IMG/VR virus record: IMGVR_UViG_3300032046_000003 | Location: 64,001 to 128,000 of that record | Source: a virus | Lineage: Duplodnaviria; Heunggongvirae; Uroviricota; Caudoviricetes | DNA: 64,000 nucleotides | Reading direction: 5' to 3' (one strand) | In this document: piece by piece, positions 1-64,000 of the stretch | How positions within the stretch are numbered: position 1 is the first letter of the stretch | Layout of the letters: every line of letters starts with the position of its first letter | The notes under the pieces: model-generated | Told to the model about the DNA's origin: nothing | Databases searched by the model: none | Seen by the model: the letters and a program-made list of their open reading frames with translations, nothing else | Translations under genes and position numbers: made by a program

Positions 1-22
1 TATAAGGGCGGTAATTGGTGAA

Positions 23-217
23 TTGCCTAATGATCCAAAAACTAGAATACAAACTTTAATATTCAATAGAGACCCTAATTTTGGTAAAGCTTGGAATTTA
101 TTTGAAGCTAAGCAATGGACAAAATCACACAAAGACAGAATAAAAGTGAGTATAAATTTGAGAGATTTATTACAAAAATGTCAACAACTTATAACTGATA
201 AAGGAGTGAATCAATAA
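23..217 (+). CDS. Small hypothetical head-module protein
   Basis: TTG-start ORF whose stop overlaps the protease start (TAATG); IQTLIF...AKQW...H pattern resembles small head-associated phage domains; start uncertain. Confidence 0.4.
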   Translation: MPNDPKTRIQTLIFNRDPNFGKAWNLFEAKQWTKSHKDRIKVSINLRDLLQKCQQLITDKGVNQ

Positions 218-2187
218 TGTACCCTAATTTACTTATGCCTGGAAGAGTTAGTAAAACTGAAGTTTCTAAAAGTATAGACGATAATAAATTTGTTATTAGA
301 GGTTATGCTAGTGTTCCTATATTAGATTTGGAAAATGAAATTATAGCTACCGAAGCTTATGATGATGCTATAGAAACTGTAAAATCTAGAGCAGGACAAA
401 ATAGACCACTACCAATTTTTATAGAACATAGGAGAAAAGAATTATCTTTACCAGTGGGCAAAATAACCGATGCTGGCAAAGATGATAAAGGAATGTGGTT
501 TACAGGAGAAATAGCAGGAGGAATAATTGGGCAGCCTATAAGAGAATTAATCAAAGGTGGTTATTTATATGGATGTTCAATTGGAGGAGATGCCGTAAAG
601 ACCGTTCAATATTTTGATACACAACACAATAGAGATGCTAAGAAAATTACAAAGATGGCGTTTAGAGAATTATCTTTAACCGGTCTTCCAGTCAATGAGG
701 AGGCCGTATTTTCAATTTCCAAAAGTCTAAATAAGAACGAAAAGGAGGTGAGAAGATTAATGGATAAGTTAGACTCAGCGATAGATATGCAAAAATCTAT
801 TTCTCTATTAGAGAAGGCCGTGGAGCCCAACAATCTCGACGAACAGTCATTAAATCGAATAAAAGAAGCATTAAACAATTTAGCTAAATTGTTACAAATT
901 GATATTACTGACGAAGGCGGAGAGCAACAAGTTGAAACTCCACCTAAAACAGAAGAGTTGCAAAAACCCGGGATTATGAGTACCAATACCGAATCTACTA
1001 CTGGCGAAGAAAATCCCCAGGAAATAGGGCAGGGAATGGAATCTACAAATATCTCAGGTAACGCCTCGGGGAATACCTCGGGTGGAATGAACTCTGGAGT
1101 TGAAGGCAAATTAGCAATGATTGCCGAAAAACTCGATAAACTGATACAGATTGAAAGTGGCGAAGCTACTACTGATGAAAATGGTTCCCCTAAAGGCAAC
1201 CAAGAATTGGTTGAGGGCGACAAGAAGCCTGATGGTGAAACTGAATTAGTAGAAAACGATAAGAAGAATCAAGAGCCAAAAATGGTCGAAGGAAATAAAA
1301 AGGCTCAGGATAAAAAATCCGATAAAAAGAAAGATTTTAATAAATCTTTAAAAATACAAGGAGACGACGAAATGAGCGATTCTAGAATGGAATGTCCAAA
1401 TTGTGAATCTGTGTATAAAAGCACAGATGAATACGAAGTAAGACATTGCCCAGAATGTGGATCGTCTTTCGCCAAGAGCTCCGAAACAAAGGAGGAAACA
1501 AACAAAATGGAAACCGAAGAAGTAATATTCGAAGACGATCTTATGTGTGAGGACTGTGGCTCAGTATTTGGTAAATCGTTATCGTACGAAGCCAATTATT
1601 GTCCAAAATGCGGTAAATCATTAGCTACCGTGGCTATTGCGCAATCACCTAAGGGTGCAAGTACGCAAAGACCTACGCAAAGCAAAATGAATGTTGGCAA
1701 AACCAACATAGACGATGTAGCTGTTGCCCAAAGTCCTAAAGGCGCATCAACTCAATACAAGAATAAGAGCGAAGCAGCAGAAGATATAGAGAAAAATCTT
1801 GAATTAGAGAATCCGCCTCTAGAAGATACTGGGGAATCAGTTTCAGAGTGGAAAGACGGCAATTATATACCAGCAGATAAAAAGGAAAGAGTAGATATGG
1901 AAGACGAAGATATAAATGTTGCACGTCCTAGTGGAAAACCAATGTTGAGCTCAGCCGATCAGTCAAAATTCCGTACATACGGAACTGATAGGACAAAGTC
2001 GGTCAATGTTGAAGATAGATTAGAATCTATCGAGAAAACATTGGAAAAGGTATTAGATAAATCTGATGGCAGAAAGTCTAATATTCCGTCTGAAAGTATA
2101 GAAAAATCTTCTCAATCTTCAGCAGCTCCTACGCAAGACAGTATTGACAGAAGCTTTGCTAGGATGATACTGGGCAGCGAGAAGTAA
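217..2187 (+). CDS. Prohead (maturation) protease, HK97-type, fused to long acidic scaffold-like C-terminal region with two Zn-ribbon motifs
   Basis: IRGYAS...D.ENE, PIFIEH, PVGKI, GYLYGCSIGG, FRELSLTGLPVNEEA motifs in the first ~170 aa; low-complexity acidic tail; CxxC...CPxCG twice; directly upstream of the capsid gene. Confidence 0.88.
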   Translation: MYPNLLMPGRVSKTEVSKSIDDNKFVIRGYASVPILDLENEIIATEAYDDAIETVKSRAGQNRPLPIFIEHRRKELSLPVGKITDAGKDDKGMWFTGEIAGGIIGQPIRELIKGGYLYGCSIGGDAVKTVQYFDTQHNRDAKKITKMAFRELSLTGLPVNEEAVFSISKSLNKNEKEVRRLMDKLDSAIDMQKSISLLEKAVEPNNLDEQSLNRIKEALNNLAKLLQIDITDEGGEQQVETPPKTEELQKPGIMSTNTESTTGEENPQEIGQGMESTNISGNASGNTSGGMNSGVEGKLAMIAEKLDKLIQIESGEATTDENGSPKGNQELVEGDKKPDGETELVENDKKNQEPKMVEGNKKAQDKKSDKKKDFNKSLKIQGDDEMSDSRMECPNCESVYKSTDEYEVRHCPECGSSFAKSSETKEETNKMETEEVIFEDDLMCEDCGSVFGKSLSYEANYCPKCGKSLATVAIAQSPKGASTQRPTQSKMNVGKTNIDDVAVAQSPKGASTQYKNKSEAAEDIEKNLELENPPLEDTGESVSEWKDGNYIPADKKERVDMEDEDINVARPSGKPMLSSADQSKFRTYGTDRTKSVNVEDRLESIEKTLEKVLDKSDGRKSNIPSESIEKSSQSSAAPTQDSIDRSFARMILGSEK

Positions 2188-2319
2188 TCTCGACTCAAAC
2201 AAAAAAACAAGTGAGACAAATCTCACGAAATTAATAATGCTGCGGTCAACTGGGAGAAGACTACCGCGAAATAAAAAACTTCCTCCAAAAAATCATAAAC
2301 AAAAGGGGGGAAAAATAAA

Positions 2320-2387
2320 ATGGCTAGTTTAGAAAAAGCTCTGTCGTCAATAAGCGGACAGGGCGGAGATGTAATTATACCTCAGCT
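2320..2387 (+). CDS. Major capsid protein, exon 1 (MASLEKALSSISGQGGDVIIPQL)
   Basis: RBS GGGGGG at 2305-2310, ATG at 2320; GG..IP motif typical of the HK97-fold N-arm; frame closes at TAA 2392 unless spliced; exon ends in U as required for a group I 5' splice site. Confidence 0.85.
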
Positions 2388-2466
2388 TAATTAAGCAGGC
2401 TGACTTGCAGGTGACTGCAATGAAAAAAGATTGCTATATCGGAAAAAGTCGAATGGACTATTAAGT

Positions 2467-2519
2467 GGGTCTAAGATTAAATTGATCATTTAATCGACGG
2501 AGCTCCAACTCCTAGACCC
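2467..2519 (+). ncRNA. 53-nt three-way-junction element, copy 1 (upstream of intron-1 endonuclease RBS)
   Basis: GGGTCT-AAG-ATTAAAT/ATTTAAT-CGAC-GGAG/CTCC-T-AGACCC; covaries with the copies at 3642 and 14694. Confidence 0.75.
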
Positions 2520-2542
2520 TTTTAATACTTGGAGGTATTATA

Positions 2543-3205
2543 ATGGAATTATTAGAATGTAAAATTTGTGGACATAAAACTAAACAATTACATAATCATA
2601 TAAAATTTACTCATAAAATGAGTAGTAAAGAATATAAAGAAAAGTTTAATGTTAAGACATTATGTATTATTTGGAATAAAGGTCAAACTAGAAAAACAAA
2701 TTCAATTGTTGCTAAATATGGTGATTCTGCTACAAAAAGTGGTAAACATAGAAAACCACAACCATTATATTTCAAATGTTGGAATAAAGGATTAACAGTA
2801 GATACAGATGAAAGAATGGCTAGACTAAATGTAAAAGCTCAAAAAGCAGTTGCACAAACATTTAAAAGAAAGAATTATATATCTAGTTTAGATGAGAAAC
2901 TATATGTGTTATTAAATAAAAATAACATAAAATATGATCCACAAAAAAGTGTTACTATTGATAATAAATATGTTACGATTTTAGATGCATTTGTAGAACC
3001 TAACATTTGTATTTATGTTGATGGTAATTACTGGCATTCAATTCCAAGAGTAAAAAATAGAGATTCATTTTTTACAGATAAGTTAATAAAAATTGGATTT
3101 AAAGTAATAAGAATATGGGAAAATGAATTCGATAATTCCGAGGAAAGACTCTTAAATTTTATAAGAGAATCCGTAGAGACTATACGCAATCCTCTCAATA
3201 TTTGA
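2543..3205 (+). CDS. Intron-encoded homing endonuclease-like protein (C2H2-type Zn finger + WNKG repeats + Vsr/DUF559-like nuclease domain)
   Basis: CKICG...LHNHIKFTH Zn finger; WNKG repeats; LDAFV..NICIYVDGNYWH...GFKVIRIWE Vsr-like signature; RBS GGAGG at 2531; lies within intron 1. Confidence 0.8.
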   Translation: MELLECKICGHKTKQLHNHIKFTHKMSSKEYKEKFNVKTLCIIWNKGQTRKTNSIVAKYGDSATKSGKHRKPQPLYFKCWNKGLTVDTDERMARLNVKAQKAVAQTFKRKNYISSLDEKLYVLLNKNNIKYDPQKSVTIDNKYVTILDAFVEPNICIYVDGNYWHSIPRVKNRDSFFTDKLIKIGFKVIRIWENEFDNSEERLLNFIRESVETIRNPLNI

Positions 3206-3304
3206 GATGAAGATATAGTCCGAACTGAAAATATAAACCAATAAATTTCAGAGTTAATTAGAAATAATTAACCATCTAAAGACGGTAGATGTAACAACTG
3301 GTTG

Positions 3305-3562
3305 TGCTGACCAGATAATTCCGGTTATCCGTCAGAAATCTTACATGAGGCAATTCTTACAAAGTTTCAATATGCCGACAGAAACGTACAGGTTTCCTAA
3401 GTTAACAACTGGGAATACCGTGTATTATGTTGGAGAAACTGCCTCTGCTCCTGAAAGTTTAATGGCTACGGGGACTGTAGAACTCAACGCGAAAAAGCTC
3501 ATGGTGGCATTAGCGGTCAGTGCTGAATTAGAAGAAGATGCGGTTCTGCCAATCGTTCCCGT
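3305..3562 (+). CDS. Major capsid protein, exon 2
   Basis: ADQIIPVIRQKSYMRQFLQ...YYVGE...VELNAKKLMVALAVSAELEEDA: HK97-fold E-loop/P-domain motifs; in frame with exons 1 and 3 after splicing. Confidence 0.9.
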
Positions 3563-3641
3563 AAATAATATTGCGGCTTTCTCAATAAATTGAGATCGAA
3601 AATTTGACTATATCGGTGAAGGTCTTATGGAAAAAAGTTAT

Positions 3642-3694
3642 GGGGCTAAGATTGAATTAGCTATTTAATCGACGGTGCCTAATCACCAAGCCCC
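3642..3694 (+). ncRNA. 53-nt three-way-junction element, copy 2 (upstream of intron-2 endonuclease RBS)
   Basis: GGGGCT-AAG-ATTGAAT/ATTTAAT-CGAC-GGTG/CACC-A-AGCCCC. Confidence 0.75.
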
Positions 3695-3715
3695 TTATAT
3701 CTATTAGGAGATTAT

Positions 3716-4354
3716 ATGAATAAAGGACAATTTAAAAAAGGGCATAAAGGATATTGGTTCGGAAAGCGTAGAAGCAAAGAAACTATCAGTAAAATAAAAT
3801 TAACTGAGAAAGAACAGTTTAGAAATGGTATACGAAAACCTTGGAATAAGGGATTAAAAGGCGATAAAAGATGCGTTTGGAATGAGGGACTAACAAAAGA
3901 CACAAACGCAGGCATTAAAAAAATAAGTGATTCTAAGAAGGGTAAAACTTTCAAAGAAATCGCAAAGAATGTTAATCCCGAAGAATGGAAAAAGAAAGTA
4001 GCAAGGCATGGTGAAAACAATGGAAGTTGGCGCGGTGGCATAAGTTGGTATCATGGAAAAGATTGGAAAGCAATAAGTAAAAGTTATCGTAAGAAAAACC
4101 CAATTTGTAAAAAATGCAATAAGAAAGTTAAAATTGTTCACCATATATTACCGTATATTGTATTTAAGAGTGATAAAGAATTGATGTCTTTATGCAGAGG
4201 TTGTCATAGAAGTATAGAGAATTTACTAGATAAGTTTTTTAAGATAACACCGAGGAAAGACTGGAGTAATCCAGAATCCGTAGAGACTATACGTCAAATA
4301 ACTAAAGATTGGTTAGTTAATGATATAGTCCGAACTGCAAATATAATCCAATAA
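3716..4354 (+). CDS. Intron-encoded HNH homing endonuclease with NUMOD3-like repeats
   Basis: PWNKGL/WNEGLTK repeats, GENNGSWRGG linker, CKKC...VHHILP...LCRGCH HNH/Zn signature; RBS GGAG at 3707; lies within intron 2. Confidence 0.82.
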   Translation: MNKGQFKKGHKGYWFGKRRSKETISKIKLTEKEQFRNGIRKPWNKGLKGDKRCVWNEGLTKDTNAGIKKISDSKKGKTFKEIAKNVNPEEWKKKVARHGENNGSWRGGISWYHGKDWKAISKSYRKKNPICKKCNKKVKIVHHILPYIVFKSDKELMSLCRGCHRSIENLLDKFFKITPRKDWSNPESVETIRQITKDWLVNDIVRTANIIQ

Positions 4355-4414
4355 ATTGCAGAAGTAATTAGAAATAATTACTCATTTATAGAAATATAAA
4401 TTGTAACATAATTG

Positions 4415-5036
4415 AATAAGGGATGATATGGCAAAAGCATTTGCTCTTGCTGAGGAAAATGTTTTCATCAATGGAGACACAACTCACACTGCAACTGCAA
4501 CGGATCCTTCATCTGGAACTGATGCAAACTGGTATGTTAATGACCAAAGATTGGCTTTTAACGGATTAAGAAAGGTAGCATGTGGCACTTCAGTTGATGC
4601 TGGAAGTGGTGCTCTTACTTTAGCTGATATTTCGGCAGGTATTCAAAACTTAGACGTCTTCGGACGCGATAAGTCAGAGTTACTGTTGATTGTTTCACTT
4701 AGAGAAGAAAACACTCTTCGTCAATTGTTAGGTATCAACCTTGCTGTTAACCAGCTTGGTTTAACCGGCACAGCGCTTCCTGGAGAAATAGGTAAGGTAT
4801 GGGGCGTTCCAGTAGTTGCAACGAATTTACTCGCAATAGATTCTGACAATGAATCGGAAGCTTTAATTCTTAACAGAAATGCAGCGATTATCGGCGATCG
4901 TAGGATATTTACTATCAAGTCTTCGGACGAGGTATTAATACGTACTGATCAATTGTTAATTGTGGCTTCTGAAAGGTTAGCTTTCAATGCTCAATACTGT
5001 CAAGCGGTTGTTAAAATAGTTAACATCGCGGCCTAA
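4415..5036 (+). CDS. Major capsid protein, exon 3 (spliced product 315 aa)
   Basis: IRDDMAKAFALAEENVFINGD...FNGLRK...GEIGKVWGVPVVATN...ASERLAFNAQYCQAVVKI: HK97-fold spine helix and C-terminal motifs; 68+258+622 = 948 nt in one frame. Confidence 0.92.
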
Positions 5037-5052
5037 GTCTAAATGTAATTAA

Positions 5053-5086
5053 GGGTGGGAGGTAGATTTACCTCTGCCTCCCATCT
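5053..5086 (+). terminator. Strong hairpin after the capsid gene (attenuator/terminator or mRNA-stabilising stem)
   Basis: GGGTGGGAGGTAGA-tttacc-TCTGCCTCCCATCT stem; only a weak U tract. Confidence 0.55.
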
Positions 5087-5108
5087 AGTTTAAAATAGGA
5101 GAAATAAA

Positions 5109-5546
5109 ATGTCAAAAGTACTAACAGATTTTAATTTATTACTGAATTGGAAAAAAGAAAAAAAAGTATATAAAATAGTTAAAAATTATCCAATAAATTT
5201 ACCTGAGGAAGTCATTAACTATTTAAAAATAAAATATCCGCAGAATCAAATTAAAATAGTTGATGTAGCACCCATAGCGCCTGTACCATCTATTCCTATT
5301 AATGTTCAAAAAGAACCTAGTGATATGATTCTTGAGGATTTAATAGTACAGTCAAAAATAATCAGTAGTGTTAACGCAGACCCAATAAAAACCACTATAG
5401 AACAAGCTTTAAACAAAGGCATTATAATAAGAAAAGGTGTATGGTATGAGTTTGAGGGCGAAAATATATGTAAAGGAATTAATAAATTAAAAGATAAGCT
5501 TGAAAATGACATGGAACTGTTAAATAAAATTCATAATAAATTATAA
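5109..5546 (+). CDS. Hypothetical protein with RecA C-terminal-domain-like module
   Basis: C-terminus ALNKGIIIRKGVWYEFEGENICKGINKLKDKLENDMELLNKI parallels the RecA CTD pattern (G.I.K.G.WY...GE.IGQG......L.ENPEL...I). Confidence 0.55.
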   Translation: MSKVLTDFNLLLNWKKEKKVYKIVKNYPINLPEEVINYLKIKYPQNQIKIVDVAPIAPVPSIPINVQKEPSDMILEDLIVQSKIISSVNADPIKTTIEQALNKGIIIRKGVWYEFEGENICKGINKLKDKLENDMELLNKIHNKL

Positions 5547-5555
5547 GGAATAAAA

Positions 5556-6722
5556 ATGAAATCATCTTTTACATGGAATTTTTCTAATCCGAGTGATTAT
5601 ACATATAACACTTCAAAAATAACTTTTGCTACAGATATTAATGGTGATGATTATATCACTTTAACTAATCCTGCTGATATGACATTTCCTTATATTATAA
5701 ATGCCACTGGAGTATATTTTACATTTATAAATAAAATAACTACTGTAGAAACTGATACTGTATCAGGTGCCGTAATAAGGTATCAATTAAGTCAAAATGG
5801 AGAAGACTGGTATTTTTATAACACGTCAACAGCACTCTGGGAATTAACAGCCGTAACAACAGGAACTTATTCTGAAATAGTTTCAGCTTCTAATTCTGAT
5901 GTTGAACTTAGTAAGGCTATATGCGAAAAATTTGCTACACAAGTTGATTCAGGAAAATTATATTGGAAAGCATTCTTGATGAGCGACGGCAACAATTCGC
6001 CTCGACTTTATTCTTTTAAATTTGATTTTGAACAATACTATACAACTATAAAATTAATAAGGGATTTAATGAGTCCATATGGATTAAGGGCAAGAGATCC
6101 AATAAGTGGATTATATTGCGTTGATACAGATTTTCTTTCAGATGATAAAATAAGAGCTTATATTCCATTAGCAGATTCATATATTAATAGTTCGTGTTTT
6201 AGAGACTTTTATTATCATAGAGATGTTGTAGAGTTCCACGATGGTAATAATACTGAAGGCATGATTACTTATTTCTTCCCTATAACCAAAATATCGCATG
6301 TTATAATGTATAACCAATTATTACAGGCTATGAGAACATTCCTGGACTTTGAAATAATTATACATCCTGAATGGGGTGAGCTTTTTCTACCACCAGCATA
6401 TCCCGCATTCTTATCGGATAAACCGTCAAGGGCCATATTTGGCAATATATTCATATATGGAAAACGTAACGTTGAAATCATGTATGACTACGGATATGAT
6501 GTGCCTTTAGAAGACATACAGCAAGCGGCCTCAAAATATGCCGGCATATTGGTTCTTCAAGCTTATTGGGCTTGGCTGACAAGAGGAATCCAATCAAGAA
6601 GCTTTGATGGATATTCAGAATCTTATATGCAAAAACCATTCGAAGGTATAACTGAGATTTGGAGAAAAGAAATAGAGATGATTATCAATACCAATAGAAA
6701 GCAATTCCAGAGGTCAATTTAA
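5556..6722 (+). CDS. Head-tail adaptor (neck) protein with N-terminal extension
   Basis: Position after the capsid gene; C-terminal half has YI..AD.YI...C.R.F, Y.YGY..P.EDIQQA and SRSFDGYSESY, typical of adaptor proteins. Confidence 0.65.
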   Translation: MKSSFTWNFSNPSDYTYNTSKITFATDINGDDYITLTNPADMTFPYIINATGVYFTFINKITTVETDTVSGAVIRYQLSQNGEDWYFYNTSTALWELTAVTTGTYSEIVSASNSDVELSKAICEKFATQVDSGKLYWKAFLMSDGNNSPRLYSFKFDFEQYYTTIKLIRDLMSPYGLRARDPISGLYCVDTDFLSDDKIRAYIPLADSYINSSCFRDFYYHRDVVEFHDGNNTEGMITYFFPITKISHVIMYNQLLQAMRTFLDFEIIIHPEWGELFLPPAYPAFLSDKPSRAIFGNIFIYGKRNVEIMYDYGYDVPLEDIQQAASKYAGILVLQAYWAWLTRGIQSRSFDGYSESYMQKPFEGITEIWRKEIEMIINTNRKQFQRSI

Positions 6723-8977
6723 TGGAGATAATGGAACTTTCTGTACTTGAAGAGGCAATGGATATATTAAAAGCTGGAGTTGGGATGCCAAAACTGCCAT
6801 CTGCAGGTGGAGGCATGTCCATGAAACCTCATAAGTACGTTAGAAAGGACCCTGATTATTTTGGTCCTGGTAAACATAGATATTGGTATAAAACTCCTTC
6901 AGGTGATTTAGTATCATCTGATAAAGAAGTTCAAGAGGGACAAGAATTAAAACCTGAAGAGGCTCAAAAAAAGCCTGCGGCTATGGCTCCTGAAGAGCAA
7001 AAACAGCTTGGCAACAAGATAAAAGATTTAATGGCTAATGTTAAACAAAAGCTTGGTGGAATGCCTGCTGAAAAAACGCCAGCACCTATTGCAGCAACTC
7101 AACCTCAAATTTCAGGTGCTGCTGAAGATGTAGAGTTTTTAAGGAACACAATGCCATATTTGGATAATTTGGCAGAAAAACTTAAAAATACCATTGTTCA
7201 ATCTGAAGCAGAGGGCTTAAAACAAGAAATATTAAACAATTATGTGGGTAGATTTAGAGATTTAGTGTATGAAAAAATGCACAAATTACCACCTGGACAA
7301 ACTGTTGGTAAAACTGATACAATAAAAACTGAAAAAGATATTGAAAAACTTGAAAATATGAAGCGTGAAGCTTATATGAATAAAGATATGAAACAAGCTA
7401 AGAGAATAGATATGAGAATAACTGAAATTTCTCAAGCCGAGGCTGCTTTAGAAGAAGACAAGTTGAAACAGCAATATGCCTCTGAGATAAAAGATAGAAC
7501 AGAAAATCCCCAAAAGTATTATCAGAAAAATCAAGATGTTAAAGCAAAATCTTTAAGCGTAAGCAATAGTGTAAAAATTAAGGAAAAACAAGCCGTTAAT
7601 GATTACTATTTGTATTCTATAAACAAAGAGCAAAGGGATGCGGGAAAGTCGGAGTTTAAAAATATAGATGATTATTATACTCAAGTTGGAAGCGCCATAG
7701 ACAGCGTAATTAAAACTGCGGCGATCTCTAAATATAGCATCAACGCTAAAACGGGCGATGTTAAACTTTGGGGCACTAAGGAAGAAATAGAGGCTAATGC
7801 TAATAAGGTGCTTGAGTTGACTAAAAACTCTGCGACAAATGTTAGTTATGAGAAAATTGGCCTTGAAGAAGGGAAATTAAGGGGCATATTGAAATTCTCT
7901 AATTTGAGGACTGTGCCTCTGTATAAACCCTATAAAACGAGCGCGGTAGACGTGGCCCAAGATATATCTAGCAAAACTTTAGACGGAAATAAGACTGCCA
8001 GACGATGTATGGGAATAGGTAAAGACGGCAAGCCCATACTGCAAGAATTGACCGGAGAAAAAGGACATAATGCTAGAATGGTTTACGCGTCAAAAGGAAG
8101 CGGAAAGACTGAGATGATTGAGGGAACAATTATGTCAGCTTTAGAGGGTAATTCAGATGGCACATATAGAGCGGTTGTTGTTGATCCTGTTGGAGCAACA
8201 TTCTCAATATTAAAAGCGGATGATGCGAGTTTATCTCCCGAACAAAAAAATTATAAAAACAAATTAAACAATTGGATTAAAACAGGAAGACTGACGGTGT
8301 TTTCAGATAAGGTCGACCAAAACAATTACAAAGACTTCTATAAGAAAACCACAGATTATATAAATAAGGAAAGAGCTCTGCAGGCATCATCGAGAGGTTC
8401 TGACAACAATTTGTACAACAGCCCATACGTTCAAGGCGCGATAGACATACATATGGATGAATTACAAGTATTAAATGGCTTTGCAGAAAAAGACCCGGAA
8501 ATGAAAACTAAACTATACAGCTTAATACGCAATATAGCAAACAATGATTCCAGAAAAAACTTAATGCCTATTACCTGTTATGCGCAAATGCCAAACACTA
8601 AAATGAACTCTGCTATTGGAGCGAGTTGGGACGCTATAGAAAGTATAGGCTCGGCTGCTTATAGAGCCATAGGAAGCACTCATGGAATAGCTTCGGCAAA
8701 AGAATTTAAAAAAGCAGCTGCGAATGAAATTACATCATATGATATGAATTCGCATACTGCAGATTATTATGACCAAATGGTAGTTGGCCCTTCTATAAAA
8801 GACGCCTTTGGCGAAATTAAAGGCAATACGGAACCAACTAATAATTCAAACGCTAAAGAACAACAAATACCTGTATCAATGAAAGAGGGATATACTAAAG
8901 AAACGATGCCTACTGGACCCAACGTAATAGACGCAGCGAAAGTCGGTAAAAAAACATTACCAATTAAAAGGACTTAA
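6722..8977 (+). CDS. Large protein with C-terminal FtsK/HerA-like P-loop domain; candidate internal virion protein
   Basis: GKDGKP...RMVYASKGSGKT (variant Walker A), AVVVDP, IHMDELQ (Walker B); N-terminal ILKA and HKYVRK...GKHRYWY motifs; embedded in the neck module. Confidence 0.6.
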   Translation: MEIMELSVLEEAMDILKAGVGMPKLPSAGGGMSMKPHKYVRKDPDYFGPGKHRYWYKTPSGDLVSSDKEVQEGQELKPEEAQKKPAAMAPEEQKQLGNKIKDLMANVKQKLGGMPAEKTPAPIAATQPQISGAAEDVEFLRNTMPYLDNLAEKLKNTIVQSEAEGLKQEILNNYVGRFRDLVYEKMHKLPPGQTVGKTDTIKTEKDIEKLENMKREAYMNKDMKQAKRIDMRITEISQAEAALEEDKLKQQYASEIKDRTENPQKYYQKNQDVKAKSLSVSNSVKIKEKQAVNDYYLYSINKEQRDAGKSEFKNIDDYYTQVGSAIDSVIKTAAISKYSINAKTGDVKLWGTKEEIEANANKVLELTKNSATNVSYEKIGLEEGKLRGILKFSNLRTVPLYKPYKTSAVDVAQDISSKTLDGNKTARRCMGIGKDGKPILQELTGEKGHNARMVYASKGSGKTEMIEGTIMSALEGNSDGTYRAVVVDPVGATFSILKADDASLSPEQKNYKNKLNNWIKTGRLTVFSDKVDQNNYKDFYKKTTDYINKERALQASSRGSDNNLYNSPYVQGAIDIHMDELQVLNGFAEKDPEMKTKLYSLIRNIANNDSRKNLMPITCYAQMPNTKMNSAIGASWDAIESIGSAAYRAIGSTHGIASAKEFKKAAANEITSYDMNSHTADYYDQMVVGPSIKDAFGEIKGNTEPTNNSNAKEQQIPVSMKEGYTKETMPTGPNVIDAAKVGKKTLPIKRT

Positions 8978-8979
8978 CA

Positions 8980-9738
8980 ATGGTTATATGCACTTCCTTC
9001 CGCGAAAAAGGAATACAAGAAATGGTAAACAGAGGTGGAATAACTGTTACTATTTACAACTCTATACCTTGTACTGGTGATACAATAAGCGTTAGTGGTG
9101 AATTACAACAATTTAACTTAGCTTTAAATGGAGATGAATCTGCCACCTTATACGGTTCACAAAGTATAATAGGGGCAAACACTGATTGGACTTTTACCGG
9201 TACTGATGTAATTTCAGGTACATTAATAATTACTGATAGTTCCGGCGCTTCAGCATATTTAGAAAATATTGATTATACCATTGATTATAATAGTGCAATC
9301 GTCACAGAAAAACCTTTTGGAAGTTTAGTAGACTTGGACATTATAAAATGCAGTTATAATTATCATATAGATTGCGTGGACGAAAAAACAGGCGGGCCTA
9401 ACAGATTGTGCAGAACGTGCATAGACCCTGATCAAGGCGCATTTTCTACAGGAGCATTATATCCCGTTGCGACCACTATGATGGCCTTATTCCATATACC
9501 CAACTATGATAGCCCTTTTGAGAAGAGTGGAGTTTGGAAGCTAGGAGATGGTGTAGTAACTGTTCCTTATGATGTAACTGTAAACGCTAAAAATCATTCA
9601 GATGGTGGATTCTTCTGTCAAGATAAAATTAAGATACATGGACAAGATGGCGTATGGAAAGTTATGTCAATGCCGCAAACAATTCAAATGGGAGAGTTTC
9701 TCGGAAAAAGAATTCATGTAAGGAAAATTGATTTTTAA
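8980..9738 (+). CDS. Head-closure/neck protein
   Basis: Position; Cys pairs (PC...C...CRTC) and G.W.LGD...TVP...CQDKI pattern of large-myovirus neck proteins. Confidence 0.55.
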   Translation: MVICTSFREKGIQEMVNRGGITVTIYNSIPCTGDTISVSGELQQFNLALNGDESATLYGSQSIIGANTDWTFTGTDVISGTLIITDSSGASAYLENIDYTIDYNSAIVTEKPFGSLVDLDIIKCSYNYHIDCVDEKTGGPNRLCRTCIDPDQGAFSTGALYPVATTMMALFHIPNYDSPFEKSGVWKLGDGVVTVPYDVTVNAKNHSDGGFFCQDKIKIHGQDGVWKVMSMPQTIQMGEFLGKRIHVRKIDF

Positions 9739-10190
9739 TGTTTAACGGCGATGCAGCTTTGCAAGCTAGATTTGATAGCACTATTGAAGAAGAATTTCAA
9801 AAAGGCGAACAAGTAATCGTAAACACTATTGCTGAAGTTGGAATAAAAAGACGAACAGGGTATCTTTTAAATTCGGTGAGATATTTAGGGCAAATAGAAC
9901 CAGGTACTTTTAGATATGTAATTGAGGCTCCATATGCTTCGTATTTGAATAGAGGATATGGGCCGTTCAGCATGATTGACAGCAGACTGGGGAAGGTAAT
10001 ACCAATGAGAGACGCGAATGGTAGATTGATATTTAGAAGGGTATCTATGAATCCAACAAAAACTAACAAAAACTGGATGCATCCTGGGTGGGAAGAAACC
10101 AATTTCGTAGAAATAGCCAAAGAGAAAATACAGCAGAGCATAGTAACGAGAGTACAGGAATTTTTAACAGAACTCGAACCGGAACTATAA
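9738..10190 (+). CDS. Neck/tail-completion protein (HK97 gp10-like)
   Basis: RTGYLLNS...APYASYLNRG...FRRVS...WMHPG...FVE motifs. Confidence 0.65.
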   Translation: MFNGDAALQARFDSTIEEEFQKGEQVIVNTIAEVGIKRRTGYLLNSVRYLGQIEPGTFRYVIEAPYASYLNRGYGPFSMIDSRLGKVIPMRDANGRLIFRRVSMNPTKTNKNWMHPGWEETNFVEIAKEKIQQSIVTRVQEFLTELEPEL

Positions 10191-10191
10191 T

Positions 10192-10926
10192 ATGAAACAA
10201 AAAACTGGGCCCAAATTATTATTAAGAATAACTAAATTATGTTCATGCGGTTGTAATGAAGCCTTCATTTGTAAAATAACTTCTAAACAAAAATATATAA
10301 ATGGACATTGTAGAAAAGGTACACACTTTTCTGATATTTCTAAAAATAAAATGCGAAAAGAAAATAATTATCATTGGATTACAATAGAAACTAGATTTTG
10401 TAAATGTGGTTGTGGTAAATCATTTGAATGTAAAATAAATTCAAAAAAACAATATATTCATGGGCATTACTGTGTTGGTAAAATTAGTAAAGCAAAGGGA
10501 AAAATTATAGTTCCTAGAGAAACACGAACATGTGTTTGTGGTTGTAGGTTAACTTTTAAATGTAGAACAACTTCTACTAAAAAATGTTTAAATAGAGAAC
10601 ATAAAGGAAAATTACACAGTAAGTTAGTTGGCGGAGAAAATAATGGTAATTGGCAAGGTGGAAAATCTTTTGAGATATACCCACAAGCTTTTAGCAAATC
10701 TTTAAAAGAAAGAATCAGAACAAAAGACAATCACACTTGCCAAGAATGTAAGTTTATAGAAAATCAATTAGAAAAAAAACTCCATATTCATCATATAGAT
10801 TATAACAAACAAAACAATGATGAAAATAATTTAATAAGTCTTTGTAATTCATGTCACGCTCAAACTAATTTTAAGAGAAAAGATTGGACTAAATATTTAA
10901 AAAATAAAATATTGGAGACAATATAA
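10192..10926 (+). CDS. Free-standing HNH homing endonuclease with CxCGC repeats
   Basis: Three CxCGC repeats; GENNGNWQGG; CQEC...LHIHHIDYNKQNN...NLISLCNSCH. Confidence 0.88.
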   Translation: MKQKTGPKLLLRITKLCSCGCNEAFICKITSKQKYINGHCRKGTHFSDISKNKMRKENNYHWITIETRFCKCGCGKSFECKINSKKQYIHGHYCVGKISKAKGKIIVPRETRTCVCGCRLTFKCRTTSTKKCLNREHKGKLHSKLVGGENNGNWQGGKSFEIYPQAFSKSLKERIRTKDNHTCQECKFIENQLEKKLHIHHIDYNKQNNDENNLISLCNSCHAQTNFKRKDWTKYLKNKILETI

Positions 10927-11484
10927 ATGGCAATAATTGACGCAAAATATGCAATTTGGCTTTTATTAAGAAATGAATTTAATAGACTTCATACTTTATA
11001 TCCTGAAAAGATAGACGTAAAGGTGGTCACTGCATATCCTCGCACAGTTGAAGAAATAGACAAAAAAGCCATTATAACTATTTCTAGGGTAACCGCTCCA
11101 GAGGAAATGAGATTTGTTACAGATTTATTAATTCAAGAAGCCCAAACGCAAAGTATGTTAAACCAAAGAGGCAATTTTCAAACGGATGTCTTTGAAATAG
11201 CAATATGGACTTTAGACGCCCAATATAGAGATGATTTGTATCTATTAACAAGACAAATTTTGTTCGAAAAGAAAAAAACAGAATTACTAGATAAGTTTCA
11301 ATTTATTAAATTTTATAGAGTCGGTGGCAGCGATCAAGAATTAGATATTGCCAAATTACCTAGAACAATATACAGGGCGGTATTAACGTATTTGACTCAG
11401 ACTCAATTAGCGCAGTCAACAACAGATGAGTTGGTAGAAGCAATAACAGTAAGTACGATAATGACATCGGGTCAAAATATATAG
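10927..11484 (+). CDS. Tail terminator/completion protein
   Basis: Position just before the sheath gene; V.TAYPR...IITISRV...FEIAIWTLD..YRDDL pattern. Confidence 0.6.
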   Translation: MAIIDAKYAIWLLLRNEFNRLHTLYPEKIDVKVVTAYPRTVEEIDKKAIITISRVTAPEEMRFVTDLLIQEAQTQSMLNQRGNFQTDVFEIAIWTLDAQYRDDLYLLTRQILFEKKKTELLDKFQFIKFYRVGGSDQELDIAKLPRTIYRAVLTYLTQTQLAQSTTDELVEAITVSTIMTSGQNI

Positions 11485-11497
11485 GAGGAGCAAAGTT

Positions 11498-11695
11498 ATG
11501 ATAGAAATAAAAGAAAGTCTGGAAGATAGGGGGGCAAATGACAGTATAAGCTTTTTAGAGTTTACTCTAGAAATAGATAAGCAATATGTTCAAGCATTAA
11601 AAGTTTTTGCCAATGTAAAGAATCAAAATGAAGAAAAGACAAGAAAAGAATGGAAAAGTATTTACAAAAATTTATTGGTTAAAAGAACGAATTAA
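11498..11695 (+). CDS. Small hypothetical protein before the sheath gene
   Basis: RBS GGAGGAG; 65 aa; no recognised motif. Confidence 0.55.
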   Translation: MIEIKESLEDRGANDSISFLEFTLEIDKQYVQALKVFANVKNQNEEKTRKEWKSIYKNLLVKRTN

Positions 11696-11710
11696 TAAGG
11701 AGGAAAAACA

Positions 11711-13111
11711 ATGAGTCCAACATTCAATGGAAAGTTTTTTAGAGTTCCGCAAGTTTCTATAAAAACAGATATATCTGGACTAACATCTACAGCGCTGGCC
11801 CCCGGTGGAATTGTAGCTATGTTAGGTTCAGCTGAAGGCGGGGAACCAAATCAGGTTACAAGATTTACTGACCCAATATCCGCCGCTAATGTTTTTAGAG
11901 GTGGGGATTTATTAGACGCCGCTACAGCCGCTTGGCAACATGGGGCACAAATAATTTATTTAACAAGAATAGGTGATGCAACTCAATCTACTCTTACTAT
12001 AAATGATGCTTCAAGCGCTGCAGTTGTAACGTTTACGTCTAAAGATTACGGTGCATATACAAATGATATAAGAGCAAAGGTCGAAGCAGCCACAACAAGT
12101 GGTAGTAAGATTACAATTCAGTTTTATGATAGCTTGACTAATAGAACGACATTAGAGGTTGGAGATAATTTGGCAAATGGTACAGCAATATCGGCCTATT
12201 TTAATGCAAATTCTAATTTAGTTGACACTGTGACAGCTTCAGCAAGTGGTATTCCTGCTAATATAACATATACCAATTTTGCAAGTGGTTCTGATGGAAC
12301 ACCTTTAATAACAAGTGATTGGACTACAGGATTAAATTTATATGCTACAGAATTTGTTAACATATTACATCCTGCGGGTTCTACAGATGCTACTGTTCAT
12401 GCTTTATTTCAAACACACGTTGAAACGTATTCTAGCCAAAAGGCAGAAAGAACAGCAATAGTCGGAGCCGCAATAGGAGACCCAGTTGGAGCTATAGGCA
12501 CAACCAATTCTTATGTAGATAGGGCCTATAACATGAATTCAGAAAGAATGGTTTTTGTTGTTCCTGGTACTGATGGTAAATCTGCGGCTTATACTGCTGC
12601 AAAGATAGTTGGAAAAGCAGCAGGAGTGGACGTAGCGACGCCGTTAACGTATCAAACAATAACCGCATCAGCAATTGAAAAGAAGTTTTCAGAATCTGAG
12701 AAAGATACTTTAGTTCAATATGGTGTATTGGCTATTGAAGAAGTTCCAGCCGGTCGAAGAATTGTGAGAGGAATAACTACAGTTCAAGACCCATCTATAA
12801 CAGATGAAGACCCATTCAAAGAGTACAGTGTTCTTAGAATAAGAGATTACGTCAATAGTAACTTAAGGTCGATACTAGAGACAACTTATATCGGTAAGAA
12901 AGGAGTATTCGGGGTTGAAAGTCAAATGCAGTCTACCACATCTTCAGTTTTAGGTAAGTTGAAAGAAGCTGAGATTATACAAGGTTATAGGAATATAACC
13001 GTTACGAAGGACCCAAATAATCCAAAAGTATTTTATATAAGTTTCCAAGTAGCGCCAATAAGTCCGATAGATTGGATATTTGTGACAACAGAGTTCGTTA
13101 ACACGATATAA
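11711..13111 (+). CDS. Contractile tail sheath protein
   Basis: G.AEGGEP, IF.GGDLL, F.SKDYG, RIVRGITT, EYSVLRIRDYV...L...YIGK, F.VAPISPIDWIFVT: sheath family motifs. Confidence 0.92.
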   Translation: MSPTFNGKFFRVPQVSIKTDISGLTSTALAPGGIVAMLGSAEGGEPNQVTRFTDPISAANVFRGGDLLDAATAAWQHGAQIIYLTRIGDATQSTLTINDASSAAVVTFTSKDYGAYTNDIRAKVEAATTSGSKITIQFYDSLTNRTTLEVGDNLANGTAISAYFNANSNLVDTVTASASGIPANITYTNFASGSDGTPLITSDWTTGLNLYATEFVNILHPAGSTDATVHALFQTHVETYSSQKAERTAIVGAAIGDPVGAIGTTNSYVDRAYNMNSERMVFVVPGTDGKSAAYTAAKIVGKAAGVDVATPLTYQTITASAIEKKFSESEKDTLVQYGVLAIEEVPAGRRIVRGITTVQDPSITDEDPFKEYSVLRIRDYVNSNLRSILETTYIGKKGVFGVESQMQSTTSSVLGKLKEAEIIQGYRNITVTKDPNNPKVFYISFQVAPISPIDWIFVTTEFVNTI

Positions 13112-13120
13112 CAGAATGAC

Positions 13121-13166
13121 AGAGACGGGTGGGTGTAGGTTATTTGTCTATGATCCGCCCGTCTCT
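13121..13166 (+). terminator. Long hairpin after the sheath gene
   Basis: AGAGACGGGTGG/CCGCCCGTCTCT 12-bp stem followed by TT. Confidence 0.55.
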
Positions 13167-13203
13167 TTAAAAAGGAGGGAAAATAACTGCTGGAGATTAT
13201 TAT

Positions 13204-14076
13204 ATGAAAGAATCTAATGTAATTGAAGGAATTGATTATATAATTTGTCCAATATGTAAAAATAAAATAAAAAAACTTACAACTTCTCATTTAAAAAGAC
13301 ATTCAATCGCTTTTAGTATTTTTAAGAAACAATTTCCAAATCAACAGTTAGTATGCAAAAATACAAGCAAATTAATTGGAGATTTACAATTGGGCAAAAA
13401 TAATCATCAATATGGCAAACCTTCTTGGAATAAAGGCCTAACTAAAGCAATAGATCGTAGAGTCGCTAAATATTCCGAATCTATTAGTAAAACGCAAAAT
13501 GGTAAAACTTATGAAGAAAGATTTGGTATAGAAAATTCTAAAAAGCACAGGAATAACATAAGTAAAGCTATGATGAATCGTTATGTTTCTGGTGTAACTA
13601 GAGCCAAGATTGGTAAAGCAAATAGTGGAAAAATAAGAACAGAAGAACACAAATGTAACATGAGAATTGCCCAAAATAGATCAGAAATTAAATTAAAAAA
13701 AAGATTGGCCATTTGTAAAAATATTAAAAAGAATGGTGGACTTTTCGCAGGTTATAATTCAAATGCCTGTGAAATTTTCAAACAGTTTGATGAATTAAAT
13801 AATACTAATGGAATTTTTGCAACAAATCCTTATGAGTTCCAGATTTTAGGTTATTCTCTCGACTATATAAACTTCGATAAAAAGCTTATAATAGAAATAG
13901 ATGAAAAGCATCACTTTGACAAAAACGGACTATTAAAATCTAAAGATGTAATTCGTCAAAGAGAAATACAAGAACTATATTCAGGTTTTAAATTTTTAAG
14001 ATTTAGGGAGGAAAATATGAGTAAAATATTGGAAATGAAAGTAGAAAATTTTAAAGGAGGTGGTATTTGTGAGTAA
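13204..14076 (+). CDS. Free-standing homing endonuclease-like protein (C2H2 finger + NUMOD3-like repeats + Vsr/DUF559-like domain), paralog A
   Basis: CPIC...SHLKRH; PSWNKGLTK; C-terminal ACE.FK.FDE.NNT.G...LGYSLDYINFDKKLIIEIDEKHH. Confidence 0.78.
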   Translation: MKESNVIEGIDYIICPICKNKIKKLTTSHLKRHSIAFSIFKKQFPNQQLVCKNTSKLIGDLQLGKNNHQYGKPSWNKGLTKAIDRRVAKYSESISKTQNGKTYEERFGIENSKKHRNNISKAMMNRYVSGVTRAKIGKANSGKIRTEEHKCNMRIAQNRSEIKLKKRLAICKNIKKNGGLFAGYNSNACEIFKQFDELNNTNGIFATNPYEFQILGYSLDYINFDKKLIIEIDEKHHFDKNGLLKSKDVIRQREIQELYSGFKFLRFREENMSKILEMKVENFKGGGICE

Positions 14077-14668
14077 CTTAGTAGGTGCGCCGCTTACAGC
14101 AATTACAGCTAATCTATTGTTTTTCGGAAAGTCTATAGGCGAATTGCAGTCTTTGTCTTGGAATGAAAATAACAATTATCGTAGGTTAAGTGCGATAGGC
14201 AACGGGGTTGATGCTATACACGTTCCTGGAGTTGCTCAATATGATTTAACAGCCAGAAGAGCGTTGTTAGAGACGGATTTGGTTTTAGATTTATTGTATA
14301 CTCTTAAACAGGGAGACTTTGCCGGCAAAACGCCATTTGTTGGAGTTGCTCCAAATAATACTAATCAAACTTCTTTATTAGCAGCCTCAGTTACGCCACA
14401 AGATTTAGTCAATGCTATTATTGCAGGTGGAGGCGGTATAGATTTGGGAGACAAAATAGTCAACTTGTATTTTGATGTGCAAATTCAAAATTCACAAGGC
14501 GCTCCAATTATGACATTTGAAGACTGCTCTTTGAATACCAGAAGAGCAACATTGGACGTTGGTGGAGTTATAATCATGTCAGATGTAACTTTATTAGCCA
14601 GAAAGAGGAAAATAGCTACAGATTCTAATAGGGCTGCAGAGTTATTAAGAGCTTTGCCAGTCGTATAA
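14069..14668 (+). CDS. Tail tube protein (paralog 1)
   Basis: Follows the sheath; IGELQSLSWNENNN...IG...HVPG..YDLTARRA...FDVQI...F.DC pattern; start moved to GTG 14069 from RBS GGAGG 14056-14060. Confidence 0.75.
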   Translation: MSNLVGAPLTAITANLLFFGKSIGELQSLSWNENNNYRRLSAIGNGVDAIHVPGVAQYDLTARRALLETDLVLDLLYTLKQGDFAGKTPFVGVAPNNTNQTSLLAASVTPQDLVNAIIAGGGGIDLGDKIVNLYFDVQIQNSQGAPIMTFEDCSLNTRRATLDVGGVIIMSDVTLLARKRKIATDSNRAAELLRALPVV

Positions 14669-14693
14669 CAACATAAAGGAAAAATAAAATGCC

Positions 14694-14746
14694 GGGCCTA
14701 AGGTTGACCTCATGAATCAATCGACGGTGCTTGTACACCAAGGCCC
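14694..14746 (+). ncRNA. 53-nt three-way-junction element, copy 3 (free-standing, no intron)
   Basis: GGGCCT-AAG-GTTGA/TCAAT-CGAC-GGTG/CACC-A-AGGCCC; no group I R/S elements nearby. Confidence 0.75.
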
Positions 14747-14769
14747 TAAATCTTTACAAGGAGATTAAT

Positions 14770-14835
14770 ATGAGTTCATTTATAAAAGGGCATATTGCTT
14801 GGAACAAAGGATTAACCAAAGAGACAAATGAATAA
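14770..14835 (+). pseudogene. Stump of a homing endonuclease gene (MSSFIKGHIAWNKGLTKETNE*)
   Basis: RBS GGAG; F.KGH..WNKGLTKET matches the repeats of the 3716 and 13204 endonucleases; stops after 21 aa. Confidence 0.7.
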
Positions 14836-14868
14836 AATATTAGAAATTAAAATTAATAAAGGAAACTT

Positions 14869-15414
14869 ATGCCTGGAATTATAGGATCTCCATTAACCGC
14901 GTTAACCGCAAATATAACTTTTGACGGTCAAAAAATAGGACAACTGCAAGAGATAACTGTGGAGGAAAACTACAACTTAAAGCCTATTGAACAAATAGGT
15001 TCTAGCTACATCACTGAGTTCTTACCTGGTACGTATAGCGGAAGAATCGTTGCTGCTCGTGCTTTGATCGAAGGAGATTTATTTTTTGATAAACTTACTC
15101 CCGGCTTAACTTCTTCACAAGCACTTACAACAGTAGCAAACGATATGCTAGGTGATGGCTCAGTCAACATAAGTCCCGTAATAAAAGTGTTCGAAGGGAT
15201 AAACGACTTTTGGAATCAGATTTTTTTAGGAAAGGCAACAAAAGACAGAATAAACTTTGTTGTTTATTTTGATATAGAGTTGATAAATCCTAATAATGAA
15301 ATATTTGCAAAGTATTCTAAATGTGCAATATCCGCAAAAACGCTTTCAGTACAGTTAAATAATATAGTTATTATGCAGAATATTACATGTCTTTTCCAAA
15401 ATAGGTCAGTATAA
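14869..15414 (+). CDS. Tail tube-like protein (paralog 2)
   Basis: N-terminus GSPLTALTANI matches GAPLTAITANL of paralog 1; IGQLQEITVEENYN..PI..IG....EFLPG. Confidence 0.72.
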   Translation: MPGIIGSPLTALTANITFDGQKIGQLQEITVEENYNLKPIEQIGSSYITEFLPGTYSGRIVAARALIEGDLFFDKLTPGLTSSQALTTVANDMLGDGSVNISPVIKVFEGINDFWNQIFLGKATKDRINFVVYFDIELINPNNEIFAKYSKCAISAKTLSVQLNNIVIMQNITCLFQNRSV

Positions 15415-16046
15415 TGAAAAATAAAAGACATGGTAAAACAGGAAGACACTGGAAGTTATCTGGAGAAACTAAAAAACGCCAAAGTGAGGCCAAAATAGGA
15501 GATAAGAATCCATCATATGGTAAGCCTGCATATAATAGAGATGTTTCATCATCTGAACAATCTAAACTAAAAAATAGATTAGCTCATTTGGGTAAAAAAC
15601 AATCCAAAGAAATTATAGAAAAACGATTTGCCTGGTTAAAGGATAATAACAAAAGATTAGAAACTAATAAAAAAAGAAGTAAATCTTTGTCTGGAAGAAT
15701 TCAATCTGATGAACATAGACTTAATTCTAGAAAAGCTGCTATTAATAGAATTACGAGAAATAATGGAATTTGCAGACCTAATTTTAATCCAAAAGCATGT
15801 GAATTTTTTAAAAGCTATGATGAACATAATAATACAAACGGACAATATGCAACTAGTGGTGGAGAATATGAAATAAAAGATTTGGGTTATTTTCTTGACT
15901 ATATTAATTTTGATAAAAAACTTATAATGGAATTTGATGAGAAATATCATGATAAACGAAAAGATAAAGACGTAATTCGTCAAAAAGAGATTCAGCAATT
16001 ATATCCAGATTTTAAATTTATAAGAATAAAACAGGAGAGCATATAA
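15414..16046 (+). CDS. Free-standing homing endonuclease-like protein, paralog B
   Basis: NUMOD3-like N-terminus (IGDKNPSYGK); PNFNPKACEFFKSYDEHNNTNG...LGYFLDYINFDKKLIMEFDEKYH. Confidence 0.78.
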   Translation: MKNKRHGKTGRHWKLSGETKKRQSEAKIGDKNPSYGKPAYNRDVSSSEQSKLKNRLAHLGKKQSKEIIEKRFAWLKDNNKRLETNKKRSKSLSGRIQSDEHRLNSRKAAINRITRNNGICRPNFNPKACEFFKSYDEHNNTNGQYATSGGEYEIKDLGYFLDYINFDKKLIMEFDEKYHDKRKDKDVIRQKEIQQLYPDFKFIRIKQESI

Positions 16047-16047
16047 G

Positions 16048-16731
16048 GTGTATATCCGTCAGGTAATTACAGCCCAAAACTGCATTGTAGAAATGCCCAA
16101 GGGACATGAATGCGGATATTTGCAGAACTTAACTATAAATGCCAATTATAATTTACAGCCCGTAAGAAATTTGTATCAGCATACAATTCAACATCATGCT
16201 TTAGGCATAGTTGAATATAACGCAACAGCCCAGAGAGCCTTTGTAGAATTAGATTCTATTTTTGGTAATGATAAAAATATTTTGGATTTCTTGAATGGTA
16301 TACAAGGAATAAAGAATACTGTTGGAAATTTAAATAGCGCTGGAGACCAATTGAGGCAATTTATGGATAGCGTCGGAACTGTGGCAAGATCGATATATGA
16401 TTTTGCTACTAGTTTTACAACTCCCAAAATTGATGAAATAGAAGACACTATAAATAAACTTTTAACTGGTGAAAAGAATATTGGAGATTTATTTACAATA
16501 TTTGAATTTGATATAAGAGTAACAAATCCAATTGTAAAATTTCCAAATTTCGAGAGTTCAGAACTTAACGAGTTTTTAAACAGAACAATAGGGAACAGAC
16601 AAGAATTATATATTTTAAATGGATGTAAGGTTTCGTCTAGAAGTACAATAATCACACCCGCTAATGTGGCGGTAATGGAGAATATAAATATAGTCGCTAG
16701 GAATCTTACAGACTCGGTTTTTAAACAGTAA
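16048..16731 (+). CDS. Tail tube-like protein (paralog 3, divergent)
   Basis: GYLQNLTINANYNLQPV...YNATAQRA...FEFDIRV...GCKVSSRS...VMENI shares the pattern of the other two tube proteins; GTG start. Confidence 0.6.
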   Translation: MYIRQVITAQNCIVEMPKGHECGYLQNLTINANYNLQPVRNLYQHTIQHHALGIVEYNATAQRAFVELDSIFGNDKNILDFLNGIQGIKNTVGNLNSAGDQLRQFMDSVGTVARSIYDFATSFTTPKIDEIEDTINKLLTGEKNIGDLFTIFEFDIRVTNPIVKFPNFESSELNEFLNRTIGNRQELYILNGCKVSSRSTIITPANVAVMENINIVARNLTDSVFKQ

Positions 16732-16745
16732 AGGGGGGTGCAGAA

Positions 16746-17240
16746 ATGGAAGAAGAAAAAAAAGTAGAAGATAAAAAAGAAGTACAAGAATTGGATCCTA
16801 TTAAGTTGGCAAAAATAGAATTGGGCAAAGATTACAAGGCTACGATAACCACATGTTTGATAGATGAAAAGGATAAAAATAGGAGAATTAACTTTCAATT
16901 TTCGGTTCACGTGCCTTCGGTTAAAGAAGAGCTTCAGGTTAATGTTAGAGAGCAAGAAATAATTGGAAGTAATTTAAACAATATGTTGGTATTGACAGCC
17001 GTAAGGATGATAGCTGTTTTAGACATAGTGGTCGATGGGATAACAATGATTGATGATGAGGGTAAGGCTATAGTTATTGATTTATCATTCTGGCAAATGA
17101 TACAACAAATGAAGGCTGTGGGAAGAGCTTACAAAGAAATAGTTATTCCTTTATATACTAAATTTATGGAATTTCAACAATCTATAGAAACTGACTTTGA
17201 TTCATTAAAAAAAGCATTAGCACAGCTTGGGAAGAAATAA
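16746..17240 (+). CDS. Tail assembly chaperone (gpG-like)
   Basis: Two genes upstream of the tape measure, ends with an A7 slippery run. Confidence 0.75.
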   Translation: MEEEKKVEDKKEVQELDPIKLAKIELGKDYKATITTCLIDEKDKNRRINFQFSVHVPSVKEELQVNVREQEIIGSNLNNMLVLTAVRMIAVLDIVVDGITMIDDEGKAIVIDLSFWQMIQQMKAVGRAYKEIVIPLYTKFMEFQQSIETDFDSLKKALAQLGKK

Positions 17241-17506
17241 AATTCAAAATTTGGCAAAAATATGGGCTGCCCTGGGCTGTGCAAGATACCACTGCTATGC
17301 AATATCTTTTGTTATGTGCGCATGCTGTATTAGAACAAGAAAAACAAAATAGTGGTGGAATAAGCGAAGTTGATGCAAATGATATTTGGAATAAGAAAAT
17401 AGAAGAAGCCAATGAGAGAGCTGATCAAAGAAGAAAATCAAAAGAAGAATTAGTAAAAGAAGCCCAAGATAAAATAATTAGACAAATAGAGGAAAATAAA
17501 AAATAA
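17207..17506 (+). CDS. -1 frameshift extension of the tail assembly chaperone (gpGT-like, about 253 aa total)
   Basis: TTA AAA AAA GCA: A-AAA-AAA at 17207-17213; the -1 frame is open (KKSISTAWEEIKFKIWQKYGLPWAVQDTT...) and contains track ORF 17279-17506; its stop overlaps the tape measure start. Confidence 0.78.
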   Translation, partial: KKSISTAWEEIKFKIWQKYGLPWAVQDTTAMQYLLLCAHAVLEQEKQNSGGISEVDANDIWNKKIEEANERADQRRKSKEELVKEAQDKIIRQIEENKK

Positions 17507-19308
17507 TGCCATCAGAGTTTTTTGATATTTTTACAGGCAGTCCTGGAAGAAGAGCAGAATCTGTTCATAGCGCGGCTATGTCAGATCAACAGCAAAGAGA
17601 TATTCTTAATACATTTAAAGATGTTGCGAATATATTAAAAACCAGCGCTGACCAAAATGCTAGATTAGCTAGAGGTGAAATGCAATTACCTCAGCAAAGT
17701 GCTACAGTTGATGTGTTAAGAAATGTACCTAGAGCGGTAGAAGGTGCAATAGGAGATTATTTTAGGAAACAAGGAATTACGCCTGAACTTTATTCTGGCG
17801 AAATTGGAAAAGCGTCTATGCAAATGGCTAGAGGGGGAGCGCCTTCTCTACCTAAGTTTGAAGATGAAATATCTAAAATAACTTCAACAATTCGTCAAAT
17901 GAATGATGAAGCCGGAAGAGCTTCTTCAAGTGGTGGATTTTGGCGTCAAGCTTTAATGGGTGGAGTTGGTGGAGCCGCAATGGTTGGTGGGATGATGAGC
18001 GGTAATCTTATAGAGATAATGTCGGGAGCATTAAATGCCGGGCAATCTATAAGAGGCGCTTTTGAAAAAGGTGGAGCGAGAGGAGCGGCAGGAGCAACAG
18101 GACAAACTCTTATAGGGATGGCTTTGGCAGCCGGTCAAGCCGCTTTTCAAGAAGCACAGCAATATGTACCACAAGCTTTAGAAGCAGGTTATACAATTTC
18201 AAGAATTAGAGGATTGGGTGGTGGATTAACTCAAGGCGAAGCCGGTATGGGTCAATTAATGGGAATGGGTAGATTAGGCGGAGCCCAAGTTCTTTCAGCT
18301 CAACAAATATTACAAGGTACAGAAATGTTTGCTCAAACTGGTGGAGGTAGTGCGGCTCAATTAACAGAATTTACTGGAAGAATGAGAGACTTTTTTGTAG
18401 TGTATGGTCAAGCTGGAGTTCAATTATTACAAGCTGCAAGAAACTTACAACAATGGGTACCCGATGGTGATATGTCTAAGGCTTTTGAAGATGCTATAAA
18501 TAAATCAAGAGCCGTAGGAATAGAATCTCCTCAACTACAAATTGAGAGAGCTTCGGCTCTTGCTCAGGTTGGTAAACAACTTGCAATAACTGATTATAGA
18601 AATATTGGTGGCCGAATAACTGCTGTTGCAGATACAACATCCGCTTTAGCAAATATAGGATTAGGTGGTCAAGCTGGAGTTTCTGCTGTACAAGAACTTG
18701 GACAAGGATTTGGTGGAGCTTTACACAATGCTTCTCAATTTGCATTTTTAAGAGCAGCGGGAATATCAAATCAAAGAATATTTGAAATAGGAACTGGTAA
18801 AGTTCCAATAACTGCCAAAGAAATAGAAGCTGTATCTAAATTTACTATGAAAGGCGTAGGTGCATTACCTGAATTTGCTCAATTAGCCGCTTTACAAAGT
18901 ATACCAATGTTTCAAGGACCTGAGGCTGCTGCGGCTATTGAAAGAATGGACATAGCTCCAGAAGTTAAAGCAAGATTATTAGGAACTAGACATAGTCAAG
19001 CTTCTGTAACTGAACAAGCTAAATCTACAGTTACTGATACAAGATTCAAAGGTGTTGTGGATGCATACGGTGGAACATTAAAATTAGAATCAGAAAAAAT
19101 CGGTAAAGGCTTTACTGAGGGAATGACAACCTTATTAAATACGTCTACAAATATTAAAGGTGCGGGTCAAAAAATAGTTGATGGGGCATCAACATTCGCT
19201 GGAGCGGTTAGTCATTTTGGTAAAATAGTAACCAGCATGTCTTCTTCTACAGGAGGAACCATATCTACTGGTAAACAATCTATAATCGGCAAGCCTCAAA
19301 GGAAATAA
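17506..19308 (+). CDS. Tape measure protein
   Basis: Long Gly/Ala/Gln-rich helical protein directly after the chaperone pair. Confidence 0.75.
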   Translation: MPSEFFDIFTGSPGRRAESVHSAAMSDQQQRDILNTFKDVANILKTSADQNARLARGEMQLPQQSATVDVLRNVPRAVEGAIGDYFRKQGITPELYSGEIGKASMQMARGGAPSLPKFEDEISKITSTIRQMNDEAGRASSSGGFWRQALMGGVGGAAMVGGMMSGNLIEIMSGALNAGQSIRGAFEKGGARGAAGATGQTLIGMALAAGQAAFQEAQQYVPQALEAGYTISRIRGLGGGLTQGEAGMGQLMGMGRLGGAQVLSAQQILQGTEMFAQTGGGSAAQLTEFTGRMRDFFVVYGQAGVQLLQAARNLQQWVPDGDMSKAFEDAINKSRAVGIESPQLQIERASALAQVGKQLAITDYRNIGGRITAVADTTSALANIGLGGQAGVSAVQELGQGFGGALHNASQFAFLRAAGISNQRIFEIGTGKVPITAKEIEAVSKFTMKGVGALPEFAQLAALQSIPMFQGPEAAAAIERMDIAPEVKARLLGTRHSQASVTEQAKSTVTDTRFKGVVDAYGGTLKLESEKIGKGFTEGMTTLLNTSTNIKGAGQKIVDGASTFAGAVSHFGKIVTSMSSSTGGTISTGKQSIIGKPQRK

Positions 19309-19312
19309 TTAA

Positions 19313-21325
19313 ATGGTTCAAGAGACAGGTCCTCAATATTTTATTAGGATATTCACATCAGATGGAGAAATAAATCCTAATAATATATTTTCTATAAATA
19401 CAAGCAAAGATTTATATTCAGATACGGGTAGTTGGTCAATAGAAATGAATTATGACCAACACTTTTTTGATAAATCTATACAAAATTCAGTTACATATAG
19501 TCAAGATTCAGTATTTTTTAAAGTAAAACCTATGGATTATGTTGAGATATACTTATCTCATCAGTTGCCTGAAACTGGATTTGGTGTATATGATATAAAT
19601 GGACAATTTGTAAGAAATTTTGATGAAACTGTAAATTCTTCAGGTTCAAGAATAAAACAAGATTTAACAACAACCTCATCTTTAGATATAGTCGAAAGAA
19701 TATTAAATCCTCATTTAGTTTTCTGTGGATTTGTAGATGCCGTAGACAACAATTTTGCTATAGGCGAAAATTCAACAAATAACAGAGTGATTATAAGAGG
19801 CAGATGCCTATCTAAATTTTTAATTAACCATCATCTATTTTTTAATTTTCCATTTTCTGACTTATTATTAAAACAAGTTGAGGGTCAAATAGCTTTATTA
19901 GGATTAAGACCAAATGAGGCCATAGATTTAGTATTATCGACATATTGCCAAGCAGTATTATCTAACAATGAAGTAAAATTTGTCAAACAGTCTGTTGTTG
20001 ACAAAGCTGGAGGAATAGCTGCTTATACTAAAAAAATAGAAAAAACACCTGCTCATATTATAGTTTGGGGAGACGAAAAAGATTCTGAATATTTTAGTCA
20101 AATAATACACAATGCTGATCCTAGTTTTAATAACATATACTGGGGAACAAATTTAGATTCAGCAAGAAGCGCTAATGTGCCTAATGGAGAATTAATTCCT
20201 CAAAAAGGATATTTTGATTGGGGAAGAATGGAATATGTAGACTCTATAAATAGAAACATATTTAATATTTCTTCTGATTCACCTGTGTTTAATTTATGCA
20301 AACAAAGCGCTCAATTACCATTTAATGAATTCTTTGTAGATGAAGTAGGAAATGTGGTAATGAGAAAAGCATTAGATGCATGGGATTATAATTCTCAAAG
20401 CACCATTGATACTCAACAAAACAAACTAATAAAAGATTGGGTTGAATTAAAAGAAGAAGATATAATAAGCTGGAATTTTTCAATTAGCGACGATGAACTT
20501 AAAACTTTGATTCTTTCTATACCATGTGCATCTGTTTTTGCAAATGCTCCTATAATGGCAGGCACTGTTGGGATGGCCCCGGTTTTGGAAGAAACTGTGC
20601 AAGAATTTGCTAAGGAATCTGAAAAGAGTTTTAAAGATGATTTGCAAACTTTACAATTAAAAAACAAAGGTACGCTTACTTCGTCAGAATCAGCAAAACA
20701 AAAACAAGAATTAATAAATACTTTACAGCAAATAAGACAAAAACAAAAATTTCATTTAGACCATTATGATTTATCAACTAGAGAAGGAATATTAGCATTT
20801 TGGGCAAGATATGGAATAAGACCTGAATCTATAAATGATTTATATTCAGATACTTTTAGTAAGTTTTATACATCGGCTTGGAGTCTATTTCAAAAATATG
20901 CAAATTTTTGGTGGAAAGGTACTTTTATAGTTACCGGAGATGCTAAATATAAAATAGGCCAAAAAGGTAAAATAAGAAATTTTGCTAAAGATGCTAATAA
21001 TGTTATAAGAAATTTTAACTTTTATATACATGGTGTAAGTCATAAATTTACTTGGGGAGAACATTGGATTACTCAAATAACTTTTACTAGAGGCGAGATA
21101 GAAAACACGCAAATAAGTCAAAGCATTAAGCCCATACAAATAAAATATTCTAATCAACCTAATAAAAAATTACCAGTTAATCCTGCAACAAAAGCTGTTC
21201 AAAAAGTTATTACTGGTGATAATACGTATATATCTTCTACTAATAATCAAACAGGTATTGGTGATATAATACTTACTGGAACTGTTCAAAGTGTAACAGA
21301 TCCTAATCGTCAGTTTAACGAATAA
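19313..21325 (+). CDS. Baseplate hub protein
   Basis: Position after the tape measure; GSWSIEM, VKPMDYVEIY, VFCGFVD, IRGRC..KFL, EFFVDE, GTFIVTGD...IGQ, FYIHGVSHKF, TQITFTRG hub motifs. Confidence 0.78.
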   Translation: MVQETGPQYFIRIFTSDGEINPNNIFSINTSKDLYSDTGSWSIEMNYDQHFFDKSIQNSVTYSQDSVFFKVKPMDYVEIYLSHQLPETGFGVYDINGQFVRNFDETVNSSGSRIKQDLTTTSSLDIVERILNPHLVFCGFVDAVDNNFAIGENSTNNRVIIRGRCLSKFLINHHLFFNFPFSDLLLKQVEGQIALLGLRPNEAIDLVLSTYCQAVLSNNEVKFVKQSVVDKAGGIAAYTKKIEKTPAHIIVWGDEKDSEYFSQIIHNADPSFNNIYWGTNLDSARSANVPNGELIPQKGYFDWGRMEYVDSINRNIFNISSDSPVFNLCKQSAQLPFNEFFVDEVGNVVMRKALDAWDYNSQSTIDTQQNKLIKDWVELKEEDIISWNFSISDDELKTLILSIPCASVFANAPIMAGTVGMAPVLEETVQEFAKESEKSFKDDLQTLQLKNKGTLTSSESAKQKQELINTLQQIRQKQKFHLDHYDLSTREGILAFWARYGIRPESINDLYSDTFSKFYTSAWSLFQKYANFWWKGTFIVTGDAKYKIGQKGKIRNFAKDANNVIRNFNFYIHGVSHKFTWGEHWITQITFTRGEIENTQISQSIKPIQIKYSNQPNKKLPVNPATKAVQKVITGDNTYISSTNNQTGIGDIILTGTVQSVTDPNRQFNE

Positions 21326-21335
21326 AGGAATTAAA

Positions 21336-22079
21336 ATGCCAGAAGAATATACATCTTTATTTTTAGATAATACATTATTTATAGCTCAGGTTATACAAGT
21401 ATATCCTAAGAGAGTTGTGGGAAAACAACAAATATCAAATAATGTGGAAGTTGAAATTGTTCACGAGGCTTATACAATAGATGTAAAACCAGCAGCTCAT
21501 AGATTAGCAATACAAGGAGTTAGAGTAATAACATCAAATACCGGCGGTAGTAATAAAATTTTAAAATCAGGTGAAGTCTATATGCCCTCTATTGGAGATT
21601 GGGTTGTATGTGCATATTTAGAGGGGTACCCTGATTTTGCAGTTTGTTTGGGAGCAATATACAATCCCGGTATAAATGAACCTTCAGAGCAAGGTGAAGT
21701 TATTGAAGATTATGTAATTCATCATCAATCTGATTCTTTTATAAGAATGAGAAATTTAGAAAAAGCTGTCAATCCTTCGTCAACAATATCACGATCAGAA
21801 ATAAAAATAAATCATAAAACGGGGACTAAAATAGAATTAACAGAACCTAGTGTAAATAAATGCGAATGTAATATTTTACATAATTCTGGTACACTATTTA
21901 AAATAGACGTGGATGGTAACATAGAGATATACACTAAAAAAGACATTAAGGTTCTGGGGAAAAGCGTAGTTCTGGGCGATGAAGCAAAAGCGCAAGGAGT
22001 CCAAACTGCTCAAACAATTGGATTTTGTCGTTTCACTGGAGAGCCATTTCAGGGACTGCCTAATATAAAGGCTGGTTAA
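21336..22079 (+). CDS. Baseplate central spike protein (gpV/gp45-like)
   Basis: OB-fold AQVIQV...MPSIGDWVVCAYLEG...LGAIY followed by beta-helix repeats (H.SGT...ID.DGNI). Confidence 0.75.
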   Translation: MPEEYTSLFLDNTLFIAQVIQVYPKRVVGKQQISNNVEVEIVHEAYTIDVKPAAHRLAIQGVRVITSNTGGSNKILKSGEVYMPSIGDWVVCAYLEGYPDFAVCLGAIYNPGINEPSEQGEVIEDYVIHHQSDSFIRMRNLEKAVNPSSTISRSEIKINHKTGTKIELTEPSVNKCECNILHNSGTLFKIDVDGNIEIYTKKDIKVLGKSVVLGDEAKAQGVQTAQTIGFCRFTGEPFQGLPNIKAG

Positions 22080-22082
22080 AAA

Positions 22083-22865
22083 ATGAAATGGACAAAATTA
22101 AAACTATCTAACTATATTACAACATCTGCATTAGGAAAAAGTGAAATAACTTTAAAAAATGGTGGTCTTTCTAATGCAACTAAAGATATTATTTTGGGCA
22201 TATCTAGCGGATTAGTTCAAAGTCATTCAGACTGGCAAAATACAGTAATGATAAACAACATTCAAGCTAATGGAGGAACATGCTCCGCGCTTGGACCATT
22301 AATAACTCCAGCTACAGGAATTGCTTTAATGGGGTTATGGTCACAAAAATTAAGTCCTAATGTTGTTAAATCTAATATAATAAATCAATTTCCGAGCAAA
22401 ACCATAGTTGAGTTAAAATCATATTTTAAGAATTTGTGCGAATCGATTGCAAGCGGATTTGTTGTGTCTTTTAATCAATGGTTAGATACGACCAGTATTA
22501 ACAATATAATAATAACCGGTGGAATATGTTCATGTCAATCACCTCCAAGTTCTCCCATAGGTTCTTATTCTAATGGAATAGGCAATCTTTCAATTTTAGA
22601 AGGTAATATTCCAGTAAAACTTCAAAAATCAGTTATTAAAAATAACATAATTGCGTATTTAAAAGGCACTGTTAGATTAAATGAATCTGGTAATGCAACT
22701 AAATATTTGTTGCAATTTATAGATTCAGTTTCAGAAGGTATAATAAATATGCATAATGAATGGCTTTCAGGTACTCAAATCATAAATATTCAAGTTAACG
22801 GGGGAACATCAACATTTTTAGGGCCACTCATATCATCAATAGGAAGTAATGGAGTTATAAAATAA
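22083..22865 (+). CDS. Baseplate-associated protein with three internal repeats
   Basis: Repeats ISSGLVQSHSDW...NGGTCS / IASGFVVSFNQW...TGGICS / VSEGIINMHNEW...NGGTST. Confidence 0.55.
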   Translation: MKWTKLKLSNYITTSALGKSEITLKNGGLSNATKDIILGISSGLVQSHSDWQNTVMINNIQANGGTCSALGPLITPATGIALMGLWSQKLSPNVVKSNIINQFPSKTIVELKSYFKNLCESIASGFVVSFNQWLDTTSINNIIITGGICSCQSPPSSPIGSYSNGIGNLSILEGNIPVKLQKSVIKNNIIAYLKGTVRLNESGNATKYLLQFIDSVSEGIINMHNEWLSGTQIINIQVNGGTSTFLGPLISSIGSNGVIK

Positions 22866-24565
22866 TGCCAACATTTACATCAATACCATCTGGATTTAAT
22901 GAAAGTTTAGACTCAACAACAGATTTTATAGGTGGAACTTATACAAATTATGCTAAGCCATTTCAAAATTTAACAAGTGCTGTTTATGTAAAACAATCTG
23001 GACAAGATATTCCATACACTTTACAAGATATTGATTTAGATGGCCAATTAGAAATTGTAGTTGGTAGTGCTACAGGGACAGTTCTAGTTAGTTATAATTA
23101 TCAAAACGGAACATCACCTTATAACCAAGCAATAGAAATAACTGTTTTTAATCCAACTGGTACACATAATAATTATATAACAGTCTCTAATTTTCCTATT
23201 ATAACTATTACCACACCTGTAACCGGCACTATTGATGGCGTGGGAAATCAACTAATCAGAATTGGCAATATGTCTGGTAAAATTGATTCAAGTTATATTT
23301 ATGATTCCGGTGAACTTGGAACCATGGCTGCATCGGCAGTTAGTAAAAATCAAGAAAAATTAGATTTACAAGATTCTATTACAAGTTTATATAACACAAA
23401 GAATGACAAATTAAAAGAACATAATGTTAATATAAAATTTTCAGTATTTTATAACGAAGGTTACGACTATGTAGTATCTTTTCCTAATGAAAGCCAATTT
23501 TATCAAGACGAATTTGATTCTATAGGGACTTGGCAATGGTTAACATACGGGCCTTTGCAATCAACTTGGTATTATTATGGCGGAAATTCTGAAATTTATT
23601 ACGATAAATTAGAGAAAGAGCTTACTTATAATAGACAAGAAATTACTACTTCTACCTTAGAAGGCTATCAGCAGCAAATAAAAATTCCAAGAGGTTCATT
23701 AACATTAACAATTCCTGCATCTTCTAATTATAGCGGAATTGCAGTACCCGACAAAGCTATTGATGGACAAATAGGATTAACAAATGCTTATCAAAGTAGA
23801 AATTTAAATCCTGCGACAGTGTATATACAGCTTGATCAGCCTGCTTATTTAACCAAAATTAGAATAAATCCCTCTCCTGAATCTGTACTTGAAAGAATTG
23901 AAAGCGTAAAATTATCAGATACCCAATTTGGAAGTTATATAGAGCTTTTAAAAAATCCCATAGATGTGGCTAATGAATGGATAGATATAGATACTTCTTC
24001 GGGAAATAGTTTGGGAATAACAATACAAGATGATAATTCACAAGATTTAATTTATTTGCCTAAGAAGCAATGGATTGCTGTAAAAGTATATAGGTCTTTA
24101 GAAAGTGATGTTTGGATAAATGAAATAGAGATTTACAAGGCAAATTACAGTACAATCCAACAAACATTTTTAGACAATACTTGGGCTTTTTATAATCAAA
24201 ATCTAGTTGACGCTGCTAGAGTTTATGGACCTAATGTTGGATGGGACACGATTCCTCCTACGGGAAGAGCAACTTGGTCCCAAGCCAGATTTGCTTCAAC
24301 TTTAACGGGTGGTCCTTCAGGCGGAATTACAACTAGACAACAAGCAATAAGTGCTTGGTTGGCAAGACCAGAAATTCAATCAATAATAGCTCAAGTTAAC
24401 GCCGAGGGCGATGGCATATATTTAAATAATCAAAAAAGATTGTGGAGGGATAAATTTAATAATAGCGTTACTCAACAATTTAGTTTACAAAATTCTATTA
24501 ATGACAACGCGGTTAGCATAGTAAAAATAAATTCAGAGCTCAACGATTATTCTAGATATATATAG
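22865..24565 (+). CDS. Virion structural protein with discoidin/F5-8-like domain
   Basis: DKAIDG...VYIQLDQPAYLTKIRI...WINEIEIY galactose-binding-domain pattern; in the baseplate cluster. Confidence 0.5.
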   Translation: MPTFTSIPSGFNESLDSTTDFIGGTYTNYAKPFQNLTSAVYVKQSGQDIPYTLQDIDLDGQLEIVVGSATGTVLVSYNYQNGTSPYNQAIEITVFNPTGTHNNYITVSNFPIITITTPVTGTIDGVGNQLIRIGNMSGKIDSSYIYDSGELGTMAASAVSKNQEKLDLQDSITSLYNTKNDKLKEHNVNIKFSVFYNEGYDYVVSFPNESQFYQDEFDSIGTWQWLTYGPLQSTWYYYGGNSEIYYDKLEKELTYNRQEITTSTLEGYQQQIKIPRGSLTLTIPASSNYSGIAVPDKAIDGQIGLTNAYQSRNLNPATVYIQLDQPAYLTKIRINPSPESVLERIESVKLSDTQFGSYIELLKNPIDVANEWIDIDTSSGNSLGITIQDDNSQDLIYLPKKQWIAVKVYRSLESDVWINEIEIYKANYSTIQQTFLDNTWAFYNQNLVDAARVYGPNVGWDTIPPTGRATWSQARFASTLTGGPSGGITTRQQAISAWLARPEIQSIIAQVNAEGDGIYLNNQKRLWRDKFNNSVTQQFSLQNSINDNAVSIVKINSELNDYSRYI

Positions 24566-24575
24566 GAAATAAATT

Positions 24576-25232
24576 ATGAATAAAAACAAATATTGCAAAT
24601 GCGGTTGTAAACAAATAGTTAATAATAAATTTGTTCAAGGTCATAATAGCAAGGGTAAAAATAATCCTATGTATGGTAAACATCATTCTGTAAAAACTAT
24701 AAAAAAAATGAGTCAATCTCGCAAAGGTAAAATTTATATTGCTAGAGAAACTCGTTATTGCAAATGTGATTGTGGATTTTCAAAAGAAGTGAAAATAAAT
24801 TCTAAATGGAAATTTAAAAGAGGACATGGTGGTATAGGAAAAAATAATTCTATGTACGGTAAGCCTTCTCCTAATAAGGGTAAAAAAATTAAACCTTGTT
24901 CTGAAAAAAGAAAGAAAATAAATAGATTTTTAGCTATTAAAAGAATAGAGGAAAATCATGGAATTTGTATGCCGGGATATAACAAAAAAGCATGCGAGTT
25001 TTTTAAGAATTATGACGAGAAAAACAATACCAAAGGTCATTATGCTGTTTACGGTGGTGGAGAACATTATATTAAAGAGCTCGGTTATTGGCCTGATTAC
25101 ATAAACTTTGATAAAAAAATAATAATAGAGTTTGATGAAAAATATCATAATAAAAGACTTGAGAAAGACGCTATTAGACAGCAACAAATTCAGAAATTAT
25201 ACCCAGATTTTGAATTTAGGAGAATGAAATAA
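24576..25232 (+). CDS. Free-standing homing endonuclease-like protein, paralog C (CxCGC + NUMOD3-like)
   Basis: CKCGC..FVQGH, GKNNPMYGK; PGYNKKACEFFKNYDEKNNTKG...LGYWPDYINFDKKIIIEFDEKYH. Confidence 0.78.
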   Translation: MNKNKYCKCGCKQIVNNKFVQGHNSKGKNNPMYGKHHSVKTIKKMSQSRKGKIYIARETRYCKCDCGFSKEVKINSKWKFKRGHGGIGKNNSMYGKPSPNKGKKIKPCSEKRKKINRFLAIKRIEENHGICMPGYNKKACEFFKNYDEKNNTKGHYAVYGGGEHYIKELGYWPDYINFDKKIIIEFDEKYHNKRLEKDAIRQQQIQKLYPDFEFRRMK

Positions 25233-26611
25233 TGGCGCAATTAACGTCTGATAAATATAAACCACCGATGCTTGTATTAGAGTACTTCGAAAAAGTGCCT
25301 GGATTGGGGGTGCCATCAGTACAATCAACTCGAGAATTATCTAATATAACTAAAATTATAACTGATAGTTTGAGCAATAACGAAACAATAGCAAAATATA
25401 CTGAAGAGACCCAAAAAATTAATTTACCTAAAGCTGCTGATATTGGAGCTAGTCCTAGCGCTGGTAAATATGGATTAAATCAAATACAAAATTCAGGTCA
25501 AAAGTTTTCCAAAGTAAAAAGCATAACATCTTCTGATGTAAATCAATCAGGTACTCCATTTGATAATAGCTCTACTGAATCTGGATTATCAAAACTAGAT
25601 ATACAAACTGCAAGAAATTTGTATTCACAAGGTAGAATTCAAAGAGTAGATGAGGGTGTGTGGGTTAGATTAAGTACACCCACCGGAACTTTAAGTTATC
25701 CTACACCGCATATTTTGCTTGCTAATGTTCCTTCGGCGACTGAATACGTATATCCCGCGGCAGCGCCAGGAAGCACTACTCCAGGTGACACAAGCGTTAA
25801 TTATTCTACTAATAAAAAAGGAAGATATAAAAAACAATTTGGCGGAGATGATACTTTTAGGGTATTAATGTTAGAAGATGATGCTAGAAATATAACACCA
25901 AGTGGAGATGGAAGAATATGGGTTGTAATAAGATATTATAAGGGATGGAATTCTACAATTGATGAAGACACAATAACTTTAGGATTACCTATTCAAACTG
26001 ACAATTCTGCTGATACAATTTTTACAAAAACAGTTTCATTAATTTTAAACAAAAAACAAAGAGATGCTTTACTTAATCTTTCTAAAAATGCTGATGCAGC
26101 AAAAAGGCTATTAGACCAAAATTTATATGTTATAGATTTTCAAGCAATATCAACTCATAGTGATAACTTTGGTTTTGGTATTGAACGATTTGATTTTTCA
26201 GGTGATTCTAGAAAAACTGTTCAACAAACACGTGGCAAATATACCACCTTTGATATAGCTGAAGATAACTTTTTTGTTGATACGTGGGCTAAGGCGCCAG
26301 AAAGCATAACACTATCTGGTGTAATAGAGCTTCCATATGGATATGAAAGCAATGTTACGACTCTTAATGGCAGTACAATAGCCGGAAAAGATGGTTCATT
26401 TTTAAATATGATAGAAAAATTCTTTTTGTGGAATAATAATCCTAATAGAGTTAATAGGGGCGATTATATGATGCTTAGAGATTTATATCGTAAGCAAAAT
26501 TATAAGGTTACGTTTAAATCTAGAAGATATTCACAATCTGTAGAAAGACAAAGTTTGGTGCCTTTTGAATTTAATTTTATAGTATTAGATACAATTTCAG
26601 GAGATTATTAA
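25232..26611 (+). CDS. Baseplate/tube-initiator-like structural protein
   Basis: C-terminal TRGK...D.W...PESITLSG...Y.VTF.S..YSQSVERQ.L.PFEFNF resembles tail-tube initiator (gpU-like) proteins. Confidence 0.5.
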   Translation: MAQLTSDKYKPPMLVLEYFEKVPGLGVPSVQSTRELSNITKIITDSLSNNETIAKYTEETQKINLPKAADIGASPSAGKYGLNQIQNSGQKFSKVKSITSSDVNQSGTPFDNSSTESGLSKLDIQTARNLYSQGRIQRVDEGVWVRLSTPTGTLSYPTPHILLANVPSATEYVYPAAAPGSTTPGDTSVNYSTNKKGRYKKQFGGDDTFRVLMLEDDARNITPSGDGRIWVVIRYYKGWNSTIDEDTITLGLPIQTDNSADTIFTKTVSLILNKKQRDALLNLSKNADAAKRLLDQNLYVIDFQAISTHSDNFGFGIERFDFSGDSRKTVQQTRGKYTTFDIAEDNFFVDTWAKAPESITLSGVIELPYGYESNVTTLNGSTIAGKDGSFLNMIEKFFLWNNNPNRVNRGDYMMLRDLYRKQNYKVTFKSRRYSQSVERQSLVPFEFNFIVLDTISGDY

Positions 26612-27492
26612 TGGTAGATACTTCTATTTATGGAGTTGATGTGTTTTTAGATAACGGAGACTTAGCGGTTACTAATTCTAGCGATTTACACCCCATATTA
26701 TCTTTAGACAATTTGGCTCAAGCAGTATCAAACGCTTTGTCGACTGAGCAAGGCAATATTTTTTATAATCTAGACTATGGCATTAATTTGCTTGGTATTG
26801 TGGGAGAAAAAAATACACTGGCCCAACAAGAAAGACTAAGAACCGAAATATCTAGAGTATTAAAAATGGAGCCAAGAATAGAAAGAGTAGAGGTATTAAC
26901 TATAACTACTAATACTGAAAATCCTAGAGAATTAGATATTTATATAAAAATTAAGCCTATAGAATCCACATCAAGCATAGAAGTTAATTTAGTATTTCCT
27001 TTCTCATTTTTTCCTGTTACTACAAATTCTGTTACGAGTGAAATACAAACTAGTACAGATGCTTTGACAATTTATACTCAGTATTCCATATATAATATTG
27101 TTGGTGTATTTTTAATAACTGATACTAATAAAACAGGCACTAATTACTTTACTGGCGGATTTGTGAGCGATAATAAAATCACCTTAGGCACTTCACTTCC
27201 AAGTTCTAATTCACAGGTACAGATTGATTATATAACTCTAGACGTTTTAATGAGTAATATTCAAATTACCCAAATATTAAATGAAAAAGCTTTGACCCTA
27301 GACGGTATTGTAGCAACATTGGCTCATACAATATATGATGTTACAGACGCATATTTGGCCTCTGATACTGCCAAAACTGGAACAGATTATGCCTCTGGAA
27401 GTACATTTGATAAAAATATTTTAACACTAGGAACTACTACTTTACCGAACACGCAAATTAATGTAGATTATTCTACCGTAGATAATATATAG
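26611..27492 (+). CDS. Baseplate wedge/sheath initiator (gp25-like) with C-terminal extension
   Basis: GDL......DNL.QA....L.TE.G...Y..DYG...L..EPRIE.V pattern. Confidence 0.8.
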   Translation: MVDTSIYGVDVFLDNGDLAVTNSSDLHPILSLDNLAQAVSNALSTEQGNIFYNLDYGINLLGIVGEKNTLAQQERLRTEISRVLKMEPRIERVEVLTITTNTENPRELDIYIKIKPIESTSSIEVNLVFPFSFFPVTTNSVTSEIQTSTDALTIYTQYSIYNIVGVFLITDTNKTGTNYFTGGFVSDNKITLGTSLPSSNSQVQIDYITLDVLMSNIQITQILNEKALTLDGIVATLAHTIYDVTDAYLASDTAKTGTDYASGSTFDKNILTLGTTTLPNTQINVDYSTVDNI

Positions 27493-27503
27493 GAGAAAAA
27501 ATT

Positions 27504-28877
27504 ATGAGCCCAGTTGAATTTCGCACACAAAATCGCATTTTTCAAAATCTCCGCGCTTTCCTTAGCAATTCTGGTTCAGCTCTTACAGACTTCAACGTAG
27601 GAAGTGTTATTAATAGTGTGCTTTATGCATTTAGTAATGGATTAGCCAGTTTATATGCTACATTACAAAATGTTTATGATGGAACTTTTGTTGCAAGAGC
27701 TACTGGAGACGATTTAGATAATAGGGTGACAGATTTTAATTTGACAAGACGCTTAGCCACCAGGGCAACAGGCAATGTGACTTTTTATAGAAGTCTGCCT
27801 TCAACCAGCGATGTTATAATAACTGTAGGCACGCGTGTAAAAACCATAACAACAAATTTAATACAAGGCGTAGAATTTCTTACAACTTCGCAAAAATTAA
27901 TTCAAACGCAGATTGTGGCCGAGCCATATACATTTTTAACAGGCCAAACAAATATTAATTTAATTTCTAGAAAAGTATATGATATAAATACTGTAACAGG
28001 AACAGCAGCGAGTGTGTCGGGGTATACTTTTATAAAAAATACAGATTACAGTTTAAATTCAGCCGACGCCTCTCAAGCTAAAATACAGTGGCTTGGTGGC
28101 GGAGTTTCTCCCGATGATTCTACGGTTTTTTATGTAACGTATCAACCTTTATCAGTAGATGTTCCCGTACAATCTTCAGGCGCAGGAGCTTTTGGCAATG
28201 TTGCAACAAGTACTATAGTCAATGTTCCTTCAAAACCCGCAGGCGTAGAAGAAGTTATAAATTACGAATCCACAAGCGGAGGAACCGATATTGAAACCGA
28301 CGATCAATTAAGAATTAGAGTGCCGCTGTATTTGAGCTCACTATCAAAATCGACTAAAAATGCTATACAGGCTGCGGCTTTATCGGTAAATGGAATTCAA
28401 AATGCAAACATATACGAATCCGATCCTCCAAATGGATTTGTTACCATATTTATAGATGACGGTTCCGGCGGAGCAAGCTTAGAAATGATAAGAAACGTAA
28501 AAGATAAAATTGATGGAACCATAAATGGAGTTGAAACCGGAAGCGCGACCGCCATGAGGGCTTGCGGATTGGGAGTGAACGTCCTGGCCCCAACAGTTAA
28601 AGACATTACAATTTCTCTTACTGCATTTATTGATACCGGTTTTGACTCTACTTCGGTTAGCATCGATATTGAAACAACCATAAATCAGTATTTAAATGCG
28701 TTTGTTACGGGCCAAAGTATATTGAGGGCCTCTTTGATAGAAAAAATCATGGGAGTACAGGGAGTTAAAAATATAGATTTATCAGTGTTGACTGTCAACG
28801 GGGCTTTAACAGGAGACACTACTGTGGGAACTAATGAGGTGGCGCGTCTATTTTCTATTAATATTTTAACGAGATAA
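27504..28877 (+). CDS. Baseplate J-like wedge protein
   Basis: TDFNVGSV, ATG.DLD, R..AT.ATG.VTF, GAFGNV, GGTDIETDDQLR.R, AALSVNGI. Confidence 0.88.
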   Translation: MSPVEFRTQNRIFQNLRAFLSNSGSALTDFNVGSVINSVLYAFSNGLASLYATLQNVYDGTFVARATGDDLDNRVTDFNLTRRLATRATGNVTFYRSLPSTSDVIITVGTRVKTITTNLIQGVEFLTTSQKLIQTQIVAEPYTFLTGQTNINLISRKVYDINTVTGTAASVSGYTFIKNTDYSLNSADASQAKIQWLGGGVSPDDSTVFYVTYQPLSVDVPVQSSGAGAFGNVATSTIVNVPSKPAGVEEVINYESTSGGTDIETDDQLRIRVPLYLSSLSKSTKNAIQAAALSVNGIQNANIYESDPPNGFVTIFIDDGSGGASLEMIRNVKDKIDGTINGVETGSATAMRACGLGVNVLAPTVKDITISLTAFIDTGFDSTSVSIDIETTINQYLNAFVTGQSILRASLIEKIMGVQGVKNIDLSVLTVNGALTGDTTVGTNEVARLFSINILTR

Positions 28878-28878
28878 T

Positions 28879-30267
28879 ATGAGTTTAGATAACATAAGAA
28901 AATTACTTTTAAATAGTCTATCAAATATTTTCAATAAGGCCGCCTCAACCAGAAATTATCAATTAATGACCGCAGTCGCCAATGAATTAACCGATAATGA
29001 AAACAATATTGAGCAAATGAGGAGAGCCTCTACTATAAATGAGGCCATAAGCGGAGACCTCGATTTACACGGAACCACTCTAAATGTAAAAAGAATATAT
29101 TTAGAAGACGATGAAGCCTATAGAATTAGATTATTAGAAAGCTATGATAGACCTCAGGTTACTTCTTCAAATTTAAAAGAATTGGCTGAATTTTATGTTG
29201 GTTCCACAGTAATTAAAGAAGAATATATAAAAGATAGATGGTGGCTTGGTGGAAACTTATGGCCAGTTACAGAAATCGAAATTGTTCCTGCTATAACCAG
29301 CACCATTGCTCAAACTACGAGCGGCGCTTTAACAAATACAATGCCGGAATGTTGGAGCATTTTAGACATATTGCATACGGGCACAAATTATTGTTCTGGG
29401 TGTTCTTTTACCAATAATTCATCTGGTGCTTTAATAACTCTGACCACTCCGGTTACCGCTGGAGATTTATTACAAGTAGTTTATACTTTAGATGCTATTA
29501 CATCGGGAAGTAATATAGATTGGGTGCCGCATGGATTTTTAGGATATGACGCCATAATCCATCATAGGGTATTGTCGAATAATTACGACCTAATAACATC
29601 CAATATAAGAAATATAACTATACAAACCAATATGCTTCCAGGGTATGCAGTATATACATCATTATTTAATATCGACACAGGCATAATATATGGATGGCAA
29701 AATACTGTTGATAGCGACGGGCAAATTATATTAGATGAAAACACTAGAGTTGATAATTTGGTAGTAGACGAATATCAAATAGCTGATGATGTTAATCAAG
29801 TTTCAGTGAATCATTCTATAGCAAAAGTAGTTAGCGTATATTTGGCGATTGATGTCAATCATACCGGCACTAATTACGCGACAACTAATAATTTTAATGG
29901 CAATACTGTAATATTAGATATACCGCTTCCAAGCAAAACCGCAGTCATAGTTAATTATAACAGGTACCCAATTCAAAATTATAGAGATTTTAATATAGAT
30001 AATTTTGTAAAAACAGGCGATGAAGATTTAAGATTTACTATGGAGTTTCAGTTAAATGCGGACTTTATAAAATACAATACTGCCAAATATTCTCAAATAT
30101 CTTGGGGGCAATTGGCCAACGATAATATAAGTTTGGTTGCTGAGGCAATTGACATAGCAAAAGCGGCCGGTATAAAAACCAAATTGATAATCGTATCAAA
30201 AGGAGCCATATACGGACAAGTAAGTTCTGTATATGCCCAAGTATTCTACGGCGGACAATATTATTAA
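28879..30267 (+). CDS. Baseplate wedge protein (gpI-like N-terminus)
   Basis: A.SGDLD.HG....R...EDDEAYRIRL, directly after J; C-terminal KAAGIK. Confidence 0.68.
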   Translation: MSLDNIRKLLLNSLSNIFNKAASTRNYQLMTAVANELTDNENNIEQMRRASTINEAISGDLDLHGTTLNVKRIYLEDDEAYRIRLLESYDRPQVTSSNLKELAEFYVGSTVIKEEYIKDRWWLGGNLWPVTEIEIVPAITSTIAQTTSGALTNTMPECWSILDILHTGTNYCSGCSFTNNSSGALITLTTPVTAGDLLQVVYTLDAITSGSNIDWVPHGFLGYDAIIHHRVLSNNYDLITSNIRNITIQTNMLPGYAVYTSLFNIDTGIIYGWQNTVDSDGQIILDENTRVDNLVVDEYQIADDVNQVSVNHSIAKVVSVYLAIDVNHTGTNYATTNNFNGNTVILDIPLPSKTAVIVNYNRYPIQNYRDFNIDNFVKTGDEDLRFTMEFQLNADFIKYNTAKYSQISWGQLANDNISLVAEAIDIAKAAGIKTKLIIVSKGAIYGQVSSVYAQVFYGGQYY

Positions 30268-30896
30268 TGCCCACTGGAATTTATATAAGAACAGAATATC
30301 ACAAAAGAATAAATAGCAAAAGTCATAAAAACCAAATTCCTTGGAATAAAAATAAGAAAGGTTCACAAATATCTTCTAGAAAAGGTAAGACTTTAGAAGA
30401 AGAATATGGTGTTGAGAGAGCAAAAGAAATAAGTATAAAGTTAAGTAAATGGCAAAAAGGTAAAATATATGAACAGACTATGGGTAGCAAAATAGCCAAA
30501 GAATGTAGAAGAAAACAAAGGTTAAAGGCCATTGAGAGAATAAATAAAAACTATGGTAAATGTTGTCCTAATTATAATCCTAAAGCTTGCGAAATATTTA
30601 AACAATTCGATGAGAAAAATAATACTCAAGGTTATTATGCCATGTATGGTAATGGAGAACATTACATTGAAGAACTTGGTTATTTTCTAGACTACATTAA
30701 TTTTGACAAAAAACTGATAATAGAAGTTGATGAAAAACATCACTTTGATAAAAGTGGTTTATTAAAATCTAAAGATATTAAACGTCAACAAGAAATAAAA
30801 AATTTATATCCTGATTTTAATTTTTTAAGATTCGAAGAAAAAGATATAAATAAAATTTTACAAATTAAAATAGGGGGGGTTTCATGGATAAGTTAA
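30267..30896 (+). CDS. Free-standing homing endonuclease-like protein, paralog D
   Basis: MPTGIYIR, PWNK, GKTLEEEYG; PNYNPKACEIFKQFDEKNNTQG...LGYFLDYINFDKKLIIEVDEKHH. Confidence 0.78.
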   Translation: MPTGIYIRTEYHKRINSKSHKNQIPWNKNKKGSQISSRKGKTLEEEYGVERAKEISIKLSKWQKGKIYEQTMGSKIAKECRRKQRLKAIERINKNYGKCCPNYNPKACEIFKQFDEKNNTQGYYAMYGNGEHYIEELGYFLDYINFDKKLIIEVDEKHHFDKSGLLKSKDIKRQQEIKNLYPDFNFLRFEEKDINKILQIKIGGVSWIS

Positions 30897-31510
30897 ACTT
30901 TTATGATATGCAACACGTTGCTGCAGAAGACATGGGGCAGATATATTTAGATGCAGAAAGCTTTGCAGTTCAACATCTAAAAGACTTTCATTCTACTAAA
31001 ACTCAATTTGTTCTTGGTAGTGCCATATACGGTCCGTCATCTTTGCAGGTTTTATCAACTACTTATCCGTCATTGACCGTAGAGGTTTCCGGCGGAGTCG
31101 GTTATGACGCTTGGCAGAGAGTAGAAATTACATCTACAGAAAGCTTGACCATTGCAAATATACCTCCAAATAGCGGCGGAGGATTAATAATAACTAGAAT
31201 AGACTTGATCTACATAAATAAAACTGATATAGATGCGTTTCCTTTTACACTAGACTTTATAGACGCTAATAGGAACATATTCCAGGAAACTAAAAATACC
31301 CGCAATTTGGGCAGCTACGAACTAATACAGTTGCAAGGCACTTATAATATTGGAGGCGCTACTCCGCCGGCAATTCCTGCGGGGGTTATACCTTTGGCCT
31401 ATATTTATCTTCGTGATAATACTAACAAGATATATAATGCCGACACCAGCTCACTCAATGAAGGGTACATTGTTGACGCGCGAACAGTAGTTTATGCAAC
31501 TACTATTTAG
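30884..31510 (+). CDS. Baseplate/tail fibre attachment protein
   Basis: L.VEVSGGVGYD, RIDLIYI, PPAIPAG.IPLA.I pattern common to fibre-anchoring proteins. Confidence 0.55.
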   Translation: MDKLNFYDMQHVAAEDMGQIYLDAESFAVQHLKDFHSTKTQFVLGSAIYGPSSLQVLSTTYPSLTVEVSGGVGYDAWQRVEITSTESLTIANIPPNSGGGLIITRIDLIYINKTDIDAFPFTLDFIDANRNIFQETKNTRNLGSYELIQLQGTYNIGGATPPAIPAGVIPLAYIYLRDNTNKIYNADTSSLNEGYIVDARTVVYATTI

Positions 31511-31521
31511 GAGTAAATAAT

Positions 31522-32280
31522 ATGACATCGGGCGTTTACATAAGAACTGAAGATAATATAAAAAACTTAAAAGGCAGAAAAAGTTGGAATGAAGGACTTA
31601 CTACTAAAACTGATATAAGATTAATAAAAGCTGGAGAAAGAATAAAAGCAACTAGAATAAAGAATCATTCTTATTTTAGTTGTCGTAAAGGCAAAACTTT
31701 AGAACAAGAATATGGACTTGAAAGAACTAAAGAAATTAGAAAGAACTTAAGTGATTCTCATAAAGGAAATGAAGGTTATTGGAAAGATAAAAAACGTTCA
31801 AAAAAAGATAGAAAAAAAATGAGTGCGGCTAAAATGAACAAAACCTATGAAGAAAGAATGGGTATTGAAAAAGCAAAAGAATGTAAAAGAAAACTAAGTA
31901 AGGCTAAGAGTGGCCAAAATAATCCCATGTATGGTAAACCAACTCCAATTGGTTCTGGAAATTGTAAATGGTATGAATATAATGGCGAAAATTTACAAGG
32001 TACGTATGAATTAAGATTTGCTAAATTATGTGATAAAAATAATATAAGATGGGAAAAAATGCATAAAGTTTTACCTTATATTATTAATAATAGAAAGAGA
32101 AATTACTTACCTGATTTTAAAGTTTGGTTTGATAAAGAACCTGTTTATATAGAAACTAAAGGATATTTTGATGAAAAATCGCAAATAAAAATGAATTTAG
32201 TTAGACAACAGTATCCTGATAAAATATTTATAATTGCTGACGAGAATATATTAAAGATGTATGAGGAGATGACAATATGA
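31522..32280 (+). CDS. Free-standing homing endonuclease-like protein (NUMOD3-like repeats + PD-(D/E)xK, TnsA-N-like domain)
   Basis: MTSGVYIR, SWNEGL, GQNNPMYGK; QGTYELRFA...RNYLPDF...YIETKGY. Confidence 0.78.
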   Translation: MTSGVYIRTEDNIKNLKGRKSWNEGLTTKTDIRLIKAGERIKATRIKNHSYFSCRKGKTLEQEYGLERTKEIRKNLSDSHKGNEGYWKDKKRSKKDRKKMSAAKMNKTYEERMGIEKAKECKRKLSKAKSGQNNPMYGKPTPIGSGNCKWYEYNGENLQGTYELRFAKLCDKNNIRWEKMHKVLPYIINNRKRNYLPDFKVWFDKEPVYIETKGYFDEKSQIKMNLVRQQYPDKIFIIADENILKMYEEMTI

Positions 32281-33566
32281 CTACTAGATTTCCGGATAAT
32301 TACGATGTTTACTCTGTAAAAATAGACAACGTGACCGATATTCGAGCTGCTGACATTAATGATTTGCAAGATGCAGTCAATGCAATAGAAAATGAGCTTG
32401 GGGCAAATGTAGCCGGTTTGAGTCAACCTTCAGGCTGGAATTTGGCCAACAGATTGGGCGTATTCGTAAATGATAACGGTACTTTTAAGGCCGGAATCAT
32501 TACAGCATCTGATATTCCGTCAGGTTCAATATCAAATACAAAAATATATCATAATGATACTTTTGAATTTAAATCTGTAAAAGCTGGAAGGCATATCGAC
32601 GGTACTTATGGTTATACCGGAAGCGGCCCAGGAACAATGGCCGGCGTGACTATAGACGCCGCTGGAAACGTATTCATAGACGGAAACCTAACTGTTAGAG
32701 GGGCTGAAACAGTTTCGGCAACAGAAACCTTAATATCGAATTTACAAGTTGATGGTAGTTCATATTTAGGAAATGCGGCAAGTGATATAGTTGAAATAAC
32801 TGGTACTACCAGGCCGGCCGCTTCCTCATTATATGATTTGGGGGACCCAACTCACAGATTTAAAACAGCCTATATTGATGTTCTATTAGGCCAAAGTACG
32901 GGCGGAGACGTTTTGACGGTGGCAACGTCAGGAACGTTTGATAATACTATAGCGATAAAATCTAGCACTGACACATCTTCAGGAGACAGCCTGGCTTTTA
33001 TAGGATTAAAAAGCGGAGATCTAGTTATTCAATCTGCCACGGGACAAAATTTATTGTTGCAACCGTATGAGGGCAAGGTTATGATAAATACCGACACGCC
33101 CACATCGGACTTATCGATTGGCGGAAACACGTATATGGGCGGAAACGCGTACATAGACGGGGATGTCACAATAACCGGCACATTGACGGCGGCATCCACG
33201 GCGGCTATTCAAAAAATAGCGGCCTGCTGGGATTTGGGAACGGACGCCTTCGTTTCTAACGGAGTATTCGAGATATTAATACCATATGATATAACAATTA
33301 CCCAGATCATAGCGTACGCTGACACCGCGCCCACGGGGGCTGATTTGCTTATTGACGTTTTAAAAAATGGAACGACAATTTTCACAGATCAATCCAAAAG
33401 AACTAAGATAGTCGACGGAAACAACGCGAGCGACATAACCACTGGCATTCCCGACATAGCGCCTGCGAGCGCTGGAGACAGAATTAGGGTGGACATATCC
33501 CAAGTAGGCGCCACAATTGCAGGGGGGAATCACCTGACTGTGACCTTATACGGAGGTGTAGTTTAA
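32277..33566 (+). CDS. Tail fibre/receptor-binding protein 1
   Basis: Beta-rich; N- and C-terminal domains shared with the 34775 ORF. Confidence 0.65.
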   Translation: MTTRFPDNYDVYSVKIDNVTDIRAADINDLQDAVNAIENELGANVAGLSQPSGWNLANRLGVFVNDNGTFKAGIITASDIPSGSISNTKIYHNDTFEFKSVKAGRHIDGTYGYTGSGPGTMAGVTIDAAGNVFIDGNLTVRGAETVSATETLISNLQVDGSSYLGNAASDIVEITGTTRPAASSLYDLGDPTHRFKTAYIDVLLGQSTGGDVLTVATSGTFDNTIAIKSSTDTSSGDSLAFIGLKSGDLVIQSATGQNLLLQPYEGKVMINTDTPTSDLSIGGNTYMGGNAYIDGDVTITGTLTAASTAAIQKIAACWDLGTDAFVSNGVFEILIPYDITITQIIAYADTAPTGADLLIDVLKNGTTIFTDQSKRTKIVDGNNASDITTGIPDIAPASAGDRIRVDISQVGATIAGGNHLTVTLYGGVV

Positions 33567-34339
33567 TGGCAGTTATTTCTTTGAACTCCCCGAAGAGTTG
33601 CCTGTGGAAATTTGAAGGAACCGGTTCCCCGGCCACCCAAACAGATAGCTGGGGCCATGCAAATTTGTCTATATACGGAAATCCGGGCCAGATGGATCCC
33701 TCCTGGATGACAGATCCCCCAGGATCTTTTACGGCATCGGGCATGTACGGCGGGACGAACGATGGCTGGAGCCATGTTGATAGCTCTATATTTAGAATAG
33801 GCACGGGGGACTTTTTGTTTGTGGTCGTTTATTACGAAAAAGGACTTACCGGCGATTCTAACGCCATAATGTCAAAAGCGAATTGGGACATTGATGGCAA
33901 CAATTGGTTTAATGCGTTAACTGGCGGCGGCGGTGTTGGAAATATAACGTTTAGATTCGGGAGCAGCCTATACGGAACACCCGGCGGGGTTATTCCAACG
34001 GGTCAATGGTCAATGGTGGTTTTTGAAAGAAGGGGGACTGCCTTAAAGGTGTGGGCCCACAATCTTTCGACCAACACTTTCAATGAAACGCCGAAAATTT
34101 CTGCCACCAATTCCCAATCGGCCGGGGCTAATGACTCAGTATTCATGTTGGGAGAAAATGAAGGTTTCGGTAAATATGGAATCCAATGGGAGGATTCATG
34201 CAATCAATACCTGGACCATGTGATATGGGCCAACGGCGTGTCTATTCCCGATTCGCACCAGAGGTTCTTATATAACGAAATTTATAATAAGCGTTCAGAC
34301 GGGATGTATTACATACCGGGAGGAGCCGTGCTGCTATGA
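33566..34339 (+). CDS. LamG/concanavalin-A-like domain protein
   Basis: LWKFE, G..WSMVVFER.G..LKVW, FMLGE, YLDHV.W...Y pattern; short and visibly GC-richer. Confidence 0.6.
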   Translation: MAVISLNSPKSCLWKFEGTGSPATQTDSWGHANLSIYGNPGQMDPSWMTDPPGSFTASGMYGGTNDGWSHVDSSIFRIGTGDFLFVVVYYEKGLTGDSNAIMSKANWDIDGNNWFNALTGGGGVGNITFRFGSSLYGTPGGVIPTGQWSMVVFERRGTALKVWAHNLSTNTFNETPKISATNSQSAGANDSVFMLGENEGFGKYGIQWEDSCNQYLDHVIWANGVSIPDSHQRFLYNEIYNKRSDGMYYIPGGAVLL

Positions 34340-34773
34340 TTGAAATAAAAAAACTAACAATAAGCAGGGCCCAGGAAATGATTGACATCAGCTATGATTT
34401 TTTGACAAAATTAAACATCGAGGCGGGCGGCGTTGCCCCCCTAAAAGAGCAGTTTTTAAAGTGGTTCACTTCTAATTTTAACGCCTATGGCATTGTTGAC
34501 AATGAGATATTGCAGGGGTTTATAGCCTACACTGTTGAAATTGATCGCTATGAACCATATTTTTGGTTCATTAAAGAAGAGTTCAGGGGCAAGGGGTATG
34601 ACAATGACATGTTGTCTTTAGTGGAAAAAAACGCCGATGAAGAAAACAAGCCCGTGCTTGTTTTCATACACAAGGTCATGAAAAGCGAAATAGACTATGC
34701 AACGAGAAGGGGATATATAATCGTGTCAGAAAAACCAGATGGCTTTTGGATGAAAAAAACAACAGGAGGCTAA
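34336..34773 (+). CDS. GNAT-family acetyltransferase
   Basis: GFIAY...FWFIKEEFRGKGY (motif A)...Y..RGY. Confidence 0.65.
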   Translation: MIEIKKLTISRAQEMIDISYDFLTKLNIEAGGVAPLKEQFLKWFTSNFNAYGIVDNEILQGFIAYTVEIDRYEPYFWFIKEEFRGKGYDNDMLSLVEKNADEENKPVLVFIHKVMKSEIDYATRRGYIIVSEKPDGFWMKKTTGG

Positions 34774-34774
34774 A

Positions 34775-37519
34775 ATGAGCAGCAATTTCCCAGCAGGTTA
34801 TGATACATTCACGACAAAATTAGATAATATCGACAGAATATACGCAGATCATGTGAACAAGCTGCAAGACGCAACCGGCAAAATAGAACTTGAGTTGGGC
34901 CTGGGCGCCAAAGGAGCCGCCGCCAATTTGACCGATAGGCTGGCGACAGCTCATGATGGCTATGGAAACATAGTCGACTATTATTACAACACTAGTGGAA
35001 GCACCTTAGTCCCAGGTCAGGTTGTAATTGTAGACACTTTAGCTACTCTGTCTATAACTTTGAGTGGCGGAATAAACAACCCTGATGCCTTGGGAGTTGT
35101 CACTGAAACAACTTTGGCCGGAGAATTAACGCCTGTTTGCACTCATGGGACTATTGCCGCATATTTAACGGCCGAATTGTCAAATATAAACATTGGAGAC
35201 ACTTTAACCACAGCCTTACAGGCCGGATTTGCCACAAGATCAGACAACTTAACTAGGACCATTTTGGGCAGATCCAATGTTTCACTAACGGTTGGATCTT
35301 CTGGGATTTATTCTATTGCAATAGGCGGCGGATTCGGGGGATTATCAAATCACGCTCATGCCGGCGCAAATGATGGAGGATTGCTCGGAGATGATGTGGT
35401 AGATTCTAGAATATTAAAAGATGCTGATGATTATACAATGGCCAATCTTATAACTACCGTAGACGCACATGTGATGGGCAAACTTACAGTCGACGGGGCG
35501 ATCGACCCCACGGAACTAGACATGGGCGACGATCATCCAATATATTTTGACACAGCCAAACTTAATTATTTTTGGTATGATTCGGGCCTAAGCGGAATCA
35601 TAGGCGTTTCTAATTATTGGAACATTTCTAATACCAATTTGACCACTGGCATTAATATATCGAATACAAACATAAGCCTTACAACCGGGAATGTTATAGC
35701 AAACATATCGACTACGGAACTTCTTACACAAAGCATAGGCGTTCCGACAACCATATCGACACTTCCCGTAGGGGGGGGTTTTTCTTCATTCGGAATATCG
35801 TTGACAACTGGCAGTTCGACTGTTGATTCGGGGGATATAACCCTACAGACAGGAGCGGCGAGCGGAATCAGGGGGACGATAATTCTAGATTCTGATATAG
35901 TTGATGTGATGGGCATAGCCTCTTACAATGTCCACCCCTCGTTCACCCAAGACACGGAAATAGTCGACAAAAAATACGTAGACGATGCGGCCACAGGACT
36001 TAATCTGGGAACTGCCGCGGTAAAAGACACCGGTACTATTGACGGAACCATTCCTTTGATTGGCGCGGGAGACAAGCTTCCCAGCAGTATAATTCCCGCG
36101 GTTAACATTAATGACACTTACGTGGTGGGAAGCTCGGGGGATCAATTGGCGCTTACGGTGGTTCAGGGAGATGTGGCCGTAAGAACCGATGAAAACAAAT
36201 CTTATATTAATACGACTGGCAACAATGCCAGCATGTCTGATTGGCAGGAATTATTAAGTCCGGGCAACGTTTTGGTTGTCAACGGGCAAACAGGAATAGT
36301 TGTTTTAACCGCGGATGATGTCGGGGCGGTTAGTAATACAGGCGATGAAACAATAGACGGAATAAAAACCTTCACTTCGTTTATAGTTACGCCAACAGAG
36401 GCGCCTTCGGCGGATTATCAAGTGGCGAATAAAAAATACGTGGATGACAGAAGTGCTACGGGCAGTCTTTGGAGTAGGGCCACTCCGTATACTTATCTTG
36501 ACAATGCCGCTGATTATGTTGGCATAAACACCCCGGTCCCTTGGCAAAATTTAACTATTAACGGCAGCGGATCCGATGTGGGCTTGGCCGTCGGGGATAA
36601 AGCATTATTTACCGGGGGACTAGTAAGACACGCCGTTGTGGGAAAACCCGCTGCCGCCGGTGGATGGACAGCAGGAGCTGGTTTTATTGACATTGTAGAA
36701 CAAACAACTGATGGAGATGCGACTGCTGGTAAACAAGGAACGAGAATGACTTTTTATACGACTAAAAGAAGTGGAGCGGGTGCTCTGACATTAAATCCCG
36801 CCATGTGCATAGGCGCCAATGGATTTGTAAGAATAGGAAATAAAGATTATGGATTTGGAGGCGTAGAAGAGCCTTATACTAAATTTACTGTTCATGCCGA
36901 CACTGGATATGACGCGGCCAGATTTGTTTGTGATGCGGGATATAGCGCTTTTTCAGTTGGTGCTGCTGGCAAAATTACGATAGATTCGGTAGGAAACCCT
37001 GGCGGTAGATTTTCTATATTAGATAACGGAGCTGTCGGCATAGGAACCGCAGCGCCTGCGGCCAAATTGTCCATTGAGGGCGGCTGCCACGTAGGCGGTA
37101 CATCGGACCCGGGAGATGATAATTTAACAGTTGATGGAACCTTATTGGTAGTAGGACAGGCGCGGGGAACCGCATTATCCGCCTGTTGGGATTTGGGAAC
37201 TAGCGCCTCTGTTACTAATGGAGTATTTATAATGTTAGTTCCATACCCTATAACTGTTACTAGCTTTATAGCTTATGCTCAAACAGCGCCTACCGGCGGA
37301 AGCGGGATAACCATTGACGTGACCAAGAATGGGACGAGCATATTTCCTACAAATCCAAAGGTTAATATCGCAAGCGGCGCCAATACGAGTTCGGGCGGCG
37401 TGCCGAATACAGTCTCGTTTACAACGGGAGATATAATGTCCGTAAATATCACAACAGTTGGCACTACGATCGCGGGAGGCAATCATTTGCTCGTTGACTT
37501 CTATGGAGTAAAGGCTTAA
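34775..37519 (+). CDS. Tail fibre/receptor-binding protein 2
   Basis: DKKYVD/NKKYVD hinge repeats, VGIG/GAVGIGT beta repeats; N- and C-termini paralogous to the 32277 ORF. Confidence 0.75.
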   Translation: MSSNFPAGYDTFTTKLDNIDRIYADHVNKLQDATGKIELELGLGAKGAAANLTDRLATAHDGYGNIVDYYYNTSGSTLVPGQVVIVDTLATLSITLSGGINNPDALGVVTETTLAGELTPVCTHGTIAAYLTAELSNINIGDTLTTALQAGFATRSDNLTRTILGRSNVSLTVGSSGIYSIAIGGGFGGLSNHAHAGANDGGLLGDDVVDSRILKDADDYTMANLITTVDAHVMGKLTVDGAIDPTELDMGDDHPIYFDTAKLNYFWYDSGLSGIIGVSNYWNISNTNLTTGINISNTNISLTTGNVIANISTTELLTQSIGVPTTISTLPVGGGFSSFGISLTTGSSTVDSGDITLQTGAASGIRGTIILDSDIVDVMGIASYNVHPSFTQDTEIVDKKYVDDAATGLNLGTAAVKDTGTIDGTIPLIGAGDKLPSSIIPAVNINDTYVVGSSGDQLALTVVQGDVAVRTDENKSYINTTGNNASMSDWQELLSPGNVLVVNGQTGIVVLTADDVGAVSNTGDETIDGIKTFTSFIVTPTEAPSADYQVANKKYVDDRSATGSLWSRATPYTYLDNAADYVGINTPVPWQNLTINGSGSDVGLAVGDKALFTGGLVRHAVVGKPAAAGGWTAGAGFIDIVEQTTDGDATAGKQGTRMTFYTTKRSGAGALTLNPAMCIGANGFVRIGNKDYGFGGVEEPYTKFTVHADTGYDAARFVCDAGYSAFSVGAAGKITIDSVGNPGGRFSILDNGAVGIGTAAPAAKLSIEGGCHVGGTSDPGDDNLTVDGTLLVVGQARGTALSACWDLGTSASVTNGVFIMLVPYPITVTSFIAYAQTAPTGGSGITIDVTKNGTSIFPTNPKVNIASGANTSSGGVPNTVSFTTGDIMSVNITTVGTTIAGGNHLLVDFYGVKA

Positions 37520-37555
37520 TAATATTTTAAACACAAGTTTAAGAAAGGCGCAAAA

Positions 37556-37717
37556 ATGGATTTAAATGAAATACTTAAATACATAAGCACTATAGGCTTT
37601 CCTATAGTTGTGGCTAGTTATTTATTATTATATGTGACTAAAGAAATTTCAGATCTTAATGATGCTGTTACCAAGTTGGACACTTTTATACGAATAAAAC
37701 TTGGGGGTGAAAAATAA
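37556..37717 (+). CDS. Small membrane protein, YvrJ-like holin candidate (53 aa; absent from ORF track)
   Basis: MDLNEILKYISTIGFPIVVASYLLLYVTKEISDLNDAVTKL: IGFPI.V..YLL single TM helix plus coiled tail; RBS AAGAAAGG; stop overlaps next ATG. Confidence 0.6.
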   Translation: MDLNEILKYISTIGFPIVVASYLLLYVTKEISDLNDAVTKLDTFIRIKLGGEK

Positions 37718-38007
37718 TGGACGTAAGCATAGGAAATGTTATTGGACTTGCACTAACCAGTTTAGTCACAGGCGGATTTTTAAATCAATGGATATTAAAG
37801 AGAAAATTTAATGGCGAGAGTTTAAAGTTTTTATTAGTATCATGTATAGCCTTGTTTATGATATGTGGGTACTTGTATTTCACGCAAGAATATTTGCACA
37901 AAATAGTTCTGTTTATAGGGTTAAACTCTTTAGCTCCTATGAGTTTGGGAATATTCATGGACGAGAAATACATTAGTACGTGGATTTATGGCAAAAATAA
38001 GAGGTAA
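37717..38007 (+). CDS. Multi-TM membrane protein (holin/antiholin candidate)
   Basis: Three hydrophobic segments and a basic C-terminus; translationally coupled to the previous gene. Confidence 0.5.
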   Translation: MDVSIGNVIGLALTSLVTGGFLNQWILKRKFNGESLKFLLVSCIALFMICGYLYFTQEYLHKIVLFIGLNSLAPMSLGIFMDEKYISTWIYGKNKR

Positions 38008-38011
38008 ATAA

Positions 38012-39655
38012 ATGGGTAAAACAGGCACAGGGCAACCTTTTGTATCTCCAGAAGATATAGTACAAAGACGCTGGGAACAAACAATAGACGCCGATAGGGT
38101 CACATTGATTGATTCTAGCGGTAACGTTATTAGTGCCCTCAATCCTTTGCCCACCAGTGCGACTATTTCTATAAGTGGTGGCGTGACTGTCGGTGGCCAG
38201 ATGGAGTTAAAAGACGGAGGCGGCAGCAATTTGGCCGCAATAGACGCTAATGGCGCCTTATCTGTAAAAATTCAAGACGATTCTGGGAATATTGCCTCTG
38301 TCACAAATGATTCATTAAATGTAAATATTAATTCAGCTACCTGCACTCAAGCTGTAAGTGGAACAATTAACGCTATACAAAGTGGGAATTGGACTGTAAC
38401 TTCTAATGTGAGTGCGGGCACACAAGCAGTCAGTGGAACATTAATTGTAATTCAACCAAATGGCACAAATTTACATATAGTAGTAGATTCAGGGGATTTG
38501 AATGTATTAAACACTGTGGCTGTTTCAGGAACAATAATCGCAGATCAAGGCGGAAATTGGAACGTAACGGCTAATGCAGGAAGCGGCACATTCGATATAA
38601 GCGGAAACATTAATGCTGCCCAAAGTGGAGCTTGGAGTGTTAATGCTAACGCGGGAACTGGAACTTTTATCATAAGTGGTAGTGTTGATGCTGTCCAAAG
38701 CGGGATTTGGAACGTTAATGCCAATATGGGCACAAGCACCTTTAATGTAAGCGGAGATGTTAACGCAATTCAAAGTGGAGATTGGACAGTAACAGCCAAT
38801 GTAGGCGCGGGGACTCAAGCTGTTTCGGGAACTATAACAGTATTACAGCCCGATGGAAATGATTTGCATGTCGTTGTTGATTCTGGGAATATTGATATAG
38901 CCAATACGGTGGCTGTTAGTGGCATAATATTTGTCCAGCAAGATGGAGATTGGAGTATAACTTCTAACGCGGGTGCCGGAACTTTTGCTATAAGCGGTGA
39001 TATAAGTAATATTACTGGAATAATTTCTTTGCCAACTGGGGCTGCGACTTCTACTTTACAGGCATCTGGAAATGCTATTTTAATTAATGGCGCACAAGTC
39101 ACACAAATGCAAGGGTATATTAATGACACTGTTTTAAGAACAGCGAGAGTAGACAGCGCGACTCATGTAATAAAAACAATAGAGTATGAGCACTCAGAAA
39201 TTCATGATGGTGACATGTTTGTTTGTTCTAATATAGTATCAAGTTTGGGGGCGGGAGCGACTCATACAGTAATAATTAATACCCCCGATACTACAAAATG
39301 GGTTCATGCTGTTTTTGCAATAGATGCTGGCAATGAATGTACAATAGCAATTTATGAGACAGTAACGACACTTACCGATGGCACGGCTCTTACGGCAATC
39401 AACAGGAATAGAAATAGTGCAACAACCCCAACAATAACAGCTTTTCACACACCAACTAATTTAAGTTTAGCAGGAGCAACATTAATTTATACAAGAAGAT
39501 TCGGTGAAACAACTACAGGAGAGTCAACTAGAGGAGTTCACGAGTTTATATTAAAACAAGGAACAAAATACGCTGTGCAAATAACCAATAATGCCACTAC
39601 TGCGGACAATTTCGGATATTATGCTGACTGGTACGAGCATACGGATAAAAACTAG
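38012..39655 (+). CDS. Fibre-like structural protein with ~23-aa beta repeats
   Basis: Repeats of the form SG...A.Q.G.W.V.AN.G.GT; C-terminal EHSEIHDG domain. Confidence 0.65.
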   Translation: MGKTGTGQPFVSPEDIVQRRWEQTIDADRVTLIDSSGNVISALNPLPTSATISISGGVTVGGQMELKDGGGSNLAAIDANGALSVKIQDDSGNIASVTNDSLNVNINSATCTQAVSGTINAIQSGNWTVTSNVSAGTQAVSGTLIVIQPNGTNLHIVVDSGDLNVLNTVAVSGTIIADQGGNWNVTANAGSGTFDISGNINAAQSGAWSVNANAGTGTFIISGSVDAVQSGIWNVNANMGTSTFNVSGDVNAIQSGDWTVTANVGAGTQAVSGTITVLQPDGNDLHVVVDSGNIDIANTVAVSGIIFVQQDGDWSITSNAGAGTFAISGDISNITGIISLPTGAATSTLQASGNAILINGAQVTQMQGYINDTVLRTARVDSATHVIKTIEYEHSEIHDGDMFVCSNIVSSLGAGATHTVIINTPDTTKWVHAVFAIDAGNECTIAIYETVTTLTDGTALTAINRNRNSATTPTITAFHTPTNLSLAGATLIYTRRFGETTTGESTRGVHEFILKQGTKYAVQITNNATTADNFGYYADWYEHTDKN

Positions 39656-39852
39656 TGCCATCATCAAAAGATATATTACAAGAAATTAGAGATAAACAGA
39701 ATAGTTTTACTGTTATTAGCTTCACTTATAATGTAGACAAAACTATTCACACAATGATTGAATTTTGTCCTGCAAGCGGTGTGACTAGAACGTCAACTTT
39801 CGCTTATAATGTCGACGGAACAATAGACACAGTAACAGTAGTATACTCATGA
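39655..39852 (+). CDS. Small hypothetical protein (YD-like TYN.D repeats)
   Basis: GTG start; FTYNVDKTI / FAYNVDGTI duplication. Confidence 0.5.
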   Translation: MPSSKDILQEIRDKQNSFTVISFTYNVDKTIHTMIEFCPASGVTRTSTFAYNVDGTIDTVTVVYS

Positions 39853-40100
39853 TAGATATAACCAAGCCAAGATATGAAAGAATAGGAGAATGCGGGAGAT
39901 GCGGCGAATGTTGCGCAAATGAGGAATGCGAATATCTTAAAATAGAAAATAAAATATATACTTGTATGATTTATGATGATCCCAATAGACCTGAAAAATG
40001 CAAGATATTTCCGGCTAATCCTCCAATAGTATTCAAAAAATGTAAATATAAATTTTATGATAAATGGGAAAATATAACTCTAAAGGCCGGTGAAATATAA
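39849..40100 (+). CDS. CxxCxxCC (YkgJ-like) metal/Fe-S-binding protein
   Basis: CGRCGECC...C.YL......C.IY...RP..C..FP. Confidence 0.7.
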   Translation: MIDITKPRYERIGECGRCGECCANEECEYLKIENKIYTCMIYDDPNRPEKCKIFPANPPIVFKKCKYKFYDKWENITLKAGEI

Positions 40101-41693
40101 ATGGGCACAGTAGCGGTTGCGGGAACAGCTTACACACAAATAAGTACTTGTGATACTACGACAGCGGGGGGAGCTTGGAGTGGAACAACGCCTACTGCTG
40201 ATACAGGCGCTTTTAAAGAAGGAGCGGGTTCGCTGTCTTTTATAGTTAAGACTTCAGGAAACAATGATATGATATTCACTCCCACTACTCCAGTAAATCT
40301 ATTGAACAAGCATTTAAGATTCTGGATTATTTCAACACACGGAGCTCTATTAAATACCTATGCCGCGGGTGGAATACAAATAGGATTAACAGGCGATTCT
40401 GGTACCCATCAAGGCTTTTGGCTGATTTCCGGCAAAAGTGGTACTTATCCATATCCAGGCGGCTGGTATAATTGTGTATTAGATACTTCTTTAGCCGCTG
40501 ATTCGGGAACAAAGCCGACCGATATGACGTCTATTTCTGTTATTACAATTAGAATCAATCTAACAGGCGCTGGTAAAAATTCCGCGAATACCTGGATAGA
40601 TAATATTTGTGTGTGTGACGGATTAACCGTATATGGGGATAATGGCGGAGCTTATATGGATTTTGATACTATTAATACTAAAGAAGAAACTGCTGTTGGT
40701 GGGGGCTGGGGAGTATTAAGAAAAATAGGAGGACAATATTTCTTAACAGGAGGCTTAACTTTTGGAGATACAGCGGGTACAGCGACTAAGTTTCAGGCAA
40801 AATCACAAATAGCAGTATTCGAGAATAGAAAAGTAGCTAGCACACTTTATGGGATAACAGTGGTTGATAGCGGAGGGGGGGCGAGTACGACAGAGTTTAT
40901 TCTAGGTTCTAAAGCAGGAACGGCAGGAATAGAAGGCTGCGTTATAAGAGTCCAAGATTCTACGCAAACTCCTAAGTTCAAAATAGACGGCGGAACAGAT
41001 GCAGATGTCGATAATTTTAAGCTTTATGGCACTACATTTTTTGATGCTTCTACCTTTAAATTTCCGGCGAATTCAGCAAATGTGGAAGTATTGAATTGCA
41101 ATTTTGAGACAAGCGATGAAGTGTTGGCAACAACTTGTGTTATAAAGAACTGCAATTTTATTTCAGCAAACGATGAGGGGGTTGCATTAATATCAGGAAA
41201 TACACACAACATAACTTATAGTAATTTTATGAATTGCCCCTATGGAATAAGAATTCCAACGGCAGGTACTTATTCTTTTAATGGATTGAAATTTATAAAC
41301 AACACTAAAGATATAGATAATACAAGCGGCGGAACAGTTCATTTAGATTGTAGTAATTTAGCCGATCCAACAACATATACAGGAACTGTAGAAATAGATA
41401 ATCCGGTTGTTTTAACTCTAACAAGTATAGCGTCTGGCAGCGAAGTAAGAATTTATACTCACGGAACAACGACAGAATTAGACGGGATAGAAAATACGGC
41501 CACAGCTGATCCTAATGATGCTGCAAAAACTATTTTTATTTATAATTATACTTATGCGGCAAGTACCTATGTAGACATTGCTATTCATAAAGCAGACAAA
41601 ATTTATTATAGAATAGAAAATTATAATTTAGGGACAAGTAATGCTAGTCTTCCGATCAGTCAACAGACAGACAGACAATATAGTAATCCATAA
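40101..41693 (+). CDS. Tail-associated protein with right-handed beta-helix segment
   Basis: NCNF/YSNF/GLKF pectate-lyase-like repeats in the C-terminal third. Confidence 0.55.
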   Translation: MGTVAVAGTAYTQISTCDTTTAGGAWSGTTPTADTGAFKEGAGSLSFIVKTSGNNDMIFTPTTPVNLLNKHLRFWIISTHGALLNTYAAGGIQIGLTGDSGTHQGFWLISGKSGTYPYPGGWYNCVLDTSLAADSGTKPTDMTSISVITIRINLTGAGKNSANTWIDNICVCDGLTVYGDNGGAYMDFDTINTKEETAVGGGWGVLRKIGGQYFLTGGLTFGDTAGTATKFQAKSQIAVFENRKVASTLYGITVVDSGGGASTTEFILGSKAGTAGIEGCVIRVQDSTQTPKFKIDGGTDADVDNFKLYGTTFFDASTFKFPANSANVEVLNCNFETSDEVLATTCVIKNCNFISANDEGVALISGNTHNITYSNFMNCPYGIRIPTAGTYSFNGLKFINNTKDIDNTSGGTVHLDCSNLADPTTYTGTVEIDNPVVLTLTSIASGSEVRIYTHGTTTELDGIENTATADPNDAAKTIFIYNYTYAASTYVDIAIHKADKIYYRIENYNLGTSNASLPISQQTDRQYSNP

Positions 41694-41702
41694 GGAAAAA
41701 AT

Positions 41703-41906
41703 ATGCACAAAATAATAAAAACAACGGATGAGAAATATTTAGGAAGATTGATTGACATAAATAATCAAAACGTGTTATTAAATGATTTTATTTTTAAGAT
41801 TGCTAAAGTAACGTATCGAGATGATATTATCGAATTAAGTAATGGAGATTATATAATAGAAGTCGAATTAATAAATGAGTTAAAAAATAAGGAGGAAACA
41901 AAATGA
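41703..41906 (+). CDS. Hypothetical protein
   Basis: Short ORF with RBS AAGGA in a contiguous operon. Confidence 0.45.
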   Translation: MHKIIKTTDEKYLGRLIDINNQNVLLNDFIFKIAKVTYRDDIIELSNGDYIIEVELINELKNKEETK

Positions 41907-43279
41907 CTGCGTTAATAATAGACCCAGATAATCTAGTCGATCCTACTAGTATAGCTATTGATGTAGGAGCAAAAACTGTTCAGTTAATCAAAGCAGGAAA
42001 TTTGGGAGATGAAGGGGTAACCATAAAATGTGTTTACTCAAAATTGAAGGAATTGTGGAAGAGTGATACGACATATATTAAGTATCCATTTCCAATGGGT
42101 CCAATCACAGATGAACAGTTTGAAATGGTCAATGGTTGGGATTGGAAAGATGATACTACGAGATATTTGTTAAGAACGGGTGGCTGGGCGGTAAAAGACG
42201 CGGGTGGCATAAGTTTAGAAGAATGGGCTGGAATAGTTTCGTTAGGCTCGATTGATTCAGATGATCAAGCTTATTTTTTGCAATCAGATACAGTGGCAGT
42301 TTCTGGCTTTCAGTTAACAGGACCTATAAATCAAGCGATAAAAGTTTATGGTGACGGATCGCATGGGAGTATTGATTATAGAGGTTATTTGAAAATTTAT
42401 TGCAGAATTTATCAAAAGTCTTATGCTTTCTCTCAAATAAGTGACATCGGTGTTGCTTCATTAACTTATCAAGCATACAGGTTTCCATTGGCAAATGCAG
42501 CTGATATTAAAATTACGCATAATGATGCAGCAATGTCAGGAGTTCCATATTCAGGAATGGATATAACTTGGTCTGCAGCACCAGTACAGAGAGACATAGG
42601 CGGAACTAATAGAGATTTCCATGTAATAATTGATGGAAATAATGCCACAGCAGAACAAATTTACGAATATGTTCAGTATCAATTAAGACAAGTGGGAGAT
42701 ATAGACGCTGGCGCCGGAGAACAATTAGGACAGAAAACAGGAACATTGTTAAATTTTGTTGGTGATACTCTTTATACAAATGAAGTAACAGAGGGTGGAG
42801 TATTTATTGATAATTATCTACCAGCAGATATTAATAGATTAGTTTTTATTGATGATTTAGGGGAATCAAGAACATTTCCTTATACAGCAGTGTTAACATT
42901 AAATTTCGGTGACAATTTGAAGAACGATCCAAACGCAAAATATTGGGTTTACTTCACCAATGATGATGCTGGATCTAATGCTGGGTATGATTATGGAACA
43001 AGTGATGCAATATTAGTAGAAGATGCTTCAGAAATAACCATGACTGCCGGTGTTAGCGGAGCATCATCTGTTCAGTTAACGTTTGCTTATGATACAAATG
43101 AACAAAGAGGAAATACAGCTCCAAATGAATCACCAGCTGATGATGCACTAATAACTTGTGTAGCTATTGGATTATCAACAGGACAGTTTGTAAAAGCTAC
43201 AGGAACAATAGCAAAAAGTACAGCAAATAGCGTTTCACTTGTCGCGCCTCTGGAAAGAAATTACAGCAACCCTGCGTAA
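41903..43279 (+). CDS. Virion structural protein (unknown function)
   Basis: 458-aa ORF with strong RBS; acidic, beta-rich; in the fibre cluster. Confidence 0.55.
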   Translation: MTALIIDPDNLVDPTSIAIDVGAKTVQLIKAGNLGDEGVTIKCVYSKLKELWKSDTTYIKYPFPMGPITDEQFEMVNGWDWKDDTTRYLLRTGGWAVKDAGGISLEEWAGIVSLGSIDSDDQAYFLQSDTVAVSGFQLTGPINQAIKVYGDGSHGSIDYRGYLKIYCRIYQKSYAFSQISDIGVASLTYQAYRFPLANAADIKITHNDAAMSGVPYSGMDITWSAAPVQRDIGGTNRDFHVIIDGNNATAEQIYEYVQYQLRQVGDIDAGAGEQLGQKTGTLLNFVGDTLYTNEVTEGGVFIDNYLPADINRLVFIDDLGESRTFPYTAVLTLNFGDNLKNDPNAKYWVYFTNDDAGSNAGYDYGTSDAILVEDASEITMTAGVSGASSVQLTFAYDTNEQRGNTAPNESPADDALITCVAIGLSTGQFVKATGTIAKSTANSVSLVAPLERNYSNPA

Positions 43280-43289
43280 GGATTGAATA

Positions 43290-43751
43290 ATGGGATATAG
43301 TTTTGATGGAATAACAAAAATAATTACGTTAACTTCTGGAACTACAGAGATTGATGTGGTTGATTTATACTCCCGTTGGAAAGATTGGATTAAATCTAAC
43401 GGGAGTAAGTTTCCTCAAGCTATATACGTCGTAGGAGGAGACCCGGTTAATGAAAGCGCCGGTATTTATGTCACTAGTTACTTTTTCCTTTTAAATGGAT
43501 GGAGAATAAAACCACAAGAAGCAAATCATACTCTTAATGTAATAGGCGGAGTGCTATTGGTGGATGGTGGTGGAGATCCTTTTATAGACACAAACGGGTA
43601 TTATATAGTTAGGATAAACTATTCGCAACCCACTAGAACAGAAACCATTAAGTTGCCGGGAGGCAGCGGACTAACGAGTGATGAGCACAGTAAGCTTTAT
43701 GATACGAATCAAAAGGTAGGCGTTACACAAGCGTTGGTAATGATAAAATAA
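43290..43751 (+). CDS. Virion structural protein (unknown function)
   Basis: YSFDG..K.I.L..G...DV.DLYSRWKDW...NGWRIKP pattern. Confidence 0.5.
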   Translation: MGYSFDGITKIITLTSGTTEIDVVDLYSRWKDWIKSNGSKFPQAIYVVGGDPVNESAGIYVTSYFFLLNGWRIKPQEANHTLNVIGGVLLVDGGGDPFIDTNGYYIVRINYSQPTRTETIKLPGGSGLTSDEHSKLYDTNQKVGVTQALVMIK

Positions 43752-43769
43752 GAGATAGGGAGAAAAAAA

Positions 43770-46700
43770 ATGGGACTAACTGGAACTGGACAACCTTTTA
43801 CAACAGCAATATCAGGAGGTACTACCCCCACCCCCACTTATCTCACTTCTATTACAGGCGCAGAACTAGATAACGTATTTACAGGACCTAGTGGATTTCT
43901 TAAAAAAATAGGAACAGCATCTTATATTTTAGATACTTCACCTAGTGGCGGAGGATATTGGGATAGAACTGGAACTATAATTCAGCAACATACTTTAGCA
44001 GATAATTTAGAACTATATAATATTGTGCCTACAAAAGTTTTTGGTGTTGATGGAGCAACTGGCAATACATATATAAAAGGGAGTATGTCTACTGATAACA
44101 TAGCTTCCTATACGGCACATCCATCTTTTTCTACAGATACTCAAATTATTGATAAAAAATATGTAAATGATCAAGATATAATAACTTTATCTCAAGCCAA
44201 AACATACTCAGAAACAGCGAGCGGCAATTCTTATGGCCAAAGCGTTTCCTATACCAATGCAGCTTCTGCTAACTTAGTAAGTTATATAGACCAGCGAGAT
44301 ATTTATTTTAACAATTTATCAATATCATATACAAATTCAGCCTCGTCTGATTTAATAGCTTATACTGACACGGCTTCAGGAAATTTAGTTAACTATATCG
44401 ATTCAAAAGTAGCTGCTCAAAATGAACTTAAAGAAGTTTTGGCCAACGGTAATTCTGCCGGCTTATATCAGATAGACATGAATTTTAACAAAATTATAAA
44501 TGTTGATACCCCTACGGCCAGCGGAAATGCCGCTAATAAATTATATGTAGATTCTGCCGTAGCAGCAGGCGGTGGTTGTAATTGGATTGATGATAATGAC
44601 ATATTATATCCGACTATTTCTACAAATAGCGTTGGTTTAAACAATGATAGCAAATTATATTTTGATACTGCTAAAGTTAATTCTATTTATTATGACGCTA
44701 TTTCAAATAATATGTTGGTTATGCAGACTCCTGATAATGCTGGTATTTTAATAACAACAGATCCTGAAACTTGGTATAATTCACTCGTCATACAACAGGG
44801 TTGGGTGTGGTTGTCAGCACAAGACCATAGCGGTCCTGCGGGGACTTGGCATAGTGGATATTCAAATTTTTGGTATGATTCATCTCACGCGTATTCTCAA
44901 CTTGGGGCTACTAATGGGGCGATAGTGTCTGAACTTTCAATGAGAGAAGACCAAATAGATTTATTTATTAGGCAAGGAAGCCCAGATAGTACAAAAATAT
45001 TAATGACTCTTACAGATTTATCTTTGAAAGATAGTCATTTGAGTTCACTTATTCCTCTTTCACAAACAGGAACTGCAGGATTAGCAGGATTTACAGCAAC
45101 ATCTATTATTGGCGCTTTAAATGAATTAAAGGCTGGAGCAGCTGCTCAAAACGAACTTAAAGAAGTTCTTGCTAATGGTAATGATGCCAATAATATAAAA
45201 ATTACAAATTTAGGCGATCCTACGCAGCCTAAAGATGCTACTAATAAACAGTATGTTGATACAGTTGCAGCAGACGCAAGTGGAAATTCTTATGTTCAAT
45301 CAATTACTTATACTAACACGGCTACGGGCAGTCTTAAGGTTTACGTTGACAATCAAGATTTATCTATTTTGTCTCAGTCAAAAACCTATTCAGAGACAGC
45401 CTCGGGTAATGCCTATGCTCAAAGCGTTACTCACACTGATTCTGCAACTGCAAGCCTAAAAGTTTATGTAGATAACCAAGATTTGTCAATACTTGCCCAG
45501 TCAAAAACATATTCAGAGACAGCAAGCGGCAACGCTTACAATCAAAGTGTGACTTACACCAATACCGCTTCATCAAGTCTTCTGGCTTATGATGTCATAC
45601 AAGACGCCGCTTTATTAAGTCAATCTTACACTTATACAAATGCTTCATCAGCTAGTTTTGTTTCCAAATCAGGGGACACTATGACGGGAGATTTAGCCAT
45701 AGATTCAACTGCTCCTGAATATAAGCTGACTGATACAAACGATACAAGACTGACCAGAATTGCAACGCTTAATCAGGCCAATTTATATCATGAAGTGTCG
45801 GTCGGCGGGGCAGACGGAACGGGCGGGGCTATTACACATTCCGGCGGTTATACTGTTCATACTTTTACTTCAAATGGAACATTTACAATCGGAGCTACTA
45901 TAGATGCAAAAGTACTTGTAGTAGCTGGTGGCGGTTCAGGTGGCCATAACTTAGGCGGTGGCGGTGGAGCAGGTGGCTATGTGTATGATGGTTCTTATGA
46001 AATTACTGCCGGTTCTTATGATGTTACTGTTGGAACTGGCGGCGCAGGTGTAACTGCCGGGGATGGAAATAAAGGTAATGATTCTGAATTTGAAACACTG
46101 ACTGCGGCAGAGGGTGGCGGTGCTGGTGGTGGATATGGTGATGGAAACGGAAAAAATGGTGGTTGCGGTGGTGGAGGCGGTGGCGATACTGGTACAGCAG
46201 GTAGCGGAACCCAGCAATATGATGGTGGAGATGGTGCTCCTTTATCTACTTATTTTATTGCAGGTGGCGGTGGAGGCGGTTCTGAAGTAGGAGAAGACGC
46301 GGGCAGTGTTATAATAAACTATGGCGGTGCTGGTGGAGATGGAGTTGTAAATCCTATTGCAGAGTCAACTACGGGTGAACTTGTTTCAGGAGATTATTAC
46401 CTATGCGGTGGTGGAGGCGGTGGAGGTTATCAGCCACAAAATGATTCTCATCCAGGACCAGGAGGCAAAGGCGGAGGAGGAGCTGGAGGTTATACTACCA
46501 ACCAAAATGGAACTGATGGTACTGATACTTATGGCGCTGGCGGAGGAGGAACTGCTGCTGGAGGAGGAGGAACTTCTGGCAAAGGTGGAAATGGGGTTGT
46601 AATAATAGCTTATATTCCCGCTGCAAGCACAGTAGAAGAAATAAGTATAATTGATTCAAGAGACTCAGCGGGTGTCAGTGAATATGGTGTAACTACTTTT

Positions 46701-46928
46701 GGCGATAGCCGCGGTGAAACAATTTTACAGGGATCGAGGCTAGTACTTGGAACTGGGGCCTTATCAACTACTGCAACAACGGGATTTGCTTATGTTTCAA
46801 CTTGTACAGGAGCGCCTTCGGGAGTTCCTACGGCCACTACTGGGATGGTGCCCATAGTTTATGATTCTTCGAATAATTACCTTTATGTCTATAACGGCGG
46901 TTGGAAGAAGAATTCACAATTTAGTTAA
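43770..46928 (+). CDS. Long tail fibre with coiled-coil repeats and glycine-rich domain
   Basis: SQ.KTYSETASGN.Y repeats; GGTITHSGGY..HTFTS.GTF...VLVVAGGG.GG...GGGGAGG Gly-rich module ending G.GG.G.VII.Y. Confidence 0.75.
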   Translation: MGLTGTGQPFTTAISGGTTPTPTYLTSITGAELDNVFTGPSGFLKKIGTASYILDTSPSGGGYWDRTGTIIQQHTLADNLELYNIVPTKVFGVDGATGNTYIKGSMSTDNIASYTAHPSFSTDTQIIDKKYVNDQDIITLSQAKTYSETASGNSYGQSVSYTNAASANLVSYIDQRDIYFNNLSISYTNSASSDLIAYTDTASGNLVNYIDSKVAAQNELKEVLANGNSAGLYQIDMNFNKIINVDTPTASGNAANKLYVDSAVAAGGGCNWIDDNDILYPTISTNSVGLNNDSKLYFDTAKVNSIYYDAISNNMLVMQTPDNAGILITTDPETWYNSLVIQQGWVWLSAQDHSGPAGTWHSGYSNFWYDSSHAYSQLGATNGAIVSELSMREDQIDLFIRQGSPDSTKILMTLTDLSLKDSHLSSLIPLSQTGTAGLAGFTATSIIGALNELKAGAAAQNELKEVLANGNDANNIKITNLGDPTQPKDATNKQYVDTVAADASGNSYVQSITYTNTATGSLKVYVDNQDLSILSQSKTYSETASGNAYAQSVTHTDSATASLKVYVDNQDLSILAQSKTYSETASGNAYNQSVTYTNTASSSLLAYDVIQDAALLSQSYTYTNASSASFVSKSGDTMTGDLAIDSTAPEYKLTDTNDTRLTRIATLNQANLYHEVSVGGADGTGGAITHSGGYTVHTFTSNGTFTIGATIDAKVLVVAGGGSGGHNLGGGGGAGGYVYDGSYEITAGSYDVTVGTGGAGVTAGDGNKGNDSEFETLTAAEGGGAGGGYGDGNGKNGGCGGGGGGDTGTAGSGTQQYDGGDGAPLSTYFIAGGGGGGSEVGEDAGSVIINYGGAGGDGVVNPIAESTTGELVSGDYYLCGGGGGGGYQPQNDSHPGPGGKGGGGAGGYTTNQNGTDGTDTYGAGGGGTAAGGGGTSGKGGNGVVIIAYIPAASTVEEISIIDSRDSAGVSEYGVTTFGDSRGETILQGSRLVLGTGALSTTATTGFAYVSTCTGAPSGVPTATTGMVPIVYDSSNNYLYVYNGGWKKNSQFS

Positions 46929-46936
46929 GGAGGAAT

Positions 46937-47422
46937 ATGAAAGGCGATCTTTTACTTTGCACTTGGAATAGCCCTTCAATTAATAAGATATTAAATTGGT
47001 TTATTACATTTTTTATAAAAAATAAATATGTTCATATAGCAGTAGCCGCGGATGATTATGATGCCATAATCGAGGCTACACCCAGTGGTGTTCATCAAAC
47101 TAAAAATTACTGGGTAAATTATGACGTCTATAGAATAGATGACATAATGGAATATCAGATTGACACTGCTTTAAATTTTGCCAGGAAACAAATAGGGGAT
47201 TGGTACGATTGGAAAGCGCTGATTTATTTAATGTGGTTGTATGTAACTTTTCAAAGAAATAAAATAAATGAATGGAACGATAAAAATAAGTGGTTTTGCA
47301 GTGAATTAGTAGCTAGTATGTTTAGAAAATCTGGTAAAACATTGTGTCCTAATATACCAGATTCTAATACTACGCCAGCAGATATTGCTAATTCAAAAAT
47401 AGTTCATAAGGAGGAAAATTAA
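46937..47422 (+). CDS. Permuted papain-like (YiiX/YebB-like, NlpC/P60) amidase
   Basis: KGDLLL...YVHIAV...IIEAT..GV...G..YD...WFCSELVA with His and Cys present. Confidence 0.82.
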   Translation: MKGDLLLCTWNSPSINKILNWFITFFIKNKYVHIAVAADDYDAIIEATPSGVHQTKNYWVNYDVYRIDDIMEYQIDTALNFARKQIGDWYDWKALIYLMWLYVTFQRNKINEWNDKNKWFCSELVASMFRKSGKTLCPNIPDSNTTPADIANSKIVHKEEN

Positions 47423-49957
47423 ATGCCGATAGCGATATTCCCAGCAGGAAAATATAAATGTACGGTGGCTGATACTACGGTAACGGCTGACAGCTTTATT
47501 TCTGTGACTTTTAAAGATAATACTGGGGCACAATTTGGCGCAGGAGTTGTACGCTATATAGACAAACATCCTGGCGTAGGTTTCACTGTAAATTTGAGCA
47601 CCACTGCTCAGCGAGCTACTGCTTTTGATTACGAAGTAGAAAACGCTACAGGGCCTGGCGGAATACCTAGTTTGCAACAAGTGACGGGCTCAGGCACGAC
47701 GACTTCTAATACTATATCCTATACATCACATCCATCTTTTTCTACAGATACTCAAATTATTGATAAAAAATACGTAAATGATCAAGATATAACAACTTTA
47801 TCTCAGTCAAAAACCTATTCAGAGACAGCGAGCGGAAATGCTTACGATCAATCAGCGACTTACACTGATGATGTAAGCGCTAGTTTAATTTATTACATCA
47901 ATACAAAAACTGCGACTCTCTCAGGCGGAACAGGTATTTCTTATGATAATAGCACAGGTACAATAACTAATTCTGCTCCTGACCAAGTTGTAAGCTTGAC
48001 GAGTGGAACGGGGATAAGCATTTCAGGAGCATATCCTAGTTTTACAATCACAGGCACTTCATCAACATCAGGTGTGAGCGGGGATGTATATTGGTTCAGG
48101 GACGGTACTGATTTAACCCCTATAAATGTCGGCGACAATATTGCTTTAACTGATTATGCTAACTTATATTTTGATACTGCCAGAACTGTTAGAGCTTATT
48201 ATTATCAAGCAACTCAAGCTTTGGCTTTTAGAGGGGCTGGAGCCATTGACATGCTGGCTACAGATATTTTTGCTAATAGTAGTGGTTTCGTAGCCGATGG
48301 CAATACGGTTCAAATGTATAATGCAAATGGCGGGCCTGCGGTAACTTTATTGAATGATGGCAATCTTCGTTTTACTTTATACGCCGGCAAAATGGCTTAT
48401 TATAATGCTCATCCTACATTTAGTTATGACACTCAACTTACAGACAAAAAATATGTAGACGATTTAATCGCTGGAATATCATCAGGGGTAACTTGGCAAA
48501 CATCGGTTCTTGATAAAGATTTATCAGAGCCTCCTATAGGTCCGGTAAGTGGAGATAGATATATTGTAACTGTTTCGGCATCAGGCGCTTGGGTGGGACA
48601 GGAAAACAACATAACCGAATATAATGGCATAAGCTGGGATTTTACGATACCAGAAATAGGGTGGGCTTGTTTTGTTGAAGACGAAGAGTCTATGTACCTG
48701 TGGGTTGGAACTGATTGGATAAAAATGGGCTCGGCCATAAGCCACATGAGCCTTAAAGACCTGGAGTGGTCTTTGGCGGGGCACACAATTGACACGTCTT
48801 TGGATATGCAAGATAATATTATTTATTTTGATATTGCAAAGCTTAATTATATGGGTTATATGGACGCCGGCGGGGCCGATGCTCTTTGGACAGTCGCCCC
48901 AATAAATCCTGGTAGCGCTGATGTCACAGGCTGGTGGGTCAGTACACCTGATTGGGGATATAATTTCGGCTATTGTGATGGATATATTGGATTTTCAGGC
49001 GGTGCAATAGGGGGAAACGCCGGTATATCAATAATCACTTCAGATCCTTCTATGACGCTGCAAGTTTCTTCTGCCACCCCCGGAAAAGGCGATATAGACA
49101 TCCTTAATAATTCGGCGGGCGTAGGGGCAAATATAAACTTCCAAGGCGGATATAGTAGTGGACATGGGATGACTATCGACAAATACGGCAAAGTTACATT
49201 AAGAACTCCAACGGGAGCTACAGGATTGCCTTCTTTGTATATTTACGGCTCTCTAGATATGCACACAACTAGTCCAATTTATCTTGATGATAATATGCAC
49301 CATAAGATATACTCTGATTCTTCGCAGATTTATATAGAGACTTTGTATCCTAATGCTTATGGTATAGTTCTTTGTAACGATCACGCGGGTAGAGCTGGAT
49401 GGATACAAGTAACCGGTGGTTATACTTATATATGGGCAGGATATTATAATGGCTACGATACTCAGTTTGGTGGAGAATTATATTTTAGGGATAACAGAAT
49501 GACAGGGTCTGGAATTCCTTTAACCGAAGGTTCTGCAGGTCAAGCTCTCGTAGGATTTACTGCGATTTCTTTAATTGGAGCTTTGAATGAATTAAAGATA
49601 TGGAACAGAATAGGTTCAACTTTAACACCTGTTACTACAGGAGATTATATAGATGTAGGTGCTATAAAGACTGATGGAAGCGTGTTTCTCGCTACGGACA
49701 TTGACAGGCATACTGTTACTTTGGCCGATATAGCCAGCGGCGATTATTACGAGATAGTCTGGAACAAAGCCACTATGGACAAAATCGTAGAGATTACAGC
49801 AGTGTATTATGATTTAAATGCTACTACAGTTTATAGTTTAATGTCTTCTTATACAGATGCTTTAGCTGTTGAATATAATGGCTCAATAATTACAGTTAAC
49901 TGCACAGGCATGGTTGAAAATGATATTATTACTGTAAAGATTACCTACGAAAAATAG
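47423..49957 (+). CDS. Tail fibre protein (mosaic; DUF2793-like segment)
   Basis: PP..P..GDRYIV...A.GAW.GQEN.I..YNG..W.F..P..GW..FV.DE segment; DKKYV hinges; modules shared with the 43770 ORF. Confidence 0.72.
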   Translation: MPIAIFPAGKYKCTVADTTVTADSFISVTFKDNTGAQFGAGVVRYIDKHPGVGFTVNLSTTAQRATAFDYEVENATGPGGIPSLQQVTGSGTTTSNTISYTSHPSFSTDTQIIDKKYVNDQDITTLSQSKTYSETASGNAYDQSATYTDDVSASLIYYINTKTATLSGGTGISYDNSTGTITNSAPDQVVSLTSGTGISISGAYPSFTITGTSSTSGVSGDVYWFRDGTDLTPINVGDNIALTDYANLYFDTARTVRAYYYQATQALAFRGAGAIDMLATDIFANSSGFVADGNTVQMYNANGGPAVTLLNDGNLRFTLYAGKMAYYNAHPTFSYDTQLTDKKYVDDLIAGISSGVTWQTSVLDKDLSEPPIGPVSGDRYIVTVSASGAWVGQENNITEYNGISWDFTIPEIGWACFVEDEESMYLWVGTDWIKMGSAISHMSLKDLEWSLAGHTIDTSLDMQDNIIYFDIAKLNYMGYMDAGGADALWTVAPINPGSADVTGWWVSTPDWGYNFGYCDGYIGFSGGAIGGNAGISIITSDPSMTLQVSSATPGKGDIDILNNSAGVGANINFQGGYSSGHGMTIDKYGKVTLRTPTGATGLPSLYIYGSLDMHTTSPIYLDDNMHHKIYSDSSQIYIETLYPNAYGIVLCNDHAGRAGWIQVTGGYTYIWAGYYNGYDTQFGGELYFRDNRMTGSGIPLTEGSAGQALVGFTAISLIGALNELKIWNRIGSTLTPVTTGDYIDVGAIKTDGSVFLATDIDRHTVTLADIASGDYYEIVWNKATMDKIVEITAVYYDLNATTVYSLMSSYTDALAVEYNGSIITVNCTGMVENDIITVKITYEK

Positions 49958-49978
49958 TACTCTAAGGGTGGTGATTTT

Positions 49979-50701
49979 ATTAGAAATCTTTTAATATTAG
50001 TCATGTTGGTGTTTTTAATATGCCCAGTATATGCTGCCAAGGATTACGGGAAGCAATTGCAAGGCGATGTAAGGAATACTAAAAGAGAGATAAAAAGAGA
50101 AATAACAAACCTGAAGAATCAGCTGACTAAAAACGGCACCGCAGAAGAAATCCCTGAATGGTACCCGAACGCCGACGGTTCGCTGATGACATTTCCGCTG
50201 AAAGAAGAAGACTGCTTCATGGTAGGCGACAGGGTTTCCATCACGAGCTGGTATACACTTGTTAGGTCGGACACTAATGGCCTGACGTATAAAGCCTTAA
50301 ATATACCGGCGAGGCCAAATTCCCCTGTTTACGCCATAGCGGACGGTCTTGTGACAGCTACCGGCGACGCTAGATTTTTCAGGCCTGAAAGGCGTCCTTA
50401 CACAGGAATGTTCATAGAGATAACGTCTAAATCGGGACTGGTGGTTTCGTATGAGCATTTGAACGATTGGAGCGTTTGCAGGGGCGATTATGTTTTGGCA
50501 GGAGACGAGATAGGCTGTGTAGGCGGTTCGGGCAGGACAACAGGATTCCACTTGAGACTGGTAGGCGTATATGAAAAATACCCTGTGTGTTTAAGCGAGG
50601 TATTCGTGGACAAAAGGCACAGCAAAAACTTGACCAAGTATTTCGGCAAGAAGTGGTACCCGATTGCCCCTGGAGACTTGGAACATGTGGGCATCAAGTA
50701 A
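49979..50701 (+). CDS. Exported M23/LytM-fold protein with degenerate Zn ligands (track start ATG 50003; possible ATT start at 49979)
   Basis: PVYAIADG.V...SYEHL...V..GD.V.AGDEIG.VGGSG.TTG.HL M23 fold; RBS-like GGTGGTGA precedes in-frame ATT, giving signal peptide MRNLLILVMLVFLICPVYA. Confidence 0.72.
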   Translation: MRNLLILVMLVFLICPVYAAKDYGKQLQGDVRNTKREIKREITNLKNQLTKNGTAEEIPEWYPNADGSLMTFPLKEEDCFMVGDRVSITSWYTLVRSDTNGLTYKALNIPARPNSPVYAIADGLVTATGDARFFRPERRPYTGMFIEITSKSGLVVSYEHLNDWSVCRGDYVLAGDEIGCVGGSGRTTGFHLRLVGVYEKYPVCLSEVFVDKRHSKNLTKYFGKKWYPIAPGDLEHVGIK

Positions 50702-50723
50702 TACTATAATAATTCCACTAGAT

Positions 50724-50755
50724 AGAGCAGGATTAAACTCCCTGCTCTTTTTTTG
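50724..50755 (+). terminator. Rho-independent terminator ending the structural/lysis module
   Basis: AGAGCAGG-attaaactc-CCTGCTCT followed by a long T run. Confidence 0.85.
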
Positions 50756-50759
50756 TCAT

Positions 50760-50788
50760 TTTACAGTTGTGAGTTTATATGTTATTAT
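50760..50788 (+). promoter_or_regulatory. sigma70/sigmaA-type promoter P1
   Basis: TTTACA-17 nt-TATTAT with TG extended -10. Confidence 0.7.
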
Positions 50789-51071
50789 ATATATGTACCC
50801 AGTCGATCATCTAGAGGCGCAGTTCCTCACTCCGCGACTTAAAATAAAAGCAGATGTAAAAGGAGTTAAGAAACTGTCTTTCCGACGGCACATATCGGAA
50901 TGCTTTGAGGTTATGGCAAATGGTTTATTCTACCTTAATGCCAAAGACGAGCCCGAGAGGATTGATAACCTCAATTATGCTCAATTCTAAAAATTACAAA
51001 TGAATCTATAGTCTCTCTTAAACACCTTACTAGTGTATTTCCTCCGGCACATCCAAAACATAAAATAACAG

Positions 51072-51100
51072 TTTACATCTTGACACAAATACATTATAAT
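51072..51100 (+). promoter_or_regulatory. sigma70/sigmaA-type promoter P2
   Basis: TTTACA-17 nt-TATAAT. Confidence 0.8.
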
Positions 51101-51106
51101 ATATAT

Positions 51107-52432
51107 ATGAAACAAGAAAATACAAAATTGACCGAGCTGTTGATTAAGTTATTTGATAAAGATATTTATCAGGTCGGCGGCGTAGTCAGAGACGAGATTC
51201 TAAACAGGCCTTGTAAGGACATGGATTTTCTCGTCATAAATCGTGATTATAATTCTATAGCTAATGATCTGTCTTATTATGGTAAAACCTATTTGGTGGG
51301 CAAAAGCTTCGGTATAATAAAATTCAAGCCCAATGAAATGGATATAACAGTTGATATTGCAATTCCACGGACTGAAAAGAGCGTGGGGGTAGGACACCGG
51401 GATTTTGAGGTTAACACTAAAAACGTCAGTCTTCAGGACGATTTGGACAGGCGAGATTTTACCATGAATGCATTGGCAAAAAATTTATTGACAGGGAAGA
51501 TAACAGATATAGTTGAAGGTCAAAGAGACATAGACAAAAAATTGATATGTGTGATAACGTCAAAGTCTTTTACAGAAGACCCGCTTAGGATGATAAGAGC
51601 CTGCAGGTTCGCCTCACAATTGAATTTTCAAATAGGCTGGACCACGCAAAATCTTATAATTGAAAGCGCTGAGCTAATAAAGACAATAAGTGGAGAACGC
51701 ATACAGGAAGAACTGAACAAAATTTTGGTGTCAGACAAACCCTCAATAGGATTAAGGTATTTATCAAAACTAGGATTAATGATGTATATTGTGCCTGAAG
51801 TGGAACTTTTAAACGGCATAGAACAACCAAAAAAATATCATATGTATGATGCATTTATTCACACTATGGAAACCGTCGATCAAATAAAAAATGACTTGAC
51901 GCTAAGACTGACAGCTCTGTTGCACGATGTAGGGAAGGTAGACACCCAGACTATTGAGAATGGCGAGATACATTTTTATGAGCACGAAGACACAAGCGTT
52001 ATGAGAGCGCGAGATGTTATGTTGAGGTTAAAATATCCTAATGATATATCCGATAGGGTCCTGTTGCTGATCAAGCATCATTTGGTAGACTTGAACCTGT
52101 CAAGAAAAGGCATTAGGAAATTGATTGCGGCTGTAGGCGTTGATAATATATATGATTTACTAGAGCATAAGCGAGCTGATAAATTAGCCTCACTGCCAGA
52201 TAATGAACAGTTGGAAGATATAGAGACTCTTAAATTAAAAGTAGAAAAAGAAATAAAAAACGAAAGCGCCTTCTCTATCAAGGATTTAGACATATCAGGA
52301 GAAGACATTATGAAAATACTTAATATTCCCCCGGGGCCTAAAGTTGGCGAAGTACTTAAGTCACTGTTTGATAAGGTTATGGATAATCCTGAACTCAACG
52401 AAAAAGAGACCTTAATTAAATTAGTAGTTTAA
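51107..52432 (+). CDS. cca: tRNA nucleotidyltransferase (CCA-adding enzyme) with HD domain
   Basis: VGGVVRD, KDMDF (DxD), RRDFTMNA, EDPLRMIRA.RF, ERI.EEL.KIL, LLHDVGK; start set at ATG 51107 rather than track TTG 51080, which lies inside promoter P2. Confidence 0.92.
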   Translation: MKQENTKLTELLIKLFDKDIYQVGGVVRDEILNRPCKDMDFLVINRDYNSIANDLSYYGKTYLVGKSFGIIKFKPNEMDITVDIAIPRTEKSVGVGHRDFEVNTKNVSLQDDLDRRDFTMNALAKNLLTGKITDIVEGQRDIDKKLICVITSKSFTEDPLRMIRACRFASQLNFQIGWTTQNLIIESAELIKTISGERIQEELNKILVSDKPSIGLRYLSKLGLMMYIVPEVELLNGIEQPKKYHMYDAFIHTMETVDQIKNDLTLRLTALLHDVGKVDTQTIENGEIHFYEHEDTSVMRARDVMLRLKYPNDISDRVLLLIKHHLVDLNLSRKGIRKLIAAVGVDNIYDLLEHKRADKLASLPDNEQLEDIETLKLKVEKEIKNESAFSIKDLDISGEDIMKILNIPPGPKVGEVLKSLFDKVMDNPELNEKETLIKLVV

Positions 52433-52456
52433 GTCTTCAAACAAGTGCATTATAAT
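52428..52456 (+). promoter_or_regulatory. sigma70/sigmaA-type promoter P3
   Basis: TTTAAG-17 nt-TATAAT, GCAT before the -10. Confidence 0.7.
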
Positions 52457-52477
52457 AAGTATAAGGAGATGAATAAA

Positions 52478-52705
52478 ATGACAGAACATGAAAAAGCATT
52501 GAGAAGAAATTTGATAGAAGATATGTATATTCAAATGCGAAGTGGATTAACTAAGGACATTAAACGAAATGCAGCAATCGGTATCATAGCAGAACTCAAA
52601 GGAATGGATTACGCTAGGAAACAAAAACAATATCAATTTGTTAACATCGCAGCCCGGCTATATAAGGAATATATAAAAGAATTCGACGAGGCAAAAAATG
52701 ATTGA
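52478..52705 (+). CDS. Hypothetical early protein
   Basis: RBS AAGGAG downstream of P3; start adjusted from track 52445. Confidence 0.55.
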   Translation: MTEHEKALRRNLIEDMYIQMRSGLTKDIKRNAAIGIIAELKGMDYARKQKQYQFVNIAARLYKEYIKEFDEAKND

Positions 52706-52970
52706 CATAGGATATTTTGGAAGAGCACATGAGAATGGGCATAGTGTTAAAAATAGTAAAGTTCATGCTATTTATAAAGGTAGGGTTTTATGTGGATATA
52801 AGCCCCATGAAACTATGAAATTTCAATGGTGTTCAACAGATGTAATGTTTAGCTATATTGAATGTCCTATTTGTAAAAAGAAAGCGGATAAAATTTGGGA
52901 CATATTAAATCCCACAATAAAATCTGGGGGACAATCATTTTTAGAATTAGCCAAAAGGGGAATGATATAA
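52698..52970 (+). CDS. Hypothetical protein (His/Cys-rich)
   Basis: KVHAI...LCG...C...CPIC. Confidence 0.5.
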   Translation: MIDIGYFGRAHENGHSVKNSKVHAIYKGRVLCGYKPHETMKFQWCSTDVMFSYIECPICKKKADKIWDILNPTIKSGGQSFLELAKRGMI

Positions 52971-53040
52971 ATGAATATTATAGAACGATTTAAGAGATGG
53001 CATTTGAAATTAAAGAGAAAGAAAAGGGGGTTAAATAGAA

Positions 53041-53235
53041 ATGAGCGAAATAGAAACTGGGGAATTGAAAATATTGTGTCCGTTCTGCGAAGCTCCTTAT
53101 ACGGCCAAAATGAAAGAAGATTTACATGAAACAGAAGGTTGTGATACATGTGGTTATGGTGAAGAGATACGCGGAACAATAACTATAACTTGCTCAAATT
53201 GTGGAAAAGTAGTTTATAAGAAAGAATATAATTGA
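53041..53235 (+). CDS. Small Zn-finger protein
   Basis: CPFC, CDTC, CSNC motifs. Confidence 0.55.
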   Translation: MSEIETGELKILCPFCEAPYTAKMKEDLHETEGCDTCGYGEEIRGTITITCSNCGKVVYKKEYN

Positions 53236-53246
53236 GGAGGTAAAAA

Positions 53247-53354
53247 GTGACATCAGAAACAATCATAAAAACAATCGTATTAATTATTGGTGTTCCTTAT
53301 TTTTTATGGTGGAATTGGAAAAAAATGGCAGAACACTGGAACGATAAGTGGTGA
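53247..53354 (+). CDS. Small membrane peptide (35 aa; absent from ORF track)
   Basis: RBS GAGGAGG, GTG start, MTSETIIKTIVLIIGVPYFLWWNWKKW hydrophobic/Trp-rich. Confidence 0.4.
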   Translation: MTSETIIKTIVLIIGVPYFLWWNWKKMAEHWNDKW

Positions 53355-53360
53355 AAATAA

Positions 53361-53633
53361 ATGTATAAATTAATGATAGCGAAAAACAAAGTGACCCAAA
53401 AATGTGAAGTTTGCCACAAGAAAATCAATAGAGGCAGAAAAATATATATTGTAGGCGAAATAATAGCTTGTAAAATGAGCAAATTAAAAGACATTTGGAA
53501 TACATGGGGCAAATGTTGTTCAAAACTTTGTATAGATGATCTTGTATATTCAAAATATTATAAGGATAAGCCGATCGAAGATTCAATAAATCAGTTCAAA
53601 TCTTCCAATATATGCATTATAATATATACATAA
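53361..53633 (+). CDS. Hypothetical Cys-containing protein
   Basis: CEVC and CC..LC motifs; RBS GTGGTGA. Confidence 0.5.
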   Translation: MYKLMIAKNKVTQKCEVCHKKINRGRKIYIVGEIIACKMSKLKDIWNTWGKCCSKLCIDDLVYSKYYKDKPIEDSINQFKSSNICIIIYT

Positions 53634-53637
53634 GGAA

Positions 53638-53952
53638 ATGAAAGGAAGGGTTAAAATGAAACAAGAAAATTTATCAGAAGCAAATAAGATACTACATAAT
53701 CTATATAATATAGAACAAATATTGGTCAAACAAGGACTGAAACCATTCTTTTATTACGGCAAAAGGAAATTAAGAGTTAAGAAATTCGCAATAGTAAAAG
53801 CATTAATGTGGGCATATAAAACTCGCAAGCCTATAACAATAATGAATAAGAAAAACATGCCGTCAATATTACAGAGAAAACCCGAAGATTACAGGCAGAA
53901 AGTTATGACGAGTTTGCAAGAATACAGGGAGTTTGAAAAGAAGTTAAGTTAA
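53638..53952 (+). CDS. Hypothetical basic protein
   Basis: ORF in a contiguous early operon. Confidence 0.5.
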   Translation: MKGRVKMKQENLSEANKILHNLYNIEQILVKQGLKPFFYYGKRKLRVKKFAIVKALMWAYKTRKPITIMNKKNMPSILQRKPEDYRQKVMTSLQEYREFEKKLS

Positions 53953-53965
53953 GGAGGAGATAAAA

Positions 53966-54745
53966 ATGGAAACAATGAATATGGAGAGTATTAAGTTGAA
54001 GGCCCCAGCGGTATTTGCAACGTCCCCGGTGAAAGAAGCTTCAGATAGGTATTATTTTATATCCACAAAAGAGATAATAGACACATTAAAGACATTTGGC
54101 TGGCAGGTGACAAGCGCCCAGCAACAGGGAACACATAAACACAATGCTCATAGACAAAATTTTAAGAGGCATTTGTTAAGGTTCAGGAATCCCGAGATTG
54201 CAACCGGAGAAAACATACCAGAAATAGTTGTAATGAATTCACACGATCGAAGCACAAGATTCAAATTTTATGCGGGCATATTTAGGACAGTGTGCATGAA
54301 CGGCTTAATAATTGCCGAGACCAAAGTATCGGGGTTAAACAAAAAACACATTGGTCATATAGATATTGTTAATGAGTTTATAGAGTCTACAATAGAGAAG
54401 ACCACAGAGACGCTTTCAAAGATCAGAGAATATAAGAACACAAAACTTACTCAAGCTGAAAGGATAAGCATTGCCAGACAAGCCATAAGAATACACTGGT
54501 CACATTCAAGCTTTATTACGCCTGAACAAGTGCTGGAACCTCGCAGAGAGGAAGATAAGGGAACTGATTTATGGACCACCTTTAACGTTATTCAAGAGAA
54601 CATAATGAAAGGCGGAATGAGCAAACAATTACATGATGGCAGAGTTCACACTACTAGAGAGGTAAAGAACGTTACCGAGATAGTTGGATTTAATATCAAA
54701 CTGTGGAAGCTGTTTAAATTTGATATACTCGATGAAAGTATATAA
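53966..54745 (+). CDS. DUF932/DUF945 family protein
   Basis: APAVFA....AS.RY.FI.T, H..RFR, PEIVVMNSHD.S..F....G.FR.VC.NGL, DLWT.FN..QEN. Confidence 0.85.
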   Translation: METMNMESIKLKAPAVFATSPVKEASDRYYFISTKEIIDTLKTFGWQVTSAQQQGTHKHNAHRQNFKRHLLRFRNPEIATGENIPEIVVMNSHDRSTRFKFYAGIFRTVCMNGLIIAETKVSGLNKKHIGHIDIVNEFIESTIEKTTETLSKIREYKNTKLTQAERISIARQAIRIHWSHSSFITPEQVLEPRREEDKGTDLWTTFNVIQENIMKGGMSKQLHDGRVHTTREVKNVTEIVGFNIKLWKLFKFDILDESI

Positions 54746-54753
54746 ATTAACTG

Positions 54754-54782
54754 TGTACATTTAAAGATCCAAATGTTATAAT
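54754..54782 (+). promoter_or_regulatory. sigma70/sigmaA-type promoter P4
   Basis: TGTACA-17 nt-TATAAT with TG extension. Confidence 0.72.
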
Positions 54783-54856
54783 ATATTTAGAGGAGGTGAA
54801 GATTATAAGAAATGAGTTATTGTTTTAGTAAAGTATAAAAAATAGGAGGAATTAAA

Positions 54857-55573
54857 ATGGTTGAAGAGATTAGACAGATACGTAGTAGAAGGGTAACAGA
54901 TCCTGTTGCAAAACAGAAAATAGTTTCAGATTATAAAGCGGGTAAAAAAATGAATCTTGATTATGCAATAGCGCTTAAAACATCTGCATCTGAAATAAAA
55001 GCTATTTTGCAAGAAGAGGGCGTGTATAAGGCGCTACCCAATAGGCGGAATCCTTGGAATTTTGATAAAAATTGGGAAATAATAAAGCAGGTATTAAAAA
55101 ATGGTGCGACCAATAAGGAAATATGTGATAATTTTAGAATCACATTAAAAACTCTAACAAATAGATTAAGTAAGAAAAAATATAAAGTTAGAAGAATTGT
55201 TAGGCCAGATGTTAGAGCAAAGGTTATTTCTCTTCATATCGCAGGTAAAAAGCCTAAAGATATAATTAGAAAAGTAGGAGCTAGCAGAATAAGCGTTTAT
55301 AGTATTATAAGTGCTTATAAAAAGTCGATGCTTAGAAATGTACCAACAGCCTCTATTTCTAGACCAGCAGTTGCCTTATCTACTTTACCGGCACAAACTA
55401 ATATAGAAGACGTCGCTAAACAAACTTCTAATATTGTTAAGGCAACCATGGAAATTATGACATTTCCAGAAGTTGTTGTTGAAAAAAGTGATGGTACAAA
55501 AATTACATATAAAAATGTTTCTCATGCACATTTAGTTAAAGCAGGTATAGTTGATATAACTAAATCACACTGA
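54857..55573 (+). CDS. Multi-helix-turn-helix DNA-binding protein
   Basis: Three HTH-like segments (...SASEIKAIL; ATNKEICDNFRITLKTL; KKPKDIIRKVGASRISVY). Confidence 0.6.
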   Translation: MVEEIRQIRSRRVTDPVAKQKIVSDYKAGKKMNLDYAIALKTSASEIKAILQEEGVYKALPNRRNPWNFDKNWEIIKQVLKNGATNKEICDNFRITLKTLTNRLSKKKYKVRRIVRPDVRAKVISLHIAGKKPKDIIRKVGASRISVYSIISAYKKSMLRNVPTASISRPAVALSTLPAQTNIEDVAKQTSNIVKATMEIMTFPEVVVEKSDGTKITYKNVSHAHLVKAGIVDITKSH

Positions 55574-55585
55574 AGAAATACTTAA

Positions 55586-55625
55586 ATAGATGGGTGGAGT
55601 ATAAATATCCGCCCTCTATTTTTTT
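55586..55625 (+). terminator. Rho-independent terminator
   Basis: GGGTGGA/TCCGCCC stem extended by ATAGA/TCTAT, then a T run. Confidence 0.8.
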
Positions 55626-55628
55626 CAG

Positions 55629-55657
55629 TTCAAGTTTCTTTTAATATGCATTATAAT
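55629..55657 (+). promoter_or_regulatory. sigma70/sigmaA-type promoter P5
   Basis: TTCAAG-17 nt-TATAAT, GCAT before the -10. Confidence 0.72.
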
Positions 55658-55688
55658 ATAATTATAGAGAATGTTAAAGGAGATTAAA

Positions 55689-55874
55689 ATGAATAGGATA
55701 GATGAAAAAAACTTGATAATGGAAGACTTAAGAAGAGCAGTAGAAAATCTACGGTCGGTTGAAAAAAAGAAAAAATTTAAAAGTGACGTAGATGAACTCG
55801 ATCATAAGGCGTCATTAGAACATGCAAAATTTAGAGTATCATATCTTAGAAAGCAATTAGAGGAGGCAAGTTAA
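55689..55874 (+). CDS. Hypothetical coiled-coil protein
   Basis: RBS AAGGAG; start adjusted from 55671. Confidence 0.55.
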   Translation: MNRIDEKNLIMEDLRRAVENLRSVEKKKKFKSDVDELDHKASLEHAKFRVSYLRKQLEEAS

Positions 55875-56165
55875 ATGTACAATTTTTTAATAGAGAATAG
55901 TAGATTAATAACGACGATATTCCAAATATTAATAGGGTTCGCGGCTCTAATAGTATTGTTTTTTACAATAGTGGATTATTTTACTGATAAAATTGGCAGA
56001 ATTGAAATAGGCAGGAGCCTCGCCACCCCAGCTGATCAATGCGCCAACTGTAGCTATAAAGTATATTTTCAAATAGGTCACTATCTTATAGGCAAATGGG
56101 AAAATAAAGGTCGTGTTTATTCTTATCCAAAATGGCATATTTGCCATTTAAGTAGGTTTTTTTAA
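55875..56165 (+). CDS. Hypothetical membrane-anchored protein
   Basis: N-terminal hydrophobic helix, CxxC. Confidence 0.5.
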   Translation: MYNFLIENSRLITTIFQILIGFAALIVLFFTIVDYFTDKIGRIEIGRSLATPADQCANCSYKVYFQIGHYLIGKWENKGRVYSYPKWHICHLSRFF

Positions 56166-56677
56166 TGGACGCGGCCATAAAAACAAGTTTACAAAGACAG
56201 ATAGAGCAAGAGGGTGACAGCAAATTTTGGCGTAAAGACGGATATTATTGTTTGATTATGCGCACTCCTGAGTTGAAGACTTTATGTGGATATGTTGGTG
56301 TTCCTAGGACCTCAACTCTTTATGGCCACGATGTTTTCAGCAACAGTAAAACTAAGATTCAAAAAGACATAAATAAGATTCGCGTTCATGGGGGTTTGAC
56401 ATTTTCAGGTAAATTTGAAAAAAAAGAAGGCCTACCTTTTGAATCTTTGTCTTCAGATATTTGGTGGTTTGGTTTCGATACTGCGCATTTTCAAGATTTA
56501 GTTCCGAGTATGGAATTGTTTCCAGCCATGCAGAGAAAAAATATGCAGTATAGAGATATTAAATATGTGGAGACTGAAGTAAACAATCTACTTTCTCAAA
56601 TTAAAAAAATAGATGATAAACACTATTCATGGTTTTGGAATCTAATAGATAAATTAATTCATTTACAAGTGTTATAA
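56165..56677 (+). CDS. Conserved phage hypothetical protein
   Basis: LCGYVGVP...VHGGLTFS...WWFGFD.AH..D motif set, recurrent in phage early regions. Confidence 0.65.
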   Translation: MDAAIKTSLQRQIEQEGDSKFWRKDGYYCLIMRTPELKTLCGYVGVPRTSTLYGHDVFSNSKTKIQKDINKIRVHGGLTFSGKFEKKEGLPFESLSSDIWWFGFDTAHFQDLVPSMELFPAMQRKNMQYRDIKYVETEVNNLLSQIKKIDDKHYSWFWNLIDKLIHLQVL

Positions 56678-56690
56678 TATGTGTTATAAT
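56662..56690 (+). promoter_or_regulatory. sigma70/sigmaA-type promoter P6
   Basis: TTTACA-17 nt-TATAAT with TG extension. Confidence 0.78.
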
Positions 56691-56710
56691 AATATTAGAG
56701 GAGAATCATA

Positions 56711-57361
56711 ATGAGCATGGATATAAATAATCTCAGCAACGAAGAGGTCTTAAAATTAACGGAATCTGATATAGATAAATATATCAAATATGAGTGCGCC
56801 GAAGATGGAATCAAATTTGAACCTGCTCCAATAAAGCCAGAATTAACAGACAAAATAAAGCCCACAGTGGAGTGCTTTATAATGCCAAGCATGATAGTTC
56901 AAGATAAACAATTAGCACAAAATGCGCTTGATATTTTGACAGAAGGTCAAACTTTCCACGAAGAATATGATTATGCCGGGGCGGGATATGACTATAAATA
57001 TCTGGAGCCATTTAATTTTCAAATATCATCAAAAATGCTTTATGATAAAAACATTATTGATGGTTTATCAGAAAAATTAAAAAGATTTAAAATACAAAAA
57101 GAAGAATATAGCGTATTACACGCCGCCTATGAAGAAAATAAAAAGAAATATGATGTAATATCTAAAAATATTTATGCCTATATAGACAACATAAAAGAGA
57201 AATTTGAAAAAAGAAACAAATACCAAAAAACATATAACGAGTATCTCTCTTTAACAGGCGGAGACGAGCATATAGCCAAGACATTCTTTATTAAAGCATA
57301 CCCGGAGGCAGAAGAGATTTTGTTTTCGGTCGAATCAAACATATTAAAAGAGTCGATATGA
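56711..57361 (+). CDS. Hypothetical protein
   Basis: RBS GAGGAG; 216 aa. Confidence 0.6.
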   Translation: MSMDINNLSNEEVLKLTESDIDKYIKYECAEDGIKFEPAPIKPELTDKIKPTVECFIMPSMIVQDKQLAQNALDILTEGQTFHEEYDYAGAGYDYKYLEPFNFQISSKMLYDKNIIDGLSEKLKRFKIQKEEYSVLHAAYEENKKKYDVISKNIYAYIDNIKEKFEKRNKYQKTYNEYLSLTGGDEHIAKTFFIKAYPEAEEILFSVESNILKESI

Positions 57362-57645
57362 GTAATTTAGAGACTTGGAAAACTGCTGATGGCAAATATA
57401 TCATTATAAAAGACATGGAAGACGAACATCTAATTAATGCTTTCAAATATGTTGTTAACAGAATAGAATATTTAACAGCAGATCATATGAAAATTCCTAG
57501 TAAATGGATTAAATACTGGAACATATTTAAGCAAGAGATGGACGACAGAGGTTTAAATGAATTTTTTGATCAACTAGGCAGCAATTATAAAGGAGAAACT
57601 TACCAAAAGCTGTCCAAATTAGGCATAAAGAACGAGTCTATTTAG
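57358..57645 (+). CDS. Hypothetical protein
   Basis: W.T.DG....IKDM.D.HL.N pattern seen in small phage proteins; ATGA overlap. Confidence 0.55.
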   Translation: MSNLETWKTADGKYIIIKDMEDEHLINAFKYVVNRIEYLTADHMKIPSKWIKYWNIFKQEMDDRGLNEFFDQLGSNYKGETYQKLSKLGIKNESI

Positions 57646-57674
57646 TTCAAGTTCAGCAAATTATGCATTATAAT
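57646..57674 (+). promoter_or_regulatory. sigma70/sigmaA-type promoter P7
   Basis: TTCAAG-17 nt-TATAAT, GCAT before the -10. Confidence 0.72.
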
Positions 57675-57688
57675 ATACTTATAAGGGG

Positions 57689-57916
57689 TTGATAAGATTG
57701 AGTATGTCTAAAGAAGAATGTAGAATGAGTTCGAGTTCGGAAATAGAATGTGAATGCGGAGAGACGGTGTTCGTCGAAGATTTAGGCGATACTCCAATGT
57801 ATTTAAGTGGTGAATGTGAAAAATGCGGAAGGCAATATGGTGGAAATGGCTTGGCAGGATTTGAATGTGAAAATGAACATGAGATAGCAGGCAAAGAGAA
57901 AAAAAATGGACATTAA
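57689..57916 (+). CDS. Small Zn-ribbon protein
   Basis: CECG...CEKCG; start uncertain. Confidence 0.45.
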   Translation: MIRLSMSKEECRMSSSSEIECECGETVFVEDLGDTPMYLSGECEKCGRQYGGNGLAGFECENEHEIAGKEKKNGH

Positions 57917-58139
57917 AAAAACACTAGATGAGCGTCCGGAAAAAATATACCCTTCGGTGGAAGAGACTAGGGATATACTCAAAAACAACCCCACGTTTAT
58001 ATCGACATTAATTGCGATAGCGCTAGTTAACGATATAAAATTAGAACCAGCAATAGCGCTCATTACATGCTTATTTCACAATGGGTTGGTTGACATGGGC
58101 GCGCTGTATCATTTTGTAAAAAGAATTAAGAACAAGTAA
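57906..58139 (+). CDS. Hypothetical protein
   Basis: ORF in a contiguous early operon. Confidence 0.45.
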   Translation: MDIKKTLDERPEKIYPSVEETRDILKNNPTFISTLIAIALVNDIKLEPAIALITCLFHNGLVDMGALYHFVKRIKNK

Positions 58140-58152
58140 TTAGAGGGGAATT

Positions 58153-58404
58153 ATGAATCAGGCGCTTATATTTTCAACCATATCGGGCTCGATAAACATA
58201 TTGTTGGTATTATATTATATATGGTTGACTTTGAAAATAATGTGGCCATTGCAAAATAAAGTTGAGCATATGGGAAGGACAATGAACGAACAATCAGCAG
58301 TATTAAGTTCATGTGTTCATACTATAGATGGCTCAGAAAAACAAATGGCAATTTTATATAAGGTGTTAAAACAAAAGCAAGATGTCTTTAATGAAAGTCT
58401 ATAA
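58153..58404 (+). CDS. Hypothetical membrane-anchored protein
   Basis: RBS GAGGGG; N-terminal TM helix plus coiled coil. Confidence 0.5.
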   Translation: MNQALIFSTISGSINILLVLYYIWLTLKIMWPLQNKVEHMGRTMNEQSAVLSSCVHTIDGSEKQMAILYKVLKQKQDVFNESL

Positions 58405-58460
58405 TAAGGAGGTGCATTAGTATTAAGTAGCGATTATTTTACAGAGAGGGGAATGTAAAA

Positions 58461-58691
58461 ATGACAACAACGAAGCATTTTCCAAAGTACATTAAAGAGA
58501 TAGAAAAACACGATAAATACGCCAAATACAACCGTTCTCACGAAATACCTAGTCTAAATTCAAACTCAGGCCACGGATTAATGCTAAGGGACATATTAAG
58601 ATTAAGAGATATTGCAGATGTGATCGATGTTTTGATTGATAGCGATTTTGGCAGCACAGAAACAATAAAGGAGAAGGATGAAAAAAAGTAG
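58461..58691 (+). CDS. Hypothetical protein
   Basis: RBS GAGGGG; 76 aa. Confidence 0.45.
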   Translation: MTTTKHFPKYIKEIEKHDKYAKYNRSHEIPSLNSNSGHGLMLRDILRLRDIADVIDVLIDSDFGSTETIKEKDEKK

Positions 58692-58695
58692 TCAT

Positions 58696-58724
58696 TTTAC
58701 AAAGTTAAAGAAATATGATATAAT
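58696..58724 (+). promoter_or_regulatory. sigma70/sigmaA-type promoter P8
   Basis: TTTACA-17 nt-TATAAT with TG extension; shares GTCATTTTACA with P1. Confidence 0.78.
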
Positions 58725-58752
58725 AATATTAGAATAGATGAGGAGGTGAAAG

Positions 58753-59139
58753 ATGACTATAGTGAAAGCAAGGATTCCACACGGTAAATTTGGATATATA
58801 GAAATAGAGAGACAAATCGCCAATCAGGCCGAAGAGCAGAAAAACATCGATGATCTAAAAGTATTAATACAAGAAAATTCATTTTATGAGGACGATTCAA
58901 ACATCAATCCAGAAGTAGTTGTAGAGGGCAAAGTTTGCCCTAAATGTCAAAGTAGCTTGGTTGAGCAAATTGCAATCTCACCTAAAACAAATAAACCTTT
59001 TCACAGAGTAAAATGCATAAACAACGTTATGCTCCCAGAAGGCGTTAAACCAGATGCTAATGGAGAAATTGTAGTAAAAGGCAAAAAAATTAAGTATTGT
59101 GACCATATTACCTGGATAGCTGTATCATTGAAACCGTAA
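58753..59139 (+). CDS. Hypothetical protein with Zn-ribbon (topoisomerase-zf-like)
   Basis: RBS GAGGAGGTG; CPKC...C...C.HI.W. Confidence 0.55.
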   Translation: MTIVKARIPHGKFGYIEIERQIANQAEEQKNIDDLKVLIQENSFYEDDSNINPEVVVEGKVCPKCQSSLVEQIAISPKTNKPFHRVKCINNVMLPEGVKPDANGEIVVKGKKIKYCDHITWIAVSLKP

Positions 59140-59240
59140 TAGGCCAGAGGCATCCTGGGGATGCTCAGCTTAACGTTCTTTGTTAGTATGTTAGATTCTA
59201 TTAATGTCTAGTTTATGTAACCGGAGTGACCCGGCAAATG

Positions 59241-59269
59241 TTTACAAAGTCACAATTATATGTTATAAT
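59241..59269 (+). promoter_or_regulatory. sigma70/sigmaA-type promoter P9
   Basis: TTTACA-17 nt-TATAAT with TG extension. Confidence 0.8.
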
Positions 59270-59291
59270 AATTATAGAGAGGAGGTGAATC

Positions 59292-59486
59292 ATGACACAA
59301 TCAGCATTAGAGCAGCTTAAGGAGAAGATAACAGGTTTGGATTTCTTATATGCAAAGATAGCCGAGAAGCCTTATGGATCGGAAGTCACCATGGCTAGGA
59401 AGACATATCAAGAGATAAAAACCTTGGCCAACCTTGAAAGGAAAAGACTTACGACAGAAGCAAAGAAAGCTAAAGCCGCAAAGTAG
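59292..59486 (+). CDS. Small basic helical protein (own promoter and terminator)
   Basis: RBS GAGGAGGTGA; AK-rich tail; resembles small histone-like/nucleoid proteins. Confidence 0.6.
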   Translation: MTQSALEQLKEKITGLDFLYAKIAEKPYGSEVTMARKTYQEIKTLANLERKRLTTEAKKAKAAK

Positions 59487-59513
59487 TAAATAACCGGTCC
59501 GGTTAAATATTTA

Positions 59514-59552
59514 AGGGTGGGCTTAGCGCCTGGTTAGGCCCACTCTTTTTTT
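59514..59552 (+). terminator. Rho-independent terminator
   Basis: AGGGTGGGC/GCCCACTCT stem followed by a T run. Confidence 0.8.
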
Positions 59553-59565
59553 AGAAAGAGGAACT

Positions 59566-60288
59566 ATGCACAAAGAAGATTTAAACACTTGTCCCGCGTG
59601 TGGAAGCATTAAAAAAGACACAAATCAAATAGACGAAAATACGGTTTGCGAATGCAGAAGACAAAAAAAATTAGCAGCGCTATATACTAGAACAAATATC
59701 CCGTATGAATATTGGTTCAAAGACTTGTCAGATTTTAATGGTAAAGAAGAATATAAGAAAGAGCTGGAAGATTACGTTGGCAATTTAGACAAATATTATA
59801 AGCATTCAATTGGATTATTTTTGTGGGGTAAAAATGGTACAGGTAAAACTCTATTGGCCATCGGCGCCTTAAAAGAAGTTTTAAAGAAAAAACATTCATG
59901 CTTCTTTGCGTCTTATTCAGAGATTGTCAAGCTTTTTACCAGCGGCTGGAAAAGTGACGTTGCAAAGTCAAACTTTGAAATGAATATAGAGAATTCGGAT
60001 TTTCTTGTTATAGACGATTTGGGCAAAGAATACAAAACTAATAACAATTTAACCGAAAGCGTGCTAGATGGCGTTATAAGATACAGAAAAGGTCCTACAA
60101 TAATCACTTCAAATAAAAACGTCGAAGAACTAAAAGAAACATATAGCAGCACATTCGGCGAATCACTCGCTTCGTTGATATACGGCAAGACAATTAATTT
60201 ACAAATTATGGGAACCGATTTTAGAAAAGACATTAGCAGCCGCCTTCGTGAAATAGTTAAACAAACTAACTATAGGTCTATAAAATAA
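59566..60288 (+). CDS. DnaC/IstB-like AAA+ helicase loader
   Basis: N-terminal CPAC...CEC; GKNGTGKT Walker A; LVIDDLGKE Walker B; TIITSN; G.DFR. Confidence 0.88.
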   Translation: MHKEDLNTCPACGSIKKDTNQIDENTVCECRRQKKLAALYTRTNIPYEYWFKDLSDFNGKEEYKKELEDYVGNLDKYYKHSIGLFLWGKNGTGKTLLAIGALKEVLKKKHSCFFASYSEIVKLFTSGWKSDVAKSNFEMNIENSDFLVIDDLGKEYKTNNNLTESVLDGVIRYRKGPTIITSNKNVEELKETYSSTFGESLASLIYGKTINLQIMGTDFRKDISSRLREIVKQTNYRSIK

Positions 60289-60297
60289 GGAGAAAAA

Positions 60298-60693
60298 ATG
60301 AAAAGATGTTTGCAGGAAAAATTAATTAAGAGGTTCAAATTCTTAAGACCCGCAAAAGACATGGATCGCCATGCCTATAACTTATTCGGTATAGAATGCG
60401 GCGATGGATGGTTCAAATTACTATGGGAACTCTGTGCGAGGATAGAGGATGAGATGAAAAGGGAGCCTTCAAAAGAATTTATGGTGGCTCAAATCAAGGA
60501 AAAATTTGCAGGACTAAGATTTTATGTATATGGTGTTAACGATAAGATACGGGAATTGATAGATGGAGCGGAGAATAAGTCACTTAAGATTTGTGAGGAA
60601 TGTGGGAAGAAAGGCAAAATAGTAAAGATAAGAGGTTGGTTTATAACTTTATGTAAGGCTCATGCAGGTAAAAGGAAGGAGGCGAAAGAATGA
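60298..60693 (+). CDS. Conserved phage hypothetical protein
   Basis: ECGDGW..L...L...QIKEKF.GLRFY...S..ICEECG...W..TLC..H motif set. Confidence 0.65.
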   Translation: MKRCLQEKLIKRFKFLRPAKDMDRHAYNLFGIECGDGWFKLLWELCARIEDEMKREPSKEFMVAQIKEKFAGLRFYVYGVNDKIRELIDGAENKSLKICEECGKKGKIVKIRGWFITLCKAHAGKRKEAKE

Positions 60694-60908
60694 AAAGTAT
60701 AACAGAACGATTAGTTGAAAAATGTATAACTACCAGAAAATTAAAACAAGGAGATAGGACAAGACATTTGTATGAATTTGATATTGAGACTTTGGTAAAT
60801 GTGGTAGAGGAGCTAATCAATGATAATTGGATGAAAGGGCTGCAAGAGTTTCGCAAAAAGTTAATGTTCTGGAAATTGAGGAGGACAAACAATGAACGCA
60901 GAATATAG
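60690..60908 (+). CDS. Hypothetical protein
   Basis: Overlapping ORF in the replication operon. Confidence 0.45.
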   Translation: MKSITERLVEKCITTRKLKQGDRTRHLYEFDIETLVNVVEELINDNWMKGLQEFRKKLMFWKLRRTNNERRI

Positions 60909-62163
60909 TTTAATTAATGCTGTTATTACTCAAGGGCATATAATACCATTATTAAAAAGAATAGATGCGTCATTCTTTGATGTAGAGCTGCATAAAAATG
61001 TGTATTTATTATTATTAGATTATTACAATAAATTCAAGAAAGTGGCCCCATCTTCAGTTATAAAACAAAAATACCCAGATTTCGAACCCATAGAAGAAAA
61101 TGGTCAAATTGACTTTTTCATAGATGAGATTATACAAAAGAAATGCGAGAGACGTTTAACAAGCATATTATCGGAAAGCGTCAATAAATTAAGAGAAGGC
61201 AAGTCTCAGGAAGTGATCGAATATATATCGTCGGAAGTCAAAGGGTTAAAAAACAGCATTCATACCGAAGAAGACATTGATATAACAAAAAACACAGAAA
61301 GAAGACTCGATAGATACATACAAACCGCGCAGGGTGCAAATCATGGCCTAATAGGGATTACTTCAGGCTTTAAGTCAGTGGACAATTTAACGGGCGGATT
61401 TAAAAACGGCGAGTTAATAGTTGTTATGGCCCCAACGGGAACAGGCAAAAGTTTCCTGTGTACACATTTTGCAAGAGCAGCTTGGCTGGCGGGATATAAG
61501 CCTTTGTATATTTCATTAGAGATGAGCGACATACAAATCTCATATCGATTTGACGCTTTAATTACAGGATTAAAACACAAGTTTATAAAACACGCCCAAT
61601 TAAATGAAGAGGATTTGACCAAATATAAAAAGCACTTGCAAGATATAAAAGAGGGAAGGCCCAGTTTCATTATATCAAATCCATCTAGGTGTACGCAAAA
61701 TACGGTTTATAATAAAATATTAGAGCACAAGCCAGATATTTGCGTGGTTGATTACATATCATTAATGCAAGATGAAAAGAAAAATAAAGATTGGCAGGCA
61801 GTTGATAGCATAATGAAAGATTTAAAAAATATAGCTAACGACAAACAAATATCCATACCAATAATTGCTATTGCCCAGGTTAATAGAGGTTTTGATAGAA
61901 ATTCTCAAGAGCTTCCACAGTTAGATGATGTAGCCCGATCAGACTCTATTTCTCATCACGCTGATATTGTTATAGCGATACACCAAAATACGGCCCTGAA
62001 AGACGAGTGTGAAATGTTGTTTGGTATAATAAAACAACGAGATGAAGAGAATATGCAGATGAAATTGCATTGGGATTTAAGAAATTCTATTATAGAAGAG
62101 CCCGAAGAACAAACAGCAACAACTGCAACTACTGAAAGAACAAATGAAGGGTTGTTTGATTGA
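60892..62163 (+). CDS. dnaB: Replicative DnaB-like helicase
   Basis: GITSGF..VD..TGG...GEL, APTGTGKS, ISLEMS, VVDYI.LM, IAQVNR, SDSI.H.AD. Confidence 0.92.
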   Translation: MNAEYSLINAVITQGHIIPLLKRIDASFFDVELHKNVYLLLLDYYNKFKKVAPSSVIKQKYPDFEPIEENGQIDFFIDEIIQKKCERRLTSILSESVNKLREGKSQEVIEYISSEVKGLKNSIHTEEDIDITKNTERRLDRYIQTAQGANHGLIGITSGFKSVDNLTGGFKNGELIVVMAPTGTGKSFLCTHFARAAWLAGYKPLYISLEMSDIQISYRFDALITGLKHKFIKHAQLNEEDLTKYKKHLQDIKEGRPSFIISNPSRCTQNTVYNKILEHKPDICVVDYISLMQDEKKNKDWQAVDSIMKDLKNIANDKQISIPIIAIAQVNRGFDRNSQELPQLDDVARSDSISHHADIVIAIHQNTALKDECEMLFGIIKQRDEENMQMKLHWDLRNSIIEEPEEQTATTATTERTNEGLFD

Positions 62164-62226
62164 TTAATTTGAAATATATGGAGAATAAAAAAGAATATTC
62201 AAATATTAATATTATTGTTATAGAAA

Positions 62227-63201
62227 ATGATAATTATAAAGTATTTTCATCGTTATTTAAGGATAAATGTGCTAGCTAGGAATAAAAATTTTATAATAGA
62301 TTTTCTTCATTCTAGAAATATAAGAAGAATTAGAATTAGCGGAGATGAGGCAATTTTTTGTTGTCCTTTTCATGGAGATTCTAATCCTTCTATGAGTATG
62401 AATATTAAAAGTGGCTTATATAATTGTTTTTCATGTGGAGAAAAAGGATCAATAATAAGTTTTATTTCTAAAATAGATAGTATTAGCAAAGAAGATGCAA
62501 TAAAATCTTTAGGAGATTTAACTAGTAAGGATATAGCTTTGCTTAATTTAAAAAATGAGCTTGATGAATTATTAACAAGAGAAGAAGTAATCAAAGGTGC
62601 GAAACCATTGTGTTTTGAGAATGAAATTCTTAATAGTTATAAATATGACAATTATGATTATATGCTGAAGCGCAGATTTAATCTTCAGACTCTAAAGGAA
62701 TTTGAGATAGGCTTTGTTGATGATAAGGTAACGATTCCTGTTCGCGATGAAGGTAATAATTTGATCGCTGTATTGGGTAGAAGCGTAGATCCAAATTGTA
62801 GAGCCAAATATATGCCAATAGTTCCCGAGAAAGGTTATGAAAAGTCAAAAATATTGTTCGGCCTCAACAAAGTGAGCAGAGATGAGAAAACAGTTATATT
62901 AGTAGAGGGCCCTCTAGACGCTATGATGTGTTTTCAACTTGGTCATCCCGCAGTTGCAATTCAAGGAAGTAGTTTGTCTTCATATCAAGCTAAAATTCTT
63001 GTAAGACGTTTTGATAAAATTATAATATGTACTGATAACGATAAAACAGGGCATATAGCCGCTAAAAAAATAGTAGATGTTTTAAAATATCAAGTAAAGT
63101 GTTATTATTTTAAATATACGTCAGATGATATTAAGGATCCTGGCGGAATGACTAAAGAACAGATAGAGTGGGGAATAAAGCATATGGGCATAATTGTATG
63201 A
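62227..63201 (+). CDS. dnaG: DNA primase (CHC2 Zn finger + TOPRIM)
   Basis: CPFHGD..PS...YNCFSC; LFGL; LVEGPLD; CTDND..G; KDPG. True start may be a slightly later GTG. Confidence 0.9.
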   Translation: MIIIKYFHRYLRINVLARNKNFIIDFLHSRNIRRIRISGDEAIFCCPFHGDSNPSMSMNIKSGLYNCFSCGEKGSIISFISKIDSISKEDAIKSLGDLTSKDIALLNLKNELDELLTREEVIKGAKPLCFENEILNSYKYDNYDYMLKRRFNLQTLKEFEIGFVDDKVTIPVRDEGNNLIAVLGRSVDPNCRAKYMPIVPEKGYEKSKILFGLNKVSRDEKTVILVEGPLDAMMCFQLGHPAVAIQGSSLSSYQAKILVRRFDKIIICTDNDKTGHIAAKKIVDVLKYQVKCYYFKYTSDDIKDPGGMTKEQIEWGIKHMGIIV

Positions 63202-63548
63202 GCAAATGTTTAAGATGTGGACAATGCTGCAAAGATGTGATGATTTCCACCAGTCCAAAAGGATTAAGAGAGGGATATAATAAGTGGAGAAAAGGCAAAA
63301 ATGATTATATTAAAGATGTTGATTTGATTTATCCAATGTTAATTTTTAAATTTTATTCTAGTAAAGATAAAAGATACCATTATGAATGTAAACATTTGAA
63401 ATTTAAAAACAAAAAAGCAATGTGTAGTATAGAGCAGTTTAAACCTGAAATGTGTAGTGGATTTCCATATTATATAAGAAAACTTAAAATGACTCTGGAC
63501 GTAGAAAAACCAAGTCAATATAAAAATTGTGGGTATAATCAATGCTAA
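63198..63548 (+). CDS. CxxCxxCC (YkgJ-like) metal/Fe-S-binding protein
   Basis: CLRCGQCC...C.HL......C.I...KP.MC..FP; ATGA overlap with the primase stop. Confidence 0.68.
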   Translation: MSKCLRCGQCCKDVMISTSPKGLREGYNKWRKGKNDYIKDVDLIYPMLIFKFYSSKDKRYHYECKHLKFKNKKAMCSIEQFKPEMCSGFPYYIRKLKMTLDVEKPSQYKNCGYNQC

Positions 63549-64000
63549 TGCTTATAGACGGACACAACATGATGCACCGGGCTCACTGGGCCTACAGGCA
63601 CCTGTCAATAGATGAGCACACTCCAACAGGTATGATTTATGGGTTCTTAGTAATGACATTAACACTAATAAAAAAATATAAGCCTAAAGATTTAATTATA
63701 TGTTTTGATGGAGGCAGTGGCAAGAGAAAACTAATAGACCCCAATTACAAATCAAACAGAATGCCTCTTAAAAATGGATTCTTTCAACAATATGTCGCCA
63801 TAGTTCAGTTATTGAAGGACTTAGGCATGAAACAATGTTTGGTAGAAGGCGAAGAGGCGGACGATGTTATAGCAACCCTAGCCCAAAAATTAAAATCAAA
63901 AGATAAAGTAATAATAGTTTCAGGCGATCACGATTTTTTACAGTTGATAGATGATAACATATTAGTTTTGAGAGCAGGAAGCGACGACAAAATATATGAC
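63542..64000 (+). CDS. 5'-3' exonuclease / flap endonuclease (PolI N-terminal-like), truncated by window end; absent from ORF track
   Basis: MLMLIDGHNMMHRA...TG.IYGF...CFDGG...R...P.YK.NR...EGEEADDVIA...SGD.D..QL read directly from the DNA. Confidence 0.9.
   Translation, partial: MLMLIDGHNMMHRAHWAYRHLSIDEHTPTGMIYGFLVMTLTLIKKYKPKDLIICFDGGSGKRKLIDPNYKSNRMPLKNGFFQQYVAIVQLLKDLGMKQCLVEGEEADDVIATLAQKLKSKDKVIIVSGDHDFLQLIDDNILVLRAGSDDKIYD

Follow-up and report, generated by a model that had tools for sequence, protein, structure and literature searches.

Organization of the capsid locus

The window analysed here, a 64,000-nt stretch of IMG/VR record IMGVR_UViG_3300032046_000003, belongs to a complete 178-kb phage genome with terminal repeats that was recovered from sediment and encodes a myovirus with a tail sheath. 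Downstream of a prohead serine protease gene, the major capsid protein (MCP) gene is split by a pair of related group I introns, and a homing endonuclease gene resides in each of them (Table 1). The first exon is preceded by an RBS-like AGGGGGG, and its product aligns with the N-termini of uninterrupted homologues. Once joined, the three exons form a 948-nt coding sequence (315 amino acids plus stop) without internal stop codons, and the junction peptides IIPQL/ADQII and PIVPV/IRDDMAKA align gap-free with 24 uninterrupted homologues of 306-339 amino acids. Both introns, inserted in phase 2, were recovered by protein-guided spliced DP with homologue P0002.

Table 1. Coordinates of the features of the interrupted capsid locus, in positions of the window
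Feature	Position	Strand	Remarks
Prohead serine protease (S78)	217..2187	+	same strand as MCP; PF04586, E 5.8e-9; long zinc-ribbon-rich tail
MCP exon 1	2320..2387	+	68 nt; codons 1-22 and 2 nt of Leu23; last base U2387
Group I intron 1	2388..3304	+	917 nt; terminal G3304
Intron 1 P1	2382-2387/2398-2403		UCAGCU/GGCUGA; U2387.G2398 wobble at 5' splice site
Intron 1 P10	2394-2397/3305-3308		AGCA/UGCU
Intron 1 P2	2405-2410/2415-2420		GUGA loop
Intron 1 P3	2429-2434/3186-3191		
Intron 1 P4	2439-2444/3136-3141		
Intron 1 P5	2448-2453/3128-3133		
Intron 1 P6	3142-3144/3170-3172		
Intron 1 P6a	3149-3154/3162-3167		
Intron 1 P7	3178-3184/3214-3220		
Intron 1 P8	3193-3198/3202-3207		
Intron 1 P9	3225-3230/3246-3251		
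Intron 1 P9.1	3254-3260/3265-3271		GAAA loop
Intron 1 P9.2	3273-3278/3286-3291		
Three-way-junction RNA, intron 1	2467..2519	+	53 nt; stem GGGUCUA/UAGACCC around two hairpins; just upstream of endonuclease RBS
Intron-1 homing endonuclease gene	2543..3205	+	220 aa; GGAGG RBS 2531-2535
MCP exon 2	3305..3562	+	258 nt; last base U3562
Group I intron 2	3563..4414	+	852 nt; terminal G4414
Intron 2 P1	3559-3562/3573-3576		CCGU/GCGG; U3562.G3573 wobble; extends to 3564/3571
Intron 2 P10	3569-3572/4415-4418		UAUU/AAUA
Intron 2 P2	3580-3585/3590-3595		
Intron 2 P3	3602-3608/4293-4299		
Intron 2 P4	3613-3618/4248-4253		
Intron 2 P5	3622-3626/4241-4245		
Intron 2 P6	4254-4256/4277-4279		
Intron 2 P6a	4261-4265/4270-4274		GUAA loop
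Intron 2 P7	4285-4291/4324-4330		
Intron 2 P8	4300-4305/4313-4318		
Intron 2 P9	4335-4340/4356-4361		
Intron 2 P9.1	4364-4370/4375-4381		GAAA loop
Intron 2 P9.2	4384-4390/4395-4401		
Three-way-junction RNA, intron 2 copy	3642..3694	+	P5 loop; stem GGGGCU/AGCCCC
Intron-2 homing endonuclease gene	3716..4354	+	212 aa
MCP exon 3	4415..5036	+	622 nt with TAA stop

By sequence profiles, the joined product is a member of the HK97 capsid family. Exon 2 matches PF05065 (Phage_capsid) over profile positions 11-93 (46.8 bits, E 3.5e-12) and exon 3 over positions 98-279 (43 bits, E 4.8e-11), both above the cut-off of 24.2 bits and collinear along the domain. Compared with solved structures, the capsid family profile retrieves the T5/DT57C capsids (E 8e-12) and GTA capsids (E 7e-5). 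The fold assignment leans on these profiles because the AlphaFold model, which is that of the 86%-identical homologue P0002 and not of the window protein, is of low confidence (pLDDT 55). The Foldseek matches listed for this model reach a TM of only 0.3-0.4; they are HK97-fold capsid or encapsulin-type shells (T5, Bxb1, GTA, HK97, encapsulins) or engineered nanocages derived from such shells.

In the public protein set, the sole piece of this capsid protein is a 202-aa ORF (P0001) called in exon 3, which has an in-frame ATG at window position 4428. The capsid proteins of many relatives are likewise fragmentary in public sets, with calls of 202-270 amino acids. Free-standing homing endonuclease insertion is known to generate split genes in T4-like phages, and the ATG of exon 3 would fit a similar history in which the capsid fragments are translated separately and assemble without RNA splicing. 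Exon 1, however, would then yield a mere 25-residue peptide, and the 5' end of exon 2 has neither a start codon nor an RBS; the breaks would fall within the conserved IIPQLADQIIP and LPIVPVIRDD segments, leaving pieces that are unlikely to fold, and complete ribozyme folds with U/G borders surround the endonuclease genes. We consider such a split gene extremely improbable. An intein was also considered, and was ruled out by in-frame stop codons after both exon ends and the absence of a Hint domain.

Ribozyme architecture of the two introns

All group I helices were located in both introns (Table 1). Both core elements, R (CCGTAGAGACTATACG) and S (GATATAGTCCGAACTG), are confined to these two places, in the window as in the whole 178-kb genome. 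Each intron ends in a terminal G (omega G), and homologue alignment and the intron-less DNA alleles independently establish these borders. Compensatory changes distinguish the two introns in P2, P3, P4, P5, P6a, P8, P9, P9.1 and P9.2; P3, for instance, reads GAUUGC/GCAAUC in intron 1 versus AUUUGAC/GUCAAAU in intron 2, and P4 reads UCGGAA/UUCCGA versus UCGGUG/CACCGA. Across 13 related introns, P3, P4 and P5 remain complementary despite differing sequences. An alignment of 11 related 3' domains has 91% of its cells paired and double changes in 13 of 22 pairs, and the P7-P9.1 covariation score was reached by none of 500 shuffles. Minimum free energy folds of each intron half give the same helices (z -2.5 to -4.7). 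The P1 of intron 2 counts against the model, as it comprises just four exon pairs, or six including intron bases.

An early assignment of P4 as GUCGA/UCGAC, with AAUCGACGG as the Q element, was discarded: it cuts across the stem of the three-way-junction RNA, which covaries, and it does not hold for intron 2. P4 was settled as UCGG.../...CCGA with the help of the ORF-less relative L013:94-319 and an Infernal alignment.

A covariance model (CM) built solely from relatives has two matches in the 64 kb, at 3134-3301 in intron 1 (89.4 bits) and 4246-4414 in intron 2 (96.8 bits), and no others. A scan of the whole window with Rfam at gathering threshold returned no match, nor did RF00028 on the whole genome at E <= 0.001; the two introns score 18 and 16.6 bits with this model, whose gathering threshold is 50 bits. 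Among the capsid-gene introns of relatives, 12 exceed that threshold (58-83 bits), and the ORF-less closest relative reaches 45 bits (E 5e-10) with an identical helix assignment. Rfam most likely misses both window introns because of the approximately 670 nt carried inside the P5 loop, and endonuclease-loaded introns of this type are overlooked at the default threshold.

Two related group I introns in an HK97-family major capsid gene are a confirmed observation, and one far beyond chance: precise intron-less forms exist in independent DNA contigs, and these two sites are the only ones retrieved by a CM from which the window had been left out. The sequence-only reading of this DNA had described three exons encoding a 315-aa HK97-family protein, the U.G pair in P1, the P10 pairing, the terminal G and R/S elements of both introns, the covariation of P3 and P4, and fragmentation of the gene by automated annotation, all of which hold at the exact coordinates of Table 1; its proposed check with Rfam group I models gave sub-threshold scores where the relatives-built CM succeeded.

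Genome-wide, there is one full-length MCP gene and there are two intron cores. The sole other tblastn match to the MCP in the genome, an ORF of 129 aa, shares 31% identity with it over 71 alignment columns and contains no capsid domain. A blastn search against 50,697 phage records yielded a single match, of 100 nt: Microcystis phage MaeS aligns with part of the intron-1 ORF. As the gene is known from metagenomic assembly, the genome might be defective or mis-assembled, and the gene a capsid pseudogene whose inserts have lost the ability to splice. This seems highly improbable to us: the exons are 84-88% identical to intact homologues and free of stops and frameshifts, the ribozyme helices are intact and show compensatory changes, the arrangement recurs in several sediment runs, and the genome is complete, with no second full-length MCP gene.

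Cargo of the P5 loops

The P5 loop of each intron holds an insert of about 670 nt, consisting of a three-way-junction RNA (53 nt) followed by a homing endonuclease gene. The copies of this RNA in introns 1 and 2 covary; the motif is missing from ORF-less relatives and is found elsewhere in the genome too.

The two endonucleases belong to different families. The intron-1 ORF combines a ROS/MucR-type zinc finger, WNKG DNA-binding modules and a DUF559/Vsr-like PD-(D/E)xK nuclease, with Pfam matches above cut-off to PF05443 (27.5 bits) and PF04480 (24.4 bits, cut-off 20.6) and one below cut-off to PF18741 (REase_MTES_1575; 26.2 bits, cut-off 38.2). The intron-2 ORF combines NUMOD3-like and WNxGL modules with an HNH nuclease (CxxC...HH...CxxCH); it matches phrog_144 (HNH endonuclease) with an E of 1.1e-10 and phrog_8446 with 4e-9, and HNH phrogs 144, 8446 and 589 all fall within E 1e-10 to 2e-8, while Pfam HNH (12.7 bits, cut-off 21.4) and NUMOD3 stay below cut-off. 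Searches of PDB sequences with both endonucleases gave nothing meaningful, and the intron-1 ORF had no match there, I-Bth0305I included. At their 3' ends, the ORFs overlap ribozyme P5'-P8 in intron 1 and P5'-P9 in intron 2; because both reach into the catalytic core, translation could interfere with folding, which weighs against the model.

Intron-less alleles and probable mobility

Near-identical alleles lacking exactly intron 1 or exactly intron 2 were found in DNA contigs from other sediment metagenomes. In contig X4, without intron 1, TTA links position 2385 to 3306, and in contig X3, without intron 2, TGTT links 3559 to 4416, giving alleles of the CAG TTA GCT and CCT GTT ATA types; relative to the spliced form, both changes are synonymous. 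Each intron was seen in at least two runs. Complete uninterrupted MCP genes occur in 5 of 14 related loci (L001, L007-L010), and intron positions vary among relatives. The intron-less alleles in near-identical genomes argue for introns that are dispensable selfish elements.

A possible timing control had been suggested earlier. On this view, splicing introns have been recruited to control the timing or dosage of capsid production, as the two successive ribozyme steps would postpone or gate synthesis of the most abundant virion protein. The MCP gene being the sole full-length copy, capsid output would indeed depend on both splicing events, and the overlap of the endonuclease ORFs with the ribozyme core makes a coupling of translation and splicing conceivable. 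No regulatory signal was found, however, and the suggestion, which had been pure inference, is without support: the alleles and relatives just described speak against it, as they mark the introns as dispensable and mobile. Selfish mobility is the better reading, given the near-identical genomes in which one intron or the other is missing and the homing endonuclease genes present in both introns; we regard timing or dosage control as improbable.

Exon structure, ribozyme architecture, covariation, endonuclease families and DNA presence/absence polymorphism form the basis on which we conclude that the single HK97-type MCP gene is very probably interrupted by two sister group I introns acting as selfish mobile elements and not as a built-in regulator. 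We infer that splicing, endonuclease activity and homing actually occur, along the following lines. In the late pre-mRNA, the end of each upstream exon would pair with the internal guide sequence to form P1, with U.G at the cut; free guanosine would be bound in P7, and the cut would follow. The downstream exon would be aligned via P10 and the exons ligated after the terminal G of the intron, so that the ligated message yields the 315-aa capsid protein. Each endonuclease gene in its P5 loop would be expressed from its own ribosome-binding site, preceded by the small three-way-junction RNA, and the enzymes presumably cleave those capsid genes of co-infecting relatives that lack the intron, which repair of the break would then copy in. 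The phage would tolerate these selfish introns because they splice.

Comparison with known systems

Group I introns in capsid genes are already published for LittleE, Tuc2009 and crAss-like phages, and their rarity in structural genes had been overstated in the sequence-only reading. The major capsid gene gp13 of the Cluster J mycobacteriophage LittleE contains a group I intron whose splicing was proven by RT-PCR and N-terminal sequencing (PMC3706429); a capsid-gene intron in lactococcal phage Tuc2009 is cited in the same paper. LittleE resembles our phage by its HK97-type capsid gene, its endonuclease-carrying intron of about 0.8 kb, exon ending in U and intron ending in G, and its intron-less relatives. 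It has one intron of proven splicing, whereas the present locus has two sister introns of predicted splicing, with different endonuclease families.

Intron-rich MCP genes have been described in the Delta and Zeta groups of crAss-like phages (Yutin et al. 2021, PMC7886860). These are also metagenomic phages (145-192 kb) with an MCP broken by group I introns bearing endonuclease ORFs and a fragmented annotation. They belong to a different lineage, from gut, whereas ours is a sediment myovirus with a tail sheath and no recoded stops; their introns were recognized via protein domains, while the ribozymes here were mapped helix by helix. Several group I introns within one late gene are also known, namely three in orf142 of phage Twort (Landthaler and Shub 1999, cited in PMC6669764); the Bastillevirinae introns (PMC11878797) are a comparable case. 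As in those phages, several related introns, here predicted to self-splice, share one late gene; hosts and intron lineages differ, and those systems were experimentally tested.

Among intron-encoded phage endonucleases, well-known examples are I-TevI-III in the td, nrdB and sunY introns of T4, the HNH enzymes I-HmuI and I-TwoI, and the PD-(D/E)xK enzyme I-Bth0305I. Common to these systems and to ours are an endonuclease ORF looped out from a peripheral helix of a phage group I ribozyme, its own RBS and a structured leader, and, for I-HmuI, I-TwoI and I-Bth0305I, HNH or Vsr-like nuclease folds. Unlike in these systems, the ORFs here lie in the P5 loop and not in P6, P8 or P9, the target is a structural gene, and no sequence match to any solved endonuclease is detectable.

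Intron-rich relatives and implications

The capsid genes of relatives display approximately 25 distinct intron insertion sites across nine interrupted loci. The extreme case is L013 (IMGVR_UViG_3300032053_000045): its 7.8-kb MCP gene comprises 17 exons, which range from 11 to 344 nt, and 16 introns, of which 13 lack an endonuclease gene; the joined exons restore an intact frame of 305 amino acids (918-nt coding sequence). The published maximum for crAss-like phages is an MCP in five fragments (PMC7886860). Exact-pattern searches of viral_contigs and metagenome_contigs for another, independent assembly with the 16 introns returned only the L013 contig itself.

We lean towards viewing the window introns as a snapshot of a capsid-gene lineage (about 315 codons, about 25 sites) in which a radiating family of group I introns accumulates. 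If so, the intron density of L013 would lie far above that of any phage gene we found described, and the introns would have to reach new positions independently of a site-specific endonuclease, for instance through reverse splicing or ectopic recombination. Sixteen ribozymes would also have to fold in order, with micro-exons doubling as the P10 of one intron and the P1 of the next. These relatives suggest that extreme intron loads are tolerable in capsid genes.

With an essential and very highly expressed structural gene as its setting, the locus offers a natural system in which to study homing, endonuclease swapping and the escape of target sites, since sister ribozymes carry unrelated nucleases behind a common RNA leader, and intron-plus and intron-minus alleles with synonymous changes at the junctions coexist in one sediment series.

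Reconstruction of the capsid gene

The major capsid protein (MCP) gene starts with the ATG at 2320, preceded by a G-rich ribosome-binding site, and its short first frame meets a TAA just past 2388. Exon 2 (3305-3562) matches positions 11-93 of the Pfam profile PF05065 (Phage_capsid, E 3.5e-12) and exon 3 (4415-5036) positions 98-279 (E 4.8e-11), so that the two are contiguous in the profile. Joined to exon 1 (2320-2387), they give 948 nt, or 315 codons and a stop, with no internal stop. Exon 3 used as a query retrieved 51 relatives, some of them uninterrupted proteins of 306-339 aa, and the joined product aligned to 24 uninterrupted relatives without gaps over both junctions (IIPQL/ADQIIP and LPIVPV/IRDDMAKAF), which rank among the most conserved parts of the family. 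The open frame and this alignment bear out the 315-aa product proposed by the sequence-only reading. Its junction coordinates are exact, since a protein-guided spliced aligner, whose sole border rule was a T before the intron and a G ending it, recovered two phase-2 introns, 2388-3304 and 3563-4414, with the independent homologue P0002 as guide. A split capsid gene with pieces translated separately, a dead capsid pseudogene and an intein are each in poor agreement with the data.

The virus record, of which the window is bases 64001-128000 (178,280 bp, direct terminal repeats, estimated complete), has all its large ORFs on one strand, in the order prohead protease, capsid gene, then the tail sheath gene and further tail genes. 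The capsid gene is the only full-length one found across the genome, and virion production would thus need both splicing events. Over capsid residues 175-243, a 129-aa ORF at L015:1255-1644 (genome 8754-9143) is 31% identical (tblastn E 2e-6). This ORF lacks a Pfam capsid domain and could be either a fragment derived from a capsid gene or a match by chance. The S78 prohead protease (217-2187) continues into a fused tail, some 480 aa long, that contains two zinc-ribbon modules (DUF7564, DUF7129) and AQSPKGASTQ repeats; such a tail is not usual in head-maturation proteases or scaffolds. At 51080-52432 the phage has a gene for a class II CCA-adding enzyme (PolyA_pol head, E 8e-24), which includes an HD domain.

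Two sister group I ribozymes

The full set of canonical group I helices was placed in both introns (Table), and with it the U.G P1 pair, P10, terminal G and R and S elements proposed for each junction. The R element CCGTAGAGACTATACG and S element GATATAGTCCGAACTG are common to both inserts and have no other occurrence in the window or the 178-kb genome. Compensatory changes between the two copies, already claimed for P3 and P4, were found there and also in P2, P5, P6a, P8, P9, P9.1 and P9.2. Minimum free energy folds of the 5' and 3' halves taken separately gave the same helices (z -2.5 to -4.7).

Table. Features of the two capsid-gene introns (window positions)
Feature	Intron 1	Intron 2	Strand	Description
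P1 U.G pair	U2387.G2398	U3562.G3573		
P10				4 bp, directly 5' of guide sequence, both introns
P2 hairpins, then P3, P4, P5				both introns
Three-way-junction RNA	2467-2519	3642-3694	+	covarying stems
Intron-1 ORF, 220 aa	2543-3205		+	ROS/MucR-type zinc finger and DUF559/Vsr-like nuclease, both above Pfam cut-offs
Intron-2 ORF, 212 aa		3716-4354	+	HNH endonuclease (phrog_144, E 1e-10), NUMOD3-like modules
ESVETIR/P6'-P7 segment	3167-3187	4274-4294		dual coding
P6/P6a, P7, P8				both introns
P9, P9.1 (GAAA loop), P9.2				both introns
Nine-relative model match	3134-3301	4246-4414		89.4 and 96.8 bits
Terminal G	G3304	G4414		

Among 11 aligned related 3' domains, 91% of cells were paired and 13 of 22 pairs carried double changes; the covariation score was matched by none of 500 shuffles, and the paired share fell to 31-46% in slid controls. 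In each of 13 introns compared, P3 forms a duplex of 5-7 bp whose sequence differs from intron to intron; P4 has 5-6 bp, some of them covarying. A covariance model built from nine relatives only matched both introns and nothing else in the window.

On the Rfam group I model RF00028, the check suggested by the sequence-only reading, the window introns reach only 18 and 16.6 bits, likely because about 670 nt are inserted between the two P5 strands. For an ORF-less related intron (L013:94-319) whose P, Q, R and S sequences match those of the window introns, the model gives 45 bits (E 5e-10) and an Infernal alignment that assigns P1, P3, P4, P5, P6, P7 and P8 as in the window; twelve other introns from relatives' capsid genes lie above the gathering score (58-83 bits). 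The window introns are mutual nearest relatives in the 3' domain (70% in the multiple alignment, 82% pairwise; 57-67% to other introns).

Putative endonuclease cassettes in the P5 loop

In both P5 loops a 53-nt three-way junction comes first, followed by a Shine-Dalgarno sequence and then an ORF. The two endonucleases have in common a short WNxG..T..TN module and the heptapeptide ESVETIR and are otherwise unrelated. ESVETIR, at the C-terminal end of each protein, is how the ribozyme core that both introns share (P6'-P7, AATCCGTAGAGACTATACG) reads in translation. Both ORFs enter the catalytic core, the first up to P8 and the second through P7 and P8 into P9. The three-way-junction leader motif GGGNCUAAGAUU...UUUAAUCGACGG... 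occurs about 14 times on the genome's + strand, including near 14716, 15063, 22470, 48463, 49519 and 56161 and outside the window. The element is present in endonuclease-bearing introns of three related loci (L005, L013, L014) and absent from the relatives' ORF-less introns; in our reading it belongs to a mobile endonuclease cassette, which would have entered the P5 loop, and not to the ribozyme itself.

The stretch 2782-2878, the WNKGLT module region of the intron-1 ORF, is common to many other elements in metagenomes X1, X3 and X4; contig depth there rises to 17-38x in these runs, and many short contigs end at 2779 and 2817.

Intron-less natural alleles

The capsid-gene stretch was found in contigs of sediment metagenomes but in no RNA run. 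A sediment contig of run X4 follows the window over 2294-2385, reads TTA and resumes at 3306-3400, and hence carries the gene without intron 1, Leu23 being TTA versus CT/T in the spliced window sequence. A contig of run X3 begins inside intron 1 (3144) and runs through exon 2 to 3559, followed by TGTT and position 4416: intron 1 is present and intron 2 absent (CCT GTT versus CCC GT/A). Run X2 holds parts of both introns (2200-2834 with two letters changed, 3542-4381 unchanged). From these structures, both introns are precisely delimited, optional insertions within the natural population. The only differences from the spliced sequence (CTT to TTA; CCC GTA to CCT GTT) are synonymous and sit precisely on the junctions. 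These variants may be targets that resist the endonucleases; alternatively, the exons of intron-bearing alleles may have adapted to P1/P10 pairing.

The best-supported reading, with high confidence, is that of two selfish, putatively homing-competent group I introns that would restore the capsid message by self-splicing. For the earlier idea that the introns time capsid production we found no support, and the intron-less alleles in near-identical genomes speak against a required role, as do the five complete uninterrupted genes among 14 related loci.

Intron load in related capsid genes

Besides those five, two of the 14 related viral contigs compared at the capsid locus are cut by the contig end, with no intron in the remaining part, and seven are interrupted at sites differing from the window's. 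The latter represent six distinct contigs, the maps of L003 and L004 (one intron) being identical; the others carry one (L002), two (L012), three (L005, L014) and 16 introns (L013). In L013:80-7859 (IMGVR_UViG_3300032053_000045), the capsid gene extends over 7,780 nt. Introns make up 88% of this length and coding sequence 918 nt, in 17 exons of 11-344 nt (the shortest 11, 13 and 14 nt). The structure is drawn from a single contig, a search for a second assembly having found none. Thirteen of its 16 group I introns are ORF-less (226-295 nt) and ten exceed the Rfam gathering score. All donors end in T and all introns in G, a rule that the aligner imposes and hence no independent check; independent evidence for the exon map comes from the joined frame, which is intact (305 aa) and collinear with the homologue P0015. 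The lack of an endonuclease gene in most of the L013 introns makes intron spread without homing likely.

Counted over all loci, including the window, the distinct insertion sites number about 25 within some 315 codons. Only three (after aa 25, 101 and 126) are common to two loci, and neither of the window's two sites recurred among the other loci compared.

Group I introns in capsid genes are already known, in mycobacteriophage LittleE (by RT-PCR and N-terminal sequencing) and lactococcal phage Tuc2009 (PMC3706429). In crAss-like Delta and Zeta phages the MCP gene can be broken into as many as five fragments (PMC7886860). Jug phages have a mean of 18.5 introns per genome (PMC12880540), and Bastillevirinae have 45 introns in 37 genes (PMC11878797). 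In light of these reports, the window case joins a known type; particular to it are sister ribozymes with different nucleases, the putative P5-loop cassette and polymorphism at the DNA level.

What the first reader, a model, noticed from the sequence alone, without database searches (positions are those of the whole stretch)
2467..3694. Unassigned 53-nt covarying three-way-junction RNA element tied to homing endonuclease genes
Seen: three copies (2467-2519, 3642-3694, 14694-14746), each exactly 53 nt and each ending 21-23 nt before an endonuclease ATG, with the RBS in between. Shared layout: closing stem (GGGTCT/AGACCC, GGGGCT/AGCCCC, GGGCCT/AGGCCC), invariant AAG, second stem (ATTAAAT/ATTTAAT, ATTGAAT/ATTTAAT, GTTGA/TCAAT), invariant CGAC, third stem (GGAG/CTCC, GGTG/CACC twice). 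Stems change in compensating pairs while the junction bases stay fixed, which points to a functional RNA fold. Known: it lies between the P and Q elements and so is outside the catalytic core. It lacks the hammerhead, twister, pistol and HDV consensus nucleotides as I recall them. Inference: a cis-element of the endonuclease cassette rather than of the intron. It could be a translational control site (for example bound by the endonuclease), a processing or self-cleavage site releasing an endonuclease mRNA, or a splicing-helper domain.
Basis: partly seen in the sequence, partly recalled or inferred. Interest (0 to 1): 0.88.

Follow-up and report, generated by a model that had tools for sequence, protein, structure and literature searches.

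The report
Kissing-loop RNA lock on homing-endonuclease genes
The three 53-base repeats are real copies of a folded RNA leader that travels with selfish nuclease genes in one group of uncultured phages. One of its loops always pairs with the gene's ribosome-binding site, so it most likely keeps the nuclease barely translated; I found no published description of it.

Summary
Observation confirmed. The three 53-nt copies sit exactly where stated, 23, 21 and 23 nt before an endonuclease ATG.

I found 23 distinct copies in all: 6 in this 178-kb phage and 17 in related uncultured-phage contigs. The three-way junction is backed by covariation (99% of cells paired, 16 of 19 pairs with compensatory changes, 0 of 500 shuffles as good).

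- **RBS hairpin.** A short hairpin holding the Shine-Dalgarno sequence follows the junction. Its whole 6-7-nt loop is the exact reverse complement of the stem-3 loop in 23 of 23 copies. Of the 21 tabulated, 19 loop sequences are distinct.
- **Stem-2 apex.** It carries a self-complementary hexamer (U-N-N-N'-N'-A, 6 versions) in 23 of 23 copies. This is unexplained and may be an RNA dimerisation site.

Every copy precedes an HNH or Vsr/DUF559 endonuclease gene. Copies occur in different places within group I introns or stand free, so the leader belongs to the endonuclease cassette, not the intron.

Best reading: a portable translational lock. Self-cleavage and splicing-helper readings are not supported. 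There is no Rfam match and no paper was found.

The scan noted this leader before in this genome (e1-1829088), and similar leaders on other phage DNA.

The parts
2467..2519 (+). Leader copy 1, three-way junction. P1 2467-2472/2514-2519; P2 2475-2482/2488-2495 with apex hexamer TGATCA at 2483-2488; P3 2499-2502/2509-2512; loop L3 CTCCAA at 2503-2508.
   Evidence: Pattern match; covariance model hit of 73.6 bits; MFE fold gives the same junction, z -3.5; pair counts.
2523..2545 (+). RBS hairpin of copy 1. Stem 2523-2528/2535-2540; loop TTGGAG at 2529-2534 is the exact reverse complement of L3; SD GGAGG spans the loop and 3' stem; ATG at 2543.
3642..3694 (+). Leader copy 2, three-way junction. 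Apex hexamer TAGCTA at 3658-3663; L3 CCTAAT at 3678-3683.
3699..3718 (+). RBS hairpin of copy 2. Stem 3699-3702/3709-3712; loop ATTAGG at 3703-3708 is the reverse complement of L3; ATG at 3716.
14694..14746 (+). Leader copy 3, intergenic and free-standing. Apex hexamer TCATGA at 14710-14715; L3 CTTGTA at 14730-14735.
14749..14772 (+). RBS hairpin of copy 3. Stem 14749-14754/14761-14766; loop TACAAG at 14755-14760 is the reverse complement of L3; ATG at 14770.
14770..14835 (+). 21-codon stump of an endonuclease gene (NUMOD3-like WNKGLTKET) behind copy 3.
   Evidence: Translation.
2543..3205 (+). Intron-1 endonuclease gene, 220 aa (ROS/MucR-type zinc ribbon plus DUF559/Vsr-type nuclease). Its 3' end runs through P5', P4', P6, P7, P3' and into P8 of the intron core.
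   Evidence: ORF list; Pfam; core coordinates.
3716..4354 (+). Intron-2 endonuclease gene, 212 aa (weak, sub-threshold NUMOD3 hit; I read an HNH-like Cys/His motif by eye, with no Pfam HNH hit). Its 3' end runs through the core into the P9 loop.
2388..3304 (+). Group I intron 1 of the major capsid gene, 917 nt. It follows a U and ends in G. The leader and ORF sit in the P5 loop (P5 at 2448-2454/3127-3133).
   Evidence: An intron-less DNA allele in run X4 joins 2385 to 3306 with a synonymous TTA. Weak Intron_gpI hit at 3075-3227. Core elements located. The joined exons give an open 315-aa capsid protein.
3563..4414 (+). Group I intron 2 of the major capsid gene, 852 nt. It follows a U and ends in G. 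The leader and ORF sit in the P5 loop (P5 at 3622-3627/4240-4245).
   Evidence: An intron-less DNA allele in run X3 joins 3559 to 4416 with TGTT. Weak Intron_gpI hit at 4181-4340..

Best explanation
The 53-nt element is the 5' two thirds of a roughly 75-80-nt cis-acting leader RNA that belongs to a mobile homing-endonuclease cassette.

**Anatomy**
- A three-way junction: P1 closing stem, P2, P3.
- After 0-5 nt, a short hairpin (P4) that carries the Shine-Dalgarno sequence.
- The whole 6-7-nt loop of P3 pairs with the whole loop of P4 in a kissing complex. The rest of the SD lies in the 3' strand of P4, so every SD base is paired.

**Inferred effect**
The 30S subunit is largely shut out and the nuclease is made only at a low, leaky level, or only in a short window before the lock closes.

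**Inferred benefits**
- Ribosomes are kept out of the intron. Both intron ORFs here run through P5'/P4'/P6/P7, so translation would unfold the ribozyme and block splicing of the capsid mRNA.
- A DNA-cutting enzyme carried on highly expressed transcripts is kept scarce.

Because the lock is closed by its own P1 stem, it works wherever the cassette lands: the P5 loop, beyond P9, or between genes.

**Shown versus inferred**
- Shown: the fold, the kissing contact, its position relative to the SD and ATG, and its exclusive association with endonuclease genes.
- Inferred: that it represses translation, how the repression is relieved, and what the junction bases and the P2 apex do.
For: 1. **Junction.** On 21 copies, 99.2% of cells are paired, 16 of 19 pairs have changes on both sides, 0 of 500 shuffles reach this, and slid controls fall to 28-54% paired (13 copies).
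2. **Fold prediction.** All 13 copies folded give the same junction plus RBS hairpin as the minimum-energy structure, with z from -1.7 to -4.8.
3. **Kissing contact.** The exact reverse complement of the entire L3 loop lies 6-10 nt after the element in 21 of 21 copies, with 19 distinct loop sequences. Two further copies also obey. Among the first 13 copies, non-cognate pairs average a 3.8-nt run against 6.4 for cognate pairs. Ten of the 23 copies were found after the rule was stated and all fit.
4. **SD position.** The complementary loop ends in the first bases of the SD (AGG, GAG, GGG or AAG) and the next bases form the P4 3' strand. The kiss ends 7-11 nt before the ATG in 20 of the 21 tabulated copies; L093 reads 4 nt to its first ATG or 10 nt to the next in-frame one.
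5. **Gene association.** Every copy precedes an HNH or Vsr/DUF559 endonuclease ORF, one 21-codon stump or one internally deleted remnant. No hit anywhere else was found in about 0.6 Mb of related phage DNA, and scores are bimodal (57 bits or more, or 15 or less).
6. **Position.** P5 loop here and in L094, after P9 in G005, intergenic in others.
7. **Precedent.** RBS-sequestering structures control T-even endonuclease genes, and loss of the I-TevI hairpin impairs td splicing (PMC2988022, sections 12 and 14, read).
8. **Contrast within the genome.** The roughly 16 endonuclease-like ORFs without the leader mostly abut the upstream stop codon and lack a strong SD, whereas leader-bearing ones all have GGAG-type SDs.
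Against: - No expression, probing or reporter data exist; no RNA run holds this phage.
- The lock is present on every conceivable transcript. Where a cassette promoter exists (a perfect TATAAT 5-8 nt before P1 in 8 relatives), it lies upstream of the whole structure. The T4 way of relieving repression is therefore absent and no release mechanism is known.
- A strong promoter plus a strong SD plus a permanent lock is an odd design unless something opens it.
- Kissing duplex energies are modest, -3.9 to -7.9 kcal/mol by nearest-neighbour rules.
- The model does not explain why the junction bases and the palindromic P2 apex are conserved.
- The family is narrow. It was found only in one clade of sediment-metagenome phages.
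Confidence: 0.7

Rival explanations
1. The leader is a regulated switch, not only a brake. The self-complementary hexamer at the P2 apex lets two leaders pair, first as a kissing dimer and then perhaps as an extended duplex like the HIV-1 dimerisation site. Alternatively the junction binds a phage or host factor. Either event would remodel the junction and free the SD when transcripts are abundant or a signal is present.
For: - A U-N-N-N'-N'-A hexamer sits at the same register in 23 of 23 copies, in 6 versions. The inner pair shows 5 pair types (AU 11, CG 5, UA 3, GC 1, GU 1). Shuffled loops give a mean of 0.85 and a maximum of 5 of 13.
- The register is offset by half a base from the P2 hairpin axis, so it is not a stem extension.
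- In the copies with a 5-bp P2, the loop layout (2 nt, hexamer, 1 nt) is that of the HIV-1 DIS loop (my recollection).
- Predicted P2 extended dimers are 6-12 kcal/mol more stable than two hairpins. In 8 of the 9 copies tested, mutating the hexamer cuts the gain, to about 3 kcal/mol in seven of them; in G7 the mutant's gain is larger.
- A permanent lock behind a strong promoter and a strong SD calls for a release mechanism.
Against: - More than half of the copies have AU-only hexamers (UAAUUA, UUAUAA) whose isolated duplex energy is near zero.
- No ligand or protein candidate is known and no riboswitch model matches.
- Dimerisation has no evident benefit for an endonuclease mRNA.
- This is compatible with the best explanation rather than opposed to it.
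Confidence: 0.2
2. The junction mainly protects the endonuclease mRNA. P1 begins at the transcription start, and a 5'-terminal helix blocks 5'-end-dependent decay (RNase E, RNase J or RppH pathways). The kissing contact would be secondary.
For: - In 8 of 21 copies a perfect TATAAT, 5 of them with an upstream TG, ends 5-8 nt before the first G of P1. One copy in this phage has TG-n-AATAAT at 7 nt.
- TGnTATAAT-type words are the enriched intergenic motif of this genome.
- That 5'-terminal stem-loops stabilise bacterial mRNAs is established knowledge (recalled, not checked here).
Against: - Most copies, including all three in the window, have no such promoter and lie inside longer transcripts (intron loops, or 0-25 nt after an upstream stop codon).
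- A simple hairpin would suffice for this role.
- It does not explain the perfectly covarying contact with the SD.
Confidence: 0.15
3. It is a small self-cleaving or processing RNA that releases an endonuclease mRNA from the intron or polycistron, in the manner of the GIR1 lariat-capping ribozyme in twin-ribozyme introns.
For: - It is a compact junction with a tertiary contact, placed directly upstream of an intron-borne endonuclease ORF.
- GIR1 shows that such an arrangement exists (PMC2219692, abstract seen).
Against: - No hammerhead, twister, twister-sister, pistol, hatchet, HDV or GIR1 model matches, even at E<=10 in short windows.
- Only about five unpaired junction bases are conserved, and even these vary in relatives.
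- The covarying tertiary contact targets the SD, which points to translation.
- Cleavage 5' of P1 would gain nothing where a promoter already starts the transcript there.
Confidence: 0.04
4. It is a peripheral domain of the group I intron (P5abc-like) that helps folding or splicing.
For: In this window two copies lie in the P5 loop, between P4 and P4'. P5abc of Tetrahymena is also a three-way junction (recalled).
Against: - At least five copies are intergenic with no intron core nearby.
- In G005 the element lies after P9.
- Its distance to the ATG is fixed while its place in the intron is not.
- Its loop pairs with the SD, not with the core.
Confidence: 0.02
5. It is a DNA-level signal, such as an operator, a promoter or a recombination or homing site of the cassette.
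For: Inverted repeats and a palindromic hexamer could bind a dimeric protein on DNA. I-TevI represses its own promoter through an operator (PMC2988022; this point recalled, not among the passages read).
Against: - Stems and the hexamer change sequence while keeping complementarity. G-U pairs occur on the + strand only, which is the signature of RNA pairing rather than protein-DNA recognition.
- All copies are on the coding strand.
- No consistent sigma-70 site lies inside the element.
Confidence: 0.04

Closest known systems
RBS-sequestering regulatory hairpins of T-even phage homing-endonuclease genes (I-TevI, I-TevII, I-TevIII, segB, Aeh1 mobE); Edgell, Gibb and Belfort 2010, PMC2988022
   Same: An RNA structure immediately upstream of intron-borne and free-standing endonuclease genes that base-pairs the SD. 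The biological rationale is the same: limit the nuclease and keep ribosomes out of the intron core.
   Different: - Those are simple hairpins in which an upstream strand pairs with the SD. Here a three-way junction presents a loop that kisses the loop of a separate SD hairpin.
- In T4 a late promoter inside or after the 5' arm makes an unlocked short transcript. Here the promoter, where present, lies upstream of the entire lock.
- There is no sequence homology.
- Here the leader is a conserved portable module shared by HNH and Vsr-type genes.
5' leader of the levivirus (MS2) maturation gene: a cloverleaf with a long-distance pairing of an upstream sequence to the SD, read in PMC4615214
   Same: A multi-branched leader at the 5' end of the RNA whose upstream segment pairs with the SD of a protein needed in very few copies. 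Covariation is seen in the arms and in the SD contact.
   Different: - MS2 uses a linear strand-strand helix and a proven metastable hairpin that opens a kinetic window. No such metastable alternative was found here.
- The contact here is loop-loop.
- MS2 is an RNA phage and the two are unrelated in sequence.
GIR1 lariat-capping ribozyme of twin-ribozyme group I introns (PMC2219692)
   Same: A structured RNA placed inside a group I intron directly upstream of the homing-endonuclease ORF, serving expression of that ORF.
   Different: GIR1 is a roughly 190-nt group-I-derived ribozyme that caps the mRNA by branching. Here there is no Rfam match, the unit is 75-80 nt, copies also stand free, and there is no sign of catalysis.
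HIV-1 dimerisation initiation site and other palindromic kissing loops (recalled knowledge)
   Same: A hairpin loop with a central 6-nt self-complementary sequence whose letters vary but stay palindromic. In the copies with a 5-bp P2 it is flanked by 2 and 1 unpaired bases.
   Different: The hexamers here are AU-rich, dimerisation is untested, and the context is a bacterial-type mRNA leader rather than a packaged genome.
Purine-riboswitch-type three-way junctions with a loop-loop tertiary contact (recalled knowledge)
   Same: A three-helix junction with conserved junction bases and a loop-loop contact, controlling SD access.
   Different: In purine riboswitches L2 kisses L3 within the aptamer. 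Here L3 kisses an external SD hairpin. No Rfam riboswitch model matches and no ligand is indicated.

Membership tests
T-even type RBS-sequestering endonuclease hairpins | A structure directly upstream of a homing-endonuclease start codon that base-pairs the SD | tested here: met
   In 23 of 23 copies the SD is split between a covarying kissing helix and the P4 3' strand. The kiss ends 7-11 nt before the ATG in 20 of the 21 tabulated copies.
T-even type RBS-sequestering endonuclease hairpins | A single hairpin whose 5' arm is the anti-SD strand | tested here: not met
   The anti-SD is the loop of P3 in a three-way junction, and the SD sits in its own hairpin.
T-even type RBS-sequestering endonuclease hairpins | A promoter nested so that the late transcript lacks the inhibitory strand | tested here: not met
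   TATAAT boxes, where present, end 5-8 nt before the first base of P1, so transcripts carry the whole lock. No consistent sigma-70 site lies inside the window's copies. Phage-specific promoters could not be tested.
Group I intron peripheral domain (P5abc-like) | A fixed position relative to the intron core, and occurrence only in introns | tested here: not met
   P5 loop in this window and L094, after P9 in G005, intergenic in at least 5 copies.
Small self-cleaving ribozymes (hammerhead, twister, twister-sister, pistol, hatchet, HDV-like) and GIR1 | A match to the family covariance model or conserved catalytic core | tested here: not met
   No such family among cmscan hits at E<=10 in 2300-4500 and 14640-14880, and none at gathering score in the whole window.
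Small self-cleaving ribozymes | Site-specific self-cleavage | not testable with these tools
   Needs an in vitro transcription and cleavage assay.
Riboswitches | A match to a known aptamer model, and a conserved ligand pocket | tested here: not met
   No riboswitch family. The only conserved unpaired bases are AA and GA(Y), and they vary in relatives.
DIS-like kissing-dimer loops | A self-complementary hexamer in a hairpin loop that is maintained by covariation | tested here: met
   23 of 23 copies and 6 hexamers; the inner pair has 5 pair types.
DIS-like kissing-dimer loops | The RNA forms homodimers through that loop | not testable with these tools
   Only nearest-neighbour estimates are available. 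These favour extended P2 dimers but give almost no energy for AU-only hexamer duplexes.
Group I intron (the host elements in this window) | The intron follows a U and ends in G, has P3-P9 core pairings, and excision restores the reading frame | tested here: met
   Intron-less DNA alleles define 2388-3304 and 3563-4414. Core elements were located. The joined exons give an open 315-aa capsid protein. The Rfam Intron_gpI hits are only weak because the ORF splits the core.

The most novel reading that the evidence does not exclude
The leader is a self-recognising RNA. The palindromic P2 apex makes leaders of one kind pair with each other, possibly swapping the L3/SD-loop contact between molecules. 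Endonuclease translation, or the fate of the excised intron RNA, would then be coupled to the concentration of that transcript or to co-infection. That would be an RNA-dimer-gated expression switch carried by a mobile nuclease cassette.
Probability: 0.12. Interest if true: 0.85.

Novelty: new variant of a known kind. Interest (0 to 1): 0.62.

Why it matters
Homing endonucleases must be expressed enough to spread, yet they must not harm the host gene they interrupt or the phage that carries them. Until now the only described solution in phages was a simple SD hairpin combined with a nested late promoter.

Here the control device is itself a portable, conserved RNA module. It moves with unrelated nuclease genes (HNH and Vsr-type) and works in intron loops and between genes. 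Its key contact is rewritten in almost every copy while staying perfectly complementary.

- **For RNA biology:** it is a clean, small, strongly covarying motif with a junction, a kissing complex and an unexplained palindromic loop. It deserves a family entry and structural study.
- **For engineering:** the many orthogonal loop pairs form a natural library of insulated translational locks.
- **For annotation:** it flags endonuclease cassettes and their remnants. One copy here marks a 21-codon stump.

Tried and rejected
- **Rfam:** gathering search of the whole window and E<=10 searches of 2300-4500 and 14640-14880 gave nothing on the element, only chance-level hits to the SD region.
- **Mistyped pattern:** my first window pattern had one N too many and found nothing. 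It was corrected.
- **First viral-contig pattern scan**: 9 loci, all chance matches without a closing stem.
- **Megablast of 2200-4500 against GenBank phages:** no match.
- **The search for related loci with the intron-2 endonuclease:** no relatives. The alignment of seven endonucleases was too diverged to search with.
- **Metagenome pattern scan**: of 54 loci, 51 gave no model hit. Of the three that did, only L053 was a new copy; L044 and L058 repeated copies already held.
- **Unavailable searches:** 'relatives' cannot be drawn for a virus record. L044, L058 and L053 are not held as records.
- **Expression:** no RNA holder is listed for this stretch, so expression, transcript ends and splicing could not be examined.
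- **Sigma-70 scans** of the window's copies gave nothing consistent or above shuffles.
- **Widened model R2** found no diverged copies in the own genome or in 29 loci. The next best hits are 13-15 bits.
- **The search of earlier findings by sequence:** no look-alike.
- **Pairing partners for the P2 apex hexamer** in the P4 stem or flanks, checked by eye: none consistent.
- **Literature searches** for a junction or kissing-loop endonuclease leader: nothing found. The library is not exhaustive.
Full report
**1. Observation**

The window is bases 64001-128000 of a 178,280-bp uncultured phage genome with direct terminal repeats. None is expected in shuffled sequence.

Each copy is 53 nt and ends 23, 21 and 23 nt before an ATG. 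A covariance model made from the copies (R1) finds three more in the same genome, at 16439, 57012 and 58095.

**2. Relatives**

| Search | Result |
|---|---|
| Pattern scans of viral and metagenome contigs | copies in G005, G006, G007 and L053 |
| Tail sheath and capsid exon 3 searches, then model scans of the loci and whole records | further copies in related contigs |

These gave 17 more distinct copies in about nine contigs of one phage clade, so 23 in all. A first, stricter scan gave only chance hits. Model scores are bimodal: 57 bits or more for members, 15 or less for everything else, in the own genome and in 29 related loci.

**3. The fold**

- On 21 copies aligned to the model, 99.2% of pair cells are standard pairs. 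Sixteen of 19 pairs show changes on both sides, no shuffle of 500 reaches this, and sliding the partners drops pairing to 28-54% (13 copies).
This pair becomes A-U in L090 and G-U in L094:3577. The junction strands are therefore AA, GA(Y) and one variable base.
- ViennaRNA gives the same junction plus a downstream hairpin as the minimum-energy structure in all 13 copies folded, with z from -1.7 to -4.8.

**4.

*(a) The SD hairpin and kissing contact.* Zero to five bases after P1 comes a 3-7-bp hairpin (P4) whose loop and 3' strand contain the Shine-Dalgarno sequence.

- The entire 6-7-nt loop of P3 (L3) is the exact reverse complement of the P4 loop in 21 of 21 copies tabulated, with 19 distinct L3 sequences. 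The same holds in the two copies found last.
- Among the first 13 copies, non-cognate L3/P4 combinations share 3.8 complementary bases on average, against 6.4 for cognate ones.
- Ten copies were retrieved after I had stated the rule, and all obey it.
- In the window the pairs are CTCCAA/TTGGAG, CCTAAT/ATTAGG and CTTGTA/TACAAG.
The test here is my own.

*(b) The P2 apex.* It carries a self-complementary hexamer U-N-N-N'-N'-A at a fixed register in 23 of 23 copies.

- The six versions are TGATCA, TAGCTA, TCATGA, TAATTA, TGGCTA and TTATAA.
- Shuffled loops give a mean of 0.85 and a maximum of 5 of 13.
- The inner pair shows five pair types.
- The register is offset from the hairpin axis, so this is not a longer stem.

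**5. Context**

Every copy precedes an endonuclease gene. The genes are either Vsr/DUF559-type or HNH-type, with NUMOD3, ROS/MucR zinc-ribbon or C2H2 modules. The exceptions are remnants: a 21-codon stump at 14770-14835 and an internally deleted gene in L094.

The two capsid-gene copies lie in group I introns.

- Intron-less DNA alleles in two sediment metagenomes join 2385 to 3306 and 3559 to 4416 with synonymous codons. Each rests on a single low-depth contig.
- This fixes the introns at 2388-3304 and 3563-4414. Each follows a U and ends in G.
- The joined exons encode an open 315-aa capsid protein.
- Core elements P3-P9 can be read on both sides of the ORFs. P5 (GTCGAAT/ATTCGAT versus GTCTTA/TAAGAT) encloses the leader plus ORF. 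Rfam gives weak Intron_gpI hits on the 3' halves.
- In relative G005, two capsid introns at other sites carry the leader plus ORF after P9.
- At least five copies are intergenic.

The leader therefore keeps its place relative to the ATG, not relative to the intron. Both intron ORFs here run on through P5', P4', P6 and P7.

**6. Not all endonuclease genes have it**

An iterative search finds about 22 endonuclease-like ORFs in this genome. Only six carry the leader. The others mostly start right at the upstream stop codon without a strong SD.

**7. Promoters**

- In 8 of 21 copies (L033:2469, three in L101, three in L094, and L090) a perfect TATAAT, five of them with an upstream TG, ends 5-8 nt before the first G of P1. 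The copy at 58095 has TG-n-AATAAT at 7 nt.
- The same TGnTATAAT-type words are the enriched intergenic motif of this genome.
- The window's three copies lack it.
- Where the cassette has its own promoter, the transcript should therefore begin at P1 and carry the complete lock.

This differs from T4, where a late promoter inside the structure yields an unlocked transcript (PMC2988022, section 12).

**8. Mechanism**

*Shown:* a compact junction whose P3 loop pairs with the SD hairpin loop, so that all SD bases are paired, always in front of a homing-endonuclease gene.

*Inferred:* the structure blocks 30S binding and holds translation to a low level. This keeps ribosomes from unfolding the intron core, as shown for I-TevI in T4 (PMC2988022, section 14), and limits a nuclease carried on abundant late transcripts. 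The P1 stem insulates the module from its flanks, which would explain why it works in any insertion site.

*A functional analogue:* the 5' leader of the MS2 maturation gene is a cloverleaf that pairs an upstream strand with the SD and allows translation only in a kinetic window (PMC4615214). I found no metastable alternative here.

*Unexplained:* the release mechanism, if any, the conserved AA/GA(Y) junction, and the palindromic apex. Nearest-neighbour estimates favour P2 extended dimers by 6-12 kcal/mol, a gain that hexamer mutation reduced in 8 of the 9 copies tested. AU-only hexamer duplexes alone are worth almost nothing. Dimerisation is therefore a lead, not a finding.

**9. Rivals**

| Rival | Confidence | Main point |
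|---|---|---|
| Regulated or dimer-gated switch | 0.2 | compatible with the lock |
| 5'-terminal mRNA stabiliser | 0.15 | not exclusive of the lock; most copies are internal to transcripts |
| Self-cleaving ribozyme | 0.04 | no model match, few conserved unpaired bases |
| Intron peripheral domain | 0.02 | contradicted by free-standing copies |
| DNA-level site | 0.04 | covariation with G-U on one strand argues for RNA |

**10. Novelty**

There is no Rfam family, and four literature searches found no description.

The kind of device, SD masking upstream of phage endonuclease genes, is known. The architecture (junction, kissing complex, palindromic loop), its portability across nuclease families and the position of the promoter are new. 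I class it as a new variant of a known kind.

This scan has already reported the same leader from the neighbouring window of this genome (e1-1829088). It has also reported kissing-loop endonuclease leaders of 72-125 nt in other uncultured phages. Whether those are homologous is untested: a sequence look-up found no look-alike.

Noticed in passing
window 13187-14073 (ORF 13204-14076): A 290-aa endonuclease-like ORF (jackhmmer hit) is absent from a variant in DNA run X3, whose contig joins 13186 to 14074 with TGTC between. This looks like a presence/absence polymorphism of a free-standing homing-endonuclease gene that has no kissing-loop leader.
   Followed up: partly
window 14676-14699 and 14856-14880: The RBS and first codons of the tube gene (AAAGGAAA..ATGCC.GG) occur twice: once just before leader copy 3 and once at the real start at 14869. 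The cassette seems to have inserted after about codon 3 with a duplicated start (also noted in e1-5447156).
   Followed up: partly
window 2385/3306 and 3559/4416: Natural intron-less alleles of the capsid gene exist in other sediment metagenomes (runs X4 and X3), with synonymous codon differences at the junctions. This is consistent with ongoing intron homing and with exon co-conversion or target-site immunity.
   Followed up: partly
L094 3021-3262: A leader with an intact promoter and lock is followed by an internally deleted Vsr-type gene (start codons plus C-terminal tail only) inside a P5-loop intron. The leader therefore outlives its gene, as at window 14694.
   Followed up: no
window 15414-16046 and about 15 other ORFs of the genome: Most endonuclease-like genes of this phage have no leader. 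They start at or within a few bases of the upstream stop codon with weak or no SD, which suggests translational coupling as an alternative way to keep expression low.
   Followed up: partly
relatives L101, L094, L090, L033:2469; genome-wide intergenic regions: An extended -10 motif (TG-n-TATAAT-AT) is the main enriched intergenic word family of this phage. It sits 5-8 nt before the leader in relatives. The corresponding stretches before the window's intron copies look like decayed versions (ACTATTAAGT versus ACTATAATATATCT).
   Followed up: partly
L027 1150-3054 (relative G005): The capsid gene of the relative is interrupted at different sites from this phage (for example after GATTGGT, where this phage is continuous). 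Its introns carry the endonuclease after P9. Intron positions in this capsid gene are therefore highly variable within the clade.
   Followed up: partly
L030 1095-1832: An intron-borne NUMOD3/HNH gene in G007 runs through the intron's P7' (protein ends ...DIVRTSN...) but has no leader hit upstream. It may use another control.
   Followed up: no

Follow-up and report, generated by a model that had tools for sequence, protein, structure and literature searches.

A probable decayed homing-endonuclease cassette in the first codons of a phage tail-tube gene

The homing endonuclease genes (HEGs) I-TevI, I-TevII, I-TevIII and segB of the T-even phages, and mobE of phage Aeh1, carry RNA structures that sequester their ribosome-binding sites (PMC2988022). 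Such genes pass through a cycle of invasion, decay and loss (PMC2988022), and the truncated I-TevIII of T4 is a degenerate homing-endonuclease gene (PMC2790892). One-sided homing, with illegitimate repair of double-strand breaks at microhomologies, has been described in T4 (Parker, Belisle & Belfort 1999, as cited in PMC2988022).

We analyzed the 200-base interval that separates two tail-tube genes in an uncultured 178-kb phage, within a window of 64,000 nucleotides (the whole stretch of DNA under analysis, to which coordinates refer unless marked as genome). This interval is probably what remains of a free-standing homing-endonuclease cassette after insertion into the initial codons of the second tube gene and subsequent decay. 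It would consist, in order, of the former tube1-tube2 spacer that carries the former tube-2 ribosome site and ATGCC(GGG), an intact leader of ~75 nt, the initial 20 codons of a nuclease of DUF559/Vsr-like type whose N-terminus is NUMOD3-like, a deletion junction, and the last 9 conserved codons of the nuclease running over the present ribosome site and ATG of tube 2.

Table 1. Features of the tube1-tube2 interval and its neighbors (window coordinates).
Feature	Position	Strand	Evidence or remarks
Intact DUF559-type endonuclease gene 5' of tube 1	13204..14076	+	Pfam DUF559, E 2e-6
Tail-tube paralog 1 (tube 1)	14069..14668	+	ORF; GTG start; stop TAA 14666-68
Residual ancestral tube1-tube2 spacer with putative relic tube-2 start	14669..14693	+	spacing as in empty alleles
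Imperfect direct repeat, left copy (ATAAAGGAAA ... ATGCCGGG)	14673..14696	+	sequence reading; flanks cassette
53-nt three-way-junction element	14694-14746	+	MFE fold and covariance model
SD hairpin	14749..14766	+	arms 14749-54/14761-66, loop UACAAG 14755-60
Stump SD AAGGAG	14758-63	+	half in kissing loop, half in 3' arm of hairpin
Endonuclease 5' remnant	14770..14835	+	ORF, 21 codons (MSSFIKGHIAWNKGLTKETNE-stop); WNKGLTKET, NUMOD3-like N-terminus
Deletion junction	14826..14830	+	local alignments; +1 frame shift
Endonuclease 3' remnant	14828..14884	+	+1 frame; MNKILEIKI (14828-54)
Direct repeat, right copy, working tube-2 SD and start (ATAAAGGAAACTT ATGCCTGG)	14856..14876	+	sequence reading
Tail-tube paralog 2 (tube 2)	14869..15414	+	181 aa, MPGIIGSPLTA...; homologs 50-71% identity
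Intact DUF559/NUMOD3 endonuclease gene, tube 2/tube 3 interval	15414..16046	+	ORF and Pfam

The locus resembles the T-even systems in that a cis RNA structure lies directly 5' of a phage endonuclease ORF, where it is predicted to hide the Shine-Dalgarno sequence (SD), and in that intron-borne and free-standing genes both carry such structures. The T-even structure is one long hairpin, whereas here a short hairpin stem and a kissing pair of 6-7 nt with a separate three-way junction would hold the SD together, and unlike the T-even hairpins this module is conserved, with covariation, across three nuclease families and four contigs. Release in T4 comes from a late promoter inside the hairpin. As with other defunct HEGs, a nuclease ORF inactivated by deletion has persisted, within a fixed population, at the site to which it homed; unlike those cases, the leader appears to be preserved along with the two ends of the ORF and a remnant of the start of the host gene, so that the insertion and deletion junctions can still be read, and the same junction holds independent remnants in two other lineages, L087/88 and L090.

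The C-terminus of tube 1 is colinear to its end with tube-1 homologs in relatives (ELLRALPVV-stop versus ELNNALPST-stop in L045), as is the N-terminus of tube 2, which excludes a missing exon. The cluster of tube 2 has a precomputed annotation as PF26461 (Phi812_tail_tube); a direct Pfam scan of tube 2 returned nothing at E 0.01. The 3' end (…MSKILEMKVENFKGGGICE-stop) of the intact nuclease gene ahead of tube 1 overlaps the tube-1 SD and GTG, and this gene can serve as an architectural model for the decayed copy. The intact nuclease gene behind tube 2 starts with an ATG that overlaps the tube-2 stop (TAATG) and has no structured leader; tube 2 and tube 3 abut in relatives. A blastn search with distant settings of 11700-16800 against a GenBank phage collection gave zero matches. 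Scanning 13000-16200 for promoters and terminators gave no signal above chance, the sigma-70-type consensus being one that may not represent the late motif of this phage.

We determined the structure and distribution of the leader. The first-pass annotation had placed an intact copy of a 53-nt element at 14694-14746, and both fold and score bear this out. Stem I (14694-98/14742-46), hairpin A (14702-22) and hairpin B (14726-39, loop CUUGUA at 14730-35) consist of standard pairs throughout and are joined by the junctions UAA / GAN / NA. A covariance model (R1) built from five genome copies matched the orphan copy with 96.7 bits (E 1.6e-20), the match spanning genome 78686-78776 (window 14686-14776), the whole leader. 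An exact 25-mer of the element occurs beyond chance expectation. The three copies noted in the first pass hold for the window, but the genome has six: three before intact free-standing endonuclease genes (genome 16443, 57016 and 58087), two in capsid-gene introns, and the orphan. The intact cassette whose leader occupies genome 16439-16518 matches 14694-14773 by BLAST with 82.5% identity (E 5e-18), and the homology starts exactly at 14694, the first stem base. Because three copies precede intact free-standing nuclease genes, the folded leader is supported as moving with the nuclease gene and not with the intron, in agreement with the original proposal.

We counted 12 copies in total on four contigs, and every copy seen was accompanied by a nuclease ORF or remnant, so that the first-pass suggestion of a distinct mobile unit finds no support. 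The helices of the 12 copies, parsed by script, showed covariation throughout, and stem I and hairpin B had no non-pairs; the MAFFT alignment was too shifted in its 3' half for column-wise pseudoknot counts. The nucleases behind the element belong to different families (three in all), DUF559/Vsr-like and HNH-related, the HNH assignment of the intron 2 nuclease being based on its motifs and its homology to further ORFs in the genome, with only a weak NUMOD3 match in Pfam. Rfam did not match the element at the gathering threshold or at E up to 10. In pattern scans of viral sequences, a first pattern gave 25 matches with real copies in L023 alone and a second led to L057, while a pattern specific for hairpin A, used on viral and metagenome sequences, led to L066 and L078 only, its ~20 other matches being unrelated. 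None of the pattern-scan matches lay at a tube junction. In some relatives there is an extended -10 box just 5' of the whole element.

Three other descriptions of the element were considered and rejected. A position between P7 and P7' of the introns does not fit, the R-like block lying at the 3' ends of the intron ORFs. Among the small self-cleaving ribozymes considered, the hammerhead is likewise a poor description, the junction lengths of 3, 3 and 2 nt being unlike its core. A leader peptide, the mini-ORF M-G-L-R-L-N-stop, was set aside as well: an NUG abuts the stem in just 8 of the 12 copies, an SD is usually missing, and the G of the start codon is the first stem base.

The element most likely acts as a kissing-loop translation lock on the nuclease SD. 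CUUGUA (14730-35) in hairpin B is complementary to UACAAG (14755-60) in the SD hairpin at all six positions, and all 12 copies have full complementarity between these loops over 6-7 nt, despite 11 distinct loop sequences. Among the first 11 copies, which the permutation test covered (the twelfth, L066b, came later), cross-pairings averaged 3.7 nt, and 0 of 20,000 permutations equaled the observed pairing. From this covariation, the three-way junction would position hairpin B so that its entire loop pairs with that of the following hairpin; as the stem and loop of the latter hairpin include the SD, the ribosome site of the nuclease would be locked and translation low or conditional. Purine-type riboswitches are three-way-junction RNAs in which loop-loop tertiary contacts control the SD. 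The element shares with them the three-way junction, conserved junction bases and a kissing contact predicted to decide access to the SD; it differs in that the kissing partner lies outside the junction, Rfam families do not match and no ligand is indicated.

Behind the leader, the first-pass annotation had reported a ribosome-binding site and a 21-codon endonuclease remnant. Both are present, with the ATG at 14770 and not 14771, in the expected place behind the leader, but a 3' remnant at 14828-14884 had been missed. The stump resembles the N-termini of other nuclease genes by tblastn and blastn (e.g., MAKKGCIPWNKNLTKETDE at genome 27282), and WNKGLTKET resembles stretches of paralogs that match NUMOD3 only below threshold. 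Pfam returned nothing for the 21-aa stump or the tail, including PF07460 (NUMOD3) and PF04480; the latter, the DUF559/Vsr-like (PD-(D/E)xK) nuclease domain, is matched by the intact paralogs and is deleted in the orphan. N-terminal homology stops at ~14826 and C-terminal homology begins at ~14825-28, with AAATGAA assignable to either side, leaving an ORF cut to 21 codons plus a tail in the +1 frame. MNKILEIKI fits the C-terminal tail of one nuclease subgroup, M-x-K-I-L-E/Q-I/M-K-I/V, and the remnant reads on as NKGNLCLEL-stop over the tube-2 SD and ATG. The top three blastp-short matches for the tail were the extreme C-termini of three DUF559-type nucleases, at genome 146585 (E 3.8e-5), genome 94267 (E 0.003) and genome 77204, which is window 13204 (E 0.013); the 3' remnant has matches at the DNA level as well. 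The tail overlaps the tube-2 start just as ORF 13204..14076 overlaps the tube-1 start. With the original nuclease reconstructed from its two ends, a single internal deletion would suffice to explain its decay. Both retained ends are without further damage. That the nuclease decayed while the RNA fold stayed intact therefore holds as fact, while the idea that the RNA has long outlived the nuclease finds no evidence, because the kept ORF ends are undamaged too.

The cassette is flanked by what appears to be a duplicated tube-2 start. On the left, an SD (AAAGGA, 14675-80) precedes ATG (14689-91) and CC, reading ATG CCG GGC CTA and open for 8 codons; the working start has its SD at 14859-64 and reads ATG CCT GGA ATT. 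A plain local alignment of the two was unexceptional, the tube-2 start ranking 88 among 16,492 NTG windows, with several ordinary gene starts scoring higher. We replaced this indecisive alignment by a motif count. The + strand of the 178-kb genome has 13 occurrences of AGGA-N5-10-ATGCC, of which 11 are starts of ORFs of at least 181 aa; the other two are a 17-codon frame, at genome 44700, and the putative relic, open for 8 codons. Requiring NGG as well leaves 3 (SD-ATGCCNGG), two of which flank the cassette, so the duplication claimed in the first pass is real. In the "MPGL" relic, GG-CUA belongs to the stem of the element itself, and an NUG adjoins the stem in 8 of the 12 copies (counted by eye in 5' flanks and alignments); it is the SD, ATG and CC, their position, and the parallels in L045 and L087, and these only, that argue for a relic.

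We also investigated the tube1-tube2 junction in relatives, which came from a protein search and from look-ups of contigs. The site is empty in most of them, with a spacer of 13-20 nt followed by ATGCCGGG or a similar sequence (6 nt in G001). Such empty alleles were found in at least five lineages, those with 13-20 nt and tube 2 proteins 50-71% identical being L045/46, L042-44, L091 and a P0003 contig, and support the earlier claim that the cassette was inserted at the tube-2 start. The putative relic ATGCCGGG lies 20 nt past the tube-1 stop, and its counterpart in the closest relative, L045, 19 nt past. A full-length nuclease allele, the other state that the first pass had proposed to look for, was not found at this junction in any relative, and a search for related loci among viral contigs with tube 2 gave no confirmed relatives. 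L086 is a near-identical strain with the same arrangement (7 differences in 3,986 nt), and the gene spacing is equal in two further assemblies; this near-identity gives no time depth for telling recent decay from selection on the RNA. The L087/L088 lineage appears to have arrived independently at a relic start with a rebuilt start downstream. There, a nuclease remnant of 72 aa is fused to SD and ATGCCAGGAATAATA (MPGII) and shares 41% identity (E 1e-12) with the N-terminus of ORF 13204..14076, and the working start ATGTCTCCAGGAATAATAGGA lies behind it, with a tube-1-type SD and ATGTCT; the insert is flanked by a 12-nt repeat, CCAGGAATAATA, and the three-way-junction element is absent. In L090 the junction is also filled by a short remnant.

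Other spacers hold unrelated structures, namely a GC hairpin with a U-run in L047-49 (z -3.5), a long stem with a U-run in L050/51 and a hairpin in L087, so structure at this position is at least tolerated. R1 did not detect the element in the structured spacers of L050/51, L087/88 or L090. The 5' AUGGGCUAAG of L050 and an anti-SD loop in L090 give an impression of likeness to the element.

We suggest that the nuclease hopped between paralogous tube genes. A nuclease of the same family, encoded 5' of tube 1, would have cleaved the paralogous tube-2 gene close to its conserved 5' end, and the nuclease gene would have been copied during repair along with the start region that its 3' end overlaps; joins at microhomology would then have left the recipient's own start as the left relic. 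ORF 13204..14076, the nuclease on the tube-1 side, is without this leader, and the donor locus is one that we infer. One-sided homing would explain the ectopic gain, the homology on one side, the junctions of a few bases and the possibly duplicated target; the present case differs in being deduced from sequence comparison and in that donor and recipient, as proposed, are tube-gene paralogs within one genome. Because the 3' end of the nuclease ORF overlaps the working start, that start seems to have come with the cassette. The first-pass view of a start regenerated downstream thus stands as to a rebuilt start, paralleled in L087/L088, but an origin de novo looks doubtful. A later single internal deletion of roughly 0.5-0.8 kb would have taken out the nuclease body, with the leader still perfect since it has not been hit so far, not necessarily since it is needed.

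A different account of the left flank, which we regard as unlikely, takes the upstream SD and ATGCC for the A/U-rich 5' flank of the element or a chance signal and leaves the tube-2 start untouched. The NUG next to stem I, giving mini-ORFs such as MGLRLN-stop, the GGAAAAAAGUUAUG preceding the intron 2 copy, which resembles the orphan's GGAAAAAUAAAAUG, and the rank of only 88th for the two-start alignment would all fit it. It is opposed by the other free-standing copies, in which the stop of the upstream gene adjoins or overlaps the element and no extra SD is present, by between-cassette BLAST homology that begins at the first stem base, by the rarity of SD + ATGCC (11 of 13 being real starts), by the agreement with L045 in 8-mer and spacing, and by L087/88, where a relic, a rebuilt start and a 12-nt repeat occur without the element. 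Far less credible is the reading of the interval as the remains of a group I intron that interrupted what was then one tube gene, which the data already contradict. Two of the six element copies do lie inside capsid-gene group I introns (weak Intron_gpI matches, 18 and 16.6 bits), but Rfam had no match in 14550-14950, and the exact core blocks are confined to those introns: the R-like block (CCGTAGAGACTATACG) has window sites at 3171 and 4278 only, and the S-like block (GATATAGTCCGAAC) exact sites at 3212 and 4322 only, its six 3-mismatch matches all lying in other parts of the window and away from 14.7 kb. In all relatives, tube 1 and tube 2 form complete, separate genes, each with its own stop and start. 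Three element copies stand free with intact nucleases. The group I core is thus absent, as the first pass had stated; relatives have no such intron here, and the relic-start pattern recurs in L087/L088.

A decayed cassette also accounts for the interval better than co-option of the leader, in which selection would have kept the RNA after the death of the nuclease. This is improbable in our judgment. The RNA might shield tube-2 translation against tube 1, determine the tube1:tube2 ratio, or stabilize or process the late mRNA, and the intact helices and 6-nt kissing pair of the orphan, the same arrangement in a strain from a second sample with the same gene spacing in two further assemblies, and the unrelated structures in the same spacer of other relatives would all be in keeping with such a role. 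However, the retained nuclease codons are equally undamaged, making intactness nothing special to the RNA; the lock targets the SD of the stump, not that of tube 2 100 nt downstream; a spacer of 13-20 nt is enough for most relatives; the strains compared are 99.8% identical and do not probe constraint; and 13000-16200 holds no terminator- or promoter-like signal above chance. More doubtful still is a structured RNA switch kept between late structural genes and opened or closed by a trans factor or small molecule; if true, the 12-copy family would be a new class of regulated RNA switch carried by selfish nuclease genes.

As a decayed cassette, the interval is a clear and fairly ordinary snapshot of the invasion and decay of selfish nuclease genes. 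The orphan copy delimits the mobile cassette with single-base precision, from the first nucleotide of the outer stem to the nuclease tail over the host-gene start, and, as an intact leader with a harmless 21-codon ORF, it is a natural construct for the proposed kissing-loop lock. It also points to a route by which a free-standing nuclease gene may insert into the opening codons of an essential structural gene and leave it functional, the landing being non-lethal because the cassette would supply a replacement ribosome site and start codon. This route is documented by the orphan, the empty sites and the independent case in L087/88.

The interval between the tail-tube paralogs tube 1 and tube 2 appears to be what is left of a homing-endonuclease cassette: orphaned, deleted internally, and with an intact leader that would act as a translation lock. 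This reading, in which an old and an imported tube-2 start flank the cassette, bears out the main inference of the first-pass annotation. The virus record is complete (178,280 bp, direct terminal repeats; the window is its bases 64001-128000) and carries roughly twenty nuclease-like genes, with 21 ORFs matching endonuclease seeds by BLAST. A DUF559-type endonuclease gene or remnant occupies 3 of the 3 junctions of the sheath-tube1-tube2-tube3 series. The order of three tandem paralogs behind the sheath is kept across the phage group (window 11711-16731; related contigs L039, L042, L044, L047, L050, L087).

Positions and spacer lengths of the features (plain numbers, window; "genome", whole record; L, G and P handles, related phage or metagenome contigs)
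Feature	Position or length	Remark
Sheath	11711..13111	tail module; its genes are listed in order
DUF559-type endonuclease gene	13204..14076	between sheath and tube 1
Tube paralog 1	14069..14668	
Interval under study	200 nt	between tube 1 and tube 2
Tube paralog 2	14869..15414	
Second DUF559/NUMOD3 endonuclease gene	15414..16046	between tube 2 and tube 3
Tube paralog 3	16048..16731	
Element copies	genome 16443, 57016, 58087	each upstream of intact free-standing endonuclease gene
Element copies	2471, 3646	inside capsid-gene introns
Element copy six	14694-14746	orphan between tube 1 and tube 2
TGATATAAT sites	L023:6840-6868, L023:4343-4371, L057:1204-1232	
L045/46 tube1-tube2 spacer	19 nt	tube-2 start ATGCCGGGAGTAATC (MPGVIG)
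L042/43 tube1-tube2 spacer	20 nt	
L044 tube1-tube2 spacer	18 nt	
L091 tube1-tube2 spacer	17 nt	
P0003 contig tube1-tube2 spacer	13 nt	
G001 tube1-tube2 spacer	6 nt	

The orphan element folds as a three-way junction and scores 96.7 bits (E 1.6e-20) with R1, a covariance model of five genome copies. Downstream lie a short hairpin with AAGGAG, ATG 14770 and a 21-codon frame, so the element, ribosome-binding site, start and stump described in the first-pass annotation are all there. It had counted this as a third copy; the copy is real, but the genome holds six, and the three before free-standing genes bear out its view that the element accompanies endonucleases outside introns. Related contigs gave six further copies: three from L023, two from L057 and one further from L066 (an L078 copy repeats one already found in L057 and was left out of the count of 12). 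The nucleases behind these copies belong to more than one family, with DUF559/Vsr-like domains (Pfam) in the free-standing ones and intron 1 and an intron-2 ORF classed as HNH-related from its homologs in the genome; the leader RNA thus does not go with one enzyme alone.

Hairpin B and the hairpin that follows it have fully matching loops. In each of the 12 copies, which between them have 11 different loop sequences, all 6-7 nt of the hairpin-B loop are exactly complementary, in reverse orientation, to the loop of the following hairpin; the Shine-Dalgarno (SD) sequence forms the 3' side of the latter. When loops were swapped between the first 11 copies, 3.7 bases were complementary on average, and the observed total was reached in 0 of 20,000 permutations. 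The 12-copy tally showed no mispairs in hairpin B or the outer stem, with covariation in all helices. Because of this complementarity and covariation, the leader most likely locks the nuclease ribosome site through a kissing-loop contact plus a stem. Hairpins that hide the RBS of I-TevI, I-TevII, I-TevIII, segB and mobE (PMC2988022) are of the same kind, and the lock would be a more elaborate version of them.

The loop of hairpin A, ACCUCAUGAAU, is common to three copies in three phages (window 14702-14722, L023:5656-5676, L057:273-293), while in the remaining copies the top of this hairpin differs and is more fully paired, which may point to two allelic forms. In three intron-borne copies of relatives, TGATATAAT, an extended -10 box, ends about 8 nt 5' of the element's first base, a position from which the nuclease may have its own transcript starting with the lock. 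A metagenome pattern scan (L061-L085) gave about 20 of 25 exact GACCTCATGAATCNATCGA matches that were not element copies, similar to the roughly 20 estimated by chance for 18 specified bases; these could be meaningless or a conserved coding motif elsewhere. The gene at 15414..16046 has no structured leader, and its ATG overlaps the tube-2 stop (TAATG; 15412-15416), which suggests translational coupling, an expression strategy unlike that of the locked cassettes. A very stable hairpin of about 19 bp (13125-13175; whole-leader MFE -32 kcal/mol) between the sheath stop and the gene at 13204 is a third leader type for this DUF559-type family.

The +1 frame of 14828-14884 reads MNKILEIKI-NKGNLCLEL*, and the three genome ORFs (of 268) that match it best are DUF559 nucleases, each at its extreme C-terminus (E 3.8e-5, 0.003 and 0.013). 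They include the neighbour 13204..14076, whose end (MSKILEMKVENFKGGGICE*) covers the tube-1 SD and GTG just as the remnant tail covers the tube-2 SD and ATG. Homology to the N-termini of other nuclease genes stops near 14826 and C-terminal homology runs from 14825-28; since the two meet there, one deletion inside the gene, shifting the frame by +1, is enough to explain the stop at 14833, and by these alignments both ends of the gene survive. Neither retained end has further damage, which argues for one event, probably recent, and against prolonged decay in which the RNA was protected. The proposal that the nuclease decayed while the fold stayed intact is upheld, the leader being perfect and the gene dead. 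At the N-terminus the stump most closely resembles a NUMOD3-like nuclease-type gene of 180 aa (MAKKGCIPWNKNLTKETDE...) outside the window (genome 27150-27824); a tRNA-like gene, recognized by eye, ends about 45 nt before its start.

An SD followed by ATG CCG GGC CTA lies 20 nt past the tube-1 stop, and the working tube-2 start, an SD with ATG CCT GGA ATT, is 180 nt downstream of it. The plain similarity of the two, proposed as a duplicated tube-gene start, is unremarkable (rank 88 of 16,492), and GG-CUA of the upstream one is part of the element's stem. Along the coding strand, however, AGGA-N5-10-ATGCC is rare: of its 13 occurrences 11 are at real gene starts, and with NGG added three remain, two of them at this interval. 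Inter-cassette homology begins exactly at 14694, so 14669-14693 is local DNA, and the relic ATGCCGGG, 20 nt after the tube-1 stop, agrees with L045 in sequence and in position. The upstream signal is probably the recipient's original tube-2 start.

In the contigs that carry tube-2 homologs (50-71% identity), empty sites are the rule, consistent with insertion at the tube-gene start as first proposed. Empty alleles were thus found, but no full-length nuclease at the tube1-tube2 junction among the relatives sampled, nor any in the sheath-tube1-tube2-tube3 series where neighbours were readable. L087/L088 offer an independent parallel. Their 279-nt spacer has a hairpin and then SD+ATGCCAGGAATAATA, which is how tube 2 starts in the empty-site cousin L050/51; joined to it in frame is a zinc-finger fragment of 72 aa that shares 41% identity (E 1e-12) with the N-terminal part of the nuclease 13204..14076. 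The fragment's 3' end covers the working start, ATG TCT + CCAGGAATAATAGGA, which a tube-1-type SD (AAAAAGGGTGGTT; compared with tube-1 leaders) precedes, and a 12-nt repeat (CCAGGAATAATA) bounds the insert. It looks as if a nuclease gene moved from the sheath-tube1 to the paralogous tube1-tube2 junction, carrying the start region along, a pattern that would fit the one-sided, microhomology-joined break repair described in T4 (Parker et al. 1999, as cited in PMC2988022). The first-pass annotation had the window's downstream start regenerated; old and new starts do flank the cassette, but the new one is better read as imported.

A third short junction remnant, a 61-aa zinc-finger piece similar to the intron-1 nuclease (E 1e-5), lies in L090 behind a structured leader unlike the window element. 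The 286-nt spacer there (L090:699-984) comprises an outer stem of 8-9 bp, an inner hairpin with a UCCU loop that could pair with the SD, a hairpin containing the SD, and the remnant, which reads across the tube-2 SD; the spacer does not match R1 and may be a diverged member of the leader family. The 88-nt spacer at L050:3913-4000 (also L051) opens with AAAUGGGCUAAG, resembling the element's 5' end, and closes with GCCCAUUU, after which comes a U-run; its interior is unstructured (z -0.4), it does not match R1, and a leader in a later stage of decay or an unrelated terminator are both conceivable. Another relative has, between tube 1 and tube 2, a 10-bp GC-rich hairpin with a T-run (L047:1164-1223, also L048, L049; z -3.5), which resembles an intrinsic terminator or attenuator.

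Intron debris would be another origin for the interval, but a group I core is absent, as first noted: Rfam gave no match there, the R-like block and exact S-like block copies of the two capsid introns were found only in those introns, and tube 1 and tube 2 are colinear with homologs to their last and first residues, respectively. That the leader keeps a role after nuclease loss is possible but unsupported. An L023 intron nuclease is likewise frameshifted relative to its L066 ortholog behind an intact leader. In the window the lock would act on the SD of the stump, not that of tube 2, and the single other strain for comparison is, at 99.8% identity, too close to gauge constraint. The L023 gene (4452-5401, behind leader copy L023c) is split over two frames against the 322-aa ortholog (tblastn frames 2 and 1), either a second broken nuclease or an assembly error. 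Read as an orphaned cassette, the interval is a variant within the translational control of homing-endonuclease genes and their invasion and decay, and an unusually legible example.
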